From the NCBI GenBank assembly GCA_963662285.2, contig CAXXMV010000001.1:864001-928000 (forward strand): a DNA stretch of 64,000 bases, in the 5' to 3' direction. The notes under the pieces are model-generated. The model was not told the origin of the DNA, ran no database searches, and worked only from the letters and a program-made list of their open reading frames with translations. Position numbers and translations under genes: made by a program. This stretch comes from a bacterium. Lineage in GTDB: Bacteria; Hinthialibacterota; Hinthialibacteria; Hinthialibacterales; Hinthialibacteraceae. This document shows, in pieces, positions 1 to 64,000 of this stretch. The stretch's first letter is position 1. Each line of letters opens with the position of its first letter.

Positions 1-161
1 GGCTCGTTGACGACAAAACTTGATTAAAACTGGATATAGCGTTGAGAATATCTAAAGCCGAATATCTGCAATTCACAAAGAATAGAAAAAAGGAGTTAAA
101 TTGGTTTATCATCTTAAAAAGAAGTTATTAACTCCTTGACATCAATAAGTACTGCTCCCTC

Positions 162-190
162 TTGTATATATTTTTCACTGATAGTATAAT
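162..190 (+). promoter_or_regulatory. sigma70-type promoter of the nusA operon
   Basis: TTGTAT (162-167), 17-bp spacer, TATAAT (185-190). Confidence 0.6.
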
Positions 191-201
191 TAGTATCGCG
201 G

Positions 202-230
202 AAGGTGGGGCATATCCCTGCCTTTTTTTT
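202..230 (+). promoter_or_regulatory. Leader attenuator hairpin, rimP-leader-like
   Basis: AAGGTGGGG-catat-CCCTGCCTT plus T-run, just after the predicted start site and ~100 nt before nusA. Confidence 0.6.
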
Positions 231-333
231 ACGCTATTGCCCCCTTATTCATTCCCAGCAAAAGCAGCAGGTTTTATATGGCGGGCATCTAAAGTATGGC
301 GTGCGCGGATCAAAATCAATTTTGGTGTGAACG

Positions 334-1764
334 ATGTCAAAAGAAGTTCTCGATATTCTTAGCCGAATCGGTCTAGAGAAGAACATTCCTACCAGTACGC
401 TCTTCGATGCACTGGAAGCAGCTCTAATTTCCGCTTCGAAGAAAATGCTCCCTCCAACCATGGAAGTAGCTGAAGCCGAACTAGACCGCGAAACTGGAGA
501 TTTCCGTATTTACGCTAACATGGAAGTCGTGGAAACTGTAGAGGATGAAAACACGGATATTTCTCTCACAGAAGCGCGCGAATACGTTGAAGGCGTAGAA
601 ATCGGAGAGGAATTGGTCATCGACGTAACTCCCGATGACTTTGGTCGTATAGCGGCCCAAAGCGCAAAACAAGTGATAACGCAACGCATCCGCGAAGCGG
701 AGCGCGAAGTCATATTTGATAAATATAAGAACCGGATAGGCGATTTAGTCGCTGGTACAATTCAACGATACGAACGCGGTAATGTAATAGTCGATTTAGG
801 AAATGCTGATGCAGTTCTTCCATCTAAAGAACAAGCGACTGGCGAACGATATCGTTACGGAGAGCGCATAAAAGCTATAATTGCTGACATCCAGAAATCA
901 TCCAAAGACGCTCAAATTATTCTCTCACGCACCAATCCAGCATTGGTTCTCAAACTATTTGAACAAGAAGTCGCTGAGATTCGTGATGGCATCGTAACCG
1001 TGCGCCTTATTGCCCGCGAACCGGGAAAACGCACCAAGATTGCGGTTCTTTCATCGGACAGCGATGTTGATCCAGTCGGAGCCTGTGTAGGCATGAAGGG
1101 TTCCCGCGTACAGATGGTTGTACAGGAATTACGTGGAGAACGTATTGATATCATTGAATATAGCAGTGATAAACGCAGATTCGTCGCCAATGCGTTAAAA
1201 CCAGCCAATATTGAAAGCGTTGAATATGATGAAGATCGTGGTCGCGCTATGCTGGTGGTTAGAGATGAAGAACTTGCCCTAGCTATCGGAAAAGGCGGAC
1301 TAAACGCACGCCTGGCCTCCAATCTTACCGGCGTTGAAATTGATATCATTTCAGAGTCTCAGGTAGCGGAACGCGAACGTATGGCCAAACAGGAACTATT
1401 GAAAATCCCTTCAGTTGGCGATAAATGGGCCGACTCATTCCTGGCCAAAGGTATAATTAAAGCAAAAGACATTATCTCAACTGGACTGGAAGGTCTATCT
1501 GAGATTGAAGGACTCGACAAGGAGACCGCTGCAAAAATTATTCAAGAAACAAATGATTTTCTCAGCGGTAAGAGCATAGTTCAAGCAGAAAATGAACCTA
1601 CAACCTCGGAAGAACCAGAAATAAGCGATTCTTCCGATAATGCACTTGCTAGCGAAACTTCTGCAGAAGATCAATCAGAGAAATCCCGCGTCGATAATTC
1701 ACCTGTTGAAGTTTATGAAGATGAGTCTTCAGAACTTGAACAGGAAACAGAGGTTTCATCATAA
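334..1764 (+). CDS. nusA: Transcription termination/antitermination factor NusA
   Basis: FGRIAAQSAKQVI, S1 and KH domains (AREPGKRTKIAV, DPVGACVGMKGSRV), C-terminal HhH-like repeats and acidic tail. Confidence 0.98.
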   Translation: MSKEVLDILSRIGLEKNIPTSTLFDALEAALISASKKMLPPTMEVAEAELDRETGDFRIYANMEVVETVEDENTDISLTEAREYVEGVEIGEELVIDVTPDDFGRIAAQSAKQVITQRIREAEREVIFDKYKNRIGDLVAGTIQRYERGNVIVDLGNADAVLPSKEQATGERYRYGERIKAIIADIQKSSKDAQIILSRTNPALVLKLFEQEVAEIRDGIVTVRLIAREPGKRTKIAVLSSDSDVDPVGACVGMKGSRVQMVVQELRGERIDIIEYSSDKRRFVANALKPANIESVEYDEDRGRAMLVVRDEELALAIGKGGLNARLASNLTGVEIDIISESQVAERERMAKQELLKIPSVGDKWADSFLAKGIIKAKDIISTGLEGLSEIEGLDKETAAKIIQETNDFLSGKSIVQAENEPTTSEEPEISDSSDNALASETSAEDQSEKSRVDNSPVEVYEDESSELEQETEVSS

Positions 1765-1818
1765 CGATTATATTGATTTGCGAATTAGGTAAATCACCCT
1801 TCAAAGGTAATTGCTTTT

Positions 1819-4575
1819 ATGAGAATTAATCAGATTGCTCGGAAATATGGGCTCGAAAACAAAATCATCATTGACTACCTGGACTCGATTGGCGTTCCGG
1901 GCAAAAGCCACAGTTCTTCAGTCGATGAGAGCACCATAGAGCTTGTACTTCAACATTTTGACATGTTGAAATCTAAAGCAGAAGCAGAAGAACCTAAAGA
2001 AGTTAATAAAAGATTTGCAAAAATTCGTCGACCAAAAAGTTGGAAACCTTCAGATCAAGATAGCGACCATGATAACGCCAAATCACTGGAAGACATCAAA
2101 GAGGTCGAGCCGCCGCAAATTGTGGAACAGCCCAAACCTCCCCTTGCGCCAGTTACAGCCGCATCAACATCAGAAATCACGCCCCAACTGGATAAAGAAG
2201 ATATGATGCTTCCCGCAGAAGAAGTTCTAACTGAAAAGAATGCCGAAAAAACCGCTGATAAGGTTCCTGTACAGGTTGCTGAACAGAACGTGATTGATAT
2301 TCCCAAACCGCAGCAACCAGTCGCTCAAAGACCTCCTAAAGAAAAAAAAGCGGCGAAAAGAAATAAACTTAAACCGATTCCTCTGGATGTTATAAAAATC
2401 CGCCAAGGAGAACCTCAGATAATTATTGAAGCGCCTGAAATTCCTACTGCAAGTATAGATGCTACTGATTCATTCACAGAAATAAAAGAGAAAAAGCCCA
2501 AAATAAAAGAGCGCGCCAAAGGGCACGATGAAGATGAGGCTATCCGCCGCGAAATTCAAAAATTGAAGATGAAGCAGCGGAAAGCGGCGGAACCAGAAAA
2601 ACCGCCAAAGCAAAAACACGAGCCAGTTCAAAAACAGCAGGAAGTAACGCCGCAAAAGCAACAACCCAAATCTGCTGTTAAACCTGCTCGCCCTACTCAT
2701 CGCAGACCGGCAAAACCCCCTTCACGAGGCAAAAAGGGCAAACAAGCATGGAAGCGTGAAAAACGTGAAAAACGCGAAATGCTCATCGCCAGAGAAGCGG
2801 AACAGTTTGAGCGCGACAAGACAATCCTCAAGGTGCATGATGCTACTACGGTAGCTGATGTCGCTAATGGATTAGGCATCATGCCCGCCACTCTGATTCA
2901 AAAACTAATTACTTTAGGCGTGATGGTATCCATTAATCAGCCGCTTGAATTTGACACAATCCAGATCATAGCCGACGAATTTGATTTTCAGGTTGAAAAA
3001 GTTGATCTGTTTAATAATGATATTTTCGCTCAGCTATGGCAGGAAGATACTAAACAAGAACAGATGATCCCTCGGTCTCCTGTAGTTACAATCATGGGAC
3101 ATGTGGATCATGGTAAAACCAAATTACTTGACGCCGTACGCAGTTCCGATGTTGTTTCAGGAGAAGCTGGTGGCATTACACAGCATATCGGAGCGTATCA
3201 CGTCAATACTCCAGGCGGAGATATAGTTTTCCTCGATACGCCTGGCCACGAAGCATTTACCGCCATGCGCGCACGCGGCGCCATGGTTACTGACATAGTT
3301 ATTCTTGTCGTCTCCGCAGCGGATGGCGTGATGCCTCAGACTATTGAAGCCATACACCACGCCAAAGCGGCTGACGTACCTATAATTGTCGCCATTAACA
3401 AAATTGATCTGGAAAGCGCTAATCCCGACCGGGTCAAGCAGCAATTGGCCGAACACGGTTTAACGCCAGAGGATTGGGGCGGGGACGTCGTTATGATCCA
3501 TCTTTCCGCCCTAAAGAAAATCGGTATTGAAGATCTGCTGGAAAGCGTTCTTCTGCAATCTGAAATTTTAGAACTCAAGGCTGATCCTGCTGCTCGAGCG
3601 CGAGGCACAATTATTGAAGGCCGCCTGGAACAAGGTCGCGGCCCCATCGCTACAGTTTTAATTCAACAAGGTTCGCTTAAAATCGGGGATCCCTTCGTAA
3701 CCGGAGTATACTCCGGACGCATCAAGGCTATGCAAGACGAGCATGGCAACCCGATTTTAGAGGCGGGGCCATCAACTCCGGTTGAAATTCTGGGCATTGA
3801 AGACGTGCCCAGCGCAGGCGATCCATTCATCGTAGTTAAAGATGATGCGCAAGCTAAACATATCAGCGCCAAATTACAGCAAATTCAACGCGAACGAGAT
3901 CTGCGCCGCACGCATCACGTTACTCTGGAAGACTTGCATACTCAGATTGAAGAGGGCGCTATCAAAGACCTTCAGGTGATTATCAAAGGCGATGTACAAG
4001 GCTCCGTCGGCGCCGTATGCGAAAGCCTGATGAAGATTGAAAGCAGTAAAGTGCGTATTGACATTCTCCATAGCGGAGTTGGAGCAATATCCGAATCAGA
4101 CGTTATGCTCGCCTCGGCATCTAACGCCCTAATAATCGGCTTTAACGTCCGGCCTCATCCGCAGGTTTCTGATATTGCCAAGCGGGAACATGTTGATATC
4201 CGCACATATCGTATTATTTATCAAATAATTTCTGATATCAAAAACGCCATGGAGGGAATGCTGGAAAAGACCTACGAGGAAAAAATCCTCGGTCGCGGCG
4301 AAGTACGGGAAGTATTCCGTCTGTCACGTGGTCTCAGCATCGCTGGATTATTCATCCAGGATGGCAGTCTTTTACGCAATTTACCGGTTCGTTTATTACG
4401 CGATTCAGTCGTAATTCACGAAGGAAAGTTATCTTCTTTACGACGTTTCAAAGAAGATGTACGTGAAGTTCAATCAGGATTCGAATGTGGTATTGGTCTG
4501 GAAAGGTTTAACGATATTAGAGATGGCGACATCCTTGAGTGTTACAAACTTGAGGAATTAGCGCCCTCCCTTTAG
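1819..4575 (+). CDS. infB: Translation initiation factor IF-2
   Basis: [21 protein letters not shown]-domain motifs; follows nusA. Confidence 0.99.
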
Positions 4576-4614
4576 CAGTCAGCGCATGTCTTGCGAAGTT
4601 ATCGGCGGTTAAAA

Positions 4615-4896
4615 ATGTTTGTCGGAGTACTCGAAGTTTCCTTCCAAATTCCAGCAGCTAATTCGCTTAAAGATAAGCGGAAAATCGTCAAAAGCATCAA
4701 GGATCGCATCCAACATAGATTCAATATTTCGCTCGCCGAGACCGAAGGACAAAATACATGGCAACTATGCAGTTTTGCCGTTGCCATGGTAGCAAATCAA
4801 AAAATTGCTATAGAACGGGATCTTAACCGGATTATTGATCTAATAGAATCTGTACCGGAAATCAACCTGACGGATCAAATCATCGAATATTACTAG
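4615..4896 (+). CDS. DUF503 family protein (YlxP-like)
   Basis: MFVGVL...SLKDKRKIVKSIKDRI...FNIS.AE; usual position between infB and rbfA; ATG at 4615 preferred. Confidence 0.9.
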   Translation: MFVGVLEVSFQIPAANSLKDKRKIVKSIKDRIQHRFNISLAETEGQNTWQLCSFAVAMVANQKIAIERDLNRIIDLIESVPEINLTDQIIEYY

Positions 4897-4958
4897 GTAG
4901 AAACAATCCCCAAACTATAATTTCTTTATGAAATTCATTTTTGGGATCAAATTTTCAA

Positions 4959-5333
4959 ATGACCCAGCATAAAACATATAGAATTCAACAGATTAATAAA
5001 TTACTAAAAGATGAAATATCTGCAATTCTTCTTACGGAATTACAAGATGATCGCCTTTTATCAATTACCGTTACAGAAGTACGCGCTTCGCGCGACTTGC
5101 ATAATGCAATTGTGTTTATTACAACGCATAAAAATGAGAATATTACCCAATTTCTTGATATAGTTAATAAAAGAAGCGGTTATATTCGCAAGTTACTCTA
5201 TGCACGATTGCGGCTTAAACGCATTCCCGCCATGGAATTCCGTTACGATGATTCTCTTGATATAGCTGAACGCATTTTTAGTACACTAGAAATAATCGAC
5301 CAGGGCGCTGAAGATGAAATGCCTGAGGTATAA
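4959..5333 (+). CDS. rbfA: Ribosome-binding factor A
   Basis: ITVTEVRASRDL, LRLKRIPAMEFRYDDS; synteny. Confidence 0.95.
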   Translation: MTQHKTYRIQQINKLLKDEISAILLTELQDDRLLSITVTEVRASRDLHNAIVFITTHKNENITQFLDIVNKRSGYIRKLLYARLRLKRIPAMEFRYDDSLDIAERIFSTLEIIDQGAEDEMPEV

Positions 5334-6281
5334 ATGAAATCGAAACCGATAATAAACGGTGTAATTAATATTGATAAACCTGCGCATATGACATCGCATG
5401 ATGTTGTAGATGTAATTCGCAGAGCTGCAAATGAGCGCCAGGTCGGTCATACCGGCACTTTAGATCCCATGGCCACAGGCGTTCTACCTATTTGCATTGG
5501 CCAGGCAACCAAAATCCAACAATTTCTGATCGCTCAAAATAAAGAATATGTGGTCGATATGCAACTAGGTTTAGTTGCTGATACTCAGGATACTACAGGT
5601 AAAATCCTCGAAGAAACTGAAGTTAAAAAATTCTCTGAGCAGGATATTCTTAATGTATTAGAAGATTTTAAGGGCGAATTAGAGCAAATACCCCCTATGG
5701 TTTCAGCAAAACATCATAAAGGAAAACGTCTTTATGAACTTGCTCGTCAAGGGATTGAGGTGAAACGAGACCCTTGTAAGATTATCATCGACCAACTAAT
5801 ATTAGAAGATGTATCTCTGCCCTTTATTAAATTTCGGGTAGTATGTGGAAAAGGTACTTATATTCGCACATTATGCCATGATATTGGACAAATATTAGGC
5901 TGTGGGGCAGTTATGTCCGGTCTGGTTCGCACTCGTTGCGGATCATTTCATATTGATGACTCTACTCCCTTGAATGAACTAAAATCTAAAGACGATGTCG
6001 AGCAGAAAATATGCAGCCTTAATGATGCGCTTTCAGTCTATCCTTCCATTGTAATCGGACAGGATGGAAAAGCAGCTGTCCGTTGCGGTCGCCCTCTTTC
6101 CGGAGGTTCGATAACACGACGTAATGGAGAATTTGTGATCGGGGAACTGGTGCGTATAACAGGCCGTGATGGTTCCTTGATTGGAATCGGAGAAGCAGTG
6201 ATGAATTCAGAACAACTGGATTCGCTTGCAGGAAATATGAGAGTAATTAAGCCAGTGAAAATTTTTCAGCCAACTCATTAA
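5334..6281 (+). CDS. truB: tRNA pseudouridine(55) synthase
   Basis: DKPAHMTSHDVV, GHTGTLDPMATGVL, KGTYIRTL, C-terminal PUA-like region. Confidence 0.97.
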   Translation: MKSKPIINGVINIDKPAHMTSHDVVDVIRRAANERQVGHTGTLDPMATGVLPICIGQATKIQQFLIAQNKEYVVDMQLGLVADTQDTTGKILEETEVKKFSEQDILNVLEDFKGELEQIPPMVSAKHHKGKRLYELARQGIEVKRDPCKIIIDQLILEDVSLPFIKFRVVCGKGTYIRTLCHDIGQILGCGAVMSGLVRTRCGSFHIDDSTPLNELKSKDDVEQKICSLNDALSVYPSIVIGQDGKAAVRCGRPLSGGSITRRNGEFVIGELVRITGRDGSLIGIGEAVMNSEQLDSLAGNMRVIKPVKIFQPTH

Positions 6282-6381
6282 AGTGATTATCTAATTACCC
6301 AGGTAAGTTTGATGATCCCTTTGATATTGGCAAAATTTATCCTATAAAAAATAGTTATTTTGATTTCCAGGAGGTTAAACC

Positions 6382-6651
6382 TTGTCCATCACAATTGAAA
6401 AAAAACAAGAATTAATTGAATCATTTAAGATTCACGAATCTGACACCGGGTCGCCTGAAGTGCAAATTGCGATTTTGTCTGAAAAAATCAAAAACCTGAC
6501 AGAACATTTCAAGATCCATAAGAAAGATCATCATTCACGTCGTGGATTAATTATGATGGTAAGCCATCGTCGACGTTTGTTAGATTACTTAAAAGGTAAA
6601 GAAGTAGGTCGTTACCGCAAAATTATCGGAGAATTAGGGCTGCGCCGCTAA
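6382..6651 (+). CDS. rpsO: 30S ribosomal protein S15
   Basis: [19 protein letters not shown]; TTG start with AGGAGG RBS. Confidence 0.98.
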
Positions 6652-6686
6652 TTGGTATAAACGCCGCCCTCGATGAAAGAAGCGCT

Positions 6687-6810
6687 CAGGAAAGGGAGTT
6701 ATAAAGGATTTTATGTTTCCCGCCACCCTGATTAGGAGGTTGAAGGTTTTACTTGAACCTTTCACCTCCTAGTCTGGGTGACGTAGGGCTTTCCTTTACT
6801 CCCATTCCTG
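6687..6810 (+). promoter_or_regulatory. Long imperfect stem-loop in the rpsO-pnp intergenic region (putative RNase III site)
   Basis: CAGGAAAGGGAGT..TAAAGGA pairs with TCCTTTA.CTCCC.TTCCTG; inner CACCC.GATTAGGAGGT.GAAGGTT pairs with AACCTTT.ACCTCCTAGTC.GGGTG. Confidence 0.65.
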
Positions 6811-6951
6811 CCGCATATTCAACTTACGTTAGAGGGATTCTGGCGATTAACCGCTTTTTGAATCCTTCTTCACTACCAGTTTATCCTTTCATCGAGTTTT
6901 GGCATGTATTACGCTGCTATTTCAGTCAGCCAAAGATGAAAGGAAAACTCA

Positions 6952-9321
6952 ATGAATGAAACGTCACCTGTATTAAATCCCAATGTAACATCCATATCCA
7001 AAGAAATCGGCGGAAGGCAACTAACGCTGGAATTTGGAAAACTAGGCAAGCAAGCCGGCGCCACTGTAACTGCCCGTTATGCGGACACTATGGTTATGGC
7101 TTCTGTTTGCTCCGCAGTTTCACGCCGTGAGGACATCGATTTCTTCCCCCTTACCGTGGATTATCGTGAACCCATGTGGGCCGCTGGCAAATTCCCCGGA
7201 GGATTCTTCAAACGCGAAGGACGTCCGACTGATCGCGAAACTCTCACTTCACGCTGCATTGATCGCCCCATTCGCCCTCTGTTTCCTGAAGGATATAAAG
7301 ATGAAGTTCAACTTCTTCTTAAAGTATTAGCCTACGATGGAGTAAACGATTCTGATATCGTTGGCATGATTGCCGCCTTTGCAGCTTTAGAGGTTTCCGA
7401 CATCCCGTTCCAGGGTCCAGTCGGAGCAGTACGTATTGGCCGCAACGACGATGTCCTAGTCGTCAATCCAACCGCCTTACAAGTTGAAGATGGAACCATT
7501 AATTTCACCGTCGCTGGTTCCAAAAAAGCCATCATGATGGTCGAGGGCGCGGCTAATGAACTTCCCGAAGATATTATCCTCGACGCCTTGGATCTTGCTC
7601 AGCAAACTATCCGCGAAGTTATTGAACTTATCGAGGAATTCAAATCCAAATGCGGTAAAGAGAAGAAAGAATTCATCCCACCCGAAGTTGATCAGGCGCT
7701 TAAAGACCGCGTTAGTGAGTTGGCTTCAAGCCGGGTTTCTGAAGCAAACACTATTCCTGACAAACACGAACGCCAGGAAGCCTTGGACGCTATTCTTGCC
7801 GAAACCGCGGAACAAATTATCAAGGAAATTGAAGACGCGCATAAATCGGCTGTAGAAAACGGCGCCATTTCGGCTGATGACGATGAAGCAAAAGAAGCCC
7901 ACAAGAAACAAATCAAAGATGCTGCTAAAGATATTAAAAATCTTTATCACGATCTTGAAAAAAAGGTCATGCGCGACCGGATTCTCTATGAGCGTTTGCG
8001 CAGCGACAACCGTAAAACAGATGAAATTAGACAGATCAGCTGTGAATTAGGCATAATTCCCCGTGCACACGGTTCGGCGCTATTTACCCGTGGTCAAACC
8101 CAGGCTTTGGTTGTTGCTACTCTGGGAACTATTGACGATGAACAGAAAATCGATGGCATTCGACCTGATTACTTTAAAAAATTCGTTTTACATTATAATT
8201 TCCCTCCATTCAGCGTTGGCGAAGTCCGACCAATGCGTGGTCCAGGCCGAAGAGAAATTGGACATGGAGCGCTGGCTGAACGCGCCCTTGTTCCACTACT
8301 GCCAGGCCACGAAGATTTCCCTTATACGGTCCGCCTTGCATCGGAAATTCTCGAATCCAACGGTTCATCTTCCATGGCTAGCGTGTGCGGCGGTTCTCTG
8401 GCATTAATGGATGCAGGCATCCCGCTTAATGCCCCAGTTGCCGGTATCGCCATGGGATTGATATCAGATGGCGATAAATACGCCATCCTCTCAGATATCC
8501 TGGGTGTTGAAGATCACTTGGGCGACATGGACTTCAAAGTAACCGGAACCCGTAATGGCATCACCGCCTTCCAGATGGATCTTAAGATCGAAGGAATTGA
8601 TCGATCTATCATGGCCGAAGCCCTTGAGCAAGCGAAAAATGGACGGCTTCACATTTTGGGAATCATGGATCAAACTATCGATAAACCACGTGAAGCCATC
8701 AGCCCATTTGCGCCAAGGATTCAGATAATCAAGATTCCGATTGAGAAAATTCGCGACGTCATAGGACCAAGCGGCCGAATGATCCGCAAGATCATCCAGG
8801 AGACCGGCGCCAAGATCGATATCGACGATGACGGTCAGGTGGTAATTGCGGCAAATGATGAAGAAGCTGGAACCAAGGCTCGTGAGTGGATCGAAACCCT
8901 TACGGAAGAAGTCGAGGTTGGCAAAGTTTATAAAGGCAAGGTTACCCGCTTAATGAACTTCGGCGCCTTTGCCGAAATCATCCCTGGACAGGAAGGCTTG
9001 ATCCATATTTCTGAACTGGCCGAGGGTCGTGTTGAAGCAGTCGAGGATGTAATTAATGAAGGCGACAAAATTGATGTCCAGGTTATCGAGATCGATGATC
9101 TGGGCCGCATCAACTTAAGCAAGAAAATGGCTGACCGTACTTTAGGCCGAACTGCCCCGGAAGATTATCAAGATCGCGAGAAGAAGCGTGATAGCGACCG
9201 AGGCGGACGAAGCGGCGGCGGTCGCCCCGGCGGTGACCGCGGTGGACGTAGCGGCGGCGGCGACCGTGGTGGTCGCAGCGGCGGTGGTGGACGCCCCGGC
9301 GGCGGCGGTGGTCGACGCTAA
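6952..9321 (+). CDS. pnp: Polyribonucleotide nucleotidyltransferase (PNPase) with RGG-rich tail
   Basis: FFPLTVDYRE, RREIGHGALA, SNGSSSMAS, DMDFKV, KH and S1 domains. Confidence 0.99.
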   Translation: MNETSPVLNPNVTSISKEIGGRQLTLEFGKLGKQAGATVTARYADTMVMASVCSAVSRREDIDFFPLTVDYREPMWAAGKFPGGFFKREGRPTDRETLTSRCIDRPIRPLFPEGYKDEVQLLLKVLAYDGVNDSDIVGMIAAFAALEVSDIPFQGPVGAVRIGRNDDVLVVNPTALQVEDGTINFTVAGSKKAIMMVEGAANELPEDIILDALDLAQQTIREVIELIEEFKSKCGKEKKEFIPPEVDQALKDRVSELASSRVSEANTIPDKHERQEALDAILAETAEQIIKEIEDAHKSAVENGAISADDDEAKEAHKKQIKDAAKDIKNLYHDLEKKVMRDRILYERLRSDNRKTDEIRQISCELGIIPRAHGSALFTRGQTQALVVATLGTIDDEQKIDGIRPDYFKKFVLHYNFPPFSVGEVRPMRGPGRREIGHGALAERALVPLLPGHEDFPYTVRLASEILESNGSSSMASVCGGSLALMDAGIPLNAPVAGIAMGLISDGDKYAILSDILGVEDHLGDMDFKVTGTRNGITAFQMDLKIEGIDRSIMAEALEQAKNGRLHILGIMDQTIDKPREAISPFAPRIQIIKIPIEKIRDVIGPSGRMIRKIIQETGAKIDIDDDGQVVIAANDEEAGTKAREWIETLTEEVEVGKVYKGKVTRLMNFGAFAEIIPGQEGLIHISELAEGRVEAVEDVINEGDKIDVQVIEIDDLGRINLSKKMADRTLGRTAPEDYQDREKKRDSDRGGRSGGGRPGGDRGGRSGGGDRGGRSGGGGRPGGGGGRR

Positions 9322-9343
9322 GCCAAATCAATAAGATAACTAT

Positions 9344-9381
9344 AAAGCCAGCAGCTATGTTATTAGCTGCTGGCTTTTTTT
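9344..9381 (+). terminator. Rho-independent terminator after pnp
   Basis: AAAGCCAGCAGCTA-tgttat-TAGCTGCTGGCTTT plus T-run. Confidence 0.9.
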
Positions 9382-9415
9382 ATAACGCATTACTTTTTTT
9401 GGCGAATAACCAAGT

Positions 9416-9451
9416 CCCCTCGCCCGCCGGGAGAGGGTTAGGGTGAGGGGG
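9416..9451. repeat. Short extragenic palindromic element (CCCTCnCCC..GGGAGAGGGTTAGGGTGAGGGG type)
   Basis: CCCCTCGCCCGCCGGGAGAGGGTTAGGGTGAGGGGG between convergent genes; resembles a widespread dispersed intergenic repeat; single copy in window. Confidence 0.55.
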
Positions 9452-9490
9452 AAATACAAATCACATCACTTTTTATCCATCACCTGCAGA

Positions 9491-10493
9491 TTATTCCTTA
9501 CAACGATCAAATCGGTTTTCGAAATCAGCCAGATAATTGGCTCTCCATTGGTTTACTGTCTTGGCGCCGGGTTTGTCTTTTTCCTTGAAGGCTGGATCGG
9601 GATCATCCACCCACCAGTGAGTTCGGCCTGATTTTTTGACGAAACGGCCTCCCCAGCTGGGAGTGGTTGGATCATTGGGATCGCCGCGCAGCAGATAACT
9701 GACTGATGGCGTATCCCCCATTTTGATTACCCCATTTAACAGGTGAGCGTAATAATTTCCCAAGGCGCCATGGTTTTTGGCATTCTGCTCAACGAATGAC
9801 TGATTGCCAAGGTCGCCTTTTTGGTCGCCCCCCATGTACCAGCCCCGAAAAGTAGTATCGCAGAAGATAAACCAGGTATCGGGATGTTTCTGGTCTATGT
9901 ACTTGAAGGCATTCTGGTCGTGTCGCAGGTTCCAGGAAGCGATGAAATAGACCCGAATTTTATCTTTGATCGAAGGGTCGTCATGCAGCGCCTGAGCCAC
10001 ATCGGTGATTGAACCCCATCAGGACATACAAAGGCCTTGGATCATCGCGCTGTGCGCATTTAATGATCCAATCCGAGCCATCGGTGGACTCACTGAAACC
10101 CGCTTCAGGCGATGGATCAACCGCGCCCTGCTTGGAGATTGACCTCAGATAATCCGGCGTAGGATACTTATCCGAGTGCGTCTTCAGCCGGGGATAATCC
10201 TTCTCATAGACATCAATCACATGCAGAATATCCCCCACCCGCCCTTTCTTGGGCGGTGAAGAGATCAAGCCTTCAGTATCAAAAACATCCGCATAAAGCA
10301 GATAATGAACCATCGACTGCTTGTCGTCATCATCATCGCCCCCGATATCAGAAGAAACAAGCACCCGAATACGCTCCCCAGCCAAAGCGCCCCCCTGAGG
10401 ATCAGCAACTGAATCAAAACAAACGCATAACATTAATGCAATAGTTAAACCATAACAAAAATATCGCTGAGCAATTGGTTTATGAATATCCAT
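9491..10493 (-). pseudogene. DUF1593 / nucleoside hydrolase-like secreted protein, frameshifted
   Basis: SSDIGGDDDDDKQSMVHYLLYAD, EGLISS, MGDTPS, SWGGRF; PLYVL and WGSITDVAQAL lie in different frames (CTG A TGG at ~10019). Confidence 0.8.
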
Positions 10494-10779
10494 GATTTTC
10501 TCCAATAAGTAGTTTAAGCAGATATCATACATTTTGACGCACGCCAAGGGAAAGGCGCCAACCAGAATTTGATTTTATCACTTCACATAATCGTAATCCT
10601 TGACTTATAAACGGTTTATCAGTAGAGATCAATTCTATTTAATCTTGAACTATATTATAATTTTAATATGCACATACTACCTATCACTGTTGCGTAAAAC
10701 TTGCATAAAGCGCAAAATAACTATTAGTATAATAATTTAAAGTTATTGAAGCAATTTATCAACAGAAGGAAACAAACAT

Positions 10780-12776
10780 ATGGAAAGATCATATTATTCT
10801 AATAAAATTTCAGGATTCATTTCAGATAATAATGATAAAATCCTTGGAGAATTAAGTAGAAATCATAATCATGCACTGGAAGACCTTCAAAAAGATGCAT
10901 GGATGATACAAATAAAAATATTGAAAGAATCTCTATCTAATATAAATAAAGGGCAAATTTATTTCGAATTTATAATACCAAGAATGGGAAAACGAGTAGA
11001 TAATATTATATTAATTAACGACATAGTTTTTGTTGTTGAATTTAAGGTGAACAACAAAAAATTTGAGAAGTATGCCATTGAACAGGTCATTGATTATTCA
11101 CTTGATTTAAGAAATTTTCATGAAGGGAGTCATTATGCAAAACTAATACCGATTCTAATCTCAACTGAGGCACCAAATATTGGAAATGTTTTTCACATAG
11201 AAGATAACCCAGTCGTACCAATCAAAGCCAATAAAAAGAATTTTAAGTACATAATAAATCAATGCCTTCAATTATCTTCAGGCAAAAGAATAAATCCAAT
11301 TAAATGGGAAAATTCAATTTACAAACCTACGCCTACAATTATTGAAGCAGCACAAGTTTTATACAGAGGTCATAATGTTCTCGAAATATCTCGTTCTGAT
11401 GCAGGAGCAATTAACCTATCCAAAACAACAGATTGTATAAATCAAATCATTGAAAAATCTAAAAAAAATCATGAAAATCTATTTGTTTTGTAACTGGCGT
11501 TCCTGGAGCAGGAAAAACATTAGCCGGACTTAATATTGCAAATGAAAGAATGAAAGTTGATAAGAATGAACATGCTGTTTTTCTTTCAGGCAATGGTCCT
11601 TTAGTACAAGTATTGAGAGAAGCTTTAACTAGAGATAGAAAAAATACTTCAGATAAAAATGGAAACATGCTAAAAGCAAATGATACAAGAAGAGAAGTAA
11701 GTACTTTCATACAAAACATTCACCATTTCAGAGATGAATATTTAAAATGCGACATAACTCCTACTGAAAAAGTCGTGGTTTTTGATGAAGCACAGAGAGC
11801 TTGGAACAGAAAAAAAACAAGCGCTTTTATGAAAAATAAAAAGGGGAATCCAAAATTCCAAATGTCTGAGCCTGAATTCTTAATTGATATAATGAACAGG
11901 CATGTCGATTGGTGCACAATAATATGTTTGATTGGCGGTGGACAAGAAATAAATACAGGTGAAGCAGGTCTTGAAGAATGGATCGAATCTCTTAAAAATC
12001 ATTATCCGAAATGGAATATACATTTTCCTAAGTCAATTATTTCTTGCTCTTCTTATTTTTCTTCAGATAATTTAAAAAACTGGATTAGTAAAAATGGATA
12101 TAATGGTGAAAAACTTCATCTTTCAGTATCTCTCAGGTCATTTCGATCAGAAAAGTTATCTACTTTTGTTGAAGCATTACTAAGCATTGAAAAAACAAAT
12201 GCAAAAGATATATATAACGAAATCAAAGAAGATTATCCAATACTTATTTCAAGAAATCTTGATTTATCTAAAAAATGGATCAGAAATAAAGCTAGGGGTA
12301 ATGAAAGAATAGGTATATTAGTATCCTCTGGATCTCGTAGGCTTAGACCTTGTGGTATTGACGCAGAAAATGGAATTCGGTCTGATTCTGGAAAAGATAA
12401 AATTTCAAATTGGTTTTTGAATGATAAAGAAGACATAAGATCATCATCATTTTTGGAAATTCCTGCAACAGAGTTTGCTGTGCAAGGTTTAGAGTTAGAT
12501 TGGATTTGTCTATCTTGGGGTGGAAATTTTCATTACGATAATGGCAAATGGATTTATATGCAATTCAGAGGAAATAAATGGAATAGCATTAGACAAGAGA
12601 TAAATCAAAACTACTTGATTAATACTTTTCGTGTTCTATTGACAAGAGCAAGACAAGGCATGGTTATATATATACCTGAAGGCAGTGAGGAAGATATCAC
12701 CAGACCTAAGAAATTTTATGATGGGACTTTTAAGTATTTAAAAGATATTGGAATAAACGTACTAACAGATGAATAA
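10780..12776 (+). pseudogene. DUF2075 (Schlafen group 3-like) nuclease-helicase, split by a 1-nt frameshift
   Basis: N-terminal PD-(D/E)xK-like EFIIPRMGKRVD..VVEFK; Walker A GVPGAGKT in the -1 frame after GAAAATCT (~11475); DEAQR, QGLELD, VLLTRARQG; very AT-rich. Confidence 0.85.
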
Positions 12777-12858
12777 TAATTTTCTGGCAACAATAGTATA
12801 ATAAAACATAAAAAGCGCGGTCAGCTGGATTAGATATTTCAAAAATTCAGCAAAACAG

Positions 12859-12884
12859 AAAAAGGGACGCTTGTTCAGCGTCCC
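12859..12884 (-). terminator. Rho-independent terminator after rplU
   Basis: Minus strand GGGACGC-tgaacaa-GCGTCCC-TTTTT. Confidence 0.75.
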
Positions 12885-12916
12885 GTGGTGGTTCGTAAAT
12901 TTGGGTTATGGCAGGA

Positions 12917-13231
12917 TTATTCGGAAACTATTTCCTGAATACGGATGCGGGTGTAATCCTGGCGATGACCTTGGGTGCGACGATATTGTTTGCGTTTTTT
13001 GAACTTAAAGACGATAATTTTCTTGCCGCGTCCATGAGCCATAACTGTGGCTTTTATGGATGTATTCTCGACAAAAGGCGTTCCAACGCGCAGGCGGTCA
13101 TCATCTTTTACCAACAAAACGTCATTAAGAGCAACCTCGTCACCCTCAGCGGCGGATAGCTTTTCAATTTCAATGATATCTCCAGGAGAAACGTTATATT
13201 GCTTTCCACCAGTTTTAACGATTGCGTACAT
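12917..13231 (-). CDS. rplU: 50S ribosomal protein L21
   Basis: MYAIVKTGGKQY, GHRQDYT; GGAGG RBS at 13237-13241. Confidence 0.98.
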   Translation of the reverse strand: MYAIVKTGGKQYNVSPGDIIEIEKLSAAEGDEVALNDVLLVKDDDRLRVGTPFVENTSIKATVMAHGRGKKIIVFKFKKRKQYRRTQGHRQDYTRIRIQEIVSE

Positions 13232-13281
13232 CATGTCCTCCAAAGGGCGAAGCCCGATTTTTTTACATTCACAGAACGTGA

Positions 13282-13309
13282 ATTATAGATGCATGTCAGA
13301 AAAACGCAA
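13282..13309 (-). promoter_or_regulatory. sigma70-type promoter of rplU
   Basis: Minus strand TTGCGT, 16-bp spacer, TATAAT. Confidence 0.55.
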
Positions 13310-13376
13310 TCCGTATGGCGTGTACCTGGGATATTTCAGTAAGTATATGCTGATCAGCCATATAATATATACCAAT

Positions 13377-13757
13377 CTATTTATATTGGGCCGGAGTCTT
13401 TCCTGCGGCGATGATGCTGCATGCCTGGATAATATTCAATCCCAGTTCATTGGCGCGCTGCACAACCTGGTCGTCTTCCGTACCGGGATTCAAAAAAATG
13501 GTTTCAACTTCCTTTGCAGCCAGGTCGTCCAGAACCATCAGAGTGTACTTGGGCGGTAGATAAAGGCTGGCTATATTTACCTCACCGGGGATATCCAGGA
13601 TTGATTTATAACATTTCAAGCCTTCGATAGTCTCCGCCCGTGGATTGACCGGATAGACTGTGTATCCCTGATCCTGATAAGCGCGAACCGCGATATTGCC
13701 GAATTTCTCACGGTCGCTTGATGCGCCGATAATTGCCACGCTTTGTTCTTGATTCAT
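13377..13757 (-). CDS. CoA-binding protein (YccU-like)
   Basis: VAIIGASSDREKFGN, VYPVNP, FLNPG, ACSI. Confidence 0.9.
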   Translation of the reverse strand: MNQEQSVAIIGASSDREKFGNIAVRAYQDQGYTVYPVNPRAETIEGLKCYKSILDIPGEVNIASLYLPPKYTLMVLDDLAAKEVETIFLNPGTEDDQVVQRANELGLNIIQACSIIAAGKTPAQYK

Positions 13758-13767
13758 TATAAAACTC

Positions 13768-14523
13768 CTATCTTCTAAGGCCTAAATTATTCAATTGCCA
13801 CGAAGGGACAATGGTATGCTCGTTGGTATCAAATCCCGGTGGAAGCGCACAAAATTGTTCTACCATTTCTGCGATCATTTCCGGTTCGACGTAATGTTTT
13901 TCCGGGGGATGGGGACGCCCTGTTTCATAGGCGTCGAAGAACCGCGTCTCGGTCATGCCGGGGCAGATAATGTGGACGTGTACTCCATGCTCCTGCAAAT
14001 CCTTGGCCACGCAATGGGCGAAGCCGTTCACCGCCCACTTGGACGCGAAATAGAGAGAATGATCTTTGCGGTAATACTGCGAGGATATGGATGATATAAA
14101 TATAATGCGGCCTTGTTTGGCTTTAATCATCTCAGCAGCAGCCCGTTTGGTGCATAAAAATGGTCCACGGCAATTGACGCTGATAGTTTTATCCCATTGC
14201 GCTTCATTGATTTCCTCTAAAGTCCCGGCGCCGGAAATGCCTGCATTATTAACCAGAATGGTCGCCGATCCGAAACGCTGCTCTGTTTCAAAGAACCATC
14301 GTTCGACATCGTCTTCCAATGAGACATCCGCTTGAACCGCAATTACCTCAATACCCGATGCTTCGAGTGAATCATTGGCTTCGCGTAACGCATCCTCCCG
14401 GCGGCCGCAGATGCTGATCCTGGCGCCGGACGCTCCCAATCGCCGCGCCGTGGCTAAACCGATTCCCAGACTGCCTCCGCTGATCATGGCTATTTCATTT
14501 TGAAATTTCTTGGTTATAGTCAT
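13768..14523 (-). CDS. SDR family oxidoreductase
   Basis: SGGSLGIG, LVNNAG, YFASK. Confidence 0.92.
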   Translation of the reverse strand: MTITKKFQNEIAMISGGSLGIGLATARRLGASGARISICGRREDALREANDSLEASGIEVIAVQADVSLEDDVERWFFETEQRFGSATILVNNAGISGAGTLEEINEAQWDKTISVNCRGPFLCTKRAAAEMIKAKQGRIIFISSISSQYYRKDHSLYFASKWAVNGFAHCVAKDLQEHGVHVHIICPGMTETRFFDAYETGRPHPPEKHYVEPEMIAEMVEQFCALPPGFDTNEHTIVPSWQLNNLGLRR

Positions 14524-14530
14524 TGGCGCC

Positions 14531-15259
14531 TCAATATTCTTTCCGGTGAGCGGTTGAGGTGTAGTTCAATTCAGGAACCTGAGCGTGTTCCGGCAGTCGC
14601 AGTAAAAAGTCCACCGCATCAGCAATCTCTTCGGGTTCAATCCAATCGATATCCATATCCGGTTTGCCGATTTCGTCAAAGATAGAGGTATCCGTCATGC
14701 CCGGACGCAGAGTATGAACTTTGATGCCATACTCGCATAATTCCTGGCCTATGCATCCGGCGAATCCATCAAGCCCCCGTTTTGTGGCGGAATAACATGA
14801 ATGCTGAGGGATAGACATAACCGCCACCATCGAAGATATAAATATGATGGTTCCACTTTTTTGCGCCTTCATACCTGGAACCACAGCACGGGTCATCAGA
14901 AAAGGCCCCTTAAGATTAACTGCGAATTGCGCGTCCCAATCTTCGGTGGAATTCTCCAATAGCCCGGCGTAACGGTAAATCCCCGCGTTATTTATCAGGA
15001 TATCAACCGCCCCCCAGGCGTCATTTATCTGCTTGATGCATGCGTCCACATCTTTTGATTGGGATGCATCAGTTTGAATGCCAAGAATATCGGGAGATAT
15101 CAGTCGTAATTGATCGACGGCTTTATCCAGGCTATCTTGACGACGGGCGCAGATAGCCACTTTGGCGCCAGCCCTCGCCGCTTTCACCGCAATGGCGTTG
15201 CCGATTCCCCTGCTGCCGCCTGTCACCAAAATAACTTTATCTTTGAGATATTGATCCAT
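14531..15259 (-). CDS. SDR family oxidoreductase
   Basis: TGGSRGIG, LINNAG, YSATK. Confidence 0.92.
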   Translation of the reverse strand: MDQYLKDKVILVTGGSRGIGNAIAVKAARAGAKVAICARRQDSLDKAVDQLRLISPDILGIQTDASQSKDVDACIKQINDAWGAVDILINNAGIYRYAGLLENSTEDWDAQFAVNLKGPFLMTRAVVPGMKAQKSGTIIFISSMVAVMSIPQHSCYSATKRGLDGFAGCIGQELCEYGIKVHTLRPGMTDTSIFDEIGKPDMDIDWIEPEEIADAVDFLLRLPEHAQVPELNYTSTAHRKEY

Positions 15260-15265
15260 GATAAA

Positions 15266-17080
15266 TCAGGTCGCCGCCTCCTGTCTTGCTACAGCGGATT
15301 GATCCTTATACTGCAATTGATAAAGACGGTTATATAGTCCGTCAATTTTAAGCAATTGATCATGGCTGCCCCGCTCAGCAATTTTCCCCTTGTGCAAAAC
15401 CATGATCTCATCGGACTGCTGGATGGTGGATAATCGATGGGCTACCACAAGGCAAGTGCGTCCTTTCATCAATTTTTCCATAGCTTTTTGAATCAGATGT
15501 TCGGTTTCGGTATCGACGCTGGAGGTAGCTTCATCCAGCATTAATATCCTGGGATCAGCCGCCAAAGCGCGGGCGAAGGAGAGCAATTGACGTTGACCTA
15601 CCGAGAACATGGAGCCGCGTTCTTTGACTATGCCCTGGTATCCTCCCGGCAGTTTCTCTACGAAACGATCGATCTGAACCATTTTGGCTGCATCGACAAT
15701 ATCCGATTGTGAAATATCTTCACGTCCCATGCCGATATTGTCAGCGATGTTGCCCGAAAAAAGAAACACGTCCTGTAATACAAGCCCCATTTGAGAACGT
15801 AGGGTGGTCGGGTCATACTGATTTATATTAACGCCGTCAATCAGGATTTCACCTTTTTGAATATCATAAAAACGGAACAACAAATTAATAATGGTTGATT
15901 TTCCTGAACCGGTGGCGCCGACCAGCGCCATACGCATTCCCGGTTCAATGGTAAATGATACATCACGTAATACCCAATCTTCATCATTATAGGCGAACCA
16001 TACATTCCGAAATTCAATGGTTCCATCAAACTGTTTCTGGATTGGATTTTTAACGCAGGGAAGAGTTTCATCAGTATCCAACAGTTTAAAGACGCGCTCA
16101 GCAGCAACCATCGCAGTCTGCATAATATTAAATTTATCAGCCAAATCACGGATCGGTTGCAGAAATTTCTGTGAAGCCTGCAGAAATGCCACCAGCGTTC
16201 CAAAGGTCACAACCGAAGAACCGTCTATCATCGCGCCGCCGCCAAACCATAATAAAAGCGCAATAGCCACGGAACCCAATAATTCAACTGTGGGAAGGAA
16301 AAAAGCAAAGTTTATAACGCTGCGCATGTTCGCATCATAGAATTCACTTGTGACGCCTGAGAATCGAGCGGAATTTTTCACTTGCTTACAAAAAACCTGA
16401 ACCGTTTCCATCCCAGTGATATTTTCCTGCAAGAAAGTATTCATACTGGAAAGCAGACGCCTGACTTCTCGATAGGATGACCTGATCCGTTTATGAAAAA
16501 TAAAACTGGCTAATGCAATCAAAGGAAGAACGGATACAAGAACCAGAGTTAATAGCGGGCTGAGATAAAGCATAATAGCCAGCAAACCCACAATCATTAA
16601 AATATCATTAAAAGTAAAAACGATGCAATTGGCGAACATGGAATCCAGCGCTTCGATATCGCTGGTAATGCGGGTCAAGAGGCTGCCAACCGGACGGCGG
16701 TTAAAGAAGGATAGCGACATTTTTTCTAAATGCTGAAAAAGTTCGAGCCGTAAGTCAAACATGCTTTTCTGGCTCATAACGTTGACTAAATAGAATTCGA
16801 TATATTGGAAAAAGAGACCGACCGCTAATAAGAGTCCATATATTAAAGCCAGAAAACGCAATCCGTCTTCTATACCATTCTGTATATAATGATCGACCAC
16901 CACCTTATATAAATATACCGAAGCGAAGAGCTCGATTGATGTAAAAACAGTCAATGCCAGAAAAGAATAAACCAAGTGCTTGCGGTATGGGTATATATAC
17001 GACAACAGACGTTTCATAAGGCGAACGTCGTAAGCCTTGCCAACAATTGTTTCTTCGTCAATATTATTTAAAGATCGCAT
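15266..17080 (-). CDS. ABC exporter fused permease/ATPase (MdlB/YheH-like half transporter)
   Basis: N-terminal TM domain, GATGSGKS, FSVGQRQ, LDEATSS, AHRLST. Confidence 0.93.
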   Translation of the reverse strand: MRSLNNIDEETIVGKAYDVRLMKRLLSYIYPYRKHLVYSFLALTVFTSIELFASVYLYKVVVDHYIQNGIEDGLRFLALIYGLLLAVGLFFQYIEFYLVNVMSQKSMFDLRLELFQHLEKMSLSFFNRRPVGSLLTRITSDIEALDSMFANCIVFTFNDILMIVGLLAIMLYLSPLLTLVLVSVLPLIALASFIFHKRIRSSYREVRRLLSSMNTFLQENITGMETVQVFCKQVKNSARFSGVTSEFYDANMRSVINFAFFLPTVELLGSVAIALLLWFGGGAMIDGSSVVTFGTLVAFLQASQKFLQPIRDLADKFNIMQTAMVAAERVFKLLDTDETLPCVKNPIQKQFDGTIEFRNVWFAYNDEDWVLRDVSFTIEPGMRMALVGATGSGKSTIINLLFRFYDIQKGEILIDGVNINQYDPTTLRSQMGLVLQDVFLFSGNIADNIGMGREDISQSDIVDAAKMVQIDRFVEKLPGGYQGIVKERGSMFSVGQRQLLSFARALAADPRILMLDEATSSVDTETEHLIQKAMEKLMKGRTCLVVAHRLSTIQQSDEIMVLHKGKIAERGSHDQLLKIDGLYNRLYQLQYKDQSAVARQEAAT

Positions 17081-17137
17081 GTTTTACCAAAAAATATTTT
17101 CAAAAACAGATCAAAACCAGATATATAAAATTATACT

Positions 17138-18046
17138 ATGAATACCATGCAAACCGAAGGAACTTTCAAAAACTCAAGCCAATGGAGTGACCACGTTGTT
17201 TTAACCGTCGACGTCGAAGATTACTTCATGAGTCCGGAATGCATAGCATTTGAATCATGGAACTCTTTTGAACCAGCCATTCACAAAGGTATGGAACGCG
17301 TCCTCGCTCTACTGGATGAATACCAGGCCAAAGCCACCTTCTTTTTTGTCGGCTGGCTGGCTGAGCGTTATCCTGAATTGGTGCAATGGACCGTCGAAAA
17401 AGGGCATGAAATCGCCAGCCATACCTACGATCACACTTTTGTTTCAGAATTAAACGCTGAGCAATTTGATCAAAGTTTATGCAAAAGTCTGGAAATTCTC
17501 CGCCAGCTGGCCCCCAACCAACCAGTCCATGGTCACCGGGCGCCCGCTTTTTCTCTCGATGCCAGCCAACCATGGCAATTTGAAATTTTGCGCAAAAACG
17601 GCATCGTATACGACTCTTCCATTAATCCTCGATCCACATACTTATATGGGGATAGCATGGCGAACCGCCACCCTTCTACCATTCATGGAATTGTGGAAAT
17701 GCCGCCTGGAGCAGTTAAATTCGGGGGGATGAGGATGCCGGTCGGCGGTGGAGGAACTTTAAGGATATTACCACAATGGTATCTCAAGTGGGCGCGTAGC
17801 AGATATCAAGCCGAGGGATTCCCACCAGTTATTCATATCCACCCATGGGAATTCGTCCCCGATCAACCCAAAATTAAATTACCGGCGCTGCTTCACCTGA
17901 TTCATTGGATTGGCATCAAATCCACCGTCCTAAAGATGCGAAAAATCCTTGAAGAGAACAAGATTTTAACAATGAGCCAGTATTATTCTGGCTTAACAGG
18001 CAATATTTCTGATAGTGAAAATTTGCATTACAACGATTTGCTTTGA
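17138..18046 (+). CDS. Polysaccharide deacetylase family protein (DUF3473-type)
   Basis: LTVDVEDYF, ATFFFVGW, HEIASHTYDH, RAPAFS, PVGGGG, HPWE. Confidence 0.88.
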   Translation: MNTMQTEGTFKNSSQWSDHVVLTVDVEDYFMSPECIAFESWNSFEPAIHKGMERVLALLDEYQAKATFFFVGWLAERYPELVQWTVEKGHEIASHTYDHTFVSELNAEQFDQSLCKSLEILRQLAPNQPVHGHRAPAFSLDASQPWQFEILRKNGIVYDSSINPRSTYLYGDSMANRHPSTIHGIVEMPPGAVKFGGMRMPVGGGGTLRILPQWYLKWARSRYQAEGFPPVIHIHPWEFVPDQPKIKLPALLHLIHWIGIKSTVLKMRKILEENKILTMSQYYSGLTGNISDSENLHYNDLL

Positions 18047-18133
18047 TTCAATGAATGCTATAATTCAATAATATAGACTGGTTTTCATACTATTTTTTTA
18101 TCGAATTAATGGATATTTCGGGAAGGCTCTAAA

Positions 18134-18505
18134 TTGTCTTATAATAACTTAGCAAAAGCTCCGTTCATTTTTTCCGCCAATGAAAACGAAAAAGGCATAG
18201 TGATTATTGAGGTAGAGGGTGCGGTTAATTCAAGACACTCTCCAATGTTACGTGAATCTATCCAAAAATCTTTTAAGAAAAAAAAGCGCATTGTTATCAT
18301 CAATATGGAAAAAATTGAGTATATGGATAGTTCCGGGCTAGCTACGATTGTTGAAGGAATGCAATTAGCCGAATCCACTAAAGGAAAATTCGTCCTTGCC
18401 GGAAAAATCCATCAAAAAATAATGCACCTTTTTGAGATATCGCGGCTGGATAACCTATTTGAATATTATGACTCGGTAGAAGAAGCCAAAAGCAAATTAA
18501 TTTAA
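18134..18505 (+). CDS. STAS-domain anti-sigma factor antagonist
   Basis: EYMDSSGLATIV phosphoacceptor motif, FEISRLD; TTG start. Confidence 0.88.
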   Translation: MSYNNLAKAPFIFSANENEKGIVIIEVEGAVNSRHSPMLRESIQKSFKKKKRIVIINMEKIEYMDSSGLATIVEGMQLAESTKGKFVLAGKIHQKIMHLFEISRLDNLFEYYDSVEEAKSKLI

Positions 18506-18537
18506 TCATTATCTTAAAATTTGAGAGGTTTTCATAA

Positions 18538-19086
18538 TCATTTAATTTTTCCGATATTATTCCCCATCGAATCTGTGTATAAGTACCCAACACTCCCATG
18601 ACCATTGGTTGGATCATACGGCGCGGATAAAAAGTGGAACGAGCGAATATTATCGGCATCAACCGTTTCGGTTATTTCGGTGATTTCTCTGGCGGCGCCA
18701 TTGCTCCAAACAAACCAAATCGGCTTAACATCTGTCTTTTCAGCAGGCGGCGTCCATTCACAGTGGCTCACAAATCCATAACGCAATTGCAAAAAACGGT
18801 GAGTTTGATCTTTCGCCAAAAAAGGATCAATAAGCGCCTTGGGGGGCGTATTCGGATATTCTTTGGATAAGAACGGCATCAAATTACCCTCTTGATGCTT
18901 AAAAGAATTGATCACTGGTCTTGATTCTGAATCAAAACTATCTCTAACCGCCATTGTAAGAGTGAATTTTGCATTATTGAAAAAACGTGTATTATCGGCT
19001 TCAATGCGCAACTGTTCATAACGATGAATTACCAGCCACGTAAGTATAAATATAACAGATATTAACAGTACAATTCGACGAATCAT
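18538..19086 (-). CDS. Membrane-anchored pseudopilin-like hypothetical protein
   Basis: N-terminal TM helix; DPF..W.VWSNG..YDPTNG.GS.G resembles GspG-like C-terminal region. Confidence 0.5.
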   Translation of the reverse strand: MIRRIVLLISVIFILTWLVIHRYEQLRIEADNTRFFNNAKFTLTMAVRDSFDSESRPVINSFKHQEGNLMPFLSKEYPNTPPKALIDPFLAKDQTHRFLQLRYGFVSHCEWTPPAEKTDVKPIWFVWSNGAAREITEITETVDADNIRSFHFLSAPYDPTNGHGSVGYLYTDSMGNNIGKIK

Positions 19087-19095
19087 TCATTCCCC

Positions 19096-20211
19096 TCAAA
19101 AACCGAATAATCTCTGATAATCCTTTTGGGCGAAGCGATCCGTCATTCCCGATATATAATCAGCGACAGATCTAGACAATCCATCAGTTTCAATCCGCTT
19201 TTGGAATGATAAAGGCAACTGATCAACATTCTGGTGGTAATATTCTAACAATCGGGAAAGCACAGTATGACAATGACTGCTGGCCCGCATAACCTTGGGA
19301 TGCCGATACAATTGGGCGAACAGAAAATCCTTGGCTTCATGAAGCTTAACTGACATCACATCACTATAATCAACCATATTATCTAAACACTGGCCATCGT
19401 TATTATCCAAGCGTTTACGGGTTTCATTTAAAACATCCGTCACCTGAGTATTGATAACGGCAATAATTACTTGAAACCAGGTGCATTTTTTATCCAGACC
19501 GGCATTACGCCCTTGAACAATTTCATGCGACTCCCGCCAAAGCGTTACCTGCAGAATATCCTCGGGATCAAGAAATCCAGCCGATATCCCATCATCCAGA
19601 TCATGACTGGTATAAGTTATTTCATCAGCAATATCAACCACTTGCGCTTCAATGGAGAGATTATTCGCCAGACTATTGATAGTGCCTTTATATGGCTTTT
19701 TGTTTTTCAATACCCCACGACGCAATTCAGCAGTTAGGTTCAAACCGGGGAAATCAGGATAACGCGACTCCAGGCAATCTAAAATTCGCAAAGCCTGAGC
19801 ATTATGCTCGAAACATAGGTCGTCACCGAGCAACTTATTCAAAACGCGCTCTCCGGTATGCCCGAATGGAGGATGACCCAGGTCATGCGCCAAAGCCAAC
19901 GCCTCGGTTAAATCTTCGTTAATACATAAGACTCGAGCCAAGGTGCGGGCGATTTGAGAAACTTCAAGCGTATGAGTCAAACGAGTCCGATAATAGTCGC
20001 CAGAGCCAGTCACAAACACCTGCGTTTTATACTCTAAACGGCGAAACGCCTCAGCGTGGACAATGCGGTCGCGGTCCCGTTGAAAGCAGGTGCGGTAATC
20101 ATGCTCCTTTTCTGGATAACGTCTCCCCAACGAATTCGCCGAACAGACAGCATAAGGAGCAAGTTGGTTCGCTTCTCGCTGTTCATATATCATTCGTGTT
20201 TTTTGATTCAT
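19096..20211 (-). CDS. dgt: Deoxyguanosinetriphosphate triphosphohydrolase (HD domain)
   Basis: FQRDRDRI, FRRLEYKTQVF, RTRLTHTLEV, HDLGHPPFGH, DYISGMTD. Confidence 0.95.
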   Translation of the reverse strand: MNQKTRMIYEQREANQLAPYAVCSANSLGRRYPEKEHDYRTCFQRDRDRIVHAEAFRRLEYKTQVFVTGSGDYYRTRLTHTLEVSQIARTLARVLCINEDLTEALALAHDLGHPPFGHTGERVLNKLLGDDLCFEHNAQALRILDCLESRYPDFPGLNLTAELRRGVLKNKKPYKGTINSLANNLSIEAQVVDIADEITYTSHDLDDGISAGFLDPEDILQVTLWRESHEIVQGRNAGLDKKCTWFQVIIAVINTQVTDVLNETRKRLDNNDGQCLDNMVDYSDVMSVKLHEAKDFLFAQLYRHPKVMRASSHCHTVLSRLLEYYHQNVDQLPLSFQKRIETDGLSRSVADYISGMTDRFAQKDYQRLFGF

Positions 20212-20226
20212 CTTTGCACCATCATT

Positions 20227-20829
20227 TTACCCTATCGAATCAGGCGGAATATACCCCGGCCTAACTGAACTCATGTCTACGATATCGCTGCCTACCCGGT
20301 AGCGGCTTCCTCCCAGGTAATAAATCAAGCAAGCTTCACCAGTCCAATTATTATCATAATAACATTGCTCGGCAGTAACGCTAAGCACTTCCCCAGTAAT
20401 AAAAGGTCTGTCACCCACCGGAGAAATATGCCTGACGCGGCATTCAATACTGGCCATACAATTGCTTATCAGCAAGGGACTGACAGATTTAGCTCGGGTC
20501 GTAGTTAAATTCAAATGGCTGATTTTATCAACATCACGACCCGAATGAACTCCACAAAAATGGACAGCCTTGACCATTGAACCACCAGGGACGCCTAACA
20601 GGAAATCGCCGCTCTTACGTATAAAATGATAACTTATATTGCTCGGTTTAAGTGAAATTCCAATCAAAGGTGGATCCAAACTCATGGGTGAATACCAGAC
20701 AAGCGGCATCAAAGAATTATTGCGTCCACTTCGTGAAGAAAGGAGCAGCAACGGATGAGTTAGCAGCATTTTGGAAAAACAATCATTTGCAACTACAACC
20801 ATAAGAGTAACATCTCTTTCATTTATCAT
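20227..20829 (-). CDS. Flavin reductase family protein
   Basis: SLDPPLIGIS, FCGVHSGRDVDK, ASIECRV. Confidence 0.85.
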   Translation of the reverse strand: MINERDVTLMVVVANDCFSKMLLTHPLLLLSSRSGRNNSLMPLVWYSPMSLDPPLIGISLKPSNISYHFIRKSGDFLLGVPGGSMVKAVHFCGVHSGRDVDKISHLNLTTTRAKSVSPLLISNCMASIECRVRHISPVGDRPFITGEVLSVTAEQCYYDNNWTGEACLIYYLGGSRYRVGSDIVDMSSVRPGYIPPDSIG

Positions 20830-21051
20830 TATATCATATAGACCAAACTAATGTGATAATCGTATATAAGCCATTATAATTAAATGTCTTAAAGCATAAT
20901 TTCATAAAAAAAATATCAATTCATGAACGATTGAATGCGCTATAACCGTTGCATTTCCGCGCTGCAATAATTACAATCGCTCATACCGTACATATTTCTT
21001 AGCGCCAAATTCCTGGCGTTAACAGACCAAAAGAAATGAGAGTAAACGACT

Positions 21052-22326
21052 GTGGCTACTGAAAGCACAACACTGACTCGTTCACCATATCAAATACTTA
21101 AGATTTCACGCTGGTCAGATGTGGAAGAAATTAAAGCAAAATACTTCCAACTAGTGAAACAATTCAATCCTGAATATTTCCCTGATGAGTTTATAGAAAT
21201 TCGTACGGCTTATGATATATTAAAAGATGCAAATACTCGTGCGGCAACCGATGTGGAACTAATGGTAACGCCGCCAGCTTTCCATTGCCCGGATTTCCCT
21301 GACTTCCCAAAACAGATTTTATCCCTTTTCAAGTTAAATCAAGAATTAAAAACGCTCTGCGGAGACCGATCGCTTGAAAGCCTAACCGGGCAGGACCGTG
21401 AACAGGCCACCCATCTTTTGCGCGGAATCGGGCTTTATCACAGCTCTCACGATCAGATGGAAGAAGCCGTTCAATCCTGGGAGCAAGCCATTGCTCTTGA
21501 CGCCGATGATCAGTCATCTCTTCAAAACATTTATTTCGCCCGTTGGGCGGAAGGATGCAAAGCGGCTAATGAAGAACAATATGAAGCCGCCGAAAAATGT
21601 TTTACCGAGATTATCGAAAAAGGGGTGCAGCACGGCGCATTATATCAAAACCTTGCGCTTGCTCAGGAGAAACAAGGTAAAAAAGAAGAATCAGCCGAAT
21701 CCTGGAGTAAAGTTCTTGAATTCTACAATAAAGAACTTAAAGTAGACCCGGAAAACGATTACCTCAAACATTTCGTTATTGCAATTCATAAATATACCGG
21801 AGGAAAATTCATGGAAAGCGGACAAAATGTCTCAGTCGGCAATTCAGGATCTTCCAAAGAACTGGGATACGCCTGCATCCAAAAGGGCAACTGGAAACAA
21901 GCAGTTGACGCCTTCGAACGCGCCCTGAACGAAAACGAAGATGATGTAGATATTCTTTGCCAACTTGGCTGGGCTTATCTCAACACCAATGCTCATAACA
22001 AAGCGTTCCACATGTGGAATAGCGCCATGAAGAAAGCGCCGGGGAAACGGTCAATAGTTGATCATCTCGTGCGCGGCTATTCGGTGTTTGGCAAAAGACT
22101 CAAAGAACAGCGCATCTTCAATCAAGCTCTGGTTCAATTTAAAATAGCACTTAAGCATGAACCAAATAACCTTGAAATTAGACTTCTTTTGGCTGATACA
22201 TATTTCCAGATGAGAAATTTCACATCTTCGTTGCTAGAATACCAGAAAGTAATTGATATAGAGCCAAGAAACAAAGTTGCTCGTCAGGGTCTTAGAGAAG
22301 CTAAACGGCTTGGAGGGCTTCGATAA
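21052..22326 (+). CDS. Atypical J-domain plus TPR-repeat protein
   Basis: SPYQILKI...EEIKAKYFQLVKQF-NPE-...FIEIRTAYDILKD J-domain with NPE at the HPD position; multiple TPRs; GTG start. Confidence 0.8.
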   Translation: MATESTTLTRSPYQILKISRWSDVEEIKAKYFQLVKQFNPEYFPDEFIEIRTAYDILKDANTRAATDVELMVTPPAFHCPDFPDFPKQILSLFKLNQELKTLCGDRSLESLTGQDREQATHLLRGIGLYHSSHDQMEEAVQSWEQAIALDADDQSSLQNIYFARWAEGCKAANEEQYEAAEKCFTEIIEKGVQHGALYQNLALAQEKQGKKEESAESWSKVLEFYNKELKVDPENDYLKHFVIAIHKYTGGKFMESGQNVSVGNSGSSKELGYACIQKGNWKQAVDAFERALNENEDDVDILCQLGWAYLNTNAHNKAFHMWNSAMKKAPGKRSIVDHLVRGYSVFGKRLKEQRIFNQALVQFKIALKHEPNNLEIRLLLADTYFQMRNFTSSLLEYQKVIDIEPRNKVARQGLREAKRLGGLR

Positions 22327-22853
22327 TGGGGTGGTTCCAAGGATCAATTGATCCCAAAGAGGCCTTTCCCATAGAAAACCTTCCCCTTGAGACAATGGGA
22401 AACCAAAAGGGTGATGCTCTTGCTTTACTATATAATCAACCTAAAGAGAATAATAATTCAGTTGGCAGACTTCCCGCTCCAATAAATATTGACAGACCGA
22501 AAGAAGATTTTTTCCGTAGAATTCTGCCAATTTTAGACGGTTTTGATAATATATTCCGCTATGCGGATCGAGCTAATCTTGAGGGTGATGATACTCTTTC
22601 AAATTGGTTGAAAACTCTTGAGACTTTATATAGAAGACTCTTATCTACTCTAGAAAAAGAAGGTCTTGTTGCGATAGAATCAAAAGGATTGCCGGTGGAT
22701 TTCTCGATACACGAAGTGATCGATACGCGTGAAGATCCAAATGTTTCAGATAACACTATTATCGAAGAGATGGTTAAAGGTTATAAGTTTGGCAGGAGAG
22801 TTTTAAGAGACGCAAAGGTTATTGTCGCCAAAAAAATCATACCGGGAAAATAA
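22326..22853 (+). CDS. GrpE-like nucleotide exchange factor with divergent N-terminus
   Basis: ILPILDGFD, DFSIHEVI, IIEEMVKGYKFGRRVLRDAKVIVAK; start overlaps upstream stop (TAATG). Confidence 0.85.
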   Translation: MGWFQGSIDPKEAFPIENLPLETMGNQKGDALALLYNQPKENNNSVGRLPAPINIDRPKEDFFRRILPILDGFDNIFRYADRANLEGDDTLSNWLKTLETLYRRLLSTLEKEGLVAIESKGLPVDFSIHEVIDTREDPNVSDNTIIEEMVKGYKFGRRVLRDAKVIVAKKIIPGK

Positions 22854-23006
22854 TCCGGTGAATTTATAGTATATTATTCAATAGTATTTCTTAGTATTGA
22901 TTAAAGATATTAATGCAGCTGGAGAAAACCAGCGACAAAAATTTAATTTTAAGATAATATATGATATCCGATGTATATAAAAAAGCATCGGGGGAGCAGG
23001 TATTTC

Positions 23007-24761
23007 ATGGCACGTATTTTGGGCATTGATCTTGGAACAACCAATTCAGTTGTTGCGATTATGCAAGGGGATTCACCAAGCATTATCCCCAATGATGTAG
23101 GAGACCGCATAACACCCTCCATCGTCTATTTTCAGGATAATGGATCTCTTTTAGTCGGGAAAAAAGCCCGTCGCGCTGCTGGTCTAAATCCGGAAAGATC
23201 CGTCTTTTCCATTAAAAGACACATGGGCACAGCGTTTAGAGTAGAAGTAGACGGTCAAAAACACACTCCTCAAGAAATCTCCGCCGCTATCTTGCAAAAG
23301 ATGAAAGTCGACGCCGAAAATTATTTAGGCGAAGAATGCACTCAAGCCGTCATTACGGTTCCTGCTTATTTTACCGATGCTCAACGCCAGGCGACTCGTG
23401 ACGCTGGTCAGATTGCCGGATTCCATGTTCGCCGCATCATCGACGAACCTACGGCTGCTGCAATTTCTTATGGTCTTGAAAAAGAACAAGATCAAGTCCT
23501 TATGGTCTATGACCTTGGCGGTGGAACCTTCGACGTTTCCATCATCGAGATGGTGGAAAGCGTATTTCAGGTTCTTTCCATCAAGGGTAACAACCACTTG
23601 GGCGGTGACGATTTCGACCAGAGGATCGTTGAATATCTGATTAAGCGATTCAAGGAAAAAGAAGGCATTGATCTATCCAATGACACCAAAGCGCTCTTCC
23701 GGCTCAGAGAAGCGGCTCAAGAAGCTAAAATTGAACTTTCTGGAGTAACCAATACGCAAATTATTATTGATGCGATTGCAATGACCTCCAGTGGTCCTTT
23801 GACTTTAGATGAAGAACTCACCCGCGCAAATTTCGAGAGTTTAGTACACGATCTCTTGGAAATGACTATCGAACCAACTCGGCAAGCCATTAAAGACGCT
23901 GGATTAACTCCTGAAGATATTTCTAATGTACTTCTGGTTGGTGGCAGCACGCGCATCCCGGCGGTTCAACAGTTAGTCGCCAAAATCGTTTCCAAAGAGC
24001 CTCGAAAAGACGTCAATCCTGATGAATGCGTCGCCTTGGGCGCTGCGGTTCAAGCCTCTATCCTGGCGCCGCTGGATGATGAATTGGAAATGACCTCTGC
24101 TGACCAGATCAGCAAAGACGGTCCGGTTATCGTCCACTTGACGCCTTTCTCACTTGGCGTAGGGTTATCTGACGACCGTTATGGGGTTCTAATTGAGAGA
24201 AACTCCACTTATCCGACTGAAGCGCGTGATATGTTCACCACTACCCGTGATTTCCAGTCCGCCATCAGCTTCCCGATTTACGAAGGTGAAGAGATGATCG
24301 CTTCTCAAAACACATTTCTGGATATGCTGCGCATCGACGATATTCCACCGGCGCCGCGCGGCGTGCCTAGGATTGAAGTCACCTTCCGTCTGAATCAAGA
24401 CCGTATTCTTGAAGCAACCGCCAAAGATTTAACCACTAACAGAGAAATCAGCATTACCGTTCTTTCTACCGATAACCGGTTGACTGAAGAGCAAGTTGGC
24501 GATCTACGTATAAAAGCCCATGAACGCGTTAATGTTATGGTTGATAAACGTAAAGAAGATGAGATGGCCAACGAAGTGGACAGCCTCGTGTTTCGCGCCA
24601 GACGACTCTTCACCGACCAGGAAGATCCTCTGGCAGAAGAGGCCATGCAGATTATAAGAGAATTGGAAAATGCGCGTAATGAATCCAATGAAGAGTCTGT
24701 ACAAGAGAAATTCGGTCAACTCTCTGAAATGCTGGCTAAATACGATTCAGACGACTATTGA
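23007..24761 (+). CDS. Hsp70/DnaK paralog
   Basis: GIDLGTTNS, VITVPAYF, DLGGGTFDVS, VGGSTRIP, APRGVPRIEVTF; divergent linker and short C-terminus. Confidence 0.95.
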   Translation: MARILGIDLGTTNSVVAIMQGDSPSIIPNDVGDRITPSIVYFQDNGSLLVGKKARRAAGLNPERSVFSIKRHMGTAFRVEVDGQKHTPQEISAAILQKMKVDAENYLGEECTQAVITVPAYFTDAQRQATRDAGQIAGFHVRRIIDEPTAAAISYGLEKEQDQVLMVYDLGGGTFDVSIIEMVESVFQVLSIKGNNHLGGDDFDQRIVEYLIKRFKEKEGIDLSNDTKALFRLREAAQEAKIELSGVTNTQIIIDAIAMTSSGPLTLDEELTRANFESLVHDLLEMTIEPTRQAIKDAGLTPEDISNVLLVGGSTRIPAVQQLVAKIVSKEPRKDVNPDECVALGAAVQASILAPLDDELEMTSADQISKDGPVIVHLTPFSLGVGLSDDRYGVLIERNSTYPTEARDMFTTTRDFQSAISFPIYEGEEMIASQNTFLDMLRIDDIPPAPRGVPRIEVTFRLNQDRILEATAKDLTTNREISITVLSTDNRLTEEQVGDLRIKAHERVNVMVDKRKEDEMANEVDSLVFRARRLFTDQEDPLAEEAMQIIRELENARNESNEESVQEKFGQLSEMLAKYDSDDY

Positions 24762-24802
24762 TCTTCTCGTCGTACTACCCCTTAGTCCTTTACTGCATTA
24801 TC

Positions 24803-24830
24803 ATGAGACGGCTAATCAGCCGTCTCATTT
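24803..24830 (+). terminator. Hairpin after the Hsp70 gene
   Basis: ATGAGACGGCT-aatc-AGCCGTCTCAT-TT; short U tract. Confidence 0.55.
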
Positions 24831-25038
24831 CGTTGATTGAGATTAATAGATTTTTTTCGTGACGCGCTATTCTTGTCAATCGTTACCATTTTAGAGAGTA
24901 GTTTGTATAATGACGTTCTGATACGCGTCTCTAAAAAATAAATAAACCTGATTTTTTAAATATATCGTGATTCGAATCCTGATTTATTTTTGAAGATTCG
25001 CTTCTAAAGTTTTCAGGTATGGAGAAAGGAATAATCGA

Positions 25039-26631
25039 ATGGATACCCTCCAGTGTCCTGCATGTGGAACCATAAACTCCGGACAAGCGTTAGTTTGCCA
25101 GGAGTGCAATGAAGACCTCAATACAATCAAAAACGTTCTCGATACAGCTAAACAGCATTACAACGAGGCGCTTGCCTTAGCGCAGAGTAATAGATTGGAT
25201 GAAGCTATCGGCCAGATAGAAGCGGCGTTAGCCATAACATCACATGATCCGAACTATCATCTCCTTCTGGGAACTCTGAATGCTCAAAAAGAGAACTATG
25301 ATGGCGCCATCATGGCATGGGAACGCTGCCTGTCTATAAATCCCGATATTGAAAAAGCTTACCACAACATCGAGAAAGCCCATCAAATGCACGAGGAGGA
25401 AGAATACGAGCAACGCAAGCGCCCTTTCCTGCTCGGCGCCATAGGCGCAGGCGTTGCGGCTGTTATATTCCTCTTTTCCACCGGATTCTTAGCTGGACAG
25501 CTCTATTTCAAGAATAGAGAAATCACTCAACTTACGTCAATCCTGGAAACAAAAAACAATGAGACCAATGACTGGCGTCAAAAATTTATCACCCTTAGTG
25601 AGAATTTCCCCAAAGAAGGTCTACAAGGGCTTCTAGCCCAAGTTTCACAATGGAAAACGCTGGCGGAACAACGTCAAATAACCATTGAACAAACTGAAGC
25701 ACGCTATAAAACCAGCATTGATCAACGTAATCAGGAAATTCAATCTCGACAGCAAAAAATCCAGGAATTAGAAAGTCAGATTGCCAATCTGCGCAAATCG
25801 ATAACTCAAATCAATCCATTAAGACACTCTCTCGTGGTCAAAAGCAAGGATATTGAAAAAAAAGATACTGTTATAAATGCGCAAAATGCCAAACTACTGG
25901 AAAACAAGAATCAAATCAGTCTGCTATCACAACAATTAGCAGCAGCGCAGCAACAAATCGATGCGAATAAAGCCAGTCATCAGGATGCTCTGACCCAAAC
26001 GCAATCCAACGCTGGTAAAGAGATCGAAAACCTGCGTATAGAGATACAAAAACTGCTCGACCAAATTGCCGAGAAAGATCGTGAATTGACCGACTTGGAA
26101 TATGCCGATAATTTAGTCGTAGAAGCGATTCAGAAATTTGAAGACAATAAATTCACCGAATCTTCATCTCTGGTTCAAAATGCTCTGGAACGGAGAAAAG
26201 ATCACGCTCCTTCTCTTTATATCCAAAAAAATCTTCAAACAATTCTTTCTAATCCAGTAGAAGAGGAAGTCTATCGACAGATTGCAGCAAACCGACCATC
26301 AATGCGTACTCAAATTCGTACAGAATTAGCCAACCGGAAAATAAACCAGGCCATGAACTATCTTGGCCAAGGAGAATTCGATAACGCTATTAAAACCGCT
26401 CAGACCACCTTGGCTTTTCTCTCTGCTGATTCAAACGAAGCAAAACAATGCAACCAGCTAATTCAAAAAGCCGAAAAAGATGAAGCGGATATAACCCGTC
26501 AACTTTCTGAAGCGCGTATCTACATTGACGACAAAAATTTCAGAAAAGCCAAAACGCTACTGAAAGATATAATTAAGCGGTCGCCGTCTTTCACCGAAGC
26601 AAGCGTTCTTTTAGGCCAGATTGATCAATAA
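25039..26631 (+). CDS. Zn-ribbon / TPR / transmembrane / coiled-coil / TPR protein
   Basis: CPAC-x10-CQEC, about three TPRs, TM segment PFLLGAIGAGVAAVIFLFSTGFL, long Q/E/K heptad region, C-terminal TPRs. Confidence 0.8.
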   Translation: MDTLQCPACGTINSGQALVCQECNEDLNTIKNVLDTAKQHYNEALALAQSNRLDEAIGQIEAALAITSHDPNYHLLLGTLNAQKENYDGAIMAWERCLSINPDIEKAYHNIEKAHQMHEEEEYEQRKRPFLLGAIGAGVAAVIFLFSTGFLAGQLYFKNREITQLTSILETKNNETNDWRQKFITLSENFPKEGLQGLLAQVSQWKTLAEQRQITIEQTEARYKTSIDQRNQEIQSRQQKIQELESQIANLRKSITQINPLRHSLVVKSKDIEKKDTVINAQNAKLLENKNQISLLSQQLAAAQQQIDANKASHQDALTQTQSNAGKEIENLRIEIQKLLDQIAEKDRELTDLEYADNLVVEAIQKFEDNKFTESSSLVQNALERRKDHAPSLYIQKNLQTILSNPVEEEVYRQIAANRPSMRTQIRTELANRKINQAMNYLGQGEFDNAIKTAQTTLAFLSADSNEAKQCNQLIQKAEKDEADITRQLSEARIYIDDKNFRKAKTLLKDIIKRSPSFTEASVLLGQIDQ

Positions 26632-26645
26632 ACACACAGTAAACT

Positions 26646-26690
26646 AGTTGGTGAAATGCTTGGGATCACCCGGCATTTCACCAACTTTTA
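26646..26690 (+). terminator. Rho-independent terminator
   Basis: AGTTGGTGAAATGC..GCATTTCACCAACT-TTT. Confidence 0.75.
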
Positions 26691-26927
26691 TGTTGTAAAT
26701 CCAGCAAATAAATCCATTTAACATAAATGCCATCAGGTTAATAAACTATCAGTTAATTGGCGCCCTCTCTTAGTTTTTCTCATTCATCCATTTTTATGCA
26801 GTTCCAGATTGGATAATTCATCCGTTTTGCGTTACCATTATAGTAATTGATATGAGGATGTCTTTATTTTCTAAATTACATAATTTCAGAAACCGCTATA
26901 GCGGAAATTTAACAACGGATTCATCGT

Positions 26928-27695
26928 ATGTATTCAGATCAGATCAAATTATTGCTTGAGCAGGTTCGTGGAAATAGCATCTCCATTGAAGACGCTATGA
27001 CTGCTCTCAAACACCTGCCCTATGAAAGTTTAGGATTCGCCACAATTGATCACCACCGCTCATTGCGGCAGGGAGTACCTGAAGTAATATTCTGTCAAAA
27101 CAAGACGCTTGAAGAGATTACTGAAATTATTCATTGTCTACAAAACAAGAATCAGCCTGTACTGGCAACCAGAGCAACGCAGGAAACCTTTGAAGCATTA
27201 AAAGATATTTTCCCTGATGGTGAATTTTATGAACGATCCCGCGTAATCACCATCGGAGGTGATCATGCGCCTACTCCAGTTGGAAATGTTTTAATCGCCT
27301 GCGCCGGGACTTCTGATCTGCCGGTTGCTGAAGAAGCCGCTGTCACTGCTCAGTTCACCGGATCGAACGTGACCCGGTTAACCGATGTCGGCGTAGCAGG
27401 CATCCATCGTTTATTGGGTCGCCTGGATATTATCCACCAGGCCAATGCTATTGTGGTGGTTGCAGGTATGGAAGGCGCTTTAGCCAGCGTTATTGGAGGT
27501 TTAGCCGAGGCGCCTGTTATCGCCACGCCCACCAGTGTGGGATATGGCGCCAGTTTCGGCGGCATTGCTGCTCTTCTATCAATGCTGAACAGTTGCAGCG
27601 CAGGCGTTACGGTAGTTAATATAGATAATGGTTTTGGAGCCGGATTCGCGGCCAGTTTGATCAATAAACGCATCTGCCAAGCCAAAACGGAGTAA
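26928..27695 (+). CDS. larB: Nickel pincer cofactor biosynthesis protein LarB (PurE-like)
   Basis: IDHHRSLRQGVPEVIF, AGTSDLPVAEEA, DVGVAGIHRL, GMEGAL, VVNIDNGFGA. Confidence 0.93.
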   Translation: MYSDQIKLLLEQVRGNSISIEDAMTALKHLPYESLGFATIDHHRSLRQGVPEVIFCQNKTLEEITEIIHCLQNKNQPVLATRATQETFEALKDIFPDGEFYERSRVITIGGDHAPTPVGNVLIACAGTSDLPVAEEAAVTAQFTGSNVTRLTDVGVAGIHRLLGRLDIIHQANAIVVVAGMEGALASVIGGLAEAPVIATPTSVGYGASFGGIAALLSMLNSCSAGVTVVNIDNGFGAGFAASLINKRICQAKTE

Positions 27696-27700
27696 TCAGG

Positions 27701-29092
27701 ATGATAGATTCTTTTTCCCAACTCAATCCATTCAGGCGAAGTTATGCCCTCCTGCTTAAATGTTGTATTCTGCTAATCATTTCTTTGTCCACGCTTACGC
27801 TTTATGCTGATATAGTCACGCTTAAAGACGGCGCCACTTTGCGCTGTCAGGTGATCCGGGAGACCCAGTCGCCTGCCACAGGTGAACGCTATATCGAAAT
27901 CCGCATCGCCCAATCGATTATTTGGATTAACCGGGATGCAGTGGATCGGATCGACTCCACTCCGCCGCCTCAATCCACCAGCCTTGAAATGCAACAATTG
28001 ATAAAACGTTTGACTGCGGAAGGCATATTGGTTCCTTCAGTTCAAAAACAACTAGATTTTGACCAGAAGATAGTTCCAGAACCAGAAAAAGAGCAGAAAA
28101 TCCCCATAACTATCACAGACCTGCGCGGTTGGGCTTATATCTACCAAAACGAAAAGGCCATGAATGATGGACAGCGCATACTAGTGGCCATTGGTGATAC
28201 ATTGCCGCTTGGTTATATCCTTTCGCTTTCTCCTAATACCCGTATGACAATGAACTTAAAAGATGTGGGAGACATTGGGCTGGAAGCGGGAGCAGAAATT
28301 CGCTTTGATGAGATGACCAAAAACTCTTCAATGCTAAAATACACAATAGCGCTGCGACTGGAAAAAGGGCGCTGCTGGTTTGATATTAAATCAACCGAAA
28401 ATGTCATCCTCCGCACCAATTCAGTTCGCTGCATAATCCAGGAAGCTGTATTCTTTACCAATACTACAGATAAACCCGGCGCAATAGATATTACATACCT
28501 AAGAGGGAAAGACAGTCTCCGCTTTTCCAGAAACAGATTATCCGAAGAACCATCTATGGTTGATGTCGGGCAGATTCTGAAAGTTGATCCGGCGTCAAAT
28601 AAACTCCCTGTAGAAGCGGCATCCAACATTTCCGATCTGGAAGAGACAATAAAAACTTGGAAGGATTGGCAGCCTGAAAAATTGGATATTGCCATCGAAC
28701 AGGTTATTCCGCCATTAATGACCTTCCCTTCATTCCGGGCGCTGCCAGCGTTGCATCCTTACAAATTGAATATTGATCAAAGTTTAATGCTGCCGCCCGA
28801 AACCCGCAGTTTGGGTGAGATTCTCAACGTCTACAAAAAAGCGCTGCAACAATACCGAATCGACACTGGCGCTTATCCAACTTTTGATCAGGGTTTGGAC
28901 GCATTATTTCAAAGTAATGATAAAGCCGGATGGAAGGGTCCATACGTTTCGTTGGCTCTGCCGCGGCGTGATTCATGGGGTGAACCTTTCTTATATGATA
29001 TTTACACTGAAAAAGGGCGTACTTACGTAGATATCCGCAGCAAAGGACCCAACCGCAAAGATGATAAAGGATTGGGAGATGATTTCCGTTAG
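27701..29092 (+). CDS. Exported FecR-like domain protein fused to a GspG-like C-terminal domain
   Basis: Signal peptide; central FecR-like beta region (IGLEAGAEIRF..LRLEKGRCWF); C-terminal YRIDTGAYPT.DQGLDAL..GWKGPY..DSWGEPFLY..SKGPN..GDD. Confidence 0.65.
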   Translation: MIDSFSQLNPFRRSYALLLKCCILLIISLSTLTLYADIVTLKDGATLRCQVIRETQSPATGERYIEIRIAQSIIWINRDAVDRIDSTPPPQSTSLEMQQLIKRLTAEGILVPSVQKQLDFDQKIVPEPEKEQKIPITITDLRGWAYIYQNEKAMNDGQRILVAIGDTLPLGYILSLSPNTRMTMNLKDVGDIGLEAGAEIRFDEMTKNSSMLKYTIALRLEKGRCWFDIKSTENVILRTNSVRCIIQEAVFFTNTTDKPGAIDITYLRGKDSLRFSRNRLSEEPSMVDVGQILKVDPASNKLPVEAASNISDLEETIKTWKDWQPEKLDIAIEQVIPPLMTFPSFRALPALHPYKLNIDQSLMLPPETRSLGEILNVYKKALQQYRIDTGAYPTFDQGLDALFQSNDKAGWKGPYVSLALPRRDSWGEPFLYDIYTEKGRTYVDIRSKGPNRKDDKGLGDDFR

Positions 29093-29231
29093 GAATTTTT
29101 GCTGCTCAACAGCCACCTGAGATAATCAATTTGTCATAGGGATTGTTTTTGCAGCCGTTTTCCATCAATCTATTAATCAGGATTTATATATACTGATTAG
29201 ATAAATATTCTAAAACATGAGGAGAGTAAAT

Positions 29232-30110
29232 ATGAAGACAGTTTTATTCAGAATCTTATTGGTAATGATTATTGCATCAACATCGATACTAGTATGCCCG
29301 GAGGCTCCATTGGCTAAAGATTTCCCCAATGAATTGTATATCGGCGGCTTTCTTATCGGACCGCAGGTTTACAGTTTTAACAGATTCAGTTTTTTAGAAG
29401 CCATTGATATGGCCAAACAAGCCGGCGCCAGCGTCATTGAAGCCTATCCCGGTCAGAAACTGAGCCAGGATGATCCCCGGCCATTCAGCCATGACGCCAC
29501 GCCTGATGTATGGGCTAAAGCCAAAATCAAACTGGAACAAACCGGCATCCGCCTCGTAAACTATGGCGTAACGGGATTAAGTACAGATGAAGCAGCCAAC
29601 CGCAAGGTTTTCGATTTCGCTAAAATCATGGGCATCCCCTGCATCACGACCGAACCGGCGGATGAAGCATCATTTGACGTAATCGAAAAACTGGTTAAAG
29701 AATACGATATCAAGATCGCTATCCACAACCATCCACAACCCAGTAAATATTGGGATCCGAATTATGTACTTAAATGCGTCAAAGGCCGTGACTTACGCAT
29801 CGGCGCCTGCGCGGATACCGGGCACTGGATGCGCTCCAAAATTAAACCACTGGAAGCATTGAAGATTCTTGAAGGTAGAATCATCAGCGCTCATCTCAAA
29901 GACCTCGACAAATTCGGAGTGAAGCATGAGGGCGAACATGATGTACCCTTTGGTCAAGGCGTTGGACAGGTTAAGGAAGTTCTAGACGAACTGCGCCGCC
30001 AGAACTTTGATGGCAACATTTCCATTGAATATGAGCACAACTGGGAAAAGAATGTCGGTGAAGTCGCTCAGTGCATTGATTTTGTCCGCGAATATGGCAA
30101 AAACAATTAA
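29232..30110 (+). CDS. Exported sugar phosphate isomerase/epimerase (xylose isomerase-like TIM barrel)
   Basis: IAIHNH, ACADTGHW, HLKD, SIEYE; signal peptide. Confidence 0.88.
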   Translation: MKTVLFRILLVMIIASTSILVCPEAPLAKDFPNELYIGGFLIGPQVYSFNRFSFLEAIDMAKQAGASVIEAYPGQKLSQDDPRPFSHDATPDVWAKAKIKLEQTGIRLVNYGVTGLSTDEAANRKVFDFAKIMGIPCITTEPADEASFDVIEKLVKEYDIKIAIHNHPQPSKYWDPNYVLKCVKGRDLRIGACADTGHWMRSKIKPLEALKILEGRIISAHLKDLDKFGVKHEGEHDVPFGQGVGQVKEVLDELRRQNFDGNISIEYEHNWEKNVGEVAQCIDFVREYGKNN

Positions 30111-30131
30111 TTATTGAATCCAATAATTAAC

Positions 30132-30169
30132 AAAAGGCCGCCCAAATATCCCACGGGCGGCCTTTTTTT
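30132..30169. terminator. Bidirectional Rho-independent terminator
   Basis: AAAAGGCCGCCC..GGGCGGCCTTTTTTT between convergent genes. Confidence 0.85.
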
Positions 30170-30192
30170 GATATATATACTACAGTAATTAA

Positions 30193-31164
30193 TTACGATT
30201 CCCGTTGTTGCTTCCAGGTTGTCCCATCCGGGAAAACAGAAAGATAGGAATAACTTTTCTGTCCGGGAAGAATTTCGATCAAAGTTCCTCCTTTGGCCAC
30301 CTTGTCCGCTCCATAACCGCCAAATCCGGTCGCTCGACCGTATACCAGATTCACCCCACAGGATTCGCCCGAATAATCGTTCACATGATCATGTCCGACA
30401 AACATCGCCGAAACACGCCCGGTCTCAGCAATCTTTGGAAGCGCTTTTCCATTCTCCTTTTCATTGCATACTTTTTCATGCTTGATCCCTATCGCTTTCC
30501 CATTTTCCCATATCTCGTCATACTGAAGAACGGGAATATGACAAAAGACAAATCCAGGGGTTTTGGGCAACGATGCGCATTCGTTCTTCAACCAGTCCGT
30601 CTCCCGCGTCGAGACGCCTACTTTTTCCGTATGCAGCATATAGAATTGCCACAGAGGTTTTTGGGTCTTTTTATCCTGCAATTCAATCCGGTAATTCCCG
30701 TTTCCATCTCCGCGCGAGTAAAGCGTATTAGGCATACTTTCTAAAATGGAATGGGCCTTGGGACGGTCTAATACCTCATCGTGGTTGCCCCACGCAAACA
30801 ACCAGGGAAATCCAAAACTATCGATTCGCTTTGCGCATTGCTCACAGAACGACACTCCCTGCCCACCTTGATCATTGCTCCAAAAATCACCAGTTACCGC
30901 GATCAAGTCTGGTTCAAACTTTTGCAACATATTTTCGATCAACTTCATCGTCTTGGGATCGTCGACATCCCTATTCTTCCCGAAAAAATGAATATCGGTA
31001 ATTTGTAAAATACGAAACGGTTGATCTGGAGCCACCAAAATAATTTGCCGCTGATCCAACGTCGAAGATTCCGACGCAGCGCTAATCAATGACGAGGAAC
31101 TCAATAATGCCGCCGAAGCGGACGAAAGCAAAAACGAACGCCGGTTAAGAGTTAAATGATCCAC
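30193..31164 (-). CDS. Tat-exported metallophosphoesterase
   Basis: LNRRSFLL twin-arginine signal; DIH, TGD, GNHD, HIP, GHDH motifs; GTG start. Confidence 0.88.
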   Translation of the reverse strand: MDHLTLNRRSFLLSSASAALLSSSSLISAASESSTLDQRQIILVAPDQPFRILQITDIHFFGKNRDVDDPKTMKLIENMLQKFEPDLIAVTGDFWSNDQGGQGVSFCEQCAKRIDSFGFPWLFAWGNHDEVLDRPKAHSILESMPNTLYSRGDGNGNYRIELQDKKTQKPLWQFYMLHTEKVGVSTRETDWLKNECASLPKTPGFVFCHIPVLQYDEIWENGKAIGIKHEKVCNEKENGKALPKIAETGRVSAMFVGHDHVNDYSGESCGVNLVYGRATGFGGYGADKVAKGGTLIEILPGQKSYSYLSVFPDGTTWKQQRES

Positions 31165-31318
31165 GAAAATCCCTTTCCAAAACAGTGTGATGATTTTTTA
31201 TTATTTTACACGAACCGGGATTTTTCAAGAGAACACGTAAATAATTAGCGTTGCTTCTGAGTCAAGGTTATCTGCCTTCATAATCTGTATAACGCCAACC
31301 AGTTACTATATAAATACA

Positions 31319-31999
31319 TTAATTACTCGACATCATCATTGTTGTGCTCATCATCGACATCATAATCACCGCCATAACCTGGGCTTGAACCGCCTGCTGA
31401 GTCGCTTTGGCGACGCAATCTCCTATCGCTTCTTTCTCGACCAGCAGTTTTATTCTCTCTTTAGCCTTTTTACGTTGATCTTTTTCAAATAGAAAATCAC
31501 TCCAATTACAAGCCTGGATCAGGCTCAGCAAACAGAGCATTCGAGCATCAGGATCACTCCGTCGTAAAACCACAGAACGCAGTCGATCCATCATTTCGCG
31601 CTTGGCCCGTTTGTTCCTGACAGGATACCAGGTTGTAGGAAAAAGCCACAAAACATGACCTTTTTCTTCTTTGAGATACTTGGAATGCACCAGGCGTTCG
31701 ATCACTGGTTGGCGGATCAATTTACGGTTATTGGTAAACCGCTGAATCCATGTGGATATCTTTCGCGGCTTTTGGTCTTTGACTATTTCATCCAGGATGC
31801 TCTTCAATATTGGATCGCCCGTCTTTGAATCACGAATCGATAGATATTCATTATCCACCCGTAGTTTATCCTCGAAGGATAATTCCAATAAAACAGCGCC
31901 CGCCAATCCCACGCCCAAGGTGTTTATCGCACCGCCATAGAACTTTCCCGTATCTTTATTTATAGCCAACATCACTAATTCTTCTGCAAGACTCAGCAT
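31319..31999 (-). CDS. GPP34/GOLPH3 family protein
   Basis: LSLAEELVMLA...GLAGAVLLEL, TGDPIL, VLWLFPTTWYP. Confidence 0.85.
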   Translation of the reverse strand: MLSLAEELVMLAINKDTGKFYGGAINTLGVGLAGAVLLELSFEDKLRVDNEYLSIRDSKTGDPILKSILDEIVKDQKPRKISTWIQRFTNNRKLIRQPVIERLVHSKYLKEEKGHVLWLFPTTWYPVRNKRAKREMMDRLRSVVLRRSDPDARMLCLLSLIQACNWSDFLFEKDQRKKAKERIKLLVEKEAIGDCVAKATQQAVQAQVMAVIMMSMMSTTMMMSSN

Positions 32000-32011
32000 A
32001 TTTATATTCCT

Positions 32012-32197
32012 TCACTGAGAAGACCTATCATCTTCCTCAATCTGATCAGGGATTTTTTTCTTACGCAGACGCACTGCATCGCGCAGGATAAACTCAATCT
32101 GCCCGTTCACGCTGCGTAAATCATGCTGCGCCCAGGCATTGATTTCTTCCCACAACTCAGGATTGAGACGTAATAAAAAACTCTTTCGTTTAGCCAT
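32012..32197 (-). CDS. Arc family ribbon-helix-helix DNA-binding protein
   Basis: RKSFLLRLNPELW..WA..DLRSVNGQIEFILR; ATG at 32197. Confidence 0.9.
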   Translation of the reverse strand: MAKRKSFLLRLNPELWEEINAWAQHDLRSVNGQIEFILRDAVRLRKKKIPDQIEEDDRSSQ

Positions 32198-32316
32198 TTT
32201 ACTTTTTAGATTAATGCGCCCAAAAACGTTCATATTTACGTTTCGAGAAAGCCATTAAAGATCGGCTTTCCCGAAAACAAAAGCAACAAGAAAAGAACCT
32301 CGTTTCAAGAACTGCT

Positions 32317-33213
32317 CTAACTATATAAAGTTCCTGCATTCACTATCGGTTGAGCATTTTCTTCACTGCATAGCACGACCAGAAGATTGCTGACCATAGC
32401 GGCCTTGCGTTCTTCATCCAGTTCAACCACATTTCTTTCGCTTAATTGGGTCAAGGCCATTTCCACCATAGTCACCGCGCCTTCCACAATCTTCTTACGG
32501 GCGGCGATGACTGCCTGCGCCTGCTGCCTTCTAAGCATGGCGCCTGCAATTTCAGGGGCGTAAGCCAGATGGCTGATCCGCGCTTCTTGAATAATTACCC
32601 CGGCGCAGCCTAATCTTTCCTGCAATTGTTTGGATAATTCTTCATTTACTTCATCTCTGCTTTGCCGCAAAGATACATCATGCTCGCTTTCGTTGGTGTC
32701 ATATGGATAGCAGCCCGCTAAATGGCGAATGGCTGCTTCGCTTTGCGTATCGACGTATTCTTCATAATCATCCACCTCGAATAACGCCTGGGCGGTGTCC
32801 TGCACTTTCCAAACCACTACCGCGGCGATCTCTATAGGGTTGCCGCTTTTATCGTTGACCTTTAATTTCTCTCCATTAAGATTCCTGGAGCGCAAAGAGA
32901 TTTTTTTGACGGAAATAAACGGATTGCACCAGAAAAAGCCGTTTTCTTTAACCGTGCCTTTGTAATCTCCAAAAAGCAACAACGCCGCCGCCTGATTTGG
33001 TTGAATCACATAAAAACCAACCGTCATCAAAATCGAGCAGATAAGCAACACCGCGCCCGGTATCCAAATTAAGGGCGGTCTATCATTGTTAATGCCGATT
33101 AATCCATTAACAAAACAATAAATTACTATGGCATACATAAGGATATTCATTACAAGAAATATCCACCCACTCTTACCATTGATATGTTTTTCTTGATTCT
33201 TATCCTGATTCAT
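32317..33213 (-). CDS. SPFH/band 7 domain membrane protein
   Basis: Two TM helices, [45 protein letters not shown]. Confidence 0.93.
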
Positions 33214-33234
33214 TTTGATCCTCCAATATTAATA

Positions 33235-33264
33235 TGATACTACTATGATATCACTTTTATATCA
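33235..33264. promoter_or_regulatory. Three TGATATCA-like boxes, putative RHH operator
   Basis: TGATACTA (33235), TGATATCA (33246), TTATATCA (33257); exact 11-bp period upstream of the SPFH gene. Confidence 0.55.
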
Positions 33265-33328
33265 TTTATTCAATAAAAATTTCACTTTTTTCTCTATTAA
33301 TCTATAAGCCTAATGCTTTCTAATAGTT

Positions 33329-35657
33329 CAGACCTCCTGAGCTCACCCGTGGTTTGCGGTTCTCGCGGGATTTTGTTAGGATACTGGAGGGAAGGCCAAT
33401 CCTGCAGAGTATGAGGGAGTTAAAAAAATGCCGCAGACCTTATTACCTCTATTCGCATCAGGCGAAGGATTCATATCCGAGTTGATTTCCTATCAAAAAA
33501 AAGATGGATCGGTGTACTACTTTCATGCCGGATTACCGGTTTTCAGTCATGGGGAAACCGACCTTAAAAGTTTTCGCATGTTCACCAGCCAGTTGGCGGT
33601 CAGTGGAGTCTGCCGCCAAGTTGACATCGTTAGAGCCTTTGGCATCAGCGCCATCAGTATGAAGCGATGGGTCAAGAAATACCGCGAGGAAGGCCCGGAA
33701 GCATTCTTCAAAACTCCGCGCCGACGCAGCGAACATGTCCTGACGCCGGAGGTGTTGCAAAAAACCCAAGACCTCTTATCGCAGGGCGTGAGCCGTTCCG
33801 AAGCAGCGAAGCAAATGAATCTAAAATCGAATACCTTGTCGAAGGCGATCTGCGCAGGCCGCTTGACCGAACCGGTAAAAAAAAAGACCTGAACGGCAGC
33901 AACAAAAGCCAGCGCAGCGCGGCGGATCATGCCGCTCCCATGGGGATGGGATGTACGCGGGTCGTGGAGCGGGTCTGCGCGGCGACGGGGCAACTCAGCG
34001 AAGCGCCCACCCGTTTCGAGACCTCGCTGGACGTCTGCAATGGCGGCGTGCTTTGGGCGCTGCCGGCGTTATCGGCCAATGGATTGTTGACCAAAACAGA
34101 AGCCTTGTTCTCCCTGCCCAAAGGTTATTATTCCTGCATTCATATTTTCCTGCTGTTAGCTTTCATGGCCTTGATCCGGATCAAGACCAACGAACAGTTG
34201 CGCTATTTTCCGGCGGGAGAAGGGGGCAAATGGCTGGGATTGGATCGAATCCCCGAAGTGCGGACCTTGCGGGAAAAGATCAAAATCCTGGCGGCGCCCG
34301 AATCGGTCGCGCAATGGAGCCGCATCTTGTCACGGCATTGGATGGATAACAATCCAGAGGCGGCGGGAGTTCTGTATATCGATGGACACGTACGCGTCTA
34401 TCACGGCTCGCAAACTCCGCTCCCCAAACGGTACGTGGCGCGCGACCGCTTGTGCATGCGGGGCACGACCGACTATTGGGTAAACGATCAGCAGGGCGAT
34501 CCGTTCTTCGTGGTGAGCACGCCGTTCACCGCGGGATTGCTGGATATGTTGAAACGCGAGATCGCGCCGCAACTGCTGCAGGATGTTCCCAACCAGCCCA
34601 GCCCGCAACAACTCGAAGCGAATCCTTATTGCCATCGGTTTGTCATGATCTTTGACCGTGAGGGATACAGCCCAACCTTCTTCGCGGAGATGCGGACGCT
34701 CCGCATCGCCTGCCAAACCTACAACAAGTATCCCAAAGAAGATTGGCCGGAAGCGGAATTCACCGAGGTCAATGTGGAGATGCCCGGCGGCCATTCATCA
34801 CGCATGAAATTGGCTGAACGAGGGGTGTTCCTGGGCCGGGTTTTGTGGGTGAGGGAAATCCGGAAACTCACAGAAAGCGGTCACCAAACCTCGGTGATCA
34901 GTACGGATTACACCTCTGATTTCACCCGTATTGCGGCGCATATGTTCTCGCGATGGTCACAGGAAAACTTTTTCCGTTATATGATGCAACACTATGGAAT
35001 TGATCGGCTTATCGACTACGATCTCGTCAAGCCGGATGATACCGTGAAAGTGGTCAATCCCGCCTATCGTTCTTTGGAAGGCCGGATAAAAAAACAAGCG
35101 GGACGATTGGGAAGAAAGAAGGCGGAGTTTGGAACTTTGGCGCTGACGGAATCCCAGGTGGAGGAGAAAGATATCTTATCCTTTGAACAAAAAAAGGGGG
35201 AAATCAAAGAAGATATCGAGCAGTTGGAGCATGAACTGGCCGGGATGAAGGAGGAACGTAAAACGGTTGACAAGCACTTGCCGCTTAATCAACTGCCGGA
35301 GCCGGAACGGTTTTTGCAACTCGCTCCGACGCGCAAACAATTTCTCGATGCGATTAAAATGATCGCCTATCGGGCGGAGACGGCCATGGCGATGATTGTG
35401 CGAACAAAATTGGCCCGAAGCGACGATGCCCGCTCATTGATCCGGGAAATATTTGCGACGGAAGCGGATCTCATTCCGGATGAGGAAAACAAAACCTTAA
35501 CGGTGCAGTTGCACCATTTGACCAACCACCTATCGGATCAAGCCGCCCGCAACTTAGCAGCGAATCTCAACGCCACAGAAACCATCTACCCCGGCACGGA
35601 ATTGCGACTAATCTACAAACTGGTATCGGATGAAATTCCACCAGATCAGGAGGTCTG
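33329..35657 (+). mobile_element. Complete insertion sequence (2329 bp), two-ORF DDE type, family not assigned
   Basis: Perfect 12-bp TIR CAGACCTCCTGA at both ends; 5-bp target duplication TAGTT (33324-33328 and 35658-35662); GC-richer than flanks. Confidence 0.93.
33428..33892 (+). CDS. IS orfA, HTH DNA-binding protein
   Basis: RQVDIVRAFGISAISMKRWVKKYREEG HTH; ends in A9G slippery run. Confidence 0.85.
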   Translation: MPQTLLPLFASGEGFISELISYQKKDGSVYYFHAGLPVFSHGETDLKSFRMFTSQLAVSGVCRQVDIVRAFGISAISMKRWVKKYREEGPEAFFKTPRRRSEHVLTPEVLQKTQDLLSQGVSRSEAAKQMNLKSNTLSKAICAGRLTEPVKKKT

Positions 35658-35664
35658 TAGTTAG
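33880..35664 (+). CDS. IS orfB transposase catalytic part, probably made as an orfA-orfB fusion by -1 frameshift
   Basis: LYIDGH, IFDREG, RWSQENFF DDE-like motifs; frame is -1 relative to orfA; A_AAA_AAG at 33880-33886. Confidence 0.85.
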   Translation, partial: KKDLNGSNKSQRSAADHAAPMGMGCTRVVERVCAATGQLSEAPTRFETSLDVCNGGVLWALPALSANGLLTKTEALFSLPKGYYSCIHIFLLLAFMALIRIKTNEQLRYFPAGEGGKWLGLDRIPEVRTLREKIKILAAPESVAQWSRILSRHWMDNNPEAAGVLYIDGHVRVYHGSQTPLPKRYVARDRLCMRGTTDYWVNDQQGDPFFVVSTPFTAGLLDMLKREIAPQLLQDVPNQPSPQQLEANPYCHRFVMIFDREGYSPTFFAEMRTLRIACQTYNKYPKEDWPEAEFTEVNVEMPGGHSSRMKLAERGVFLGRVLWVREIRKLTESGHQTSVISTDYTSDFTRIAAHMFSRWSQENFFRYMMQHYGIDRLIDYDLVKPDDTVKVVNPAYRSLEGRIKKQAGRLGRKKAEFGTLALTESQVEEKDILSFEQKKGEIKEDIEQLEHELAGMKEERKTVDKHLPLNQLPEPERFLQLAPTRKQFLDAIKMIAYRAETAMAMIVRTKLARSDDARSLIREIFATEADLIPDEENKTLTVQLHHLTNHLSDQAARNLAANLNATETIYPGTELRLIYKLVSDEIPPDQEVCS

Positions 35665-35817
35665 ATACATAAATATTTTGACTTTCTATAAGTCAAAACT
35701 AATTATTTAATGCAAACCATTCCATCATGTGGGATTTTGACGATTTAATGAGATTATTTATTTGGTAATAGGAGAAGAATAACCTTTTAAGTCTATATGT
35801 TTGATGATTCTTGATGA

Positions 35818-36081
35818 TTATGAATACAGTTGGGTATGGGATCCGACTAGGATAAATATCACTCGTTCATAATTGCCTTCTACCTCAAATACTAAACGCA
35901 AGTCCCCACCTGCGGATATTGACCTAGAACCCTGAAACTTGCCATGAAGCGCATGATTCTCGAGTAGTGGATGATGCTGATTATTCTGGAAATTTTCTAA
36001 GGTCTTTTTGACTTTATCTCGTATCTTTGGGGAAAGTTTGAGAAAAGCCTTATTAAAATCTTTATGATAGCGAATTTTCAT
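35818..36081 (-). CDS. RelE/YafQ-family mRNA interferase toxin
   Basis: KDFNKAF, LENHALHGKFQGSRSIS..GDLRLVF..VGSHTQLY. Confidence 0.88.
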   Translation of the reverse strand: MKIRYHKDFNKAFLKLSPKIRDKVKKTLENFQNNQHHPLLENHALHGKFQGSRSISAGGDLRLVFEVEGNYERVIFILVGSHTQLYS

Positions 36082-36312
36082 CTAGGCTTGGGTTTCTAAT
36101 TGTGTCAAATAGTCTATGGCTGCTTGGCCTTCGAGGTCTGGGCTCATATTAATACCTAGTTTGATATCTTCTTTCGCTTGAAGGATTTTGGCGGTATCTT
36201 CCTCAGAAAACTCCTCTTGTTCTTGAACAGAAATCACAAAATTAATAACTTCCTCTTGTTGATCCAGCGCAAGTTCCTGGAAATCAGTAATTACGTCTTT
36301 TGCGGTTTTCAT
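36082..36312 (-). CDS. Putative antitoxin
   Basis: Small acidic ORF whose stop directly abuts the toxin ATG. Confidence 0.7.
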   Translation of the reverse strand: MKTAKDVITDFQELALDQQEEVINFVISVQEQEEFSEEDTAKILQAKEDIKLGINMSPDLEGQAAIDYLTQLETQA

Positions 36313-36430
36313 TAGGTTTTCTCCATCTTTGGAAAAAATGATTCTTTCCTCACATTATATATCTAAAAAATCTGATCTTGTCAAAAGAATCCATATATTA
36401 GAGCGATTATTCAAAATTATGATAACCACT

Positions 36431-36976
36431 CTATCTTTCAGGATTCCACTTAATATCATCGCGGCCTTCCTGTTGATTTTGAAACCGGGCCATAACAAAA
36501 AGCAGATCCGACAAGCGGTTCAGGTATGGCAATACAAAGGAAGGTATAGATTCATCCTCACACAACATAGCGACAGTCCGCTCGGCTCTTCTACAGACCG
36601 TTCGAGCAACATGCATGGTCGAAGCCGCCATAGAGCCGCCCGGTAAAACAAAGGCCTTTAATGGGGGTAGTTGATCAGTAAATTGATCAATCCAATCCTC
36701 AAGTGATTTGATTAATTCCGGCTTGGCTTTGAGATTCTGCGCTTCAACATCTGCCAATACGCTTCCTATAAAAAATAAATCTTCTTGTATGTGCAATAAT
36801 TTTGCAGCAGTATCTTCACTAATGCCTTGGGCTATAGCCTGACCGATAAAGGAGTTCAGCTCATCAACCGTACCATAGGCTTCAACTCTCGCTGAATGCT
36901 TGGACAACCGTTTGCCGCCAAAAAGGCCAGTAGTTCCATCATCACCCGTTTTTGTATAAATTCGAGCCATTTTCAA
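36431..36976 (-). CDS. Cob(I)yrinic acid a,c-diamide adenosyltransferase (PduO type)
   Basis: IYTKTGDDGTTGL, AYGTVDELNS, RTVCRRAER, YLNRLSDLLF. Confidence 0.95.
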   Translation of the reverse strand: MKMARIYTKTGDDGTTGLFGGKRLSKHSARVEAYGTVDELNSFIGQAIAQGISEDTAAKLLHIQEDLFFIGSVLADVEAQNLKAKPELIKSLEDWIDQFTDQLPPLKAFVLPGGSMAASTMHVARTVCRRAERTVAMLCEDESIPSFVLPYLNRLSDLLFVMARFQNQQEGRDDIKWNPER

Positions 36977-37178
36977 TTTAACTCCTTATATTCAGGCATA
37001 TTACAAACTATTTAGTTTTCCAAAGATCAAAATCTTTAACTATTCCCCCCACCCCTAAATAACTTAATAAATTACATTTAATACAAAAAATGCATTTTAA
37101 GCGCCATTTTTTATAAAAAAAAGACTATTAGTAGAGAGATTTTTATAAACCATCATACGGAAAAGAGAGGAAAAGACA

Positions 37179-37883
37179 ATGAGATTATCAGGAAAACAAC
37201 TTACATCCAAAATGTTGCTGCTAGCTATGCTATGCATCACGCAAAGCCTATTCGCGGAAACATATACCTACCAGTTTGATAAAGATACGTACACTACTTA
37301 TCACGATGTACGTATTCAAGAAAATTATGTGGATTATTCTGGTGGACTCTATTTACGAGTACGAAATCCAACCAATATCTATGGATTATTATTATTCGAC
37401 AATATTGAAGCGCCGGCAGGCCTCTATTCAGTTGAACTACAGATAATCGCCAGCGAAGTTGTCACTGCGGGAACAGTTTGTGTAGAAATATTAAAAAAAC
37501 CCAGCTGGACTGATCCTCACGCTATCTTTAACCCTCCTGCAACCAACAGCACTTATCCAACCTGGAATCATCAAAACTATTCAAGCATTGAATGGGATGC
37601 GCCCGGCGCCAGCGGCGCCGAAGACAGAGGCGCCCTGATCGGAACACAGTATATTGCCAACGCCAGCCAAACATATTCCTTCAATGGAACGTTGACAATC
37701 ACAGAAGGACAAAGCGCAGTAGGATTCATTTTGACCGCTTTGGATGCATATATAAATATATATTGCAGCGATTCATGCGGCGAATCCTACTTCCTTACGC
37801 CAAAATTAATTTTGCGTAACCGTTACCAGAGAGGCGGCCTGGATGTTAATACATTATCTAATCAACGACGGCCTTTGAGATAG
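37179..37883 (+). CDS. Secreted DNRLRE/CBM96-like domain protein, possibly truncated
   Basis: Signal peptide; GLLLFD, TWNHQ...WDAPGASGAEDRG, TPKL. Confidence 0.55.
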   Translation: MRLSGKQLTSKMLLLAMLCITQSLFAETYTYQFDKDTYTTYHDVRIQENYVDYSGGLYLRVRNPTNIYGLLLFDNIEAPAGLYSVELQIIASEVVTAGTVCVEILKKPSWTDPHAIFNPPATNSTYPTWNHQNYSSIEWDAPGASGAEDRGALIGTQYIANASQTYSFNGTLTITEGQSAVGFILTALDAYINIYCSDSCGESYFLTPKLILRNRYQRGGLDVNTLSNQRRPLR

Positions 37884-38119
37884 GATTCATCCAGAGCGAT
37901 TATCAAAATTATGTTCGTTTATTATCACTTTTGATCTTTGAAAAAGCCAATCTTTTCTGGCTTTTTCGAATCGCCAATCAGAACATTATTATGAAAACTA
38001 CTCCAATTAATGATTGATATATTGCTGTATGCATTGCTTTTAGAACTAGTTGATTTAGTATTCTGCTGAGGGTGGAATAATCTATTCCACCCTCCAAATT
38101 TGTCGAAGGGGTCATTTTG

Positions 38120-39061
38120 ATGGCGCGATATGTAATTACAGGCGGAGCGGGATTCATTGGTTCTCACTTGGTTGAGCATCTTGTTAATGAAAGTCAAGAG
38201 GTGGTAGTGATAGATAATTTCACTACCGGTCTGAAAAAAAATATTCAACCCTATGCGGATGCCATAACTATCCATGAAATTGACATGCGCAATGCATCAG
38301 AAGTAATGGATGCCATGCAAGGCGCAGATTATGTGCTGCACCAGGCGGCATTGCCTTCCGTACCACGTTCAATCCAAAATCCCCATGAGACGCACGAAGT
38401 TAACATCACCGGATCACTGAATGTATTGTTCGCCGCTAAAGAAGCGGGCGTCAAACGTCTGGTATATGCCGCTTCTTCATCAGCTTACGGCGATACAACC
38501 GAAACCAGTAAACACGAAGAGATTCTTCCCAGACCTATCTCACCATACGGAGTCACAAAACTCGCGGTGGAAAATTATTGCACCGCCTTTTACGAATCCT
38601 ATGGCCTGGAGACGGTATGCCTGCGTTATTTCAATGTCTTCGGCCCACGCCAAAATCCGGATTCACCCTATACCGGAGTAATGGCGATTTTCATCCCCTT
38701 GATGCTGCAAGGCAAGCAACCCACTATTTTTGGAGACGGCAGCGCCACCCGTGATTTCACCTATATCCGCAATAACGTTCATGCCAATATGCTGGCGCTG
38801 ACCGCAGAAAAAGCGCCCGGTGAGATGATGAATATAGCATGTGGAGAAAGCCTTAGTATGCTGAAAATCGTGGAATCGATCAATAAAATTTTGGGAACCA
38901 ATATCGAACCGATTTTCGCTGAACCACGCATTGGCGATATCAAACATTCATGCGCCAACGTAGAAAAAGCCAGTAGAGTTATCGGTTATAAACCGTTGGT
39001 TAGATTTGAGGACGGATTAAAAGACACCATTGAGTGGTATAGGCAAAAATTGAATTTATAA
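38120..39061 (+). CDS. NAD-dependent nucleotide-sugar epimerase/dehydratase
   Basis: ITGGAGFIGSH, HQAALPSVPRS, SPYGVTK, LRYFNVFGPRQ. Confidence 0.95.
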   Translation: MARYVITGGAGFIGSHLVEHLVNESQEVVVIDNFTTGLKKNIQPYADAITIHEIDMRNASEVMDAMQGADYVLHQAALPSVPRSIQNPHETHEVNITGSLNVLFAAKEAGVKRLVYAASSSAYGDTTETSKHEEILPRPISPYGVTKLAVENYCTAFYESYGLETVCLRYFNVFGPRQNPDSPYTGVMAIFIPLMLQGKQPTIFGDGSATRDFTYIRNNVHANMLALTAEKAPGEMMNIACGESLSMLKIVESINKILGTNIEPIFAEPRIGDIKHSCANVEKASRVIGYKPLVRFEDGLKDTIEWYRQKLNL

Positions 39062-39190
39062 TCAATATTCTCTGGATTGCAACCAGATGTCTCAATAACG
39101 AATCAATTGCAAGCCACAATGGCATTCAACAAAAGTCCAACTTTGCGCGTAAATTATTGATCGATTGAGAACATCACGGGAGTTTGTTAC

Positions 39191-40534
39191 ATGAATATCT
39201 CATTATCAACTACGCCGCGCATCGCTTTCGTAGATTTAACCTTCAACTGGCCTCCTGTAGGTGGATGCTGGATCGATGCATATAACGTTATCGACGGCTT
39301 AAAGAAACGCGGCGCCGCAGTCAGCCTTTTCATGCCTGATTTCCAGACCTACTATCCTCGCGGCGCAGTAAACGCTCCCTTGCCCTTTGATTCCGTCAAA
39401 ATTCCATTCAACCGCTTCACCTTCAATTTTCAAACCGTTATGAAGCGTTTCCGCAAAAAGGTGAATCAATTCAAGCCGGATGTAATTTTCATCATGGACG
39501 GCTATTTCATGAAAAATCACCTGCTGACCGCTTTCGGACCTGAGCGTTGCTTCCTGCGTTTTTATTCTTATGAAATGCAATGCATCAATCTACATTACTA
39601 CCGCTACCACGAAAACCGCATCTGCGACCAGGGATATTTCGAAAATCCTATGGAATGCCATCGCTGTTGGTTCCACAGGATGCCGACCATCGGCAGGGCT
39701 TTACAGATCGCTCTGGGCTTCAAAGATAAGCATCCCACATTGCATTTTTCCCAGGAATATCTGGCCAGCGGCGCATTCACCGAATCCTACCGTCAAAAAA
39801 TGCTGGATAATTTCTCAAAACTAAAAGGCGCCATTGTATACAATGCTTCCATGCGTGAACAATTATCACCCTATGTTGATAATATACATACCATACCTTC
39901 GGGAGTTGATTGCAAGCAATTCACCCCCGGTCTACCGCGTCCGGTCAACCCGGAAGAACCTGTCAAAATATTTCTACCGGGCAGAGCCAATGATCCCCTT
40001 AAAGGGCTGCCCATATTAATTGAAGCGGGTGAAATTCTAGCCAAAAATAATCATAAATTTGAAATTCATTACACGGCGGCTATGGATTGCCCGACCGCCC
40101 AACCGTGGTTGATTAATCACGGTTGGATAACGCCAGACAAACTGCCTGATTTATACCGCAAGATGGATATCGTCGCCGTTCCATCGACCTGGATCGAACC
40201 ATTCGGCATCACCGCCTTAGAGGGCATGGCAACCGCGCTTCCTATAGTCGCCAGCCGCACCGGCGGTCTGGCCATGACCACCGAGCATGACGTCACTGGA
40301 CTATTAGTTGAACCGGGAGACGCCATAGAACTGGCTAACGCATTATCTAAATTAATTGAAAATCATGATTTGCGTATATCTATGGGAAAAGCAGGTAGAG
40401 AACGAGTATTACAATATTACGATTGGGATAAAATAATCGACCAGCATTACATTCCATTAATTGACCAAAAGATATCTCAAGTTCCCCAACCGGAACTACT
40501 CGCAGAAATTGAAAACGATAAATCCGAAGAATGA
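39191..40534 (+). CDS. Glycosyltransferase family 4 with Cys-rich insert
   Basis: PPVGGC, LKG, PSTWIEPFGITALEGMA..PIVASRTGG; C-x13-C-x10-CxxC. Confidence 0.9.
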   Translation: MNISLSTTPRIAFVDLTFNWPPVGGCWIDAYNVIDGLKKRGAAVSLFMPDFQTYYPRGAVNAPLPFDSVKIPFNRFTFNFQTVMKRFRKKVNQFKPDVIFIMDGYFMKNHLLTAFGPERCFLRFYSYEMQCINLHYYRYHENRICDQGYFENPMECHRCWFHRMPTIGRALQIALGFKDKHPTLHFSQEYLASGAFTESYRQKMLDNFSKLKGAIVYNASMREQLSPYVDNIHTIPSGVDCKQFTPGLPRPVNPEEPVKIFLPGRANDPLKGLPILIEAGEILAKNNHKFEIHYTAAMDCPTAQPWLINHGWITPDKLPDLYRKMDIVAVPSTWIEPFGITALEGMATALPIVASRTGGLAMTTEHDVTGLLVEPGDAIELANALSKLIENHDLRISMGKAGRERVLQYYDWDKIIDQHYIPLIDQKISQVPQPELLAEIENDKSEE

Positions 40535-41880
40535 ATTCAACCTCAAAAAATCCATCGCCGGGCGCGATAGTTAAAGATTTATGGTATTGGAGCCCGATAA
40601 GTTACGCCGCCTTCGCGCTGGCTCTACCCTATTATGCGCTTCGCATATTAACCGCTGCAAAATACCGCGCCGGTTTACGCCAAAGATTAACCCTGTTTTC
40701 CAATGAAGAGCAACAACAACTCAGCTCCGGCCGTTACATCTGGATGCATACCGTATCAGTCGGTGAACTGATGGCCGCCCGGCCTATAATCGAACGCCTG
40801 AAAATCGAATTTCCAGCTTTCAAAATTCTAGTAACAACCGTAACCGAAACAGGTCAGGACCTGGCGCAAAAATTGGATATTGTTGATACAGCCATTTACC
40901 TGCCGCTCGATATCTTTCCTCTTTGCAGAAAAGTCATGTCTCTGGTTGATCCCGCTTGCCTCATAATCATGGAAACGGAATTATGGCCTAATTTCATACG
41001 TTCAGCCCTAGATGCCAAAGTTCCACTATTTCTGGTTAACGCCCGGCTATCCGATAAATCATTCAAAAACTATCTACATTTCAAGCGCCTCTTTACGCCC
41101 ATACTGGCGCCATTTACCGGAATACTGGCTCAAAGCGAAGAAGACCGACAGCGCTTTCTGCAAATCGGCGCGCCTGAAAAAATCGTTTCCGCTATGGGCA
41201 ACATAAAATTTGAAGCAGCGTCGCAAATCGGCGACAGCGCAACACGTATGCACTGGAGAGAAATATTTCAAATTCAAGAAGATGAATTATTGCTGCTGGG
41301 CGGTTCAACTTTCCCCGGCGAAGAATCCATGCTGGTTCAGGTTGCTACTGATTTACGCAATCAGAATATCCCCCTTCGTCTGGCCATAGCGCCCCGTCAT
41401 GTGGAGCGATCAGCATCTATTCTGGATGAATTAAAAAATTTGGATGTTCCAGTCATACTACGTTCTCAGATCAACGAACATGCAAAAATTGATCCCCGCT
41501 CCGTCATCCTGATGGATACTATTGGAGAACTGGGCAGCGCTTACTCAGCGGCGGATATAGTTTTTATGGGAAAATCAATCTGCGGTCGCGGTGGACAGAA
41601 TCCTATCGAACCGGCGGCATGGGGCAAACCCATTCTGTTTGGCGAAAACATGCAGAATTTCAGAGATATTGCGCCTATGCTGATCAAGGGGGGAGCAGCT
41701 CAATCAGTTGCAGACAGGGCGGCATTGACGAATGCATGTTATGCCTTGTGTCAATCGTCTCAACGCCGTGATCAAATGGGACAAATGGCCAGGGACATTG
41801 TAAAACAGAATCAAGGCGCATTAGACCACATTATCGAAGCGGTCTCACCAATATTACGGGAGACCGGTAAAACCAAATGA
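40531..41880 (+). CDS. waaA: 3-deoxy-D-manno-octulosonic acid (Kdo) transferase
   Basis: IWMHTVSVGE, YLPLD, METELWPN, NARLS, GNIKF, APRH, GGQNPIEPA. Confidence 0.96.
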   Translation: MNSTSKNPSPGAIVKDLWYWSPISYAAFALALPYYALRILTAAKYRAGLRQRLTLFSNEEQQQLSSGRYIWMHTVSVGELMAARPIIERLKIEFPAFKILVTTVTETGQDLAQKLDIVDTAIYLPLDIFPLCRKVMSLVDPACLIIMETELWPNFIRSALDAKVPLFLVNARLSDKSFKNYLHFKRLFTPILAPFTGILAQSEEDRQRFLQIGAPEKIVSAMGNIKFEAASQIGDSATRMHWREIFQIQEDELLLLGGSTFPGEESMLVQVATDLRNQNIPLRLAIAPRHVERSASILDELKNLDVPVILRSQINEHAKIDPRSVILMDTIGELGSAYSAADIVFMGKSICGRGGQNPIEPAAWGKPILFGENMQNFRDIAPMLIKGGAAQSVADRAALTNACYALCQSSQRRDQMGQMARDIVKQNQGALDHIIEAVSPILRETGKTK

Positions 41881-43031
41881 GTTTTTTATCCTCACTGCTT
41901 GCACCCGCATGGATCAAACTGGCCTACCGCAAAGAAGGCCCCCTACGCATCGCCGCGCCTTTGCTGGCGCCTCTATCTTTGTTTTATGGTTTTATCCTTA
42001 TATTGCGAAGACTATTTTATCGAATTGGCCTATTCCATTCAAAATCCCATCCTATCCCCATTATCTCAGTCGGGAACATTACCGTCGGAGGCGTAGGCAA
42101 GACGCCGGTCACGTTATTTCTGGCGCATCATCTATCCCGCATGGGATTCAAACCGGCAATTCTACTACGCGGTTATGGTAGAAAATCAAATAATCCTATC
42201 GTTCTTCATAGGGAAAATTTCATAAAACCTCATGTTCAACAATATGGCGACGAACCTGCGCTGTTAGCCTTTCTTTCCGATTTCCCTATCGGAATTTGCA
42301 GCAACCGAAGCCAGGGCGTTGAAAAACTAGGCGCCGAAACCGACTGCAATATCATCATTCTGGATGATGGATTCCAACATATCCGCTTAAAAAGGAATCT
42401 TGATTTGGTCGTTTTAGATGGAAGCAATCCCTATGGCAATGGTTATTGTCTGCCATACGGACCTCTGCGCGAACCTACCAATGCATTAAATAAAGCAAAC
42501 GCCTTAATAATTAATGGGGAAATGAATCCTGACAATTACAGCGCAATCCAGCGCTTTGATAAAACAATCTATGAAGGCGGCCTGGAATGGATTGGTTTAT
42601 ACCCATTGGAAAGTTGGATGAAACAAGGAGGCGGAATACCATCTTCGATAGAAAGACATCGAGATCAACCGGTAATTATCGCATCGGGGATCGGGTCGCC
42701 GCAAAGACTGAAAAATCAAGCAGAAAGTTATGGATTAATCATCAAGGATTTTATATCTTATCCAGATCATTACTGGTTTAATAAAAACGATTTACGCTTT
42801 TTAGAAATCAAAGCAAGGCAGCATCCCATTCTTATCACCGAAAAAGACGCCATCCGCTTCTTCACTCACCAAGACATTTCGAGAAAATTGCTCGATAATA
42901 CATTTGTCATTCATGCCGCCTGGAAAATGAATCAATCCAGTCGCTTTGAACACTGGTTAGACTCCAAAATAGAACAAATTCTAAAAGATCAACTCGATCC
43001 GCCGGTTGAATCAATCCCCGCAAGTGAGTAG
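41877..43031 (+). CDS. lpxK: Tetraacyldisaccharide 4'-kinase
   Basis: SVGNITVGGVGKTP, RGYG, GDEP, LDDGFQH, GPLRE, PDH, ITEKD. Confidence 0.96.
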   Translation: MSFLSSLLAPAWIKLAYRKEGPLRIAAPLLAPLSLFYGFILILRRLFYRIGLFHSKSHPIPIISVGNITVGGVGKTPVTLFLAHHLSRMGFKPAILLRGYGRKSNNPIVLHRENFIKPHVQQYGDEPALLAFLSDFPIGICSNRSQGVEKLGAETDCNIIILDDGFQHIRLKRNLDLVVLDGSNPYGNGYCLPYGPLREPTNALNKANALIINGEMNPDNYSAIQRFDKTIYEGGLEWIGLYPLESWMKQGGGIPSSIERHRDQPVIIASGIGSPQRLKNQAESYGLIIKDFISYPDHYWFNKNDLRFLEIKARQHPILITEKDAIRFFTHQDISRKLLDNTFVIHAAWKMNQSSRFEHWLDSKIEQILKDQLDPPVESIPASE

Positions 43032-43075
43032 ATTTCTCATTATACTTTTTCGCAAAACAAGGAGCTGTTTAATTT

Positions 43076-44497
43076 ATGCCTGTTTCAAATTGGGACTCAT
43101 TATATAAAACCGCATACCAAAATGGCATCAAACGCATCAATGAAATTCCAGGAGTATGCTGCGCTTTCCATTCCGTAATTGATGGCTTAATCCACATCAC
43201 GCCCGATTTAATCAAACCGCAATTACTTAAGAATCCATCATTAAAACAAGCCGCGCTAGATGGCTGCAAGGGCGCATCACCGCAGGAAATCCATTCACGC
43301 GAAGATTTAATTCAGGGACTTTTCTTCTCGCTATCACGTGGAACAGCAACTCAAATAGTGATCCGCAACCGGGAAGTCCATCAATGGGTGCTGGAAACAT
43401 TCGGTCCGGGAGAATACCGCCTCGGCGGCACCACAGGTAATATGGCGCGTTCACTGGCGCCCCTGGGTCTGCCCGTAACCGTTTACGCCAACCCGCTAAC
43501 CATTGAGTTAGCCGATTTGTTCGGAGATTATTCAAACCTTAACGTCATTGTCAAACCAAACGGCGCTGTCAAACGGATCACCCCGCACAAAGCAGCTGTG
43601 GAAAAAGGCATCTTCGCTGTTCACTGGATACTGGAATATGGCGCCGATTTCCTGATGTATATTGATGGAATCAAGGTGCAGCCGCACCGCGCTAACCGCT
43701 ATATACCGTCATGGAATCCCGTCAATAACCAATTCCAGATGTGTGACGATTTCGCGGATGGATTCCTATCGCTGAGCGATACGTACAGTCACCTGCTATT
43801 TTCAGGCTTCCACATCCTTTCTGAAAAATACCCGGATGGAAGCGATTGTATAGATACCATAAAACCTCTAGGCGAGTATTTGATTAAGCTTAATCAAAAA
43901 TCACCCCGGTTGAAGATTCATCTCGAAATGGCCTCTATCTCATCATCTCTGATCCGAAAAGCGATTGTAGAATATATTCTGCCTCATGTTCACAGCATCG
44001 GATTAAACGAAACCGAACTGCCTCTGATCCTGGAACCGATTAATCCGGTTATCAATACCGAAACTGTGGAAAATCATTCCGCTTATAATTTTTGCCGGGA
44101 TATGGCGACATTATTAAAAAATACATCTCTGGAACGGGTTCATTTCCATAACCTGGGATATTACCTGTGCCTTGAACGAAACACATGGACATCAAAAGAA
44201 GCGTCACGCGACGCCCTGCTGTTCGCAGCGACTATGGCGGCGGCGCGGGCGCAAAATGGATTGTTCACCTGTCTGGATGATATTGAGACCGGTTTAACGC
44301 CAGAATTGGAACAATCTGGACTAGCAGAGTTAAAATGCTTAGCTGAACGCTTGCGCCAACCAGAACTTATTAAGACCGGCATCGGGATGTTTGAAGATTG
44401 GAATTTATACTTTACGCCCACCCGGCTGGTAAAAAAGCCTCTATTCACCGTCGGATTGGGCGATACTATATCCTCAGGCGCTTTTTTAACGACATAG
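43076..44497 (+). CDS. ADP-dependent glucokinase/phosphofructokinase family kinase
   Basis: RLGG..GNMA, RANRYI, LFSGFH, IHLEMAS, SIGLNETEL, RVHFH, PTRLV.KP..TVGLGDTISSGAF. Confidence 0.88.
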   Translation: MPVSNWDSLYKTAYQNGIKRINEIPGVCCAFHSVIDGLIHITPDLIKPQLLKNPSLKQAALDGCKGASPQEIHSREDLIQGLFFSLSRGTATQIVIRNREVHQWVLETFGPGEYRLGGTTGNMARSLAPLGLPVTVYANPLTIELADLFGDYSNLNVIVKPNGAVKRITPHKAAVEKGIFAVHWILEYGADFLMYIDGIKVQPHRANRYIPSWNPVNNQFQMCDDFADGFLSLSDTYSHLLFSGFHILSEKYPDGSDCIDTIKPLGEYLIKLNQKSPRLKIHLEMASISSSLIRKAIVEYILPHVHSIGLNETELPLILEPINPVINTETVENHSAYNFCRDMATLLKNTSLERVHFHNLGYYLCLERNTWTSKEASRDALLFAATMAAARAQNGLFTCLDDIETGLTPELEQSGLAELKCLAERLRQPELIKTGIGMFEDWNLYFTPTRLVKKPLFTVGLGDTISSGAFLTT

Positions 44498-44533
44498 ATT
44501 AATTCTGAGAATCGCTACTAAGAAAGAAAATCC

Positions 44534-44893
44534 ATGAAAATCCCCCGATGCGCGCCATCCTGGTTAATGAGCATTGCGCATGACCTGGTCAAAGCCGGTT
44601 CAGAAAATCCCGGCTCAACTAATCTTTCATGGATTCCCAACTGGAATATTGCGCTGCATTGGATTCAACAGCCCACCTATGGCGCACTTTGTTATCATGG
44701 CGATACAGTGGTGGATGATGTAATGCAGAAGCAAATGCTGGATGCATTGTCACGTTCCAGCCAGAAAAAACTGGTCACCATAGTAAATCAAACCCCGACC
44801 TCCGCCATCTGCTTCTTCGGCGGCGCCCCAGCCGATATCCATTTAGACACCTTCGATCTGGAGAAAATGAACATCAACCGCCCGCCTAATTAA
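44534..44893 (+). CDS. Hypothetical protein
   Basis: 119-aa ORF with ATG, co-oriented 36 bp after the kinase; no motif recognised. Confidence 0.55.
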   Translation: MKIPRCAPSWLMSIAHDLVKAGSENPGSTNLSWIPNWNIALHWIQQPTYGALCYHGDTVVDDVMQKQMLDALSRSSQKKLVTIVNQTPTSAICFFGGAPADIHLDTFDLEKMNINRPPN

Positions 44894-45154
44894 GCGCAGT
44901 TTTCCGCAAAACATATTCATTCGGTTTAATATACAACATAATGTTTCCCTCCTATATTTCTAATATGCATAACTTGCTGTAATTCCGGTATTATCATATA
45001 TTTATATATCCTTCTATGATATTAACATGATAATTACGTATTAATTAGCAGAAATAATATTTTTATTTAATATACAATATTTGCTTGACAATGTATATTT
45101 ACTGTGATTAGTATTAAATCATGAAGCATTCATAACACATCTCAGGAGGACAGC

Positions 45155-46864
45155 ATGAACAGAATTGCAGCAATGGTCATGTCCGGTTTTTTGGCGCTTT
45201 TTTGCCTTCCAACCGGGTTCGCACAGGATTAGCAGCCGGTTCCGGTTTCGGAGTATGCCAAGAAATCCGGGCCAAACACTCTTACCTTCCTCAGTTACCC
45301 CAAGTATTACAAAGACGCTGAGCAGAAACTTACATTGGTAAAAACCAATCTGGTTGAGTCCGGCGATCCCCAGTGGGATTACGAGGTCACCACGGGCATC
45401 TGGACTTTGCGGGTGCGCACTGATGGAACCTTCCAGGCCGAACATCAGGGCGACATCTTCAGTTACCAGTTGTCCGGCGTTGGAGTCGGTCGCGGGGAAG
45501 CCTTCAAGGCCTTCGATTGGGGAACGCCCGTCTGGAAGAACTACCAGATCATGGGGGATACGATCCGCTGGTCGGATGTTTTTCCTGACGTCGATCTCTC
45601 GGTGCGATATATTCACGATATCCTAAAAGTTGACGTAATCGTGAAGGCGGCGTTGATGAATCAGATTCGGGACGAAGTGCAAAAAGGCAACCTCAATGCA
45701 GAGGATTACCTGACTGCGCGTTTCGATATCCCCGGAGTCGCGGAAATGTCAGCCAACCTCGGCGACCTGGCTAAAGCGCCGGAAGGCGATGTTGTGATTG
45801 ATCCATCTGAAGATTTTAATAATTCAGATCTTGATACATTGTTAGTCGATGGAAGTGGACCGTATGGTTCTAGTGGAATTGTTGATTGGGGTGGTGATGA
45901 CCGCCTTCTTTTTGGCTTTGATGTTAGTGTTTTTCCATCTTATAGTGAAATCGATTCTTCATCTCTTCGATTCAAAATATATCAGAACCGTACGGCGGCT
46001 GATGCGGCATTTACTGCTTATAAAGTTACAACCTCTTGGGATGAATCTACTGCTGATTGGGATACTCCGTGGAGTACGGACGGAGGTGACTATGATAGTA
46101 GTGTTAGTACAGGGAATATAGTTATTCTTTACGATTACGAAGGTAGGTTTGAAAATCTAGATGTATCAAACATCTTGAACTCACATCTTAGCAATTCAGA
46201 AGATGATGTTAAAACAAAAGGAGTCTTGTTGAAACGCAATGCTTCTTACGACACAAGCAATATTCGTATTTATACAAACAATGCGACATATTCTGATGAT
46301 CGCCCGATATGAACAGTGGATTATACTACTGTTCATAAACTAACATTCTACAAGCATCAAAATACGAGTTTCAACATAAGCACTGCAGATTCTTGGATTT
46401 CTTCTGGAAATTTTGCAATTCAGACAGATGATAGTGGAGTGCCTATTGGAGATGATTACGTAGCCAAGGCTGAAATGCAAAGAGAAGGCAGTCTTTCAAT
46501 GCCAGGAGATATTGCGGATAATTTTACAGCTGTATTGGATGTTTCTGATAAAACTGATATTTTTGAGTTACTTTCAAATGATGCTACTGGAGAACATAAA
46601 GTCTACATTGTTAGTGAAATAAATATTGATGGTTCTGTGTATTTTGGATATGCTCAAGTTTTTGGACGATGTATGATTCATGATGATGTTGCTAATTCTA
46701 AAACCTTGATACATGAACTTGGGCATAATGTAGGTTTAAGACATACGCTGGAAACTTCGGATTATTGGTATTTTATTATGCATCCAGGTGGCGGCGGCGA
46801 TTATAAGCGTTTTTTAAGGGCTGAAGATGTGACAAGGTTTGAGAAAAAACAGTGTTGCGATTAA
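45155..46864 (+). pseudogene. Secreted DNRLRE-like domain plus metzincin-type Zn protease, two in-frame stops
   Basis: GGAGG RBS, ATG 45155, signal peptide; TAG at 45230-45232 and TGA at 46310-46312 in one continuous frame; HELGHNVGLRH followed by FIMHP Met-turn. Confidence 0.78.
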
Positions 46865-46880
46865 ACAAGGAGAAAATACA

Positions 46881-47609
46881 ATGAAAATCAATACTAAATC
46901 AGTTAATATGTTACTACTCATAATCGTCTTTTTTACTCCATTATCTTATGGTGAGATTCTGGATGATGGTGATATACATGATACATTTACTGATCAGGAT
47001 CACACAGTCTTAAACAATTACCATGAGAATGATTTAGAAAAGAAGATTGAAGATATATCAATAAAAGATTACATTATTGATAAAATACAAAATGGTAAAG
47101 ATGCAATCGAAATCAGAAATGGATATAGTTTGATATATGCATTGACAGAACAGCATCAATTATACTTCGAACCTATCCTCATAGAACATATCACGAAGCA
47201 AATAAACAGCGAAACCCTTTCTTATAAATATGAAATAATCGAGGGTAATGTTGTTTTATTAAGTGCGTTATACACAATAGGAATTATCAGAACAGAGAAA
47301 TCCATTGATTTTTTACTTCAATTAATAGAACCAGTCGATCTATGGCGAGACTCTTTGAAGAAAGCGATTCAAAAGAATAATGATAGGGATATTTTGATCG
47401 AAGAAATTCGCATTCGGTCAATGGGGTCTTTACTACAGCCGCAAGATGAAATAGGTAAGGAATTATTGGGCGTTATCGAAAAGAAGATCGGAAATTTCAC
47501 AAGTGATGATCCTCTTAAATCAAGAATGGAAAAGAAGATTAATACATGGGAGAAGATATATGCTAAGATAGATTCAAGTGGAAATGGCCTCTTTGAAAAT
47601 ATCAAGTGA
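46881..47609 (+). CDS. Exported helical hypothetical protein, partner of the protease gene
   Basis: AAGGAG RBS, signal peptide, HEAT-like segment ALYTIGIIRTEKSIDFLLQL; low GC. Confidence 0.7.
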   Translation: MKINTKSVNMLLLIIVFFTPLSYGEILDDGDIHDTFTDQDHTVLNNYHENDLEKKIEDISIKDYIIDKIQNGKDAIEIRNGYSLIYALTEQHQLYFEPILIEHITKQINSETLSYKYEIIEGNVVLLSALYTIGIIRTEKSIDFLLQLIEPVDLWRDSLKKAIQKNNDRDILIEEIRIRSMGSLLQPQDEIGKELLGVIEKKIGNFTSDDPLKSRMEKKINTWEKIYAKIDSSGNGLFENIK

Positions 47610-47682
47610 CCTCTTTCTTCATGTATTGAACTTTGACCGATTGAAATAAAAAATCGCGGGTGACGCCGTCCGCGTGCAACAG

Positions 47683-47729
47683 AATAACCATCCCCGGAGC
47701 GTGAAACGCCCAATCCCGCCTCCGGGGAT
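47683..47729 (+). repeat. 47-bp hairpin repeat, copy 1
   Basis: AATAACCATCCCCGGAGCGTGAAACGCCCAATCCCGCCTCCGGGGAT; 44/47 identical to 52249-52295. Confidence 0.85.
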
Positions 47730-47858
47730 GAATTCTTCCTTTTTTGATTGGGTGTCGAGCGCCTAGGACAAGACGAAGTATATATTAGTTCGCAAGTGAC
47801 CGCATTGAGGTCTTGCCCTTGGCGCCCGGTTGATTTATCGAAAATAATCAATTGATCC

Positions 47859-47887
47859 GGTGGGTCAAAAAACGCGACCCACCCTAC
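47859..47887 (-). repeat. GTAG-type REP element
   Basis: Minus strand GTAG-GGTGGGTC-gcgtttttt-GACCCACC. Confidence 0.75.
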
Positions 47888-48051
47888 GGGACTACGAAAT
47901 CGACCTGTGGTTTTTTTCGATTGTTTACGTCCTGTTTGCAATTTTGGTATTGTCTCTTTTCTATTGGTTTCCAATCGAGCGCTCACACACATCCAATCGA
48001 TGTGTGGATGATGCTGGTCGATAATTCCATTTTATCCAAATTCATTCACGA

Positions 48052-48468
48052 TCAATTTAAACAAGATAGAAAACATAACACCATAACAGGGGGTGAGACG
48101 ATCAGGAAGCCGGTTTTAAAACCAAGGTAACATTCGTTTTCGTGATCGGTGTATTTCCCCAAAGAGTAACTGAAAAAAAACATGAAAGCAAGTATGTTAA
48201 TCACAACATATATTGTTCTAAATCGGTAGAAAACAAAAGCGGTGATGCAGGCAAATAGAATGTAGATAACCGATGCTCGATTGAATATTCGTATCAATAA
48301 ATACGGTTGCAGCCTTTTCTTCAGCAAACCCATTTTTATCAGTATACGTTCAACAATCAATAAATATAAAGTCGGGATGAACACAAACAACAACCAAAGA
48401 ATAATAATTGAACTGGCAATCGTTGCGGCATACTGCAGCAATGATTCAACACGATTTATTCCGAACAT
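48052..48468 (-). CDS. Small membrane hypothetical protein
   Basis: Several TM segments; GAAGGA RBS before ATG 48468; overlaps upstream gene end. Confidence 0.6.
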   Translation of the reverse strand: MFGINRVESLLQYAATIASSIIILWLLFVFIPTLYLLIVERILIKMGLLKKRLQPYLLIRIFNRASVIYILFACITAFVFYRFRTIYVVINILAFMFFFSYSLGKYTDHENECYLGFKTGFLIVSPPVMVLCFLSCLN

Positions 48469-49142
48469 GATCCTTCCTTCGAATAAGGCGCAATTTTTTT
48501 TATCCGTTCCTGAATAAACAGACTCGCGTTGGTTAGATTCGCTTCCTTTTCTTTTGAATACCAGTAACAAAGCAGGTTGCGAGATTCTCCCGTTTCGCTC
48601 GAATACGTAATTTGCAGGGATTCGTCATTTCGCTGGCAGGATTCGATTTCACGCCACGAGATAAATCGAGTTGTTTTGCAATAATAGTAGAAAATGCCGT
48701 TCTCGCGTATCTCCACTTCAAAGACGAAAAAGGCCACATAGAAGTAGAGGCACAGAAAGAATCCAAAAATCGGCAGCGACGTAAGAACAAAAATAAAAAT
48801 CCATAAGAAAATTTCCAACTGATTTAACGTTTGTTTCTGATGAGGTTCGAGGGGCGAGAAACGATAATATATTTTTCCCCCAATTCTGACGGCGTATTCA
48901 CTGCTTACAAGAGGATATCCAACAACGAAAAATGCGGCTAGAAGATATTCGGAGTATTTTTCCCAGAGAGACGCTTCCTGCCAAGGGAGGGAAACCATGC
49001 AAAAATAGACGGCGATCCAGCACAGAGGATACACAAGAAGATAAACCATCCGAGGACCGGTTTTCAGGTACAATGCCCGAAGAAGGAAAAAGGCAATGAC
49101 CGATAAAATAAGGATGTATACGAATAGAAGGTTCTCATTCAT
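48456..49142 (-). CDS. Membrane protein with C-terminal PH-like (DUF5673-like) domain
   Basis: Multiple TMs then EIRENGIFYY...RFISWREIES...LQITY. Confidence 0.6.
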   Translation of the reverse strand: MNENLLFVYILILSVIAFFLLRALYLKTGPRMVYLLVYPLCWIAVYFCMVSLPWQEASLWEKYSEYLLAAFFVVGYPLVSSEYAVRIGGKIYYRFSPLEPHQKQTLNQLEIFLWIFIFVLTSLPIFGFFLCLYFYVAFFVFEVEIRENGIFYYYCKTTRFISWREIESCQRNDESLQITYSSETGESRNLLCYWYSKEKEANLTNASLFIQERIKKIAPYSKEGSCSE

Positions 49143-49332
49143 TTCGGATTCAAATCTATCCCGATCAGGATTGAGTTGTCTTCCTTGAACGATAATTCGC
49201 TTCGATTTCCTGAATGGATTTTAATGTTACTAACATACGATATTCGATTTCGACCTTAGTTCCATCTTGTAGACGAACAAGTAATTTTCCATTGAATTTA
49301 TCGTTAGTTACATCAGTGATTTCATTATAAAA

Positions 49333-51295
49333 CCTGAGTTTTCCAATTTCAAGTAATTAATTTCCCCAACCATGCTAATTCACTGGATTTATCATGCTCA
49401 TATGTGTAGAGTTACATAAAAAACTATTGACAAGCCATTATAGTAGGTATATTATACTGTACGTAATGTTACATTCCACGAGTGAGGGGACATTATGGCC
49501 GGTAAAATCTATGCTAAACAAATTCATGGGAACACCTACTATTACTATCAAACCACTTGGCGTGAGAAAATTGATCCCAATAATCAGGGTAAAACTTCAG
49601 GTTCCGGCAAAAGCCGGGTTCGCACCCGCTCGGAATATCTCGGCACTGCTGATTCCATCTACCAACAATTGAAAGAACGAAACGCTCCTCTGGAAGTGCG
49701 CCATCGGGAATTCGGATTCATAGCGGCGATTTACCAAACCGCGGTTGAGATCGGGCTGGTTTCTCTTTTGAAAAAACATATTCCCGGACAGCGTTATGGC
49801 GTTCCGCGCTGGCTTTATTTTCTGCTCCCCATCATCAACCGTTTGCAATACGCCACCAGCAAACAAAAAATGGGGGATTGGGCGGCGGCGACTATCTTGC
49901 CCGACTTGCTTGATTTCGATCCCAAAAAATTCAACAGCAAAACCTTCTGGTATGTCACCGACGATGTCATCAGCGAAAAGGAATTGCAGGAACGACGCAA
50001 GAATCAACCCGAACTGGCGGATGAACTTTTCGTCGGTTTGGACGATTCAATTTTTTGCGCTATCGAAGAGAATTTGATCAACAATCTGCAACAGCAATGC
50101 GACCTCTCGGAAAACGTTTTCTTCTATGACGCCACAAACTTTTTTACTTACATCGAAGAGCCGCTTCGTGCGCTGTTGGCGCAAAGTGGTCACAACAAAG
50201 ATTCGCACCACCATCTCAAACAAGTGGGGCTGGCGATGTGCGTTGATAAAGAATGGGGCATCCCTCTTTTTCATACTCTTTACCGCGGCAATGCCCATGA
50301 CAGCAAAACCTTCGGCGGTTTGATTGATGACCTCATCGCCCGTCTACAGGCTAGTTTCCGTGACGTAGATAATCTGGTGCTGGTGTTGGATAAAGGCAAC
50401 AATAGTCAGGAAAATTTTGCTTCCCTGCAAGGCAAACTGCAATGGGTGGGCAGCCTGGTTCCCTCGCACTATGCGGATTTGATTGATCTACCGTTGGAGC
50501 AATACGAAGGAACAACTCAGGCTCACCGCTTTCACCGATGTAAGCGAAATGTGTTCGGCGTCGATTGCGCACTGGTACTTACATACAGTTCCAAGTTGGC
50601 CAGAAAACAAGAACACACTCTGCAAAATGGAATCAACAAACTCAAGCGGGATATTCTCGATGCATGGAATTCATATAAACGCCGCCCGAAAACTGTTCCC
50701 AAGAAAATTCTCCGCATGATCGAGGAGCGTCGGTTTGGTAAGTATATTACTGTGACCTACGAAAAAGATCAGTTGATCTTTGCCGAAACCGAAGCAATCG
50801 ACGCAAAGCGAAAACGGCATGGAAAAAATTTGCTATTCTGTTCGGACGATAAAGCGGAAAGCGGTTGGATCATAACCCAGTACCTGAGCAAGGAAAAAGT
50901 TGAAAACGATTTCAAAATTCTAAAAGACCCGGAATTGATTCGATGGCGTCCAGGGCGTCATTGGACCGACACCAAAATCCGGGCGTTTGGATTCTGCTGC
51001 GTGATGGCTTTGGTTCTGATTCAAGTCATGCTTCAGAAAGTCGACCGCGCCGGACTGCGAATGAGTGCGGCGGTGTTGAAAGAAGAACTAACCGATCTTA
51101 AAGAGATTCTGATGATTTATGATGACAAAAACGCCGACATGAAAGTGTCGCGCCGCAGTTCAATTCAACAACGGCTTTGGAATCTGTTCGATCTTGGTTC
51201 CATAGAAAGGCATTTACCATACACTAATTAACTCTATATCCTCTTGTTTCTTAATATGTTATAATGAGGAGAATAGGCATTTTGGGAAACTCAGG
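49333..51295 (+). mobile_element. IS1634-family insertion sequence (1963 bp)
   Basis: TIRs CCTGAGTTTTCCAA / CCTGAGTTTCCCAA (13/14); 5-bp target duplication TAAAA (49328-49332 and 51296-51300). Confidence 0.92.
49495..51231 (+). CDS. IS1634-family transposase
   Basis: KQIHGNTYYY N-terminus; FYDATN, GHNKD...LKQV, VLDKG, VENDFKILK, HWTDTKIRA. Confidence 0.92.
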   Translation: MAGKIYAKQIHGNTYYYYQTTWREKIDPNNQGKTSGSGKSRVRTRSEYLGTADSIYQQLKERNAPLEVRHREFGFIAAIYQTAVEIGLVSLLKKHIPGQRYGVPRWLYFLLPIINRLQYATSKQKMGDWAAATILPDLLDFDPKKFNSKTFWYVTDDVISEKELQERRKNQPELADELFVGLDDSIFCAIEENLINNLQQQCDLSENVFFYDATNFFTYIEEPLRALLAQSGHNKDSHHHLKQVGLAMCVDKEWGIPLFHTLYRGNAHDSKTFGGLIDDLIARLQASFRDVDNLVLVLDKGNNSQENFASLQGKLQWVGSLVPSHYADLIDLPLEQYEGTTQAHRFHRCKRNVFGVDCALVLTYSSKLARKQEHTLQNGINKLKRDILDAWNSYKRRPKTVPKKILRMIEERRFGKYITVTYEKDQLIFAETEAIDAKRKRHGKNLLFCSDDKAESGWIITQYLSKEKVENDFKILKDPELIRWRPGRHWTDTKIRAFGFCCVMALVLIQVMLQKVDRAGLRMSAAVLKEELTDLKEILMIYDDKNADMKVSRRSSIQQRLWNLFDLGSIERHLPYTN

Positions 51296-51660
51296 TAAAA
51301 AACTTTGTTCCAATTTTTGTCCTGCCGAATTTCAAAACCGTCCTTGTGCAATCGAAGATAATTGACGCCGCATTTCCACAAAGAGAACGTAAACACCAGT
51401 AACGATATAGAAGCCATAGCGAGTAATATCCTTGCTTGTATATTCATGTCTCCCCTCTTGATTTCGTTGAGTAACCAAGCCATCAAAAATATACTCATCA
51501 ATAAAAAACAAATCGATAATATCGATTTAACCATGAATTCAAAGCGATTCATTACTGTTCCTTTCGACTCGAAGTCGTATCATGTTTTTAATCAGAGCAA
51601 TAAGCCCGCAAACCAATACAATCGAAAACTTACTCGATTCACAAGATCGCTTTCACGAAC

Positions 51661-52221
51661 AAGGACGATGATAAAAAAGGTGAAATACAGGTTGTTGTTA
51701 AAGTGGGGAACTATAATCAAATTCAATGCTTTAAAGATGATGATAGGGTATTAGCAAATTCTCGTGTCGTATCATTATCTGAGAAGAAAGTTCTTCATGT
51801 TTTTGAAAATTCTGCTGGATCTATCATTACCAATAATAATCAAGTCTTTGTTTTGATGAGAGGAGGGGGTTCTCTGCAACTTTACAATACTAGCTTATGA
51901 GATTCAGAAACTTATACAAAAATAAGCGAAAATCCCATTTATGAATCAAGAAGCGTTGTAAACAAAATCTCACCAGATGGAAAATTTGTTGCAGTAGGCC
52001 GGACAGAAGATGCGCAGGAAGAGACGCGGATTATTGATGCTCAGACTGCTCAGATCAAAAGGAGAATACAAAACGCTAAAGGTGAAATTCCTGATGTGGA
52101 TAGAATCGTATTCTCTCCAGATGGAAAGCAAGTTGCATTGGTCAGTAAAAATGTTGTTAATGTCTACGACATAAGCGACCTGACCTCCAGTTCCAAATCA
52201 GGGGAGGCGCTGAAGAACTAA
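51661..52221 (+). pseudogene. WD40-repeat protein C-terminal remnant
   Basis: ISPDGKFVAVG, FSPDGKQVAL, VYDISDL; in-frame TGA at 51898-51900 (SL*DSET); no start or RBS found. Confidence 0.7.
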
Positions 52222-52248
52222 ACGGGTAGAATCCAAACGTGTAAATGC

Positions 52249-52295
52249 AATAACCATCCCCTGAGCGTGGAACGCCCGATCCCGCCTCCGGGGAT
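52249..52295 (+). repeat. 47-bp hairpin repeat, copy 2
   Basis: AATAACCATCCCCTGAGCGTGGAACGCCCGATCCCGCCTCCGGGGAT. Confidence 0.85.
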
Positions 52296-52348
52296 TCTTC
52301 ATGGTGTCTTGGATACACATCATTTATGATAGGTTAGAGTAATTAGTA

Positions 52349-52909
52349 TCAGGATTTAGCGGGTTGGGGTTTTTCTGATTCTTCCTCTTCGTATGCGTAT
52401 GCAATTCTATCGGCGGCTCTTTGGGCTAAGGCAGCTGCGCTGGATTTGCCGCGTGCTATTTGTTGAAGAGTGGGGATGGCTTTTTCGACTTCCAGGTCTT
52501 CGAGCAAATATATGAGGATTGAATTGATGCTGCCTCTACTGCGTTGATCCTGCAAGTCTTTAACCAACAGGTCTGCTTCATCGTCACCGCAGTTATTCTT
52601 CAGATAGGCGTAAGCCATGGTCGCTTCCTGCTTAATCGGGCTGCTGAGCAGTTCCACCAGCGTCTGGGGAGATTTTCCCTCAGCCCAAGCGACGGTTTTT
52701 TTCTCCAGCGATTTGGCGTACTTAAGAAAAATGAGGGTACAGACCAACAACAGCACGGCGCTTCCGATGACGATGGAGAAAAATACCGGCGAATCGAACA
52801 GTTCAGCAATCGGTAAATACTTATCAAAAAAACCCTGGCCGGGAGTGGATTGCGCGAAGGCAATCCGCGTGTTGAGCAGCAATAGCGTAATAGGAATTAT
52901 TATTTTCAT
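52349..52909 (-). CDS. Membrane-anchored HEAT-repeat-like hypothetical protein
   Basis: Signal peptide, TM helix, LEDLEVEKAIPTLQQIA...AQRAADRI. Confidence 0.65.
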   Translation of the reverse strand: MKIIIPITLLLLNTRIAFAQSTPGQGFFDKYLPIAELFDSPVFFSIVIGSAVLLLVCTLIFLKYAKSLEKKTVAWAEGKSPQTLVELLSSPIKQEATMAYAYLKNNCGDDEADLLVKDLQDQRSRGSINSILIYLLEDLEVEKAIPTLQQIARGKSSAAALAQRAADRIAYAYEEEESEKPQPAKS

Positions 52910-52922
52910 TATAACCTTACTT

Positions 52923-54701
52923 TCAAGAGCGGTATTTGTTGGTCACCGGAAGTCGGCGGTCGCTGCCAAAGGCTTTATGAGTCACGCGCAGTACAATGGC
53001 CGCCTGCTGACGCTTGTATTCCGCCCGGTCGACCAGATTAACGATGCGTTTGACTATCTCAGAATCGTAGCCTAACTCTACAATTTCAGCAATGCTGCAA
53101 TCCTGCTCGATATAAGCATGAAGGATGCCATCCAGGATATCATATTCCGGAAGGCTGTCGGTATCCAGTTGGTCTTCACGCAGTTCCGCCGATGGCGGCT
53201 TGGTTATGGTATTTTCTGGGATTAACGGTTTCCCTGCAATCCGGTTGCGATAACGGCACATGGCATAGACCCAGGTTTTAGGTACGTCGCCAATCACCGC
53301 CAGGCCGCCGCACATGTCGCCGTAAAGCGTGGCGTAACCGACTGACAACTCAGACTTGTTGCCTGTAGCCAAAACCATATAACCGAATTTATTGGATAGA
53401 GCCATCAGAATATTGCCTCTGATACGGGCTTGCAGGTTTTCTTCGGTGACATCCGGCGCCATTGCGCTGAATTCATCTTTGAAGAGATGGTCATATTGAG
53501 TAAACACATCTTCAATAGCGAATTGCTTGTACTGGATGCCCAGGTTATTGGCTAAATCCTTGGCGTCATCTTTGCTGTGTTCAGAAGAAAATCGGCTGGG
53601 CATTGAGACGCCGACGACATTCCCGCCACCCAAAGCATCAGCCGCAATGGTTGCGGTCAACGCGGAATCTATCCCGCCGGAAAGCCCGATAACCACCTGC
53701 TTAAAGCCATTTTTGTTTATATAATCCCTGACGCCCAAAACCAGCGCGTTGTATGAGTCTTCCACGGGATCGTATTGCATGGAAACCGTTTGAGGCATAA
53801 AGGGATTGCTGGATAGAACATCGATGCGCTCCGGCTTGGATACAACATTGGTTATCCCGCTGGATGCAGTAACCTTAATCGCTTCTCTACCTGGGATATC
53901 GATTGACAAAGAGTCGCGTTGAATCGGCACGGCCAAACGCCCGCGATGTATTTCTTCAAAGCGAAGGTCAGCCTTAATCAGTTCCTCTGCGAAACTCTTG
54001 CCTTGAGCCAGCACTCTGGCTTGCGGAGAAACGATCAGGCTGCGCCCATCAAAGATCAATTCGTCCTGACCGCCAACCTGGTTACAGAAAACCATTGCTA
54101 ATGAATGATCCTGACAGCGGCATTTGATCATGGTCTCGCGCTCAACGCTACGGTAAACGCTGAATGGAGAAGCCGAAATGCAGACCACTAAATCCACTCC
54201 AGAGGCGGCCATATTGGCCACTGTTTCGGCATGCCAGACATCCTCGCATATCAAGACGCCAATATCGGCTACATCAGTCTGAAAGACGGAAAGATGCTCG
54301 CCGCGCTTGAAATAGCGTTTTTCATCGAATACCCGGTAGTTGGGAAGCCCTACCTTGCGGGCGATGCCGATAAGTTTTTCATCATGAATAACTGCGGCTG
54401 TGTTATAACTATCGCCTTCGCGAATCACCATACCAACCACAACTAACATACCCTTGGTATGAGGAATTATCTCATCTAAATATTGCTGTTGATCCGCGAT
54501 AAACTGGGTTTTTAGCAGTAAATCTTTGGGAGGATATCCACAGATCGCCAATTCGGGAAAAGCCAGAACTTGAATCTCGTTTTCCCGCGCTCTTTGAATC
54601 CACTCAATAATCCTGTCGGTGTTGCCGCGCAGATCACCGACGGTGGTATTGATTTGCGCAGCGCCGACGCGGATGAAGGATGGTTTGACATGTGAGGTCA
54701 T
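52923..54701 (-). CDS. nadE: Glutamine-dependent NAD+ synthetase
   Basis: Nitrilase domain (FPEL, LPNYRVFDEKRYF, ICEDVW) plus GLSGGIDSA, ENLQARIRG, TGNKSE, KPPSAEL. Confidence 0.97.
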   Translation of the reverse strand: MTSHVKPSFIRVGAAQINTTVGDLRGNTDRIIEWIQRARENEIQVLAFPELAICGYPPKDLLLKTQFIADQQQYLDEIIPHTKGMLVVVGMVIREGDSYNTAAVIHDEKLIGIARKVGLPNYRVFDEKRYFKRGEHLSVFQTDVADIGVLICEDVWHAETVANMAASGVDLVVCISASPFSVYRSVERETMIKCRCQDHSLAMVFCNQVGGQDELIFDGRSLIVSPQARVLAQGKSFAEELIKADLRFEEIHRGRLAVPIQRDSLSIDIPGREAIKVTASSGITNVVSKPERIDVLSSNPFMPQTVSMQYDPVEDSYNALVLGVRDYINKNGFKQVVIGLSGGIDSALTATIAADALGGGNVVGVSMPSRFSSEHSKDDAKDLANNLGIQYKQFAIEDVFTQYDHLFKDEFSAMAPDVTEENLQARIRGNILMALSNKFGYMVLATGNKSELSVGYATLYGDMCGGLAVIGDVPKTWVYAMCRYRNRIAGKPLIPENTITKPPSAELREDQLDTDSLPEYDILDGILHAYIEQDCSIAEIVELGYDSEIVKRIVNLVDRAEYKRQQAAIVLRVTHKAFGSDRRLPVTNKYRS

Positions 54702-54902
54702 CTTGAAATCGCCTTATTCATGATTGGAATCCATATAGGAAACTTAATTATACCGCCAGCAGCCAGATTTCGCCATATCCAGCCTGAATAATTGCTGAGT
54801 TACAACTTATTACAAAAAATACCATTTTCTACATGATAACAGGCAGAAATATTGATAGATTTTCTGGATATTCACAATAATCATGATTTAGGAGGAAGAA
54901 TA

Positions 54903-55955
54903 ATGAAAACCTGTATAACCTCAATATTCCTATTGCTAATCTTCGTCATCCAGCTCACTGCTCAAGAAGCCCTAAAACCTACACTGATTCTCAACCACAC
55001 CGGATATTGTTGTGATAATATGGCATTTTCTCCTGATGAGACAATGCTGACGACTTATGGTGAATCCCCGGTCAATATCTGGAATCTGGAAAATGGTGAA
55101 TTAATCCAATCAATCCAACCCAGATCGCCTTTGCAGTCAACCGCGTTTTTCTCTTTGGATGGATTAGAAATCCTTATTTCCAGCAGAGGATATATTGAGG
55201 TGTTTGATATAACAACCGGTAAGATGAAGGCTTCTTACAACTTGCAGTCATTTTTCAATACCCTCTCAGTTCAAAGCAAGACAAAAGTGCAAGAGAATGA
55301 CATAATCTCTCCCCAATGCTATCAAGAATTCAGCAACGCCGTACTTTTTAATAATGGTAAAATGCTGGCTGTGGGCAGCGATTATGAATATGCCATGATA
55401 TGGAGTATGGAAAACAAGGCGCCATTTTTATATCTAAAACTTACCGGATTTATTAATAACCTATCGATTCACGTTTCACCAGATAATAAACGAATCGCCG
55501 TCAAGGATAATAACCAAATTCAAATATGGAACATTTATGAAGGTTTCAGGGGGAATTCGCATATCATCAGTAATAGACATACCACCGCTTTTTCATTTTC
55601 ACATGATGGTTCACATATGCTTGCCGCCTCGGATGATATGATAAGGGTATTTGATTCTGATAGTGGAGCGTTAGTTGATGAATTAATTGAATTTGATGCC
55701 AAAGATCGCCGCCTCCTGGAGTTGGCTAGTTTATCGCCCGATGGTTCCTTATTCCATTCAAACAAAACCATTTGGAATCTCAACGATTGCCGGATAATAG
55801 CGAAATTGGAACACGAAGCAATCGCCCAAGGTTCATCCATTTTCTCGCCAAACAAGAAATATTTAGCCCAAAGAACGGAAGACGGGGATATATTGATATG
55901 GGATATAAGTCAAATAGAACAGACAACTGAAGTACCGACTAGCATGATGCATTAA
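54903..55955 (+). CDS. Exported WD40-repeat protein
   Basis: GGAGG RBS, signal peptide, repeated FSPD..WN/WD units. Confidence 0.85.
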   Translation: MKTCITSIFLLLIFVIQLTAQEALKPTLILNHTGYCCDNMAFSPDETMLTTYGESPVNIWNLENGELIQSIQPRSPLQSTAFFSLDGLEILISSRGYIEVFDITTGKMKASYNLQSFFNTLSVQSKTKVQENDIISPQCYQEFSNAVLFNNGKMLAVGSDYEYAMIWSMENKAPFLYLKLTGFINNLSIHVSPDNKRIAVKDNNQIQIWNIYEGFRGNSHIISNRHTTAFSFSHDGSHMLAASDDMIRVFDSDSGALVDELIEFDAKDRRLLELASLSPDGSLFHSNKTIWNLNDCRIIAKLEHEAIAQGSSIFSPNKKYLAQRTEDGDILIWDISQIEQTTEVPTSMMH

Positions 55956-55980
55956 GAGCGAACGCAAGCAATAATTGATT

Positions 55981-57831
55981 TCAATTGGGTTTAACAACCC
56001 GAATGGGTTTCTCTGAGTCGCGTAGATCAAGATGCAATGAGTATCCCTTCCACTGCGCGTCCAGAACGCCGCTGCCATACTCTGATTGAATAAATGGACT
56101 ATTAAAGAGTTTGTTAGATGAGTCGGCAAGAGTTTCAATCGTATTACCATTAACCAAAATTTCATCCTCATCCAGCGGGAAAAGGAAAACATCTCCCCGA
56201 CGTGAAACGAAAGTCACAGAATCGTTGTCTATCTTCAAAGGTGAATTAATAACCTGATTCATAAATTGATCGAATGATATGAAATTGGATGCAGATTCAA
56301 TCTCAAGAAGAAAAGATGTATATAGATTTTGAAAAGTCAAAATTGACGATCCACTACCAGTTCTAGGGTCCAACTCAGTAGTGCGCCACCAATAGCTGCG
56401 CCCCTTCAAAGGCCTGAATGCCAGATAAATGGCGCCTACCTCAGAGAAACACCATGATTGATCCTGAATTACCGGAGCAAAAGTATTCGGAATCCAAATG
56501 CGGGTAGGCCATTGAACATATGCATCGTCTAAAAATTCACCGGAATCAGTTAAATTTAATCGGACGCGGTCACAACGATGATACCGGTTGAATAATACAT
56601 TTTTATATTGAAAACAAGTTGAATTCCATAAATAATATTCGTCTTGCGCAGCCTGCTTCCCTCCACTGATCAGTTCGTTGCCGGTAAAAGCAAAAAGGTG
56701 ATGACCAAAGTTATTTTCATCCAGCACCAACAAATCCCAGGGGCGTGAATGCCAAGGCGTCGTTTGACTACGCAATTGAAATGAACTAAGAATATACGAA
56801 GGAGTGACATAACTATATTTTTTTAATCCATTGGCGTCTTCAGCTATTTTATTACGATTATTTGCGTATAAAAAATTCGCCGATTCATACGTTCCCCGGT
56901 CATCATATTCACGCATCAATTTAACTAAAACTCCAGGAGGACGGTATTTTGAAAGACTCAAATTAAGGCTGACCGCATCAAACGACGGCTGTAAATTATC
57001 CGGGACAGGCAACCCAAAAAGAATATAATTAATATAATAGTTATCCTGATGCATATTGCTGTTAGCAACGCGTCCCCGTACGCCGCCCCACTGGCCTGCC
57101 AGCGATTCCTGTACGATATCTGATAGTACCAGATCAATAACAGCGGCAGATTTGGTTTCCAAGATAGGATCATCACACCAATCATGAATATTAAGCAAAG
57201 CGCCGATGCAATCCAACAATTCTGAAGAAGAACAATCATTGAATCCATAGCGGGATTTTTGATCCAACCATTGGTAAATCTCTTGGTTAAATCTCGTTTG
57301 TTGAATTTGATTGCTTTTTTTATCCGGCCACTTATAGCCTAGGGTTGCATCTTCAACATATTTAGCCCAGAGCATTAATGTTGACAAATCAAGTATGACG
57401 CTGCTTTCTGGTGAATGTTTTGTCGCTATTGAGGTTGAGTTTTCTAGAGACCTGGAGCGAATCCATTGCGTCATCTCGGTTCGAAGATGAATCAGTACGG
57501 TTTCATCAAGTTTACACAGGTTATTTTGATGAGCGCATAGAATCCGGATAGGAATGGTACACTGAAGTGAACTTGCTTTTTGATGATCAAATGCACGCAG
57601 AATCAAGTTGGTTTGCGGCGGTCTACGATTCAAGAATAAGAGGGCGGCGGCCCTTTCAATATTTACTCTTTCAGTTCTATCAGTTATTTCTCCGAGTATA
57701 TTCTGCTGCCGCAGATTATACTCTTTCTGAATAATTCGAATATCCACATTTTCAGCAAAAGCGCAGGAAACCGACCATGATGCAAGCGCAAAAAACAGTA
57801 GAGATAAGGTGCAGCGGTTTATCTTTCTCAT
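55981..57831 (-). CDS. Exported hypothetical protein (helical N-terminus, beta-rich C-terminus; possibly lyase-like fold)
   Basis: Signal peptide from ATG 57831; GFND.SS..L..I.ALLNI.D pattern; long ORF. Confidence 0.6.
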   Translation of the reverse strand: MRKINRCTLSLLFFALASWSVSCAFAENVDIRIIQKEYNLRQQNILGEITDRTERVNIERAAALLFLNRRPPQTNLILRAFDHQKASSLQCTIPIRILCAHQNNLCKLDETVLIHLRTEMTQWIRSRSLENSTSIATKHSPESSVILDLSTLMLWAKYVEDATLGYKWPDKKSNQIQQTRFNQEIYQWLDQKSRYGFNDCSSSELLDCIGALLNIHDWCDDPILETKSAAVIDLVLSDIVQESLAGQWGGVRGRVANSNMHQDNYYINYILFGLPVPDNLQPSFDAVSLNLSLSKYRPPGVLVKLMREYDDRGTYESANFLYANNRNKIAEDANGLKKYSYVTPSYILSSFQLRSQTTPWHSRPWDLLVLDENNFGHHLFAFTGNELISGGKQAAQDEYYLWNSTCFQYKNVLFNRYHRCDRVRLNLTDSGEFLDDAYVQWPTRIWIPNTFAPVIQDQSWCFSEVGAIYLAFRPLKGRSYWWRTTELDPRTGSGSSILTFQNLYTSFLLEIESASNFISFDQFMNQVINSPLKIDNDSVTFVSRRGDVFLFPLDEDEILVNGNTIETLADSSNKLFNSPFIQSEYGSGVLDAQWKGYSLHLDLRDSEKPIRVVKPN

Positions 57832-57965
57832 CACCCGGTTACCTTGCGGAGCATCTTTAATTACTGCGTATATAAGATTAATAAGAACAGTTCTATAAAT
57901 CAGGGAAGTCCATGAAAAGAACTTCCCTATAAGATTATCTATATCACATGATCCAATCAATACTT

Positions 57966-60554
<2,589 letters not shown>

Positions 60555-60946
60555 TCACTATGATATTTTATATAGATTAAGAGATGATCAAATGATTCCG
60601 GGATGTATTTTTTGGATAAAGAGTTCGTTTTGTAAATGTTACATAAGTATAATGGAATGAGTGACAAAAGTCAAGGTTTTCAGATGTCGTCCATTATAAG
60701 GTCAACAATATAATTCAGAGCTGGAGGGCTATACATTGTTTCCTTGGAGAGTAGCAGTAAAATGGGAAGATTTTCCCTGGCTGTTAAATTTGGGGGGAAA
60801 TCACCAGGGATTTTATTCAGGTCTATCGACTAAGGAATATAACCTGTTTATTCATATTGCGTTATAACAATCCATAGACCGATTATGTATTTCACGGGAG
60901 AATTTGCATATACGTTTTTTGCTGTTATATGTAACACTATAAAACC

Positions 60947-62101
60947 ATGAATAAACTAATTCTATTGGGATCTACCGGATCAATTGGCTGCCAATGTCTG
61001 GATGTTGTTCGACGCCATCCTGGTGAATTTTCTATCGCGGCGCTGGCTTCAAATACAAATTTTAAACTTCTTGCGGAACAATACCAGGAATTCAAACCGG
61101 CGTATATCGCTTTAGCCGATCCAGGCGCCGTTAAACAGTTCCCCCGTGATATCCTGGCTGAAGGCGTCAAATTCTTCACCGGACCAGATGCTTTAATCGA
61201 GTTAGTTAATCAGTGTGAAGCGGATGTGGCGGTAATCGCCACGGTCGGCGCGGCAGGATTCAAACCGACTTTCGAAGCAATACGAACAGGTAAAAACATT
61301 GCTCTGGCCAATAAAGAAGTATTGGCTATGGCGGGTGACCTGCTGATGAGCGGCGCCCGGAAGCAAAATGTTGCGGTAGTTCCCATCGACAGTGAACATA
61401 GCGCCATCCAACAATGTCTGCGATGCGGCCAACCCGACGAAGTCAGTCGGATAATTCTAACCGCATCTGGAGGCCCTTTCCGGGGGATGACGCCGGAACA
61501 ATTTGAAAACGTCCCCGTCAAAGAGGCGCTCAATCACCCCACCTGGGATATGGGCGCCAAAATCACTATCGATTCAGCCACATTATTCAACAAAGGATTG
61601 GAAGTAATTGAAGCGCATCATTTATTCAATACTCCAATCGACCAAATAAATGTCATCGTCCATCCTCAATCCATAATTCATTCCATGGTGGAATTCTGCG
61701 ATGGATCAGTCATGGCTCAATTGGGAGACGCTGATATGCGCACCCCCATCCAGTATGCCCTTTCATATCCCAATCGCATTGACCGCACCGGCAGAAAACT
61801 CGACTTGCTGGAGATATCAGAATTAACTTTCTTCCCTCCGGATTTAAAAAGTTTCCCATGTTTGAGTTTAGCCTACGAAGCGGCGCGCATTGGCGGAACC
61901 ATGCCTGCTTATCTCTCCGTCGCTAACGAAGAGATAGTCGATTCTTATTTGAATGAAAAGATCAATTTTGGTTCAATTCCACGCTTTCTGGAAAAGAGCA
62001 TGAAAAAACATTCATCTAAACTTGATTATTCTCTGGAAGACATCCACCAGACAGAGATTGAAGCCCGAAAGAAAACCAAAGAGATAATCGCTAGTTTATA
62101 A
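60947..62101 (+). CDS. dxr: 1-deoxy-D-xylulose-5-phosphate reductoisomerase
   Basis: LGSTGSIG, LANKE, PIDSEHSAI, LTASGGPF, HPTWDMGAKITIDSAT. Confidence 0.98.
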   Translation: MNKLILLGSTGSIGCQCLDVVRRHPGEFSIAALASNTNFKLLAEQYQEFKPAYIALADPGAVKQFPRDILAEGVKFFTGPDALIELVNQCEADVAVIATVGAAGFKPTFEAIRTGKNIALANKEVLAMAGDLLMSGARKQNVAVVPIDSEHSAIQQCLRCGQPDEVSRIILTASGGPFRGMTPEQFENVPVKEALNHPTWDMGAKITIDSATLFNKGLEVIEAHHLFNTPIDQINVIVHPQSIIHSMVEFCDGSVMAQLGDADMRTPIQYALSYPNRIDRTGRKLDLLEISELTFFPPDLKSFPCLSLAYEAARIGGTMPAYLSVANEEIVDSYLNEKINFGSIPRFLEKSMKKHSSKLDYSLEDIHQTEIEARKKTKEIIASL

Positions 62102-64000
62102 ACTCACTTCCGGGGTCTCTTCTGAGACGCCCAGTAGGTTTTTGAACCATCTAATAGCGGCGGCGAAACGATCACCAGCAGCCACCATCGCCGGGACGGC
62201 GACTAGAGTTAATACGGTAGCCACAGCCAACCCAAAGATGACGGCCACAGCCATAGGCCCCCACCATTCCGCCGATTCGCTTCCAACCTGCCATCCACCT
62301 GACCGAAAGTCATAACTGATCCCCATCGCCATAGGAATTAAGCCAAGGATGGTGGTAATAGCAGTCAGCATAACTGGTCGAAAACGAACTTTTCCGGCCA
62401 GAATCAATGACTCCTGATCGGCAATGCCTTCATCGCGCAGTTGCATGGTATAATCCAATAGAACAATGGCATTATTAACCACCACTCCTGCGAGGCTTAT
62501 GACGCCAATGCCAGTCATAATGATGCCAAATGGTTGTTGTAATAGGAGCAAACCAATCAAGACGCCCATCGTGGACAACAATACTGATGAGATAATAATA
62601 AATGGTTTGAAAATTGAATTGAATTCAGTTACCAGGATCAACATAATGAGCATCAAAGCAGTCAGGAATGCTTCACTGAGGAATTGCTGAGCCTCTTCCT
62701 GATCTTCGCTCTCTCCACGGTAAGTTAATTTATAGCCCTGAGGCATTTGCATCGAAGCTAATTCTTTTTGAACATCGGCTAAAACATCATTTCCCAAACG
62801 GCCTTCAGCTTCCGCTTCGATTGTAATAACCCGATTCCGATCAGTCCGTACAATAGTGCCCAAACCAGCTGACAACTCGATATCAGCCACCGAACACAAA
62901 GGAACATGATTGCCTGTCAGACCTGATACAATCAAGTTGCGCAGGGCATAAAGGTCTTTACGACGATCAAGCGGCAGTTGGACGATAATGTCATATTCAT
63001 CATTGCCGTCGCGGTAAACGCCAGCTTCGATTCCACGAATAGCGGCTTTGACATTGGTCGCAATGGTTTGAGTATTTAAGTTTAACAACGCCGCCCGTTC
63101 TTTATCCACTTTAACTACAATCTCAGGCCGGGCGATAACATAGTCGTCATCCATATTAACCAGTCCGGGAATTCCCCGGATGCGCTCTTTGATTTCACGC
63201 ATTAATGGTTCCAGTACTTCGTATTTTTCCCCTGAAAGTTCAATAGTGATCGGGGCGCCGGTTGGCGGACCATTTTCTTCTTTTTCAATTTTGGCTTCAG
63301 CCTCATAAAATGGCGCGAATTTCTGACGCAATTCGTGCAATACGTCTTCCGATGGTCGTTCGCGATCTTCTTTATCAGGAAATTCAAGCATGATTTGAGC
63401 TGCATCAGGCGAGTTGCTCGACTGAGACATAGGATTAGAAGAACCAGCGGTTCCGACATTCGTTATAATACTGGTTATCTCAGGATAAACTGAAGCTTCT
63501 TTTTCCAGACGCTTAACAAATTCATCGGTCTGATCCAGGTTAGTGCCTTCCTGCATCGAAACATTGATGTAAGCCCGCTTGGGATCGATATCAGGAAACA
63601 ATTCAACGCCATTACCAAAACGCACATAAGCAGTAAAAACCAATACCAGTAAACAGACCGCCCAACTCAAAATGTAAAATGGATAACGCACCGCAGCTGT
63701 AACTATTGGAGTGTAAGACCGTATAATAAAACCATCTTTTTTCTTCTTTAATTGTTTGGGCGCCTTCATAAATATGGCGCATAGAGTTGGATTAATAACC
63801 ATGGCCACAAAGAGAGAAGCGGTAAGAGCCACGATAACAGTGATGGGTAAATAGCACATGAACTCACCCATAATTCCCGGCCAAAAAATCATAGGAGCAA
63901 ATGCGGCGACAGTCGTCGCGCAGCTGGAGATGATGGGCCACATCACTTCTTTACTTCCAATTATGGCGGCGCTGATCCGGTCTTTGCCTGCCTGACGATG
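62096..64000 (-). CDS. RND efflux transporter permease (AcrB-like), 5' end outside window
   Basis: TTVAAFAPM, GVVVNNAIVLLD, RFRPVMLTAITTILGLIP; frame open to the window edge. Confidence 0.93.
   Translation of the reverse strand, partial: HRQAGKDRISAAIIGSKEVMWPIISSCATTVAAFAPMIFWPGIMGEFMCYLPITVIVALTASLFVAMVINPTLCAIFMKAPKQLKKKKDGFIIRSYTPIVTAAVRYPFYILSWAVCLLVLVFTAYVRFGNGVELFPDIDPKRAYINVSMQEGTNLDQTDEFVKRLEKEASVYPEITSIITNVGTAGSSNPMSQSSNSPDAAQIMLEFPDKEDRERPSEDVLHELRQKFAPFYEAEAKIEKEENGPPTGAPITIELSGEKYEVLEPLMREIKERIRGIPGLVNMDDDYVIARPEIVVKVDKERAALLNLNTQTIATNVKAAIRGIEAGVYRDGNDEYDIIVQLPLDRRKDLYALRNLIVSGLTGNHVPLCSVADIELSAGLGTIVRTDRNRVITIEAEAEGRLGNDVLADVQKELASMQMPQGYKLTYRGESEDQEEAQQFLSEAFLTALMLIMLILVTEFNSIFKPFIIISSVLLSTMGVLIGLLLLQQPFGIIMTGIGVISLAGVVVNNAIVLLDYTMQLRDEGIADQESLILAGKVRFRPVMLTAITTILGLIPMAMGISYDFRSGGWQVGSESAEWWGPMAVAVIFGLAVATVLTLVAVPAMVAAGDRFAAAIRWFKNLLGVSEETPEVSL

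Follow-up and report, generated by a model that had tools for sequence, protein, structure and literature searches.

A divergent Hsp70 of the Hinthialibacteria encoded with a J-like protein lacking His-Pro-Asp and a truncated GrpE-like protein: a probable dedicated chaperone system

Results

A chaperone locus of four co-oriented genes

The window, which is the whole stretch of 64,000 nucleotides that was analysed, contains a chaperone locus in which ORF reading and Pfam matches give the order J-like(NPE)-TPR protein, truncated GrpE, divergent Hsp70, and a Zn-ribbon/TPR/TM/coiled-coil protein (Table 1). An earlier sequence-only reading had described four co-oriented genes here, and all four ORFs were found on the + strand at the positions in Table 1; the TAATG overlap of the J-TPR stop with the GrpE-like start, which it had also noted, was confirmed at 22324-22328. 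Translation of the Hsp70 gene probably begins at the ATG at 23007, a start that gives 584 aa, the length of 11 of 19 orthologs, with another three at 581-583 aa. The strong hairpin that separates the Hsp70 gene from the fourth (z = -3.25, equalled by 0 of 200 shuffles) is a possible terminator or attenuator, and since it precedes the fourth gene and an inverted repeat follows it, that gene may form its own transcription unit. The absence of hrcA and CIRCE, to which attention had been drawn, is true of the window (no CIRCE match at up to 3 mismatches) but proved uninformative; HrcA had no match anywhere in the genome (92.5% complete), and a single CIRCE-like site, with 3 mismatches, was found genome-wide.

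Table 1. Coordinates of genes and features at the chaperone locus, numbered by position in the window.
Feature	Position	Strand	Basis
J-like(NPE)-TPR co-chaperone gene, 424 aa, GTG start	21052..22326	+	ORF; Pfam DnaJ and TPR; AF2; orthologs
J-like domain, aa 12-67, four helices	21085..21252	+	Pfam; AF2; alignment with E. coli DnaJ, DjlB, DjlC
N39-P40-E41 replacing His-Pro-Asp	21166..21174	+	Alignments
Two TPR arrays, aa 92-249 and 268-421, disordered loop between	21325..22314	+	AF2 structure, pLDDT
N-terminally truncated GrpE-like exchange factor (putative), 175 aa	22326..22853	+	ORF; Pfam GrpE; PDB profile search
N-terminal motif F-P-I-E-N-L-P, aa 14-20	22365..22385	+	Alignments
GrpE core: bundle helices aa 57-82, 89-112; beta domain aa 114-169	22494..22832	+	AF2
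Hsp70 paralog, longest ORF, 596 aa	22971..24761	+	ORF; Pfam HSP70
Hsp70 paralog from likely start, 584 aa	23007..24761	+	Ortholog lengths
Interdomain linker with 13-aa insertion	24063..24140	+	Alignments
Extreme C-terminus K-Y-D-S-D-D-Y	24738..24758	+	Alignments; ortholog consensus K-Y-E-T-A-D-Y
Hairpin, 11-bp stem, 4-nt loop, 42 nt past Hsp70 stop	24803..24828	+	Sequence; fold z-score
Zn-ribbon/TPR/TM/coiled coil/C-terminal TPR-like protein, 530 aa	25039..26631	+	ORF; Pfam; sequence reading
Perfect 14-nt inverted repeat, terminator-like, just 3' of fourth gene	26646..26686	+	Sequence

The J-like and GrpE-like proteins

ORF 1 matches the Pfam DnaJ model over residues 12-67 with 37.7 bits (cut-off 27.8), together with many TPR models, and in its AF2 model (pLDDT 88.5) the J-like domain has helices at 12-16, 24-37, 44-58, and 60-67, with a helix II-III loop that is 6 residues shorter, as in E. 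coli DjlB and DjlC. In the alignments P40 and E41 are invariant and the motif opens with N in the family of the window genome and with S in the other families, and the alignment of x-P-E J-domains across phyla holds P40, E41, and F47 invariant, indicating that the x-P-E loop is under selection. At the positions that contact Hsp70, the J-like side has F/Y at 26, N/S at 33, and E at 35, and helix II lacks the basic K26 and R27. By these sequence features the domain belongs to the DjlB/DjlC type, as a member of a large x-P-E family without the His. Foldseek matches to the J-TPR protein are generic TPR superhelices, with P58(IPK) at rank 38 among them.

ORF 2 scores 83.5 bits against Pfam GrpE, but covers only profile positions 60-165 of 165, and the PDB profile search aligns it with residues 91-212 of 213 in 4ANI and 63-195 of 197 in 1DKG. 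It lacks the long N-terminal helix that canonical GrpE has, as seen in both the profile coverage and the AF2 model, where residues 1-55 have pLDDT <55 and are disordered apart from the conserved F-P-I-E-N-L-P motif, whose P15 and P20 are invariant in the alignments. The genome's own canonical GrpE is 228 aa long and covers profile positions 7-164.

Fixed changes in the Hsp70 paralog

ORF 3 scores 598 bits against Pfam HSP70 and is 46% identical to the canonical DnaK of the same genome; it barely passes the NCBIfam DnaK model NF001413 (660 bits, cut-off 648) and lies under the cut-off of TIGR02350 (635 vs 822.55). As shown by alignment, it is a DnaK-derived predicted ATPase with every catalytic residue intact, D8, K70, E171, D194, T199, and D201 being retained in 20 of 20 paralogs. 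All 20 also keep R167 and have D170, Q217, I391 (V in one), V392, and H393, where 29 of 29 canonical DnaKs have N, E, L, L, and D at 170, 217, 391, 392, and 393. Contacts between J-domain and Hsp70 are described for H33 with L391/L392, D35 with R167, and K26 with E217 (PMC13012618), and the paralog changes N170D, E217Q, L391I, L392V, and D393H have K26F/Y, H33N/S, and D35E as their counterparts on the J-like side. These matching changes are clade-specific and not a family-wide rule, because the Hsp70s linked to x-P-E J-domains beyond Hinthialibacterota keep N170 and D393 and have mostly E or D at position 217; K26 is absent throughout the DjlB/DjlC-like group regardless of residue 217.

The substrate cleft of the paralogs likewise carries fixed changes, and the linker ends in P-V-I-V-H-L vs D-V-L-L-L-D-V in canonical DnaK. 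The 13-aa insertion in this linker is present in 20 of 20 orthologs, and an exhaustive search through 1.84 billion representatives found it in only one of them (P0055). The extreme C-terminus is a candidate docking peptide.

Composition of the fourth protein

The fourth protein comprises a Zn-ribbon (aa 3-27), TPR (aa 37-106), a TM segment at about aa 129-155, and then a coiled coil, the last two called by sequence reading, with weak SMC/HrpB7-type matches that are consistent with the coiled coil. TPR models are above their Pfam cut-off, and zinc-ribbon models are below theirs (17-19 bits vs 27), so that the Zn-ribbon is called from the CPxCG...CxxC pattern in the sequence.

Canonical chaperones, phylogeny, and conservation

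The idea of a specialised Hsp70 agrees with the rest of the genome, which has a canonical grpE-dnaK pair on contig 8 (HSP70 883.5 bits, GrpE 160.8 bits) and, elsewhere, two HPD J-proteins, a DnaJ and a CbpA-like protein, so that the paralog is not the sole DnaK. It agrees with phylogeny as well: 20 paralogs form one clade apart from 29 canonical DnaKs (supports 95 and 100), a split that is reproduced under a site-heterogeneous model, and this clade, whose branching tracks taxonomy, is also separate from E. coli HscC and outside the HscC-like group.

Each of the 35 genomes that were searched in the class Hinthialibacteria (class assignment taken from match names) has a J-TPR ortholog, together with a canonical DnaK (71-84% identity) and a paralog (about 45-48% to the canonical query). 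The J-TPR, GrpE-like, and Hsp70 genes are present as a trio, stable in position, in every one of them; the three are adjacent in 19 of 20 fetched loci, and in G026 the J-TPR gene sits on a contig of 10.7 kb that carries neither of the others. Different genes flank the trio in more distant families, and the module is conserved at 62-81% identity, near the 71-84% of housekeeping DnaK. Of the four-gene neighbourhood that had been proposed, the trio core is therefore kept class-wide, but the fourth gene is unlinked in several genomes.

Beyond this phylum, an Hsp70 gene is also present at 8 of 17 x-P-E J loci, and an x-P-E J gene with Hsp70 and often GrpE occurs in cyanobacteria, a gammaproteobacterial MAG (module L117), an Oscillospiraceae genome, and metagenome contigs. 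The cyanobacterial occurrence is sporadic (2 of 151 genomes), and L117 adds a TPR/Lon-protease protein and adjoins a GmrSD_N/AlbA_2 gene.

Discussion

Three lines of comparative sequence evidence, the class-wide trio, the matching contact changes, and the like modules elsewhere, give good support to a dedicated Hsp70 that has a J-protein and an exchange factor of its own, and to this extent the orthogonal machine proposed in the sequence-only reading stands. We consider it likely that genes 1-3 are a vertically inherited operon encoding a self-contained Hsp70 machine that is insulated from the housekeeping DnaK-DnaJ-GrpE. In such a machine the TPR arrays would select a narrow client set or location, the re-tuned J-like domain would trigger ATP hydrolysis on the matching paralog only, and the private GrpE would reset the Hsp70, and the system would therefore work like HscC-DjlB/DjlC or HscA-HscB, with the addition of its own exchange factor. 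It would represent a second self-contained Hsp70 set beside the normal DnaK system, with a helper that lacks the His-Pro-Asp motif thought to be essential, and would provide a natural test case for the rewiring of Hsp70 machines.

The E. coli HscC-DjlB/DjlC system similarly joins a specialised Hsp70 to private J-proteins, and shares the NBD lobe-I deletion, short lid, and lack of a long tail in HscC (alignment; PMC8215388), the shorter helix II-III loop, Glu for Asp35, and loss of K26/R27 in DjlB/DjlC, and TPR-like (Sel1) genes at the HscC locus; for HscC, too, a membrane link is proposed (PMC8215388). However, the paralog is only 32% identical to HscC vs 46% to its own DnaK, is placed outside the HscC-like group, lacks the SBD loop L1,2 insertion and the subdomain IIB deletion, has the linker VIVHL with its insertion where HscC has ILTD, and comes with a private GrpE, an exchange factor that HscC is considered not to require; in addition, its J-protein has lost His33 (N/S), unlike the HPE of DjlB/DjlC, and is soluble with TPR arrays instead of membrane-anchored. 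A J-domain and TPR arrays are also combined in one protein in eukaryotic DNAJC7 and DNAJC3/P58IPK, and the conserved acidic/aromatic C-terminus of the paralog could act as EEVD does in EEVD-TPR docking, but P58IPK has the reverse domain order and the fold matches of the J-TPR protein are generic TPR. In the case of HscA-HscB, the Fe-S cluster system, there is again a dedicated Hsp70 with a private J-protein and few clients, but HscB carries HPD, HscA models score far under cut-off for the paralog (441 vs 708.55), and no Fe-S assembly genes are near the chaperone locus. HscA is also described as having no exchange factor (PMC8215388). As described in PMC11019930, Myxococcus xanthus MxDnaK2 (SglK) is likewise a DnaK paralog, which is non-essential, lacks a C-terminal tail, and has its own GrpE homolog MXAN_6672 directly upstream, a client set enriched in membrane proteins, and roles in social behaviour; compared by that description, it differs in that a J-protein neighbour is not reported and its linker hardly differs from the MxDnaK1 linker.

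One consideration is whether the J-like domain stimulates the paralog at all, or instead acts as a tether or regulator that does not stimulate (a 'type IV' J-protein, as mitochondrial Pam16/Tim16 is) and only docks the TPR scaffold onto the paralog while hydrolysis is driven by clients alone or by canonical DnaJ/CbpA. His33 is lost, and in simulations H33A still binds, yet the stimulating state is blocked (PMC13012618); K26 and R27 of helix II are not retained; and a 2026 review gives HPE as the sole tolerated HPD variant, with others presumably non-functional (PMC13254874). Nevertheless, we regard a tether as rather unlikely, given that the module is without any HPD J-protein gene, that the J-contact residues of the paralog are unlike those of canonical DnaK, which HPD J-proteins serve, that P40, E41, and F47 are invariant across phyla, that all 20 paralogs retain R167, with which D35 pairs, and that DjlB/DjlC, which share the short loop and have HPE, reportedly function with HscC (PMC8215388, PMC13254874). 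Another possibility is an anti-phage or conflict system with the Hsp70 as sensor or switch, as in the GAP1-N2 GTPase systems, in which Hsp70, GrpE, and a J-/TPR-bearing protein cluster, themes described for conflict systems by Kaur et al. 2020 (PMC7159879), and the protease and GmrSD_N/AlbA_2 genes of L117 and the sporadic cyanobacterial distribution would fit with this. However, those systems are reported mainly in actinobacteria and firmicutes (PMC7159879), and among the four flanking ORFs scanned with Pfam there was no GTPase, nuclease, or other effector, the defining GAP1-N2 GTPase and FNIII-repeat protein included; the trio holds a stable position in all 35 genomes, and its tree tracks taxonomy with identities near those of housekeeping DnaK. 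A defence role in this phylum is unlikely because PADLOC gives nothing beyond one 19-bit match, inheritance is vertical, and every genome searched has the trio, and a conflict system as such seems to us very improbable. We give almost no credence to the paralog being a mere extra DnaK that is induced by stress and uses the clients and co-chaperones of the housekeeping system: bacteria with large proteomes commonly carry duplicated DnaK (PMC11019930) and NF001413 is just passed, but the TIGR02350 cut-off is missed, the differences at J-contact, linker, and substrate-cleft positions are fixed, the operon supplies its own divergent J-like and GrpE-like genes, and the paralogs are a separate clade in trees.

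Within the reading of a self-contained machine, the link of the fourth gene to the trio is only suggestive; its product is the leading candidate membrane anchor or client, with about an even chance of being so, and a system consisting only of the three-gene core, with the fourth gene as a syntenic bystander of unrelated envelope role, falls somewhat short of an even chance. The fourth gene is beside the trio in most, not all, relatives: it has no linkage to the trio in G007 (assembled into about 20 contigs), G022, G024, and G025, and in the seven family f5 genomes it is not recognisable next to the trio. It co-travels as a synteny block with a T2SS-G-like gene and the unrelated larB, which has the same synteny pattern, the window genome has an unlinked paralog of it (33% identity) adjoining nusA, and a hairpin and promoter-like site precede it, with the inverted repeat after, all of which would suit a bystander. 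Against this, L117 has a homolog of its N-terminal 185 aa (28% identity, E 5e-12) within the module, between the J-TPR and GrpE-like genes, and in L137 a small Zn-ribbon/helical protein, with no detectable similarity to protein 4, is 3' of the Hsp70. Membrane anchors are found on other such J-proteins (L117, L120, and DjlC, with its C-terminal hydrophobic end), and in family f4 the fourth gene adjoins the paralog even where the J-TPR gene is elsewhere.

A paralogous Hsp70 system beside the canonical chaperone set

The dedicated trio of an Hsp70, a J-protein and a GrpE-like exchange factor encoded by genes 1-3 is real and conserved, and it represents a variant of the specialised Hsp70 systems that carries a His-less J-domain. 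The sequence-only reading had described four co-oriented ORFs, with gene 1 running at its stop into the start of gene 2; the ORFs lie exactly where it had placed them, and the overlap is confirmed in the sequence as TAATG. ORF 1 (J-TPR) has a Pfam DnaJ domain at its N-terminus (residues 12-67, 37.7 bits against a cut-off of 27.8) followed by TPR repeats, ORF 2 has a Pfam GrpE match confined to profile positions 60-165 of 165, ORF 3 matches Pfam HSP70 (PF00012) with 598 bits, and ORF 4 encodes a TPR protein that opens with CPxCG...CxxC and stays below the cut-offs of the Pfam zinc-ribbon models. The real start of the Hsp70 is probably the internal ATG listed in the table, because the resulting 584 aa is the length of most orthologs (584 aa in 11 of 19, and 581-583 aa in 3 more).

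Coordinates of the features discussed (window positions unless another contig or locus is named)
Feature	Position	Strand	Remarks
Gene 1, J-TPR	21052-22326	+	424 aa
Gene 2, GrpE-like	22326-22853	+	175 aa
Gene 3, Hsp70 paralog	22971-24761	+	longest ORF; probable start ATG at 23007
Hairpin	24803-24828		11-bp stem
Promoter-like site	24883-24911		consensus match only
Gene 4, Zn-ribbon/TPR/TM/coiled-coil	25039-26631	+	530 aa
LarB/AIR-carboxylase-like gene, then T2SS protein-G domain gene	26928-29092		3' of gene 4; second protein 463 aa, domain C-terminal
Paralog of gene 4	contig 1, 862270-863880		shortly before the window begins
Divergent GrpE-like/Hsp70-like cluster	contig 1, about 208-214 kb (L010:837-2097 and L003:71-2445)	-	Hsp70-like gene split
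Intact cluster of the same kind	contig 8, 1294486-1301228 (L004 is part)	- (first two ORFs)	
DnaK-like paralog of a relative	G008:C298:3315-6043		
E. coli K-12 hscC region	L139:1-7394		
Gammaproteobacterial module	L117:4595-13178		from a MAG

The hairpin lies 42 nt past the Hsp70 stop (z = -3.25; 0 of 200 shuffles fold as well), and a perfect 14-nt inverted repeat is found 3' of the fourth gene, so that, judged by these signals in the DNA, genes 1-3 look like a single transcription unit and gene 4 like a separate one. A scan for promoters and terminators did not rise above chance (it gave 13 promoter-like sites where 16.2 were expected and 9 terminator-like ones where 7.1 were), and Rfam gave no match over 20000-27500 at E up to 0.1. 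Among sequencing runs, no RNA data set containing the sequence was listed, and the two DNA data sets listed belong to one study, possibly that of the source sample. The absence of hrcA and CIRCE, which had also been claimed for the locus, is true but carries no weight, since the whole genome is likewise: HrcA has no match anywhere in the 92.5% complete assembly, and the only CIRCE-like site genome-wide has 3 mismatches.

The window trio is a paralogous system beside the canonical set. That reading had set it apart from the housekeeping chaperones, and a separate canonical grpE-dnaK pair is indeed present on contig 8 of the window genome (7.29 Mb, 8 contigs), with 883.5 bits to HSP70 and 160.8 bits to GrpE over profile positions 7-164; the genome also encodes two J-proteins that have HPD, one a class-A DnaJ and the other CbpA-like. 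The paralog and its own canonical DnaK share 46% identity (263 of 570 aligned positions). J-TPR orthologs occur in 35 of 35 genomes of the class Hinthialibacteria, the window's own included, and all 35 have both a canonical DnaK (71-84% identity) and a paralog-type Hsp70; in the six genomes from outside the class, TPR or J matches were only weak or were lacking. The close matches carry the name Candidatus Hinthialibacterota (OLB16), and many MAGs among them are labelled Omnitrophota. Conservation of the neighbourhood likewise held up: among 20 loci retrieved, for which contigs holding both gene 1 and gene 4 were favoured, the J-TPR, GrpE-like and Hsp70 genes are adjacent in 19. The exception is G026, the genome of a relative in which J-TPR occupies a 10.7-kb contig without the other two genes; the paralog, truncated by a contig end, is on a different contig. 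The trio is the sole part common to all families of the class, and its flanks bear no relation to those of the window in three groups (family f5, genus g21, genome G007). Compared with the window proteins, the Hsp70 is 62-81% identical, the GrpE-like protein 28-66% and J-TPR 25-64%.

Several relatives have further DnaK-like paralogs with 41-49% identity to canonical DnaK (in G008, where the gene adjoins a small J-domain ORF, on G024:C58 and G022:C295, and in others), and Hsp70 gene families seem expanded in the phylum.

The Hsp70 paralog

By its Pfam match and catalytic residues the paralog is predicted to be an ATPase of the Hsp70 superfamily, with D8, K70, E171, D194, T199 and D201 intact in 20 of 20 paralogs. 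Its agreement with the DnaK equivalog models of NCBIfam is partial: NF001413 was passed narrowly (660 against 648 bits), and TIGR02350 (634.8 against 822.55), NF009947 and NF009946 were failed. Seven residues of the substrate cleft have fixed changes across the paralogs, and a 13-aa insertion stands directly before the interdomain linker in 20 of 20, the linker of canonical DnaK being DVLLLD. An exhaustive HMMER search of 1.84 billion representatives returned 69,148 matches, in which the linker insertion and an RxIDEP motif were found together only in representative P0055 (59% identity); the nearest representatives are annotated merely as "molecular chaperone DnaK" in the cluster listing.

Two trees, both from quick searches and with no root inferred, put the paralog and the housekeeping DnaK of the organism in separate clades, as a dedicated system had been expected to show. 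The first (IQ-TREE, LG+G4) had 120 rows, namely 20 paralogs, 29 canonical DnaKs from 30 loci, and 71 of 150 listed representatives, which were kept at 560-700 aa with 79 excluded on length. The paralogs form one clade (support 95), joined by P0055 (99) and then by the representative P0136 (100), and the canonical DnaKs form a separate clade (support 100). Both clades follow taxonomy, which fits vertical descent since the ancestor of the class. The second tree, of 92 rows under a site-heterogeneous model, added E. coli HscC and seven Hsp70s of other phyla that are linked to J-like domains with x-P-E in place of HPD (x-P-E J). HscC groups with six of these seven (support 96), and the window's clade stands apart both from this HscC-like group and from the DnaK-type rows, with a support of 98 for the split.

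The GrpE-like exchange factor

The GrpE-like protein has the GrpE core and lacks the long N-terminal paired helix. It has 175 aa, compared with 228 aa in canonical GrpE, and scores 83.5 bits with Pfam GrpE, while the best NCBIfam GrpE equivalog gives 60.5 against a cut-off of 137. In the AF2 model residues 1-55 are disordered, helices span 57-82 and 89-112, and strands 114-169 form a confident beta domain. A profile of 15 orthologs begins to match PDB entries only at residue 91 of 213 (4ANI, E 3e-24) or 63 of 197 (1DKG), from which we infer that the long N-terminal helix is gone; a conserved short motif, FPIENLP, replaces the missing region.

A His-less J-domain and a probably rewired J-Hsp70 interface

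The J-like domain of J-TPR has the J-domain fold, an AF2 model giving four helices at a pLDDT of about 90, and it lacks the HPD tripeptide, which is replaced by Asn39-Pro40-Glu41; N/S-P-E is found at this position in all 19 orthologs that have the N-terminus. Numbered on E. coli DnaJ, H33 is N in the window's family and S in all other families, so that the His33 (HPE) of the DjlB/DjlC type is absent; K26 is replaced by F or Y, and R27 is variable. In the alignment, D35 is replaced by Glu and the helix II-III loop past the motif is 6 residues shorter than in DnaJ, both as in DjlB and DjlC of E. coli; these two share the deletion and are also without K26 and R27. In BLASTP the domain matches DjlB with 37% identity over 43 aa (E 1e-5).

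A simulation study (PMC13012618), which cites the crystal structure of the complex, gives the contacts of the canonical interface as H33 with L391/L392, D35 with R167, and K26 with E217. Several of the positions involved or adjacent on the Hsp70 side are changed across the paralogs (table), and together with the linker insertion and the replacements on the J side they suggest that the J-like domain and the paralog are a co-adapted, probably insulated pair.

Residues at Hsp70 interface positions (E. coli DnaK numbering)
Position	20 paralogs	29 canonical DnaKs of the phylum
167	R	R
170	D	N
217	Q	E
391	I (V in one)	L
392	V	L
393	H	D

A wider rule of compensation, by which the x-P-E motif would go with altered Hsp70 positions 170, 217 and 393, was also considered and is rejected, as it holds in the window's clade only; N170 and D393 are retained in HscC and in the Hsp70s that are linked to an x-P-E J in other phyla.

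The fourth gene

The fourth gene is on the same contig and less than 10 kb from J-TPR in 21 of 34 relatives of the class, on the opposite strand in one of them (G005). It adjoins the paralog on another contig in two genomes (G003 and G026) and lies elsewhere in four (G007, G022, G024 and G025), and family f5 shows weak matches alone, on other contigs. Since larB and the T2SS-G-like gene show the same synteny pattern, adjacency within the phylum is indistinguishable from plain synteny. Against this, a homolog of the Zn-ribbon/TPR/TM part (E 5e-12) occurs within L117, a gammaproteobacterial module, though no similarity was found by BLASTP between protein 4 and the small Zn-ribbon protein of L137, another locus outside the phylum; other J-proteins of the x-P-E type are often membrane-anchored themselves. 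In the ESM Atlas protein 4 falls with Zn-ribbon/TPR clusters of Bacillota to which no function is attached. We hold a functional link of the fourth gene to the trio to be an evenly balanced matter.

The LarB-like and T2SS-G genes that lie 3' of the fourth gene are syntenic with it in families f1, f2, f4 (larB) and f6. The window genome also has a full-length, unlinked paralog of the fourth gene (33% identity), which speaks against a functional link; it is flanked by a cystathionine-synthase-like gene and by nusA and has no chaperone gene in its vicinity. Two copies are present in many relatives too.

Relation to known systems and possible role

The known system with the closest functional analogy is HscC with DjlB/DjlC, which PMC8215388 proposes to serve membrane proteins; the pair of GrpE and MxDnaK2 in M. 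xanthus (PMC11019930) provides a second analogy. PMC8215388 characterises HscC-type Hsp70s by a deletion in NBD lobe I (DnaK 76-101), a short lid and a length of 550-580 aa, and the paralog resembles them in having about 21 aa deleted in NBD lobe I and a short lid, its 584 aa being slightly over the range. Membership of HscC is nevertheless rejected, because the paralog is without the 4-8 aa insertion in SBD-beta loop L1,2 that is seen in HscC and in Hsp70s linked to an x-P-E J in other phyla, is continuous in subdomain IIB across the 18-residue gap of E. coli HscC, and belongs to a separate clade, with 32% identity to HscC. HscC is further characterised by having no GrpE signature and no exchange factor, whereas the module here comes with a translationally coupled GrpE-like gene, and the absence of a IIB deletion fits the use of GrpE by the paralog. 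In the E. coli hscC region, Sel1-repeat genes (ybeQ, ybeT), DUF1266 genes (ybeR, ybeU) and J-protein genes (djlB, djlC) form repeated sets, so TPR-like repeat proteins also accompany the HscC system.

A role in biological conflict would bring to mind the systems of Kaur et al. (PMC7159879), but neither the GAP1-N2 GTPase nor the FNIII-repeat protein that define those systems is present among the four flanking ORFs scanned with Pfam (HD phosphohydrolase, flavin reductase, AIRC/LarB-like protein and T2SS-G-like protein). With PADLOC 2.0, three of the four proteins match no family, and the Hsp70 reaches only 19.2 bits to the candidate family PDC-M61B. That the module is universal, vertically inherited and strongly conserved speaks for a core cellular role in the phylum.

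HPD is treated as a defining and indispensable feature of J-domains and is present in about 99% of them (PMC13580251); a large J-protein survey gives HPE as the only variant, at about 1% of J-domains (PMC10410713), and a 2026 review considers only HPE to be tolerated and other HPD variants presumably non-functional (PMC13254874). Here a His-less variant has an invariant Pro-Glu and shares an operon with an Hsp70 and an exchange factor of its own; it is present in every class genome searched and belongs to a family of thousands. It is conceivable, though we think it improbable, that the His-less x-P-E J-domain acts, independently of HPD, as a fully active trigger for an Hsp70 that has co-evolved with it, that TPR arrays in J-TPR, in protein 4 or in both dock the conserved C-terminal end of the paralog much as TPR co-chaperones of eukaryotes bind EEVD, and that together they make an orthogonal, membrane-tethered Hsp70 motor, the tip of a large family comprising thousands of x-P-E J-proteins in cyanobacteria, Clostridia and others. 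When the TPR region of J-TPR (aa 85-424) was co-folded with the SBD, lid and tail of the paralog (aa 372-584), both entered as alignments, the scores were 0.28 and 0.24 against a mark of 0.32, which speaks neither for nor against docking of the tail. A Foldseek search of the PDB with the J-TPR model returned generic TPR superhelices alone, at low TM-scores and with no specific functional lead. If the J-like domain is active, it would be a second way of coupling a J-domain to the Hsp70 linker and would provide a ready-made orthogonal trio of Hsp70, J-protein and nucleotide exchange factor for mechanistic study and synthetic biology; if inactive, it would be a bacterial counterpart of the Pam16-type J-like regulators. 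No description of the module was found in full-text literature searches, which covered papers without their supplements. For bacterial J-protein architectures, reviews cite Barriot et al. 2020 (J Mol Biol).

x-P-E J-domains beyond the phylum

Scans with J-TPR yielded 27 more loci of the Hinthialibacteria type and scans with an alignment of the J-domain only yielded 7; another 17 loci fell outside this type. An Hsp70 gene lies within the retrieved stretch in 8 of these 17 (L115, L116, L117, L120, L129, L132, L133 and L137), and Pfam confirms GrpE in 4 of the 8; of the 9 without Hsp70, three have 12-16 kb of context (L119, L134 and L136) and six are on contigs of at most 6.7 kb. With J, E and K for J-protein, GrpE and Hsp70, the gene order is E-K-J in L115 and L133, K-J in L116 and L120, J, TPR/Lon_C, Zn-ribbon/TPR/TM, E, K in L117, and TPR, J, E, K, Zn-ribbon in L137.

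A profile search of 5.8 billion proteins gave at least 3135 x-P-E J matches at E up to 1e-6 (8000 candidates scored). The matches derive from Nostocales, Clostridia (often with a SEC-C motif) and Bacillus. Among 104 proteins newly listed, His is at the motif in 0 of the 103 in which it could be placed, the motif being SPE, PPE, TPE, NPE or others. Among cyanobacteria the domain turns up only here and there, in 2 of 151 genomes sampled (E up to 1e-20), so the module is accessory elsewhere, yet fixed in Hinthialibacteria.

Many proteins from the searches (P0274, P0279, P0285, P0289-P0291 and others), some named as from Clostridia, combine the x-P-E J-like domain with SEC-C (PF02810), with or without TPRs. 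The L117 module has an additional TPR protein that bears the C-terminal domain of Lon protease (Lon_C, 133.8 bits), and in its J-TPR protein a zinc ribbon and a TM segment form the C-terminal end. The module stands directly after a GmrSD_N/AlbA_2 gene and so may sit in a defence island.

Other Hsp70-like clusters in the window genome

A further, much more divergent GrpE-like/Hsp70-like cluster is found on contig 1. It encodes a GrpE-like protein of 212 aa and an Hsp70-like protein whose gene is split into an N-terminal half of 223 aa and a C-terminal half of 325 aa by a transposase-like ORF pair (486 and 154 aa), followed by a protein of 286 aa that contains a TM segment and by a lipoprotein-like TPR protein (171 aa), with a Cys-rich ORF and a P-loop ORF divergent upstream. 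The intact copy on contig 8, which could be a conflict-type Hsp70 system, comprises a P-loop ATPase-like ORF of 676 aa and a Cys-rich ORF of 189 aa, both on the minus strand, then a 195-aa ORF, an Hsp70-like ORF of 536 aa, a 262-aa ORF and a lipoprotein-like ORF of 263 aa.
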